Of a stretch of 20,000 nucleotides of DNA, positions 1 to 20,000 are shown one piece after another. A program made the translations under genes and the position numbers. Numbering within the stretch: position 1 is the first letter of the stretch; each line of letters starts with the position of its first letter. The notes beneath the pieces are model-generated. The model did not search any database, was not told the origin of the DNA, and saw only the letters and a program-made list of their open reading frames with translations. Location: the IMG/VR virus record IMGVR_UViG_2788500061_000001. The stretch is one strand, 5' to 3'. Origin of the DNA: an uncultured virus (IMG/VR IMGVR_UViG_2788500061_000001) (lineage: Duplodnaviria; Heunggongvirae; Uroviricota; Caudoviricetes).

Positions 1-1
1 A

Positions 2-94
2 GGCCTGTATGTTCTGACTGGAGATGTGACGAGTCTGGAAGTCGGCACCCCTGTAACCAACGGCAAAGTTGAACTCAAAGTACTGATGGGCTAA
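2..94 (+). CDS. 3' end of upstream phage gene (partial)
   Basis: Open frame GLYVLTGDVTSLEVGTPVTNGKVELKVLMG ends in TAA at 92-94, 6 nt before the next ATG. Confidence 0.55.
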   Translation, partial: GLYVLTGDVTSLEVGTPVTNGKVELKVLMG

Positions 95-100
95 CTGTAG

Positions 101-1276
101 ATGCTTCGGGAGAGTCGATTCACACTTTCCGGGCTTGCTTCCCTGGTCCGCTTCGGGAAAGGCGGGAAGGCTATCCGCTCCACCTCGGAAGGGTTGGAGG
201 CTCGGACCAATGACGATTCTGCGCTGGAACGGTTCCGTGGGGCTGACCCGGCACTACCCCAGGATCTCGTCCCCCTGGGCTATGCAGATAATCGATACGC
301 GAACAGAGTAAACCCGGCAACCGGCGCAAAGCTCATTCGGACGAACCAGGCGGGCTCTTCCATCGAAGAGACCGGTATAGCCGTCGATGATGACGGCAAT
401 GTAACGATCCCCGGCAATCTGTTTGTGGAAGGCACTCAGACCCAGATCGATACCAGCACTCTCCAGGTAGAAGATAAGAACATCGAACTGGCTAAGAACG
501 CCACCACGGATGCCGAGGCGGACGGCGGTGGCATTGATCTAATCGGCAACGTAAAGAAATGGATCCGGTGGATGCTGTCCAGAGATGCCTGGGTTTTCTC
601 GGAAAACATCGACCTGGAATCTGGAAAAGAGTTTCGAATCGATGGAGTAGAACTCTTTGCTACCAGGTCCACTGACGATCTCCAGGAAGGATCGACAAAC
701 AAGTATTTCACTGACGGCATTGCCGACACCTGGCTGAACAACCGGAGCTCCGACGATATCCCCGAAGGATCGACCAATCTATTCTTCACAGATACCAACG
801 CAGCCAACTGGTTTGCGGCGCGTACAACGGACGAACTGGCCGAAGGATCGATCAATCTCTACTTCAATAAATACCGGGTCAATGGCATGTTTCTGGTGGT
901 AGACAGTGTCGGGCACGGTTTTTCCACGAATGATATCCTGGCAAAAGACCCGGTCACGGAGGCCTTTGTTCTGGCGGACTGCACGGATCCTCTGCGGACT
1001 CTACCGGCCGGAATAGTTGCGGCCGTCGTTACCCCAGACCAATTCGTTATGCTAACTTATGGCTGGCTCCAGGGAGATCCCGGCGACTACTCCTTTACCG
1101 GACGGGCCTATCTTGATGGGAGCACTCCCGGCGCCATTTCCGACACGGAACCGGCGACGGAAACCAGTGTAATCCTCGGCCAGATTGATTCCAACGGTGT
1201 CTTCCTGTTCCGGCCCCGGATAGACTACGGTACGGCCAATGGCTTCATAACTGAATTCGAGAACGGGCTGAACTGA
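101..1276 (+). CDS. Phage virion/tail fibre-like protein with TDDLxEGSxNLYFT repeats
   Basis: 391-aa ORF. GNLFVEGTQTQIDTSTLQVEDKNIEL...ADGGGI segment and three 26-aa repeats resemble phage structural proteins. Stop overlaps next start (TGATG). Confidence 0.7.
   Translation: MLRESRFTLSGLASLVRFGKGGKAIRSTSEGLEARTNDDSALERFRGADPALPQDLVPLGYADNRYANRVNPATGAKLIRTNQAGSSIEETGIAVDDDGNVTIPGNLFVEGTQTQIDTSTLQVEDKNIELAKNATTDAEADGGGIDLIGNVKKWIRWMLSRDAWVFSENIDLESGKEFRIDGVELFATRSTDDLQEGSTNKYFTDGIADTWLNNRSSDDIPEGSTNLFFTDTNAANWFAARTTDELAEGSINLYFNKYRVNGMFLVVDSVGHGFSTNDILAKDPVTEAFVLADCTDPLRTLPAGIVAAVVTPDQFVMLTYGWLQGDPGDYSFTGRAYLDGSTPGAISDTEPATETSVILGQIDSNGVFLFRPRIDYGTANGFITEFENGLN
668..871 (+). repeat. Three coding repeats of 78 bp (26 aa) period
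   Basis: STDDLQEGSTNKYFTD (668), SSDDIPEGSTNLFFTD (746), TTDELAEGSINLYFNK (824); DNA core GAAGGATCGA is conserved in all three. Confidence 0.85.
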
Positions 1277-1878
1277 TGAAGGAATTCCAGAAAATCGCAG
1301 CACGTCTCCGTGCGGAGTTCAATTCAATCCGCGCTCTGTTCGGGAGTTCCAATGGTCTGGCCACCCTGGATGGCTCGGGACATCTCCCGGATACCCAGCT
1401 TTCACTGGCTGGCAAGTCTACGGATGATCTTGCCGAAGGAAGCAATCTATACTTCACCGACGCCCGGGCAACTGACGCCGTTTCCGGAGCGCTATCGGCA
1501 AAACAGGACACTTCCGAGAAAGGCCAGCCAAACGGATATGCTTCATTGGACGGATCGGGGCAAGTCCCATCCGCCCAGCTCCCGGCCGAGACAACTGATC
1601 ATTTCCACCAGGACCCGGCCAGCGATCAGACCTGGTATTCCGTTCCCTCCCCCGGGACCTATTTGATCTTCCTGTTCGCCGAAATTGCGGCAGGGGCCAC
1701 GCACGAGCTCTCTATAAACAATAACACGACCCCCGTATTCTCAAAGAGCAATGGCACTGGTTCTGGCCCCATGCCCTTCGCATTTACAACGGTCCAGGCT
1801 ATATCCGACGCCACCAACGCGCTCTATATCAATTCTGCAAATCGCAACATGATGCTGACGGCCATCAAACTGGCATAG
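1276..1878 (+). CDS. Tail fibre/spike-like protein, paralogue of the next gene
   Basis: First ~104 aa closely match 1896..2741 (NGxATLxxSGxLPxxQL, TDxLAEGS, KQDxSEKGxxNGYASLD); the C-terminus is unrelated and beta-rich. Confidence 0.7.
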   Translation: MKEFQKIAARLRAEFNSIRALFGSSNGLATLDGSGHLPDTQLSLAGKSTDDLAEGSNLYFTDARATDAVSGALSAKQDTSEKGQPNGYASLDGSGQVPSAQLPAETTDHFHQDPASDQTWYSVPSPGTYLIFLFAEIAAGATHELSINNNTTPVFSKSNGTGSGPMPFAFTTVQAISDATNALYINSANRNMMLTAIKLA

Positions 1879-1895
1879 GAAAGTGAAGCTATACG

Positions 1896-2741
1896 ATGAA
1901 TGAGCTAAAACGAATAGCAGGTCGGATACGCGATGAGTTCAATGCTCTCCGGGCTAACTTTGGCCAGGCAAACGGCGTTGCCACGCTGAATGCGTCCGGA
2001 AAACTCCCGGACTCTCAGCTTTCCCTTTCCGGAAAAACGACGGATGCCCTGGCGGAAGGGTCCACCAATCGCTATTTCACCGATGCCCGTGCCCAAAACG
2101 CCCTGGCTACTTCCCTGGCTGCCAAGCAGGACATTTCAGAAAAGGGGACTGCCAATGGGTATGCTTCCCTGGACAGCTCTGGGACCGTTCCGTTAGCGCA
2201 GCTCCCGGCGGCAGCCACCAACAGCCGTGTCGGGGAAATTGGGATATTCATGACATCGACGCCGCCACAGGGAGTGGTCTACTTCAACCGGGCGAGCTTA
2301 TCCCGGACCTCCTATTCAGACCTCTGGGCCTGGGTCCAGAACCATCCGGAACTATATGATGATACGGGATCCGACAAACAGAAGTTCGGACCCGGTGATG
2401 ACAGCACTACATTCGATTTACCGGACTGGAAAGGGATCGGAGTCCGTGGAGCGGGTACTTCGTCCGCTTTTCAAAAGGCAAACGGCAACTACTACGATGG
2501 AGGCAATCTGCTCGACGTACTCCTCGATGGCCTGAAGGACCACAGGCACTATGTGAGTGGATACGTTTACTATGGAAACTCCACTTTCTGGATCTATTAT
2601 TCAGGCACCGGCCACCCAAATGAGGCAGTAACACAGACCTACACTGCCGGGCCTGCGAGCAACAGTTCAGGCGATCCGCGGTCCACCGACGAGAACCGTG
2701 GAGTCACGGTCGCGATCCACTGGGGGATTCGTTATGAATAG
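1896..2741 (+). CDS. Tail fibre protein with tail-collar domain
   Basis: VGEIGIF..TPPQG....SLSRTSYSDLW...FGPGDDSTTFDLPDWKG..VRG matches the phage tail collar pattern; C-terminal ENRGVTVAIHWGIRY is typical of such fibres. Confidence 0.85.
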   Translation: MNELKRIAGRIRDEFNALRANFGQANGVATLNASGKLPDSQLSLSGKTTDALAEGSTNRYFTDARAQNALATSLAAKQDISEKGTANGYASLDSSGTVPLAQLPAAATNSRVGEIGIFMTSTPPQGVVYFNRASLSRTSYSDLWAWVQNHPELYDDTGSDKQKFGPGDDSTTFDLPDWKGIGVRGAGTSSAFQKANGNYYDGGNLLDVLLDGLKDHRHYVSGYVYYGNSTFWIYYSGTGHPNEAVTQTYTAGPASNSSGDPRSTDENRGVTVAIHWGIRYE

Positions 2742-3459
2742 AGCACTGGTTTTCGACCCCGACACAGGAGAGTTCCTTCGTTATGAAACGGCAATACCGG
2801 ATCAAAAGAATCCGGGTGAGTTTCTACTTCCACCGCATAGCGTCCTGGAGTCCGGCCTATCAATACCGGAAAGCGGCCCAAACGAAACCTTAATTCTTCA
2901 GAGTGGATCCGTTCTGGCTGTCCCTGATTTCAGAGGTCTGGATTATTACAATAAATCAACGGGCGCAAAAGTAGAACTGGAACTGGGACAGAGCCCGGAT
3001 TCTACAATGACCAGCGTGGTCCCCGGGGAATTCGAAACAGGCCCCTGGATCGAAGAAGAATCCAGGTGGACCGTCGACTCCAACAAGCTGGCGGAAGCAA
3101 AGTCCAACTTGATCTCGAAGCTTGAAGCTATTCGGCAATTCAAGGAATTCACTTACCGCTCCACGGTCGCTGTCCACTCGATAGACTGGGATTCCGGAGA
3201 GAAATACCTTCGAAACCTTGAAAGGGCCATCTCATTGTACTCCACCCACCCGGTTTCCGCTTGGTTGGATAGTAGCAACAACCCGCACCCGGTGCCGGGC
3301 GTAGCCTACCTCGAGGCAATCCGGGATGCAGTCGACCTCGATACCTTTCAGGCCGGACAGACTCTATACAGTGTGAAATGGACAAAGCGAGATGAAGTCA
3401 ACTCGCTGGGACCGGAAGGCGTGAAGAACTACAACGCGGAATCCGGATGGCCCTGGTAA
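2734..3459 (+). CDS. Tail fibre assembly (Tfa-like) protein, possibly with C-terminal DUF4376-like domain
   Basis: ATG at 2734 overlaps the fibre stop. FDPDTGEFL...FLLPPHS...VPDFRGLDYY...W...RW pattern and position directly after the fibre gene fit a Tfa-type chaperone. Confidence 0.65.
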   Translation: MNRALVFDPDTGEFLRYETAIPDQKNPGEFLLPPHSVLESGLSIPESGPNETLILQSGSVLAVPDFRGLDYYNKSTGAKVELELGQSPDSTMTSVVPGEFETGPWIEEESRWTVDSNKLAEAKSNLISKLEAIRQFKEFTYRSTVAVHSIDWDSGEKYLRNLERAISLYSTHPVSAWLDSSNNPHPVPGVAYLEAIRDAVDLDTFQAGQTLYSVKWTKRDEVNSLGPEGVKNYNAESGWPW

Positions 3460-3465
3460 GCTGCG

Positions 3466-5097
3466 TCAGCCCCAGTCCCCTTCCGGGGCATTCTCTTCCT
3501 TGGAAGGGTCATAGTCCTCGAAATCGAATTCCTGTTGCTCCGAGGCTTCTGGCGGCATCCCCATGTCGCCCTCTGCGCCACCGGCAAGATTCTGCACAAG
3601 CTGAGCTCCAGATTGAATCCAGTTTGTATCCATGACGACGGCCCCGGCGTACTTGACCTGTTCGAATTTATCGTCTGGTAGCCCGTAAATCTTCCGGAGC
3701 GCCTCTCCCACTGTCGGCATATCCCGTCGGGTCCGAACTTCATCCATCAGCTCGATGGACTTGACCAGCTTTTCGTCCCTTTCCAGGCGCTTATCTTCAT
3801 CTTCCTTCTCAACTCCATTGAAAACGAAAACCAGTGGTTCATACTTGTCGACGGTCTCCTTGATATCGTTGCATACGTCTGCAAAATAGGATAGCATCGA
3901 TTTCTTTGCCCTGGTCATTGCGGCATCTATCCGCCCATCCATGGATCCTTCAGACAGTCCCTGGCTTCCCATCAAGCGCAGGCCAAGCTCAGCCTGATCC
4001 ATTCCATGGGCGGCCAGAGTAAAGGTGGTGACCCATTGCATCAGCTTTTCGAAGGCCATGTCGCTCAGGGTATTGAGGTTGGTGAACTTGAGATCCTGGG
4101 CCTCGGACGTAATCAAGGGGATCCGGTGATTGTTATTGTTCCCCGAGAACATGTTCTCCCATTGCACCTGGAGATCATCGAGGACTTCCTGAGGCATATT
4201 CCCAGGAAGGTAGAGAAACCCTGGAGGCGGATTATTGGAGAACCGATCCCGATTAAACTTCAGGGCATTCATTGTGGCGATGATTTCCATTACGGAAACC
4301 TCTGCAGGAGAGAGCCCCGAGTTTCGGTACCGGACATCGCTCAACTCATTTTGGTGCCGCACAATGATCTCTTCATCTGTGAAGGTTTCGACCACTGTAT
4401 TGTTCACGATCTGCACCCACCGGGTCCGTGGGTCATTCTTGTATCCGGACTCAATTGTGGGGTAGATAGTTGCGGGATCCAGATATTTGACTTCGACAAC
4501 CTGACCCCTCCGATTCCGGACCAGATAGAAAGCCACACTGTCAATGGCTAAAGTGTCCCGGATCATGAACTGGAAGACTGCATGAAAGCGATCCCGGTTC
4601 TGCCAGCCCTCCACCTTGTCGCCCATGAACTCAAAGAATTTCCTGGCATCCCGGATTAGCTCCTTGTCCCCATCCCCCGGTGATTTGTCCGGATCTTCCA
4701 GGTCGAAATCGAATCCCTCCTTCTCTCGGAAGGGCCGACCGAATTGGCCCAGGTCATCGATTCGAACCTTGTGGATGGCGCCGACCAGAGTATTGGAATA
4801 GGATAGTTTCCGGAGGTCATTGAAAGAGGGGCGGTCAGGATTGCGGAGCCGGATTCCCTGGTTGATCAGGCTTTGCTCTTCGGATGTAAAGACCGGCTTT
4901 TTCTCTTCCTGCTCCCTGGATTGGACACCGTGGAACATGGACTTGGCCAGGGCGTACATTCTGGAGTCCTTGAATTCCCGGATATCCTCCCGGGCGCGCT
5001 GAGCCTGCGACTGTCGATTCCGGGCAGCCCGGAGTCTCTTCTGGAGGTTCTTTTCGTAGTTCGGGCCTCTGGGTCGACCGGGCTTTCCGTTTGCCAT
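3466..5097 (-). CDS. Phage portal protein
   Basis: 543 aa. RDTLAIDSVAFYLVRNRRGQVVEVKYLDPATI, GLSP, FSNNPPPG, HRIP..QDLKF...DMAFEK, MDEVRTRRDMP are portal-family motifs. Confidence 0.9.
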   Translation of the reverse strand: MANGKPGRPRGPNYEKNLQKRLRAARNRQSQAQRAREDIREFKDSRMYALAKSMFHGVQSREQEEKKPVFTSEEQSLINQGIRLRNPDRPSFNDLRKLSYSNTLVGAIHKVRIDDLGQFGRPFREKEGFDFDLEDPDKSPGDGDKELIRDARKFFEFMGDKVEGWQNRDRFHAVFQFMIRDTLAIDSVAFYLVRNRRGQVVEVKYLDPATIYPTIESGYKNDPRTRWVQIVNNTVVETFTDEEIIVRHQNELSDVRYRNSGLSPAEVSVMEIIATMNALKFNRDRFSNNPPPGFLYLPGNMPQEVLDDLQVQWENMFSGNNNNHRIPLITSEAQDLKFTNLNTLSDMAFEKLMQWVTTFTLAAHGMDQAELGLRLMGSQGLSEGSMDGRIDAAMTRAKKSMLSYFADVCNDIKETVDKYEPLVFVFNGVEKEDEDKRLERDEKLVKSIELMDEVRTRRDMPTVGEALRKIYGLPDDKFEQVKYAGAVVMDTNWIQSGAQLVQNLAGGAEGDMGMPPEASEQQEFDFEDYDPSKEENAPEGDWG

Positions 5098-5141
5098 GGC
5101 TCGAACAGTAGCAGAATGCAGGGCATCGGAGAAGCGACGGA

Positions 5142-5193
5142 GGGTTTTTACCGGGTTTTTCCAGGTTTTTTCCGGGGAAAAATATCTGAAAAA
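5142..5193. promoter_or_regulatory. Helically phased T/A tracts with an inverted repeat in the divergent gap upstream of the portal gene
   Basis: T5 5145-49, T5 5156-60, T6 5166-71, A5 5178-82, A5 5189-93; inverted repeat TTTTTCC-GG-GGAAAAA at 5167-5182. Confidence 0.5.
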
Positions 5194-5229
5194 TCTGACC
5201 GATTGCCCGTGGACTGCTATGGTCCGGAC

Positions 5230-5511
5230 ATGCGCAAGACCCTACCCAATATCGCAGACATCGAACGGAAATCATTGGAGAACCACTTCTCCCTGCCCCC
5301 TGGGGACGCCCTGTTTCAGGATCCGAAAAAGGTATTTATTGTCACCGCAATCGAAGCAGGGGCCGGGTGGACGCTTACCTATGACTGCATCAGCGGAAAA
5401 AGTGCAACTCGATCCGGGAGCGGGAACAGGGAGTTCCACCACCCGGTCACCGCCGCGCACTTCACAGACACAACCGGCGTGGACCGGATTGTAGGATTCT
5501 ACCTGGGTTGA
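5230..5511 (+). CDS. Hypothetical phage protein (93 aa, MRKTLPNIAD...)
   Basis: Internal ATG of the 4873..5511 ORF located beyond the portal gene; fills the gap before the adaptor gene. Confidence 0.6.
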   Translation: MRKTLPNIADIERKSLENHFSLPPGDALFQDPKKVFIVTAIEAGAGWTLTYDCISGKSATRSGSGNREFHHPVTAAHFTDTTGVDRIVGFYLG

Positions 5512-5554
5512 ATCCCCGCATTGCCCGAAATCATAGCGCTCGATAGGATTGGAT

Positions 5555-6445
5555 ATGGCTAACTGGCAGGGAGAATTCAACGATCAGTCCCAGGACTATG
5601 AGTACCGGGATCTGGGGATGCGCCTGTCACCGGGAGAGTATCCCCCTCCCCGCTGGGGCTGCCTCCTGCATCCCGACGAACTCCGAAGGGTCATTTTCGT
5701 TGGAAACAGCCTGCTCGTAACGGTAAACGGGGAACAGCTCACCAACTACCAGCTGAAGAACTGGCTGGACCATAATGTTCGGGTTCTCCAGGAAAGACTC
5801 CAGTTCGATATCTACCCCCGCCTCTGGAGATCCAGGCCGGTTCGCAACATCAATCATCGGGAGATCGAGCCCTATGCCGAATGGGACGATTTCTATATGT
5901 TCGACGGCAATCAGCACGATAAGAACTTCTTTGTGAAGCTCCGGCGCCGTCCTCTGGCCAGGCTTCACAACTGGGAAGTGAAGAGTCCTTTCACCGGAGA
6001 AACGCTGATCAATCTGACAGACTATGCCCTCATCAATTACCGCCGGGGAACCATGAGAGCCGCTCTCTTTAACACCGGATCCTATGCCGGATACAGCGGG
6101 ATGCCCATTGCCCAATGGCGGTTCGGAACCGGACGGCATGCAGCCGCGCATTTCATCGATTACACAACGGGCTATGATCACGCGGATCGGGTTCCCCGAG
6201 AACTCAAAGAGGTACTGATCAACCGCATGACCATCGATGTAATGAGCGCCTACGGGGATGGGATCGTCGGTGGCCTGGCCAATTCCAGTGTTTCTGTCGG
6301 CTCGCTATCTGAATCCATCGGTACCACCATGTCCGCAACCAGCGCCTACTATGGTGCCCGGATTGCCGAAAAGCAGAAGTGGGAGGAAAACTGGTTCAAG
6401 ACTCGCGCCCACGCCTACTCTGGAGTCGGTTTCAAAGTCCTCTGA
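5555..6445 (+). CDS. Head-tail adaptor / head completion (neck) protein
   Basis: IDYTTGYD...VPRELKE and GLANSSVSVGSLSESIGTTMSA resemble gp6-like adaptors of large myoviruses; ATG at 5555 follows AGGA. Confidence 0.65.
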   Translation: MANWQGEFNDQSQDYEYRDLGMRLSPGEYPPPRWGCLLHPDELRRVIFVGNSLLVTVNGEQLTNYQLKNWLDHNVRVLQERLQFDIYPRLWRSRPVRNINHREIEPYAEWDDFYMFDGNQHDKNFFVKLRRRPLARLHNWEVKSPFTGETLINLTDYALINYRRGTMRAALFNTGSYAGYSGMPIAQWRFGTGRHAAAHFIDYTTGYDHADRVPRELKEVLINRMTIDVMSAYGDGIVGGLANSSVSVGSLSESIGTTMSATSAYYGARIAEKQKWEENWFKTRAHAYSGVGFKVL

Positions 6446-6481
6446 CGTTGCCCGATACACCGTTCCCTGCAATGGTGAAGC

Positions 6482-7051
6482 ATGCCCGCAGCAGGCCTCC
6501 CATTAAACTTCGCCGGATTGCTCCCGGAAGCCTCCTGGATTTTCTGGACTACGCTGATTACAGCCTTTGCAACAGGCTTCTGGAGATTATCCATCTGGGG
6601 AGCCCTCCGAAAGACTGAAAAAGAAATCCTTCCGAAAGTAGAGAAGGTCAGGACCGACCTTGCAGACAAGATCACGGAGTCCGAAGACCGGACGGAAAAG
6701 CGCATCAACAACCTCGAAGAGCATAGCTCAGCGTCCGTAAAGGAACTGAACGATAAACGTGAACGCCTTGAGCGTGAACTGGAAACGCGCCTCGATAGCA
6801 TGCGCGAACACTCCCTGAACCTCCACCATTCCCTGGAAATCGACAACGCAAAACTCCGTCAGCAGATGGAGGGCCTTCAAAGCTATTCCAATCAAATCAT
6901 GGGCCGCATCGATGAAGTCGAGCGCCGTATGGAGGACCGGGTCGGTCGTTCTGAAAAGGCCATACTCCAGAAACTGGAAGATGACCAGAAGCATTTCCAC
7001 GACGGCCTTTCGGAGCTAAAGAAAGAGATCAGATCCTGGAGGAACCAATGA
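6482..7051 (+). CDS. Membrane-anchored coiled-coil protein at the start of the lysis cassette
   Basis: One N-terminal hydrophobic segment (WIFWTTLITAFATGFW) followed by a long charged heptad-like region; ATGA overlap with next gene. Confidence 0.7.
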   Translation: MPAAGLPLNFAGLLPEASWIFWTTLITAFATGFWRLSIWGALRKTEKEILPKVEKVRTDLADKITESEDRTEKRINNLEEHSSASVKELNDKRERLERELETRLDSMREHSLNLHHSLEIDNAKLRQQMEGLQSYSNQIMGRIDEVERRMEDRVGRSEKAILQKLEDDQKHFHDGLSELKKEIRSWRNQ

Positions 7052-7263
7052 GCATCGGAATGAAACTACTGGCAGACCTGGTCGCAAGCCGGTTTGGCCC
7101 CTATATCATCATCTTCGCACTACTTCTTCTCATAGTGGGCGGCTGGTGCGGATACGCCTGCGCGTCTCAAGCAATCAATTCTCCGGAGGAACCAAATGAA
7201 GTTCAGGATGCTATCATCCCTGCTCCTGGCGACTATGATCGTCTTAAACTGCCAGAGCAGTGA
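7048..7263 (+). CDS. Small single-TM protein (possible i-spanin)
   Basis: 71 aa with TM YIIIFALLLLIVGGW; overlaps the lipoprotein gene by 68 bp. Confidence 0.5.
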   Translation: MSIGMKLLADLVASRFGPYIIIFALLLLIVGGWCGYACASQAINSPEEPNEVQDAIIPAPGDYDRLKLPEQ

Positions 7264-7561
7264 AAATCAGATTCGGGAAACCAGGGACTCCTATTGCTCG
7301 GACATTCAGATCCCCGATGCAGCCAGGGTCCGGCCAGGGCAACGGCTGCAGAACTCCCATTACAATGCCCTGGTAGATCACTGCGCCGATCTGGCCCGGT
7401 GCCTCCGGTACGAGCAATGCGTAAGAAAGATCACTGAATGGGAGCGCGACTGCCAGACCGAAAGAGTCCGCGCCCTGGAAGACCAATGGCTCCCCGGAGC
7501 CTTCACCCCCCGCTTTAAGTGCGGGATCCCAAAACCGCTCTGCGGACTGGAGGAAGACTGA
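7196..7561 (+). CDS. Cys-rich lipoprotein (possible o-spanin)
   Basis: Signal peptide MKFRMLSSLLLATMIVLN-C; GGAGG upstream; lies within the lysis cassette. Confidence 0.65.
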   Translation: MKFRMLSSLLLATMIVLNCQSSENQIRETRDSYCSDIQIPDAARVRPGQRLQNSHYNALVDHCADLARCLRYEQCVRKITEWERDCQTERVRALEDQWLPGAFTPRFKCGIPKPLCGLEED

Positions 7562-7863
7562 TGGTAGAACAAACCCTGATACAACAAATCCTGAACCTGA
7601 TCGACCTGAAAGCAGTGATCGGTATAGTCCTGATCTGCTACTGGCTATTTGACCACTCCCCGAAGATCATCCGGAAGAACTTCCGTTATCCCGGTGCGAA
7701 GACCTACGGTACCATGATTGTAGCGGTCATTGTGTCCGTGGCTTCCTACTGGATCGATCCTTCCCGCCCGGAGGCCAATGTTATGGCCTACTTCCTGGCT
7801 ACGAGCTTCTACGAAGCCATCATCAAGCGAATCAAAGCCAATTTCCAGGGACCAGAAGTATGA
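7561..7863 (+). CDS. Putative holin
   Basis: 100 aa from ATG 7561 (GGAGG upstream, TGATG overlap); 2-3 TM segments, basic C-terminus, immediately before the endolysin. Confidence 0.7.
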   Translation: MVEQTLIQQILNLIDLKAVIGIVLICYWLFDHSPKIIRKNFRYPGAKTYGTMIVAVIVSVASYWIDPSRPEANVMAYFLATSFYEAIIKRIKANFQGPEV

Positions 7864-8639
7864 GCCAGTCGGTACTGAGCAGAGCGGCAGAGGTCGCCGT
7901 GGAGACAATCACGGAAACGCTCCACAAGCAATGGAAAGAATCCATCGTGGAGATGCCCTGGGATGAGCGGGCCTACTACCAGGAACAATATCCTAAGGAC
8001 CAGCTATTCCTCCATCACACGGATGGTCGAACTTCGGCCGCCGCCAGTGCCCGCTACCTGGAAGGATCCTCTATCAAGACCCGGGTAAGCGGGGATAGCC
8101 GGGGGCAGCACTATTCCGTCGGGGTACCATGGTGGGTGGACCGGGATGGCACGACAATCAGGACATTCGATGACCGATGCTGGGCACACCACAACGGCAC
8201 GGGGCGCAGAGGAGCCCGAAGGTCCATTGCCATCGAGCTGGAGAATCTGGGCTTCATCAATGAGCGCGGAGGTAACTTCTACAATCGATACGGGGAAGAG
8301 ATCGCAGAGGAACAGTATCCCATCCATGAGCATCCAGAACCCTGGAGAGGAAGCCGCTTCTATGAAGCCTACACGGATGCCCAGGTGGACAGCCTGATTC
8401 TCTTGATAGATGATATCTTGCGGCGGCATCCAGGGATCCCCCGAAGAATCCCGCAGAACTTCTTTCCGGAAGTTCCCCTCACCCGCACCCAGCTCGCCCG
8501 CTTCAAGGGGATTCTGGCTCACACATTCACGGTCGGATACATTCCGAAACGCTACGCCAAATATGATGTGAGCATTGCCCTTCGGCCGCATATGGATCGA
8601 ATATGCAGGGCACTGAAGCTGCAACGAGTGAGGATCTAA
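7860..8639 (+). CDS. Endolysin, N-acetylmuramoyl-L-alanine amidase (Amidase_2-like)
   Basis: LFLHHT, WAHHNG, SIAIELEN, YTDAQVDSLILLI, GILAH, KYD motifs. Confidence 0.9.
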   Translation: MSQSVLSRAAEVAVETITETLHKQWKESIVEMPWDERAYYQEQYPKDQLFLHHTDGRTSAAASARYLEGSSIKTRVSGDSRGQHYSVGVPWWVDRDGTTIRTFDDRCWAHHNGTGRRGARRSIAIELENLGFINERGGNFYNRYGEEIAEEQYPIHEHPEPWRGSRFYEAYTDAQVDSLILLIDDILRRHPGIPRRIPQNFFPEVPLTRTQLARFKGILAHTFTVGYIPKRYAKYDVSIALRPHMDRICRALKLQRVRI

Positions 8640-8701
8640 ACAATACCCCACATCCGTTTAGCCTTGCACCACCCTGAGGCGATCCGATCCCGAGAAACGG
8701 A

Positions 8702-8730
8702 TTGACATTTTCCGCCCTGGACAATATAAT
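8702..8730 (+). promoter_or_regulatory. Perfect consensus sigma70 promoter, antisense to the DUF3800 gene
   Basis: TTGACA (8702-8707), 17-bp spacer, TATAAT (8725-8730); no + strand ORF follows in the ORF track. Confidence 0.85.
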
Positions 8731-8736
8731 AGTGGT

Positions 8737-8782
8737 GAACCACTGAAAGCGCGAATGCGCTGTAGGTGGTGTTTCTTTATTT
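8737..8782 (+). ncRNA. Candidate DUF3800-associated small RNA: hairpin with GAA/GUA E-loop followed by a U-rich tail
   Basis: ACCACU 8739-44 pairs with GGUGGU 8765-70; internal loop GAA/GUA; AGCGC 8748-52 pairs with GCGCU 8757-61; loop GAAU; tail GUUUCUUUAUUU. Confidence 0.7.
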
Positions 8783-9562
8783 GGGGTAGACTACAATTCC
8801 AAACCGATCCGTTTTCGATGCCTTTAGGTTCAATACCGGCTCGAGCCTCCTCAACCACCGATCCAATCGTGCAGAGTTGACCAAAGGAGGGATTCTTCCA
8901 GCCAAATTACCAACTCCCAATTGCAAAAGCTTATGCATATAAACAATGTAGGCCGCGCAATCGCACGCTTGTAGAAAGTAGCTTTCCCCGGAGTCCTTCG
9001 GCAGGGGATCTTCGAGGAGCCTTGTAATCTTTCTGTTGACTGCTCCACCGAAATGCGACGGCACGAAATTTACTCTCTGAATCCGGCGGCTCGTTGACCT
9101 CATTTTTCCGACTCGACCTTCATCGGTTATGACCAAGAACTTCGCCGTTGGGTCCCTATTGCTGAGGTCATTTTCCATCCTCTGAATTGAATAGCTGAGT
9201 GCGCTGTCTAAGACACCATAATCGCCCCTCTGGATAGCGTGCTTGTTTATCACCACGTTCACTATCCGTACGTCCAATCGGGATATTTCATTAACAAAAG
9301 CTTCAATAATGGCGACGCGCTGGCGGCCCGATAGACTCAGGCTCCTGTAATCCCCCTTATTAAGGAGAAGCTCTTTCGTGTGAATCTCCCATTTCAAGGG
9401 AAACTTGTATTTTTTCGTCAGCCTTTGCCGGAAACTGCGCAGTCGCTCATATTCTTGCTGCCACATGGCCATATGCACCATGATTCCGGATAGGACGAAC
9501 AATGGAGATGAAAATTGCGGATAGCCATCGTCACCCGACTCATCGTAGTATACAAGATACAT
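8777..9562 (-). CDS. DUF3800 domain protein
   Basis: N-terminal YYDESG, central DEG and C-terminal DS..SYFLQACD..AY (QxxD) are the DUF3800 signature motifs. Confidence 0.9.
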   Translation of the reverse strand: MYLVYYDESGDDGYPQFSSPLFVLSGIMVHMAMWQQEYERLRSFRQRLTKKYKFPLKWEIHTKELLLNKGDYRSLSLSGRQRVAIIEAFVNEISRLDVRIVNVVINKHAIQRGDYGVLDSALSYSIQRMENDLSNRDPTAKFLVITDEGRVGKMRSTSRRIQRVNFVPSHFGGAVNRKITRLLEDPLPKDSGESYFLQACDCAAYIVYMHKLLQLGVGNLAGRIPPLVNSARLDRWLRRLEPVLNLKASKTDRFGIVVYPK

Positions 9563-9643
9563 GGAACCAATTCGACTTCCTGGGCAACGGAATGCAAATA
9601 GAATGCAAAAGAACGGCCACCGAACGGCGACACAATTACAGTG

Positions 9644-10417
9644 TTAGCTGCTTCGCAGTTTACGAATGATTCGATCCAACTCTTCCACAGCTACCTGGCG
9701 ATCCGCCTTTGAAAGCTTTTCCAGCTCTTTCTCGAACTTGGACAATGTACTGAATGCGCTCTGACTCTTTTTCCGGTCCTGGGCCAGAACCTTCTTTGCC
9801 GCCTGGATATCCTTCCGCTCCACCCTGCCCTTTGCCAGTTTTGCTGCTTCATCGTAGAGGTTCTTATAGCGCTGAAGCATCCTGGGCTGAATCCCGGTCT
9901 TTTCTACGAGTTCATCGAGGTGATAGTTCTGACCCCGCTTTCGGCTGAAGTAATCGGGGTATGTGTCGGCCAGCAGGAGCACTTTGCCTTCCACATCATT
10001 CTTCTTTGCGGTGATGTTGTCGCCACCCAGGGCCAGCAGCTCTTCCTCCTTTGAGAGCTTTCTGGTAACGTAACGGACCGGGACTTTTTCATCTCCGCGC
10101 TCTATAGCGATTTCTTTCCGAACGTGGCCACCGAGAATCTTGCCCCCGGCCTGCCAGTTATTTGGATCGTCTGGGAGAAAAATGATCGGCTCCAGGATCC
10201 CGGACAGATCGATGGAGGCCTTTACCTCGGCTTTTTTCTTGGGATCGTTGGAGAAGTACCGGTAGTTGTCTTCATGATCCCGGAGCAGATTAGGAGAGAG
10301 CTCCCGGACCGGAGACAGAAATTTCTCCTCGATAGAAAACGACATTGTGTCGTTTTCCTGGAGCCCCCGGCGCTTTAGTCCGCCCGAGATATTGCCTCTG
10401 AGAGTCTTCTTGCTCAC
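9644..10417 (-). CDS. parB: ParB/Srx-domain partition protein
   Basis: SIDLSGILEPII...ILGGHVRKEIA...EKVPV is a ParB N-terminal motif; GTGA overlap with the parA stop. Confidence 0.85.
   Translation of the reverse strand: MSKKTLRGNISGGLKRRGLQENDTMSFSIEEKFLSPVRELSPNLLRDHEDNYRYFSNDPKKKAEVKASIDLSGILEPIIFLPDDPNNWQAGGKILGGHVRKEIAIERGDEKVPVRYVTRKLSKEEELLALGGDNITAKKNDVEGKVLLLADTYPDYFSRKRGQNYHLDELVEKTGIQPRMLQRYKNLYDEAAKLAKGRVERKDIQAAKKVLAQDRKKSQSAFSTLSKFEKELEKLSKADRQVAVEELDRIIRKLRSS
10335..10357. repeat. 23-bp palindrome, copy 1 (candidate parS) inside parB
   Basis: GAAAACGACA-TTG-TGTCGTTTTC; identical copy at 11032-11054. Confidence 0.75.
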
Positions 10418-11133
10418 GACAACTCCTTACTCAGCCTGTGAAACTGCTCTTCCGAATCGGATCCAGAGGGCAGGGGACGGCCCCGACCCAGGGCTGTTTT
10501 CACCACCCCTTTACGGAGAATCGATGCCCTTGAGAACTCCACTTCCCCGTCCATATCCTGGCGCAGTTTTTCATCCTCAGACCCTGAGACGATAGAAGGC
10601 ACCACAAGCAGCCTCTGGGATCCCCCGCTCTTCCGGGCTTTCGCCACCTCATCAATAAGCATCCCAACTCCCTGGACCGCCCATCGATCATAGGTCATTG
10701 GAGAGAGGACAATATCTGCCATGTTGATTGCCTGGCGGAATTCATAGGATAGCCCTGGAGGAGAATCCACAATCGCATAATCGTATTCCAGGCACCGCAC
10801 TTCTTTAGCAATCCGCAGCATTGCTCCCGGGTCCCCTGCCATTTCAATCCCGGCCCGATGCAGATGCAGGGTAGATGGGATACAGTCGATCCCGAAACCT
10901 GTCTCCCAGATGAGCTCGCGTGGGTCCGCAGCCTCCGTCAATAGCTGCAGAGCTCCCCGCCGGTCGAGCTGGTCAATATCCGTATCCCGCAGAAGGAAAT
11001 CGGTGGCGCTGGCCTGGGGATCCAGATCCAGGAAAACGACATTGTGTCGTTTTCTCAATTCGAGTGCCAGGTGGATACTGATGGCCGTCTTTCCCACGCC
11101 GCCTTTCAGGGATGACAGAATAATGATTTTCAC
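10414..11133 (-). CDS. parA: ParA family ATPase
   Basis: Deviant Walker A KGGVGKT, DLDPQASAT, YDYAIVDSPPGL. Confidence 0.95.
   Translation of the reverse strand: MKIIILSSLKGGVGKTAISIHLALELRKRHNVVFLDLDPQASATDFLLRDTDIDQLDRRGALQLLTEAADPRELIWETGFGIDCIPSTLHLHRAGIEMAGDPGAMLRIAKEVRCLEYDYAIVDSPPGLSYEFRQAINMADIVLSPMTYDRWAVQGVGMLIDEVAKARKSGGSQRLLVVPSIVSGSEDEKLRQDMDGEVEFSRASILRKGVVKTALGRGRPLPSGSDSEEQFHRLSKELS
11032..11054. repeat. 23-bp palindrome, copy 2 (candidate parS) inside parA
   Basis: Identical to 10335-10357 but read in a different codon frame. Confidence 0.75.
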
Positions 11134-11299
11134 AGGCGGAACGTCCTCGACGCAAACTCACCGGTCAATTCATTCTACACGGAAAGATGGATAGCGAAAG
11201 AAAAAGAGAGGTTACTCAGCAACCTCGACGAATTGCCAGACCATACGCTTATCATGGCTCACCAATGGCTCTTACCTGACCACTGGACCGGGCATAACT

Positions 11300-11377
11300 A
11301 ACTGCCTGGAGCCAGGCACCCATGAATTGCCTTCGAGGTCCTCTGACTTCGACTACCTGGGACCAGGCAGTTTTTTT
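11300..11377 (+). repeat. Two related palindromic boxes, or one long stem-loop ending in T7
   Basis: ACTGCCTGG-AG-CCAGGCA (11301-18) and ACTACCTGG-GA-CCAGGCA (11352-69); outer inverted repeat AACTGCCTGG 11300-09 / CCAGGCAGTT 11363-72; T7 at 11371-77. Confidence 0.55.
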
Positions 11378-11410
11378 CTTGACCGCCATGTACTTAGCCA
11401 GTACACGTTT

Positions 11411-11512
11411 ACCCAGAGCAACGCTAACCTGTGTTGCCCGGGTTACCAGGCGGGGCAGGGGGGTCAGAGCCCCTCTCCGCATTCCCTTCCTCTCCCCAAT
11501 ACGCCCGCCCCG
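11411..11512 (+). ncRNA. Candidate structured antisense/regulatory RNA complementary to the rep leader and ribosome-binding site
   Basis: Stems ACCC/GGGT, GCAAC/GTTGC, CGGGGC/GCCCCG, AGGGG/CCCCT. Its loops and pyrimidine tract are complementary to 11578-86, 11598-605 and 11656-74. Confidence 0.55.
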
Positions 11513-11532
11513 ATTTTATGTCGCATTTAAAC

Positions 11533-11560
11533 TTGACGGACTATTATGTCTCATTAGGGT
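11533..11560 (+). promoter_or_regulatory. Putative rep promoter overlapped by a 12-bp direct repeat
   Basis: TTGACG-N16-TAGGGT; TTATGTCGCATT 11516-27 and TTATGTCTCATT 11544-55 flank the -35 box. Confidence 0.5.
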
Positions 11561-11670
11561 GCGTACTGGCTACACCTCTCTGACCCGCTTTGCGGATGGT
11601 TTAGCCACCCGGGCACGAAGCCCTCAACATTGATTATCCGGACCCTGCGATAACAGGGGAGGGGGAAGGT

Positions 11671-12306
11671 ATGCTTGCACGACAGAAGATAGTCGGGCCG
11701 GGGCAGCTTGTGCCCGCAGAGCCTGGCCAAAAGCCACAAAAGAAACCGCGAGGGAAGAAAGGCCCCCGAATGAGCCTGCTTCGCCGAATTGAAAGACTTA
11801 GCCATCATAACGTTCAGCGATTCTCTGGATGGTGTTTTGCGGGAAACGATACCCTGGCAGCGGACTATGACGTAGAACCCAGGACTATTCGCCGCTGGTT
11901 CCGCCAACTCGAAAATGAGAAGCTCATTGAGACAAAAATCGTTGGCAACATCCGCCTGAGCCGGGCGACAAAGCGTGGCCTCGGAGCCCTGGCAGACGAG
12001 GGAGAGGCGGACAAATTGACCCCGGACGCCCCCAAGAAGTCCGCTCAGTTGTCCGGAGAGACGGACATTGAGTCCGTGTCCGGCGGACAGGCAGGCCCTG
12101 GAGGCGGACATTCGGTCCCCGTACATAGTACCGATCTCTGTACCGAGTACGTACTGGCAACGCTCCAGAAAAAGCTCAGCCCCAGCTCCTATCGGAAGGC
12201 TTCCGAGGCCTATGTCGCCGCCTCTGATGGAAAAGTGATCTTTCTGCATCTCCCAAATTACCTTGAAGAGATCCTCCGGTCATTTTTCGATGCTGAATTT
12301 ATTTAG
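11671..12306 (+). CDS. HTH replication initiator (HTH_36 / phage Rep-like)
   Basis: GWCFAGNDTLAADYDVEPRTIRRWFRQLENEKLI winged-HTH motif; strong G-rich SD; divergent from parAB; internal iterons. Confidence 0.75.
   Translation: MLARQKIVGPGQLVPAEPGQKPQKKPRGKKGPRMSLLRRIERLSHHNVQRFSGWCFAGNDTLAADYDVEPRTIRRWFRQLENEKLIETKIVGNIRLSRATKRGLGALADEGEADKLTPDAPKKSAQLSGETDIESVSGGQAGPGGGHSVPVHSTDLCTEYVLATLQKKLSPSSYRKASEAYVAASDGKVIFLHLPNYLEEILRSFFDAEFI
12004..12154. other. Putative replication origin inside rep (iterons plus GTAC cluster)
   Basis: CGGACA-N4-G(A/T/G)CC at 12008, 12062, 12084, 12105; inverted half-site TGTCCG at 12050; five GTAC in 12121-12154. Confidence 0.65.
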
Positions 12307-12321
12307 GGCGGATGCAGGCGA

Positions 12322-13068
12322 CTATCTTCCGACGAATGCACCAAGCCCAGCAGATACCAAGGTGAAGAGGCTAAACCCGCCGATGAAAGCAATTACGGAC
12401 GGTTGGCTATCCACGTGAACATCATGGGCCTCCTGAAGCATGTCTTCGATGGCGCCCACGGCCAGTAGGCCGGATACGACTGCCAGGCCGCCCGCCTTTA
12501 TTTGCCCCGGGGCACCGCGAAGAAGAAAGTATGCAGCCACAGCGGCCCCAACAACGTAGACGAAGAATAAAACGGAAAGAGATATTCGGCGAGCCCTGGC
12601 AATACCTTTACTGCGGAAGTTTGCAGCCGCTGCGTACCCTTCCGGCACGTCTGCGAGCACCTGGCCGGCAGATAGAACTAGGGCCCACTTCAAAGAAACG
12701 GAGGCACCCGTGCCCGTCATCAGCCCGTCGCTCATAAGGTCGATGGCTACGGCGGCATAAATCATCCACATGCGTCTGTTCCCTGCACCATCACTTGTGC
12801 CTTGTAGGCGTTTGACTATGGAATCCAGTGCTATGTAGCTTAAGCCACCTATGGCAAAGGCAAGCGCAACCCACCAGCCCGCGATTTGCTCAAGAGCACC
12901 TGGTATGAGTTCCACGGCTACGATTGCGATAACGATACCCGACGCCGCGTGAAGAGCCCAATTCAGAGACCGAGCTGAGGGAGCCCTTGCTTCTGCGGCG
13001 AGGGCTCCGAGAAAGTTGCCGGCACCGGGCAACAAGGATAGCAGGATTACAGTAAAGATATCTTCCAT
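12322..13068 (-). CDS. ZIP (ZupT/GufA) family metal transporter
   Basis: Multi-TM protein with ALHAASGIVIAIVAVELIP, DLMSDGL, QVLADVPEG, EDMLQEAH; likely start MEDIF at 13068. Confidence 0.85.
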   Translation of the reverse strand: MEDIFTVILLSLLPGAGNFLGALAAEARAPSARSLNWALHAASGIVIAIVAVELIPGALEQIAGWWVALAFAIGGLSYIALDSIVKRLQGTSDGAGNRRMWMIYAAVAIDLMSDGLMTGTGASVSLKWALVLSAGQVLADVPEGYAAAANFRSKGIARARRISLSVLFFVYVVGAAVAAYFLLRGAPGQIKAGGLAVVSGLLAVGAIEDMLQEAHDVHVDSQPSVIAFIGGFSLFTLVSAGLGAFVGR

Positions 13069-13370
13069 GGATACTCTTGGTAAATACAAATGAGTCTGAA
13101 TAGTGGTGACAACCATTATAAAGATAGAAGCGACCGAGTCATATCTATAAAAAGTCGAATCTCCTAAATACTAAAATCTATCTTCAAAATGCGCCCGTCT
13201 GCAATCCGAAAATTACCGTTTTCGCCTCGAAACGAAGGCGATATGTTAGTTCTGCCTGTCGGGTGCAGGCGCTCGGCACGGTTCTAAGCCTTAATTCGAT
13301 CCGGGGACTCCACATTCAACGGTTTACAAAATAATGTTGACAGCCCCTGGCAAAACGTTGCGATTGATAT

Positions 13371-13787
13371 GTGCGCGGACTAACCCACAGGACAGCAGTG
13401 CTTTCATTGCTTGTATTTCTGGGAATAGTAATTGGGCCTCCGATCTTCTGTCATCAAGGATGGAGCGGCTCCGAACTGCAGGCAACAACTTTGGCTGCTG
13501 GCTCTTTTGCCACCGAGGCATCCAGATCTGAAACACAGCAGCACTGGCATACAGCATTCTCGCACTGTCGGTCCGAATGCGGGCCTCCTGAATCAGCATT
13601 GAGCCATTTCGCAGAAGGGGGCTCCCTGTTTTTCGCGCCTTTTCCGGACTTTTTGTCCTGCCCGGCGGTGCCAGAAATCTTGCTTCCTTCGAGTCGATAC
13701 TACCTGGTGTCGCATTCGGATGATCGCCAGGTGGCCATCATCCGTGATATAGCTCTTCCTTTGTCCAACGCCCCCCCCGCCTCCTGA
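13371..13787 (+). CDS. Hypothetical CzcI/DUF2946-like leader protein upstream of czcC
   Basis: N-terminal hydrophobic segment, HCH-like FCH and HWH/HCxxxC motifs, C-terminal NAPP; ends 28 nt before czcC. Confidence 0.5.
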   Translation: MRGLTHRTAVLSLLVFLGIVIGPPIFCHQGWSGSELQATTLAAGSFATEASRSETQQHWHTAFSHCRSECGPPESALSHFAEGGSLFFAPFPDFLSCPAVPEILLPSSRYYLVSHSDDRQVAIIRDIALPLSNAPPAS

Positions 13788-13815
13788 AGATAGTCAATCT
13801 TTAAAGGAGGAAACA

Positions 13816-15123
13816 ATGAAACAGTACTACTTGTATGCTGGCTGGCTGGCCTTGCTGCTGGTTCCAGCCATGCATTCCATCGATGCAGAGGAGCCCGAAA
13901 CCGCTTCTGTGGAGGCTACAAACTCCCTGGAGCTACAGGAATGCAGCTTGAACGGCCCTGCCGATGTTCTACGATGCGTAAAGAAGAATGACCCTGACGT
14001 GCGAAAAGCACGGTCCCAATTGCAACAAAGAATCTCGGCCCTAGAAACTGCGGAGCAACGGCCCAACCCTGAGCTGGAAGCCGAGGCAGACCTCAGTTCG
14101 CCCAGGTCCTACAGCCTGGAATACAGACACATAATAGAGCTGGGCAATCGGCGAGAACTCCGCACGAATGTGGCTCAGGGCCGACAGCGAGAAGCAGCGC
14201 TTCAAGTGGAACTATCGCTGCAAAATGCAGTGATGCGAACAGCCATCGCTCTATACCGCCTCAAACAACTGCGGGAGGAAGAGGTCTTTCTTCGTGAAGC
14301 CCGAAATGCCTTCAATACAGCCATCGGGCGGCTTTACCGATTACCTTCCAGAAGCGCAAATCAGCAGGCAAGTTTGTTTAGTTACGTTCTGGCAAGAAAT
14401 AGCATTGAACAGCAGCGGGTTCGAATGGATACGGAGCGAGAGTCCATTCGCGCAGATCTAGAACGATGGACCGGTCAGCGCATTTCGGATGCTGCACTCA
14501 CGGCCATTGCAGCCGAGCATCCAAAAAACTGGCCGGAAATGCCCGATGAATATTCAAAATCGGTGGAACTGGCTCTGGCTAAAGAAGGCGTCGCACGTTC
14601 TGCTGCCAATCTCAGGCTCCAGGAAAGCAGGAAGTGGCCGGACCTGGGTATTGGCCCACGCTTTTCCTACAGCCCAAATGAATCGGGCCCTCTGGATTTT
14701 GGTTCATCTGAAGGACGATGGAATGCGGGTGTTTCTTTTTCTGTCACGCTTCCACTCTACAATCAATATGAAGGACAGGAGAAAGAAGCTCGAGCCCGGA
14801 AACAATCCGAAGAGATTCAGCGACAGACAACCGAGCTTTCCCTGGAAAGCGAATACCGTTCCATGGCACGATCCTATGCTGTTCTCGTCAATGGCTTCAA
14901 TCGTACTGCATCGCCGGAATCAATGGCCGGACAGAGGTATGCCATACTCGGGTATTTGAGTCGAGGGCTGGTGAGTCCGCCCATGCTTATTGAGTACCAT
15001 CGAACGTATGCGGACTATCTGCATCAATATCATACAACCCAGCTTCAGGCATTGCGCTTGCTCTGGAGAGGGTACGCTCTATCAGGGAGGATTTTAGACG
15101 ATGACGTTATCCATAGCATTTGA
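13816..15123 (+). CDS. czcC: TolC/CzcC family outer membrane efflux protein
   Basis: Signal peptide, RPNPEL, ELGNRRELR, WPDLGIG, FSVTLPLYNQYEG; SD AAGGAGG. Confidence 0.85.
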   Translation: MKQYYLYAGWLALLLVPAMHSIDAEEPETASVEATNSLELQECSLNGPADVLRCVKKNDPDVRKARSQLQQRISALETAEQRPNPELEAEADLSSPRSYSLEYRHIIELGNRRELRTNVAQGRQREAALQVELSLQNAVMRTAIALYRLKQLREEEVFLREARNAFNTAIGRLYRLPSRSANQQASLFSYVLARNSIEQQRVRMDTERESIRADLERWTGQRISDAALTAIAAEHPKNWPEMPDEYSKSVELALAKEGVARSAANLRLQESRKWPDLGIGPRFSYSPNESGPLDFGSSEGRWNAGVSFSVTLPLYNQYEGQEKEARARKQSEEIQRQTTELSLESEYRSMARSYAVLVNGFNRTASPESMAGQRYAILGYLSRGLVSPPMLIEYHRTYADYLHQYHTTQLQALRLLWRGYALSGRILDDDVIHSI

Positions 15124-15154
15124 CTTATCCGGGGGAAGAAGGGCCCTACCGGGC

Positions 15155-15754
15155 ATGGAAAGCTCAAAAATAGGATTCTGCCTGGCGGGCTGCATGCTCA
15201 CCGTTGTCTCCTTTTGTGGCGAGTCGCCGGAACACGCTAATGCGAATTCTCAGTCCGGTCATTCGGAGAGCCATGCCGAGGAAGGCACTCACGATCATAG
15301 AGCGCAGGAGGAATCCGGCTCGCAACATTCAGAGGAAAGTAGTTCAAACCATTCACACAATGAAACGGATTCCTCCGGTTCAAACCAGAATGCAGGGCCG
15401 CAGTACGCCGTCTTGAAGGCGAATCAGGAAAAAGGTATCCAGCTATCAGAGCAATCCCTGAAGATTTGTGGGATTCGTTTTGCAGCCCCCGGGAAGTATA
15501 AGGGTAATTTCCCTGCTTCGAGCCTGGTTCATGTGTCTGGGCTGCAGCTGGTATATGTAAGAAAGGGAGATTGGATCTTTCCGGTCAATCTGGGTAACTC
15601 CACTCATTCGCCGAGCGCAGAGGAGATCCCTTCGTTGCGACAAGCGGCAGCTGTGGACTGGGTTCAGTCCGAACTTGCTGTAGAAAATGTGGATATAATC
15701 CATCTGGCCCTTCTGGAAGCTTTTGGCGCTTCGGGATCCGGTCATGGACACTGA
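15155..15754 (+). CDS. His-rich minimal CzcB-like periplasmic (lipo)protein; alternative start at 15101
   Basis: Lies between czcC and czcA; possible lipobox VSFC; His/Ser/Glu-rich linker; GIQLSEQSLKICGI and PASSLVHVSG..VYVRKG adaptor-like motifs. Confidence 0.65.
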   Translation: MESSKIGFCLAGCMLTVVSFCGESPEHANANSQSGHSESHAEEGTHDHRAQEESGSQHSEESSSNHSHNETDSSGSNQNAGPQYAVLKANQEKGIQLSEQSLKICGIRFAAPGKYKGNFPASSLVHVSGLQLVYVRKGDWIFPVNLGNSTHSPSAEEIPSLRQAAAVDWVQSELAVENVDIIHLALLEAFGASGSGHGH

Positions 15755-15792
15755 TCCTATCCATCCAGACGGACGATTCAGCAGGAAATTCT

Positions 15793-18700
15793 ATGTTTGA
15801 TAAAATACTAAGGTACTCCGTTTACAACCCCGGCGCTGCCTTCGGGCTGGCCCTATTGCTCCTTGGTGGCGCATTCTACTCTTATCAGGTTATTCCAATC
15901 GATGCTGTGCCTGATATCACCAATGTACAGGTGCAGGTGATGACTCGAGCCGAAAGCCTCGACGGGGAAACCATTGAAGCGAATATTACGTATCCAATTG
16001 AAAGCGCTATGGGCGCTGTGCCCAATGTACAGGAGATACGTTCGGTTACCCGCTTCGGGCTCTCTGTAGTCACGGTGATCTTCGAAGAAGGCACGGACAT
16101 CTATCTGGCAAGACAACTTGTGGGCGAGCAGCTGGCCACACTGGATCTACAGGATGCCCAGCCTCGCCTCGGGCCCATCGCTACCGGCCTGGGGGAAATC
16201 TATCATTACTCCATCGAAGTAAAGGAGCCCGCCACCGATCCGAAGAAGAGGCTGGAACAATTAATGCGACTGAGGACCATCCAGGAATGGGAGGTTAAAC
16301 GCAGATTGCTTGCGGTTCAGGGCGTGGCCGAGGTAAATACAATCGGAGGGTATGAAGAGATATACTTTGTACAACCGGATCCCGTGAAAATGTCTCGATA
16401 CGGGATTCACTTCGATGATCTGAAGCTTGCTCTGCAGCGCAGCAATCGCATCGCCGGAGGTGGATACATTCAGCAAACGGCGAACCAGCTCATTCTTCAG
16501 GGAGACGGACTCATCCGCAATCCAGAAGAAATCGAGTCTTTGCCGTTGAAGCAACTTCCGGATCTGACAACACTTCGCGTGGGCGACGTGGCCTCGGTGG
16601 ACAAAGATAAGGAAATCCGCACCGGAGCTGCCGTGGTTAACGGACAAGAGAGGGTGCTGGGGACGGTATTTATGCTTCTGGGAGAAAACAGCCGCACTGT
16701 CTCTTCCCGGGTAGACGAACGAGTCAACGAAATTCGTAAGACCCTTCCAGAGGACGTGGAGATCAAAACACTCTACAACCGATCCTATCTTGTGGATGGC
16801 ACCATTGAGACGGTGCAGGAGAACCTGGTCTTCGGCGCGCTGCTGGTGGTGGTGGTTCTGCTACTTCTTACCGGGAATTTTCGGGCTGCGATCATCGCTT
16901 CGGCCGTAATACCGCTGTCTATGGCGGCTACATTGATTTCTATGTATGTCACCGGCGTTTCAGCGAATCTCATGAGCCTGGGGGCCCTGGACTTCGGTAT
17001 TATAATCGACGGCGCAGTTATCGTAATCGATCAATGCGTGCACAGTGTGCAATCACGTGCCTCCACCGAAGGCAGGACTCTAAGTCGATCCGAAATCAAA
17101 TCTGCCGTTGCAGAGGCTTCTATCCAGATTCGCCGGGCTGCCGGATTCGGTCAGATTATAATCCTGGTTGTTTTTCTGCCTATTTTTGCGCTTACTGGTA
17201 TTGAAGGTAAAATGTTTCGCCCGATGGCCGCCGCGTTTTGCTTTGCTCTATTTGCAGCGTTCATTCTTGCTTTTACCGTGGTCCCTGCACTGGCCGGTAC
17301 TTTTTTGCGCGGGCATGCGCCCAGGGAAGGTATGTCCCTTTTTGGTTTTCTGGACCGGGGATACAGTTACCTGCTTTCGCGGGCTCTACAAAAAAGAACC
17401 CTGATCGTGGGGCTTTCCCTTTTGCTGCTCGTTTTAGGCGGATGGGTAGGCAAGAGCCTTGGAGGAGAGTTCATTCCTACACTGTACGAAAGGGCCATTG
17501 CCATGCAATTCGTCCGGCCTCCATCCATTTCGGTCGATTCCTCGGTAAAGCTGGAGCGTTTGTCCCATAAAGTCATACAATCCTTTCCGGAAGTAGATCA
17601 GGTATTTACTCGAATTGGAGCGGCCGAAATTGCCACCGACCCCATGGGGGTTAATATCGGGGATAGCTACATCATGTTAAAACCAAGGCAGAAGTGGCCG
17701 GAAGTAGACGGTGAAGTTCGTACCCCGAATCAGCTCAGGGATGCGTTAAGGTCTGCTGTGCAGAAGGCCGTTCCCGGCCAGAGAATCCTGATGAGTCAGC
17801 CTATTCAGCTACGATTCAATGAGCTTCTGGAAGGTTCTCGGTCCGATTTAACGCTCAAGATCTATGGAGACGATCTGGAGAAGCTGCAGCATCTAAGCGA
17901 AAAAGCTGCAGCCTTGCTGTCTTCGGTTCCCGGCTCCGGGAACCCTGAATCGGAGATTCGAGGACAGATACCCATCATAAAGGTCGAACCCCGAACCGAA
18001 GTACTGCAGCGACTGGGACTATCGCGCAAGGAAATACTGGACACGGTGCAGATGGGCCTGGGCGGCCATGATACCGGCTTTCTCTATCGAGGAGTGCGTC
18101 GATTCCCTATCCGAATTCGGCTGAAGGAGGAAGATCGCAGTCTGTCCGGGCTGTCCGAATTGCCGGTAGGAGTAACCGATAGCTCCACGGAGCCTCTGGA
18201 CAAGCTTGCCCGGATCTATGAGACGCGCACCTTCGAAATGATCAAACGGGATTCCATGCAACGACGGGGTGCCATTCTAATCAACCCCACCGGCGGAGAT
18301 ACGGCGGGCTTTGTGGAAGCCGCGAACCGGGCACTGAAAGATCTGGAATTGCCGCCAGGCTATTACACCGAATGGGGTGGCAGCTTCGAAAACCTGCAGA
18401 AGGCCAGGAGCCGGCTCCTGATCGTTGCTCCGCTGGCCTTTCTTATTGTTTCGTTGATGATCTATTCTGCATTTCGGAACTGGATTCGGACCCTCATGGT
18501 GCTGGCCGGAGTACCTTTCGCTCTGGTGGGCGGCGTACTGGCACTTGCCATTTCCGGCCAGTCCCTCAGCATTTCCGCTTCCGTGGGCTTTATTGCACTT
18601 TTCGGTATCTCCGTCTTGAACGGAGTCGTACTCATGAGTCGCTACCGGGATCTATCACAGGAAGGTATCGAAGGAGAGGAATTGGCCTTGCAGGGCGCGC

Positions 18701-18939
18701 GAAGCAGACTTAGAGCCGTGGCCATGACGGCACTAACAGATATTTTTGGCTTCATGCCCATGATGCTGGCCACAGGACTGGGCGCTGAAGTTCAGCGGCC
18801 TCTGGCCACCGTTGTAGTCGGAGGAGTGCTCACCTCTTCGTTTGTGATTCTATTTTTCTTTCCGGTCATTCACACATTCCTGGAGGGAGTCCTGAACCGC
18901 GGCGAAGCAGGCAAAATCCAGGGGGATGACTTTCAATGA
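15793..18939 (+). CDS. czcA: CusA/CzcA family heavy-metal RND transporter
   Basis: 1048 aa; IPIDAVPDITNVQVQV, ANLMSLGALDFGIIIDGAV, GIEGKMFRPMA, GAEVQRPLATVVVGG. Confidence 0.95.
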   Translation: MFDKILRYSVYNPGAAFGLALLLLGGAFYSYQVIPIDAVPDITNVQVQVMTRAESLDGETIEANITYPIESAMGAVPNVQEIRSVTRFGLSVVTVIFEEGTDIYLARQLVGEQLATLDLQDAQPRLGPIATGLGEIYHYSIEVKEPATDPKKRLEQLMRLRTIQEWEVKRRLLAVQGVAEVNTIGGYEEIYFVQPDPVKMSRYGIHFDDLKLALQRSNRIAGGGYIQQTANQLILQGDGLIRNPEEIESLPLKQLPDLTTLRVGDVASVDKDKEIRTGAAVVNGQERVLGTVFMLLGENSRTVSSRVDERVNEIRKTLPEDVEIKTLYNRSYLVDGTIETVQENLVFGALLVVVVLLLLTGNFRAAIIASAVIPLSMAATLISMYVTGVSANLMSLGALDFGIIIDGAVIVIDQCVHSVQSRASTEGRTLSRSEIKSAVAEASIQIRRAAGFGQIIILVVFLPIFALTGIEGKMFRPMAAAFCFALFAAFILAFTVVPALAGTFLRGHAPREGMSLFGFLDRGYSYLLSRALQKRTLIVGLSLLLLVLGGWVGKSLGGEFIPTLYERAIAMQFVRPPSISVDSSVKLERLSHKVIQSFPEVDQVFTRIGAAEIATDPMGVNIGDSYIMLKPRQKWPEVDGEVRTPNQLRDALRSAVQKAVPGQRILMSQPIQLRFNELLEGSRSDLTLKIYGDDLEKLQHLSEKAAALLSSVPGSGNPESEIRGQIPIIKVEPRTEVLQRLGLSRKEILDTVQMGLGGHDTGFLYRGVRRFPIRIRLKEEDRSLSGLSELPVGVTDSSTEPLDKLARIYETRTFEMIKRDSMQRRGAILINPTGGDTAGFVEAANRALKDLELPPGYYTEWGGSFENLQKARSRLLIVAPLAFLIVSLMIYSAFRNWIRTLMVLAGVPFALVGGVLALAISGQSLSISASVGFIALFGISVLNGVVLMSRYRDLSQEGIEGEELALQGARSRLRAVAMTALTDIFGFMPMMLATGLGAEVQRPLATVVVGGVLTSSFVILFFFPVIHTFLEGVLNRGEAGKIQGDDFQ

Positions 18940-19670
18940 AAAAGAATGTTCTCGTACTGGGCGGCTACGGCCTGGCTGGCCGTAGCATTGTGGAAAGCCT
19001 CCTGGATGCAGGGCCTGGGGTGGTGGCCGCCGGTAGAAACAGGAACAAACTCCTGGAACTGGAAAGAAGCCTGGGATCTACGCCTACTCCGGAGGCCCGG
19101 CCTACGTCGCTGAAAACCTGCGTGCTGGATGTTTCGGACAACTCTGAGGCGGGCATTACTGCTCTGAAGCAAGCTATGAACGAGGCAGATGCAGTCATAA
19201 ACTGCGTGGGACCGTTCATCCTCCATGGTAGCCGGATGGCACAAATAGCCATCGATGCGGGAGCCCATTACCTGGACATAGCTTCGGAGCAGGAGCATTT
19301 GCGGCGTATTGTTGATCTGGATGGACCGGCCCGTAAGGCCGGGTTGAGTGTTCTACCGGGGGCCGGCGCCTACCCTGGTTTGAGCGGCCTTCTCCTTGGC
19401 CGCCTGCTGGAGTGTTATCCCGAAACCGCTGAAGCTACAATCGAGTTGGCTATGTCCTCTAACCCCACCGGTCAGGGCGTGGCCCAGTTGTTGAGCGGGG
19501 CACTGGAAATGATTTTCCCCCTTAACGAGCCCGAAGTAAATTCGCAGAAAGCCATCTTTCCAGGCACAGTTGAGAATCGAGAATTTCCTGCCCCTTTGGT
19601 GTGCTTCCCGCTTTCCGGACCTTATTGTCAGTACCGGTGTATTCGTGATTGTAGTATTCGGTGCAATTAG
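18936..19670 (+). pseudogene. Saccharopine dehydrogenase-like NAD(P)-binding protein, probably 3'-truncated near 19595
   Basis: VLGGYGLAG, AGRN, VINCVGPF, GAHYLDI, GAYPGLS motifs; after REFPAP the frame degenerates into a Cys-rich tail. Confidence 0.65.
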
Positions 19671-19692
19671 AATTCTCAAGCTGGCCAAATAA
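19594..19692 (+). pseudogene. C-terminal remnant of a CDF-type cation transporter
   Basis: The +1 frame reads LWCASRFPDLIVSTGVFVIVVFGAIRILKLAK-stop, resembling the last TM helix of short CDF transporters; no start codon. Confidence 0.55.
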
Positions 19693-20000
19693 CCGGTTTC
19701 CGAGATCTCAATCCTGGATAGAGCGGGATGACGTTATGAGCGAGAAAAGCTGGCAAGCAGATTGTCAGCTATCGCGGATTATATGAGCTCGCCGCTTTCG
19801 CTTTGTAGACTCTCGGCAGAGTGCGGTCCATAGTGCCAGAAACCGCTGTGTCAGACTGTATTCGGAAGCTGGGGTGATATCCATACATGATCGTGTATCC
19901 GGTTCGGGGCTTCGGGATCAGCCACCGGACCCGCTCGGAACTCTCCAGAATAAGCTCTCTCCCGACCCTGTATTCCCGCAAACGCTCCCGTCCATGCTGA

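What the first reader, a model, noticed from the sequence alone, without database searches (positions are those of the whole stretch)
11395..11674. Same-strand structured RNA with multi-site complementarity to the rep leader, SD and start codon (C4/CI-like control of a phage-plasmid replicon)
Seen: five upstream segments are complementary to downstream ones. TAGCCAGTAC 11395-404 / 11563-72 (10 bp). GCTAACC 11423-29, a hairpin loop / GGTTTAGC 11598-605 (one bulge). TGCCCGGGT 11435-43 / 11607-15 (9 bp). GGGTCAGAG 11461-69, mostly a hairpin loop / 11578-86 (9 bp). GCAT-TC-CCTTCCTCTCCCC 11479-97 / GGGGAGGGGGAAGG-T-ATGC 11656-74, covering the SD and ATG of rep. The pairings are not nested, so one simple fold-back cannot explain them. 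The targets lie in their own hairpin (TGGCTA 11567-72 / TAGCCA 11602-07, inner CCGC-TTT-GCGG) just after a putative promoter. Partial target copies occur upstream (CTCTGAC 11341-47, TTAGCCA 11394-400). Known: P1 C4 and P4 CI RNAs are same-strand RNAs whose loops pair with flanking targets. Inference: an undescribed RNA switch sets Rep level, copy number or immunity.
Basis: partly seen in the sequence, partly recalled or inferred. Interest (0 to 1): 0.8.

Follow-up and report, generated by a model that had tools for sequence, protein, structure and literature searches.

The report
Inverted repeats upstream of rep-like gene
The short complementary blocks between the partition genes and a replication-like gene of a 75-kb circular phage-plasmid from a spirochete are really there, but nothing available shows that they act as a regulatory RNA, and a simpler reading as a two-way promoter region with mirrored ribosome-binding sites fits at least as well.

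Summary
The sequence observation holds. Three perfect inverted pairs (10, 9 and 9 bp) and two imperfect ones sit at the stated coordinates. Shuffles never reproduce them, but about 25 loci in this 4.87-Mb genome score as high, and 16 of those lie inside ordinary coding sequence. The block over the rep ribosome-binding site is the one clearly non-random piece: its partner tract pairs with the rep start region better than with all but 2 of 7353 candidate start regions in the genome.

That same tract, read on the other strand, is the Shine-Dalgarno plus ATG of a 76-codon ORF. This ORF lies behind the only consensus promoter found in the region and points toward parA.

No Rfam family matches, C4 included. 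No plus-strand promoter precedes the proposed RNA, and a strong plus-strand terminator lies just upstream. Every DNA relative I could fetch is about 100% identical here, so covariation cannot be tested. Metatranscriptome contigs do not cover the interval.

My best reading (0.4) is a divergent parAB/rep control region with mirrored translation starts. A cis or trans anti-SD RNA remains possible (about 0.3 combined). The phage-plasmid context is supported: a circular contig with phage genes, parAB and no integrase.

The parts
9644..10417 (-). ParB-like gene (257 aa)
   Evidence: Weak PHROG ParB-like hits, E 2e-7; NCBIfam plasmid partitioning protein, E 0.004
10414..11133 (-). parA (239 aa, small Walker-type partition ATPase)
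   Evidence: Pfam AAA_31 2.5e-24 and CbiA; PHROG ParA-like 3.8e-41; NCBIfam ParA_partition
11187..11301 (+). Remnant of a small plus-strand ORF. It is intact (70 aa) only in relative L009/G003, which has 98 extra bases at about 11205.
   Evidence: The intact ORF has a codon score of 0.131, which is coding-like.
11300..11378 (+). Terminator-like element: AACTGCCTGG...CCAGGCAGTT stem made of two related hairpin units, followed by T7
   Evidence: I2, D1, I24; sequence
11252..11482 (-). ORF76, a doubtful small gene or leader ORF. Its SD plus ATG is the reverse complement of block E. Blocks A-D lie inside it.
   Evidence: No family, fold or distant homologue found.
11208..11226 (-). Minus-strand terminator-like hairpin with a T-rich tail, between the ORF76 stop and parA
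11390..11404 (+). Hairpin H1 (GTACT/AGTAC, loop TAGCC). It contains block A (11395-11404).
11411..11443 (+). Hairpin H2. It contains block B (11423-29, mostly loop) and block C (11435-43, mostly stem).
11454..11478 (+). Hairpin H3 (loop CAGA). It contains block D (11461-69).
11470..11497 (+). 28-nt pyrimidine tract (26 of 28 bases). It includes block E (11479-97) and the mirror repeat CCCCTCTCC / CCTCTCCCC. On the minus strand it reads as a purine-rich SD plus ATG.
   Evidence: D4, I3, I20; P unpaired 0.86
11516..11555 (.). Two 12-nt direct repeats TTATGTC(G/T)CATT (11516-27 and 11544-55) in the AT-rich core. A possible operator.
   Evidence: D2. Not enriched elsewhere in the window.
11533..11561 (+). 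Candidate rep promoter TTGACG-17-TAGGGT, read by eye. It fails the scan's -10 rule.
   Evidence: Sequence; not reported
11543..11572 (-). The only sigma-70-like promoter match in 11000-12400 (TAGCCA-18-CATAAT, 9/12). It points leftward, and its -35 lies inside block A'.
   Evidence: 1 found; shuffles give a mean of 0.5
11563..11615 (+). Downstream blocks A' (11563-72), D' (11578-86), B' (11598-605) and C' (11607-15), around hairpin 11567-11607
11656..11674 (+). Block E': SD (GGAGG) and ATG of the rep-like gene
11671..12306 (+). rep-like winged-helix protein (211 aa)

Best explanation
The interval is the divergent control region between the partition operon and the rep-like gene of a roughly 74.9-kb circular phage-plasmid of Leptonemataceae.

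Back-to-back promoters sit in the AT-rich core (11513-11572). One fires rightward into a leader of about 100 nt and then rep. The other fires leftward, with a start near 11536, across the 'upstream block' as the mRNA of a small ORF and/or the long leader of parAB.

On this reading, block E is not an anti-SD. It is the ribosome-binding site and ATG of the leftward ORF, a near mirror copy of the rep ribosome-binding site. The three perfect 9-10-bp pairs are by-products: sequence history or chance, possibly short shared motifs. They are not contacts of a C4/CI-like RNA. The two 12-nt repeats flanking the rep -35 are the likeliest operator for autoregulation by the winged-helix protein.

Shown: the sequence features, the circular replicon and the gene families. 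Inferred: both promoters, the direction of transcription, use of ORF76, and the operator role.
For: - The only consensus promoter in 11000-12400 is on the minus strand at 11572-11543.
- The reverse complement of E (GGGGAGAGGAAGGGAATGC) matches E' (GGGGAGGGGGAAGGTATGC) at 15 of 19 positions, and it sits exactly at the start of ORF76.
- A minus-strand terminator-like hairpin follows the ORF76 stop.
- Gene callers report ORF76 on several contigs. One variant is 82% identical and keeps the frame.
- Its first 44 codons have a coding-like codon score of 0.134, against 0.122 for rep and 0.142 for parA.
- The plus-strand ORF across the interval scores as non-coding (-0.073) and has no database hit at all.
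- No plus-strand promoter passes the scan upstream of the block, and a hairpin with a T7 run lies at 11300-11378.
- The upstream block folds at least as well on the minus strand (z -2.73) as on the plus strand (z -2.31).
- Clusters of short inverted pairs this strong occur at about 25 places in the genome, 16 of them inside ordinary coding sequence.
- repA divergent from parABS is a known layout in extrachromosomal prophages (PMC7157519, section 7 read).
Against: - ORF76 has no homologue beyond its own cluster among 1.84 billion representatives.
- It has no Pfam, PHROG or NCBIfam hit.
- Its model is a low-confidence single helix, pLDDT 64.7.
- Its last 32 codons score as non-coding (-0.075) and overlap the plus-strand terminator.
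- A 47-aa form exists.
- One promoter hit is not significant, since shuffles give 0.5.
- This reading leaves three perfect 9-10-bp pairs unexplained, although 0 of 2000 shuffles produce them. Among the top-scoring genomic loci, non-coding ones are over-represented (9 of 25), which suggests that some such clusters are functional.
- The full 321-nt plus strand folds with z -3.47, against -1.66 for the minus strand.
Confidence: 0.4

Rival explanations
1. Cis-acting long leader. Some rep transcripts start upstream of 11390, by read-through of the 11300-11378 terminator or from an unrecognised promoter. In these, the pyrimidine tract 11479-97 pairs with the SD and AUG 175 nt downstream and closes a large domain, so they are translationally silent. 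Transcripts from the proximal promoter are active. The other complementary blocks offer alternative pairings.
For: - In the MFE and centroid folds of 11380-11700, E/E' is the closing helix, with z -3.47 and 0 of 100 shuffles as stable.
- The tract pairs with the rep start region at -30.4 kcal/mol. That ranks 3 of 7353 genome-wide and 1 of 130 on the replicon.
- Two of the four non-Watson-Crick positions in E/E' are G-U on the plus strand (my reading, I3).
Against: - There is no plus-strand promoter upstream, and a strong terminator lies just before the block.
- The leader from the proximal start shows no unusual stability on its own (z -0.04).
- The MFE of the two strands is nearly equal, -124.7 against -125.6.
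- No covariation data exist.
Confidence: 0.17
2. A trans-acting, same-strand small RNA of about 125-140 nt (11385-11520) uses its loops and single-stranded pyrimidine tail to contact several sites in the rep leader and mask the SD and AUG. This would give dose-dependent negative control of Rep, functionally like P1 C4 or P4 CI.
For: - Three perfect blocks and two imperfect ones are present.
- Block E is predicted to be single-stranded in the isolated RNA (P unpaired 0.86), and B is mostly in a loop (0.71).
- Partial upstream copies of two targets exist, CCGGGCA 11288-94 and CTCTGAC 11341-47, reminiscent of a1b1 / seqA.
- A GC stem followed by ATTTTAT lies at 11449-11519.
- A non-coding RNA immediately upstream of parA and in the opposite direction is documented in other phage-plasmids (PMC7157519, passages read).
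- The one known substitution in B (T11425A, inferred from P0007 S20C) still allows 7 bp with B' after a register shift.
Against: - No Rfam hit to C4 or any other family.
- There is no usable promoter, and the terminator is weak, with only four U.
- Block C is buried in a stem (P unpaired 0.13), and A and D are half paired.
- The cofold gain of -18.7 kcal/mol is matched by 10.5% of shuffles.
- A' lies at or before the likely rep start, so it may not be in the mRNA.
- The pairs cross each other, so they cannot all form as full helices.
Confidence: 0.13
3. DNA-level or replication-origin features. The inverted repeats, the polypurine/polypyrimidine mirror repeat and the AT-rich core belong to the plasmid origin or to operators bound by Rep or ParB. 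Alternatively, the transcribed region is an RNA-based origin, as in non-RepA mycobacterial prophages.
For: - Origins usually adjoin rep.
- C/C' and D/D' share a symmetry centre at about 11524, inside the AT-rich core that carries two 12-nt repeats.
- CCCCTCTCC / CCTCTCCCC is a mirror repeat.
- There is a precedent for a parA-proximal replication RNA (PMC7157519, abstract and passages read).
Against: - The three pairs have three unrelated sequences, each present only two or three times, which does not suit one DNA-binding protein.
- None recurs significantly elsewhere on the 75-kb replicon.
- There is no iteron array, only two 12-mers.
- DnaA-box matches are at the chance level: 46 found against 42.5 expected.
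- The most AT-rich stretch nearby is elsewhere, at 13030-13200.
Confidence: 0.15

Closest known systems
P1/P7 C4 antisense RNA (Rfam RF01695) and P4 CI RNA. Their layout is recalled from memory; only a table entry for C4 and c4-a1b1 was seen, in PMC2864571.
   Same: They occur in temperate phages and phage-plasmids. The regulator and its targets lie on the same strand. Short complementary segments sit both upstream and downstream of the regulator, and one covers a ribosome-binding site.
   Different: - No covariance-model match.
- The downstream gene is a rep-like winged-helix protein, not icd/ant or the P4 replication operon.
- Five blocks rather than two.
- No promoter or processing signal is recognisable.
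- Expression is unshown.
Plasmid countertranscript copy-number control (for example pMV158 RNAII on repB; PMC4485353, search listing and abstract only)
   Same: The proposed logic is the same: a plasmid-encoded RNA masks the SD/AUG of the initiator gene to set copy number.
   Different: Countertranscripts are made from the opposite strand of the rep leader and are fully complementary to it. Here the candidate lies 175 nt upstream on the same strand, and the only promoter-like site on the opposite strand fires away from the rep leader.
Extrachromosomal mycobacterial prophages with parABS plus a divergent repA or a parA-proximal non-coding RNA origin (Wetzel et al. 2020, PMC7157519; abstract, section 7 and passages read)
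   Same: - A phage-plasmid without integrase.
- The rep gene is transcribed opposite to parAB.
- In the non-RepA phages, a non-coding RNA lies immediately upstream of parA in the reverse direction, and predicted ORFs on the other strand overlap it.
   Different: The host phylum is different and there is no sequence similarity. Here a rep-like gene is present, and no RNA-seq is available to show a non-coding transcript.
Leptospira LE1-type and lcp/pGui replicons (rep plus parAB modules; PMC4338851, term search only; PMC2229662, abstract only, 74-kb third replicon of L. biflexa)
   Same: Same bacterial order. A circular replicon of about 74-75 kb with phage genes and a rep-parAB maintenance module.
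   Different: The Rep family here was found only in one Leptonemataceae genus: 5 of 156 genomes of the order, and no match in the phage or plasmid collections. PMC4338851 has no occurrence of iteron, inverted repeat, origin of replication, intergenic or antisense.

Membership tests
C4 antisense RNA (RF01695) / c4-a1b1 | Match to the Rfam covariance model | tested here: not met
   No hit at gathering score in the window. At E<=10 over 11100-11750 the only hit is sul1, at 13.8 bits against a gathering score of 36.2.
C4 antisense RNA (RF01695) / c4-a1b1 | Loop sequences complementary to both an upstream and a downstream target on the same strand, the downstream one covering an RBS (feature recalled) | tested here: inconclusive
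   Complementary blocks exist upstream (7-13 nt) and downstream (9-10 nt), and E covers the RBS. However, only B and E are predicted to be mostly unpaired.
C4 antisense RNA (RF01695) / c4-a1b1 | Sits in an immunity operon ahead of icd/ant-type genes (feature recalled) | tested here: not met
   The downstream gene is a 211-aa winged-helix, rep-like protein.
C4 antisense RNA (RF01695) / c4-a1b1 | A discrete, processed small RNA is made | not testable with these tools
   Only contigs from one metatranscriptome sample were available, and they do not cover 11134-11822.
Antisense countertranscript (ctRNA) control of rep | The RNA is transcribed from the strand opposite the rep leader and overlaps it | tested here: not met
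   The only minus-strand promoter-like site (11572-11543) would start at about 11536, outside the rep leader. There are no Rfam ctRNA hits.
Iteron-type origin | An array of three or more direct repeats of about 17-22 bp next to rep | tested here: not met
   Only two 12-nt repeats 28 nt apart. Two further 2-mismatch matches in the window are at the chance level.
Phage-plasmid | Circular extrachromosomal replicon with phage structural genes, partition and replication genes, and no integrase | tested here: met
   - The first 99 nt of contig C1 equal its last 99 nt.
- Portal, tail fibre, baseplate and amidase genes are present.
- ParA and a ParB-like gene are present.
- No integrase family appears among 60 ORFs at E<=1e-5, nor among 25 window ORFs at E<=0.01.
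- Contigs of about 76-82 kb carry it in other assemblies.
Extrachromosomal state is inferred, not shown.
Plasmid/phage replication initiator (Pfam HTH_36; PHROG replication initiation proteins) | Score above the curated family threshold | tested here: inconclusive
   - HTH_36 scores 21.2 bits, below the cut-off of 25.
- PHROG E-values are 4.2e-5 to 9.1e-4.
- No NCBIfam hit.
- No solved-structure sequence hit.
- AF2 pLDDT is 58.6, and the fold hits are generic MarR/ArsR/PadR winged helices and the AspA centromere binder.
RNA-based prophage origin (non-RepA parABS mycobacteriophages) | A non-coding RNA expressed beside parA in the opposite direction and required for replication | not testable with these tools
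   There is no strand-specific RNA data and no genetics. The layout is compatible (PMC7157519).

The most novel reading that the evidence does not exclude
A plasmid-encoded RNA made from the same strand as rep (11385-11520), or the same segment as part of a long leader, uses a single-stranded pyrimidine tract plus several loop contacts to mask the SD and AUG of the replication gene of a spirochete phage-plasmid. That would be a copy-number or immunity switch that works like P1 C4 / P4 CI but is unrelated to them and is applied to a replication initiator instead of an antirepressor.
Probability: 0.13. Interest if true: 0.7.

Novelty: new member of a known kind. Interest (0 to 1): 0.33.

Why it matters
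If the RNA reading were right, it would be the first same-strand, multi-contact RNA controlling a plasmid-type initiator, and the first regulatory RNA described for a Leptonemataceae phage-plasmid. It would also offer a handle for vector design in spirochetes.

On the more likely reading, the value is descriptive. The work maps the maintenance module (parAB, rep-like gene, divergent promoters, mirrored ribosome-binding sites) of a 75-kb circular phage-plasmid found nearly identical in several Leptonemataceae assemblies. It also shows that clusters of short perfect inverted pairs of this strength arise about 25 times in a 4.9-Mb genome, mostly inside genes.

Tried and rejected
- **Covariation.** None of these searches gave a usable relative:
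  - DNA search of 61 relatives.
  - Rep profile in 156 genomes of the order and 401 of the phylum.
  - Genome contigs, metagenome contigs and viral-contig scans with Rep and with ParA.
  - Phage and plasmid collections.

  Every locus found is 98.3-100% identical overall. Inside 11134-11700 the only differences are T11377C (L010), T11597A (L009) and the 98-nt indel. Rep relatives at 59-63% identity (P0003-P0005) and the 91% / 82% pair (P0002 / P0007) exist only as proteins from assemblies whose DNA I could not reach.
- **Expression.** RNA contigs of one metatranscriptome sample (X1 = X3) lie on 9824-9988, 11823-12358, 12777-12999/13042 and about 13705-13947. None lies on 11134-11822. This is no evidence of absence.
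- **Global duplex energy.** Not different from shuffles, so I dropped it as a statistic.
- **Plus-strand ORF 11322-11633 as a gene.** Codon score -0.073, and not a single database hit. Rejected.
- **ORF76 function.** No hits in Pfam, PHROG, NCBIfam, 1.84 billion representatives or the ESM Atlas (best 0.81, noise level). The AF2 model is a low-confidence single helix.
- **Repeated binding-site family.** A blastn-short search of the intergenic region against the whole replicon found nothing better than E = 0.5.
- **DnaA boxes.** At the chance level.
- **Earlier notes of this scan.** Nothing by place or by sequence.
- **Literature.** 'Leptonema' plus 'phage-plasmid' returned 0 papers. I found no paper describing this element or a same-strand RNA controlling rep, but only searches were run, so this is not a claim that none is in print.
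Full report
**Setting**

The window is the last 20 kb of contig C1 (75,035 bp) of a 4.87-Mb, 20-contig genome. The first 99 nt of C1 equal its last 99 nt, so the contig closes into a circle of about 74.9 kb.

Record titles of near-identical loci name Leptonemataceae, Leptospiraceae and Spirochaetaceae MAGs.

The circle carries these genes:
- Phage genes: portal, tail fibres, baseplate J, tail-tube initiator, amidase and SLT.
- Two DNA methylases.
- PIN, Zeta_toxin and SocA-domain ORFs.
- A ParA and a ParB-like gene.
- Two HTH_36-type proteins.
- A ZIP-like membrane protein and an RND efflux cluster.

No integrase family was reported among 60 ORFs outside the window at E<=1e-5, nor among 25 window ORFs at E<=0.01. 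'Phage-plasmid' is therefore a fair description. The extrachromosomal state is inferred from circular assembly and gene content.

Its assignment as an initiator is weak:
- HTH_36 scores 21.2 bits against a cut-off of 25.
- PHROG replication-initiator families hit at E 4e-5 to 9e-4.
- There is no NCBIfam hit and no solved-structure sequence hit.
- The AF2 model has pLDDT 58.6, and its best fold matches are generic MarR/ArsR/PadR winged helices and a centromere binder.

Its position, divergent from parAB, is the best argument. It matches the layout of RepA-type extrachromosomal mycobacterial prophages (PMC7157519, section 7 read).

**The observation**

Three are perfect (10, 9 and 9 bp). B pairs with one bulge. 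E/E' has 15 Watson-Crick pairs and 2 G-U pairs out of 19.

The upstream partial copies exist, and there is one more: CCGGGCA 11288-94, complementary to C.

The pairs are indeed not nested. C/C' and D/D' nest with each other around a centre near 11524, but A, B and E cross them.

In predicted folds, the upstream block forms three hairpins:
- H1, 11390-404.
- H2, 11411-43.
- H3, 11454-78.

Only B and E are mostly unpaired (0.71 and 0.86). C is buried (0.13), and A and D are about half paired. The 'loop' part of the description is therefore only partly right.

**Is it more than chance?**

For the two blocks as chosen, yes:
- 0 of 2000 shuffles give three perfect runs of 9 or more (mean 0.096).
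- The summed top-5 local complementarity (41) exceeds all 1000 shuffles and all 4000 random genomic loci of the same geometry (max 39 in both).

But the blocks were picked after looking, so I also scanned the whole genome:
- 26 loci have at least three separate long-range perfect pairs of 9 bp or more within 300 nt.
- On a grid of 121,513 positions, 9 score 41 or more.
- 25 merged loci score 40 or more. This locus scores 40 on the grid and 41 at the exact geometry.
- Of those 25, 16 lie wholly inside open frames of 200 codons or more.

That gives about 0.05-0.1 such cluster per 20-kb window. Non-coding or partly non-coding loci are over-represented among the 25 (9 of them), so some such clusters probably are real structures. 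The statistic alone cannot carry the claim.

A global duplex energy is unremarkable (z -0.36). Cofolding uses only E/E', with a gain of -18.7 kcal/mol that 10.5% of 200 shuffles match.

**The one robust piece**

The pyrimidine tract 11466-11500 pairs with the rep start region at -30.4 kcal/mol. That is rank 3 of 7353 candidate start regions genome-wide (mean -11.2, sd 4.6) and rank 1 of 130 on the replicon. So E/E' is not a chance match.

**Two readings of E**

(i) *An anti-SD on a plus-strand RNA.* In the fold of 11380-11700, E/E' is the closing helix, with z -3.47 and 0 of 100 shuffles as stable.

(ii) *A mirrored ribosome-binding site.* The reverse complement of E is GGGGAGAGGAAGGGAATGC, 15 of 19 identical to the rep SD-ATG region GGGGAGGGGGAAGGTATGC. 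It is exactly the start of a 76-codon minus-strand ORF, 11482-11252.

Evidence around reading (ii):
- The promoter scan finds a single site in 11000-12400. It is on the minus strand (TAGCCA-18-CATAAT, 11572-11543) and correctly placed to drive this ORF and perhaps parAB.
- A minus-strand terminator-like hairpin (11226-11208) follows the ORF's stop.
- Shuffles give 0.5 promoter hits, so this is a lead and not proof.

Evidence for and against ORF76 as a gene:
- It is called on several contigs. P0007 is 82% identical, 77 aa and in frame. Residues 1-44 are identical except S20C, while residues 45-77 differ by at least about 16 nucleotides (my count from the alignment). P0008 is a 47-aa form.
- Codon scores are ambiguous: 0.046 overall, 0.134 for the first 44 codons and -0.075 for the rest. 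True-gene chunks score 0.177 +/- 0.080 and false ORFs -0.074 +/- 0.122.
- It has no distant homologue, family or confident fold.

**Against a plus-strand RNA from the upstream block**

- No TANNNT hexamer lies at a suitable distance from the TTGACC at 11379-84 (sequence), and the scan reports none.
- A 10-bp GC-rich stem followed by T7 lies immediately upstream at 11300-11378. It fits the end of a small plus-strand ORF that is intact (70 aa, codon score 0.131) only in relative L009/G003 and is truncated by a 98-nt deletion elsewhere.
- The upstream block folds as well on the minus strand (z -2.73) as on the plus strand (-2.31). The MFEs of the whole 321 nt are nearly equal on the two strands.
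- Block A' overlaps the -35 of the leftward promoter and the probable rep transcription start, so it may not be in the rep mRNA at all.

**Comparative evidence**

There is none. The interval is identical in four other genomes of the genus, one IMG/VR contig and two metagenome contigs, apart from the following:
- T11377C in L010.
- T11597A in L009.
- The 98-nt indel.

L009's lower Rep identity (91%) comes from a mosaic patch at 12005-12228. The perfect conservation of the intergenic region therefore reflects recent common ancestry, not selection.

Two substitutions can be inferred from protein variants:
- T11425A falls in the H2 loop and in block B, which can still pair with B' after a register shift.
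- T11476C weakens the base of H3.

Neither is informative without the partner sequence.

The Rep family was found in 5 of 156 genomes of the order, all in one genus. A 401-genome sample of the phylum gave only weak HTH matches.

**Known families**

No Rfam family matches at gathering score, and at E<=10 only a sub-threshold sul1 hit appears. The element is therefore not a member of C4 / c4-a1b1 or of any curated ctRNA family, whatever it may work like.

There is no iteron array and no excess of DnaA boxes.

**Verdict**

The sequence observation is confirmed. The RNA-switch interpretation cannot be decided with the data reachable here, and on balance it is less likely than an ordinary divergent control region in which E and E' are the two ribosome-binding sites.

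| Reading | Probability |
|---|---|
| Divergent control region, no RNA switch | 0.40 |
| Cis anti-SD leader | 0.17 |
| Trans same-strand RNA | 0.13 |
| DNA-level or origin features, including an RNA-based origin | 0.15 |
| Other | remainder |

The decisive data are strand-specific transcript mapping and the intergenic sequences of the diverged relatives that are already known as proteins.

Noticed in passing
G000:C1 whole contig; window 12322-19670: The circular phage-plasmid of about 74.9 kb carries cargo that is unusual for a phage: a ZIP/ZupT-like membrane protein, an outer-membrane factor, an AcrB-type RND pump (1048 aa) and a saccharopine-dehydrogenase-like oxidoreductase. The same arrangement is present at 99.5-100% identity on contigs of 76-82 kb in other assemblies.
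   Followed up: partly
window about 11205; L009 2438-2527: Relative L009/G003 has 98 extra bases that restore a 70-aa plus-strand ORF (MDSERK...WTGHN) ending at the TAA at 11299-11301, just before the terminator hairpin. All other copies carry the deletion. The ORF has no Pfam, PHROG or NCBIfam hit.
   Followed up: partly
window 12005-12228 (rep-like gene): In L009 about 45 of its 69 differences from the window fall in this 225-nt patch, while the rest of the locus is at least 99.8% identical. This looks like a recombination mosaic in the linker and C-terminal half of the protein. P0002 is a further variant.
   Followed up: partly
window 11470-11497: A 28-nt tract with 26 pyrimidines contains the mirror repeat CCCCTCTCC ... 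CCTCTCCCC, an H-DNA-type motif.
   Followed up: no
window 9824-9988 and 9927-9949: The only metatranscriptome contig on the par genes covers 165 nt inside the ParB-like gene. Within it, TTCTGACCCCGCTTTCGGCTG resembles the leader hairpin segment CTCTGACCCGCTTTGCGGATG (11578-11598). blastn-short did not report the match as significant.
   Followed up: no
G000:C1:16011-16826 (L025): A second HTH_36 protein (271 aa, 27.2 bits) lies next to a PD-(D/E)XK nuclease and two DNA methylases. It may be the lytic replication module, separate from the parAB-linked gene.
   Followed up: no
G000:C1:45078-46496, 22962-23495, 8651-9148 (L027, L026, L025): ORFs with a Zeta_toxin domain (472 aa), a PIN domain and a SocA/Panacea domain, which suggest addiction or defence modules on the replicon.
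   Followed up: no
window 13030-13200: This is the most AT-rich stretch near the maintenance module (GC 0.32-0.38). It lies upstream of the membrane-protein gene and is an alternative place to look for an unwinding element.
   Followed up: no
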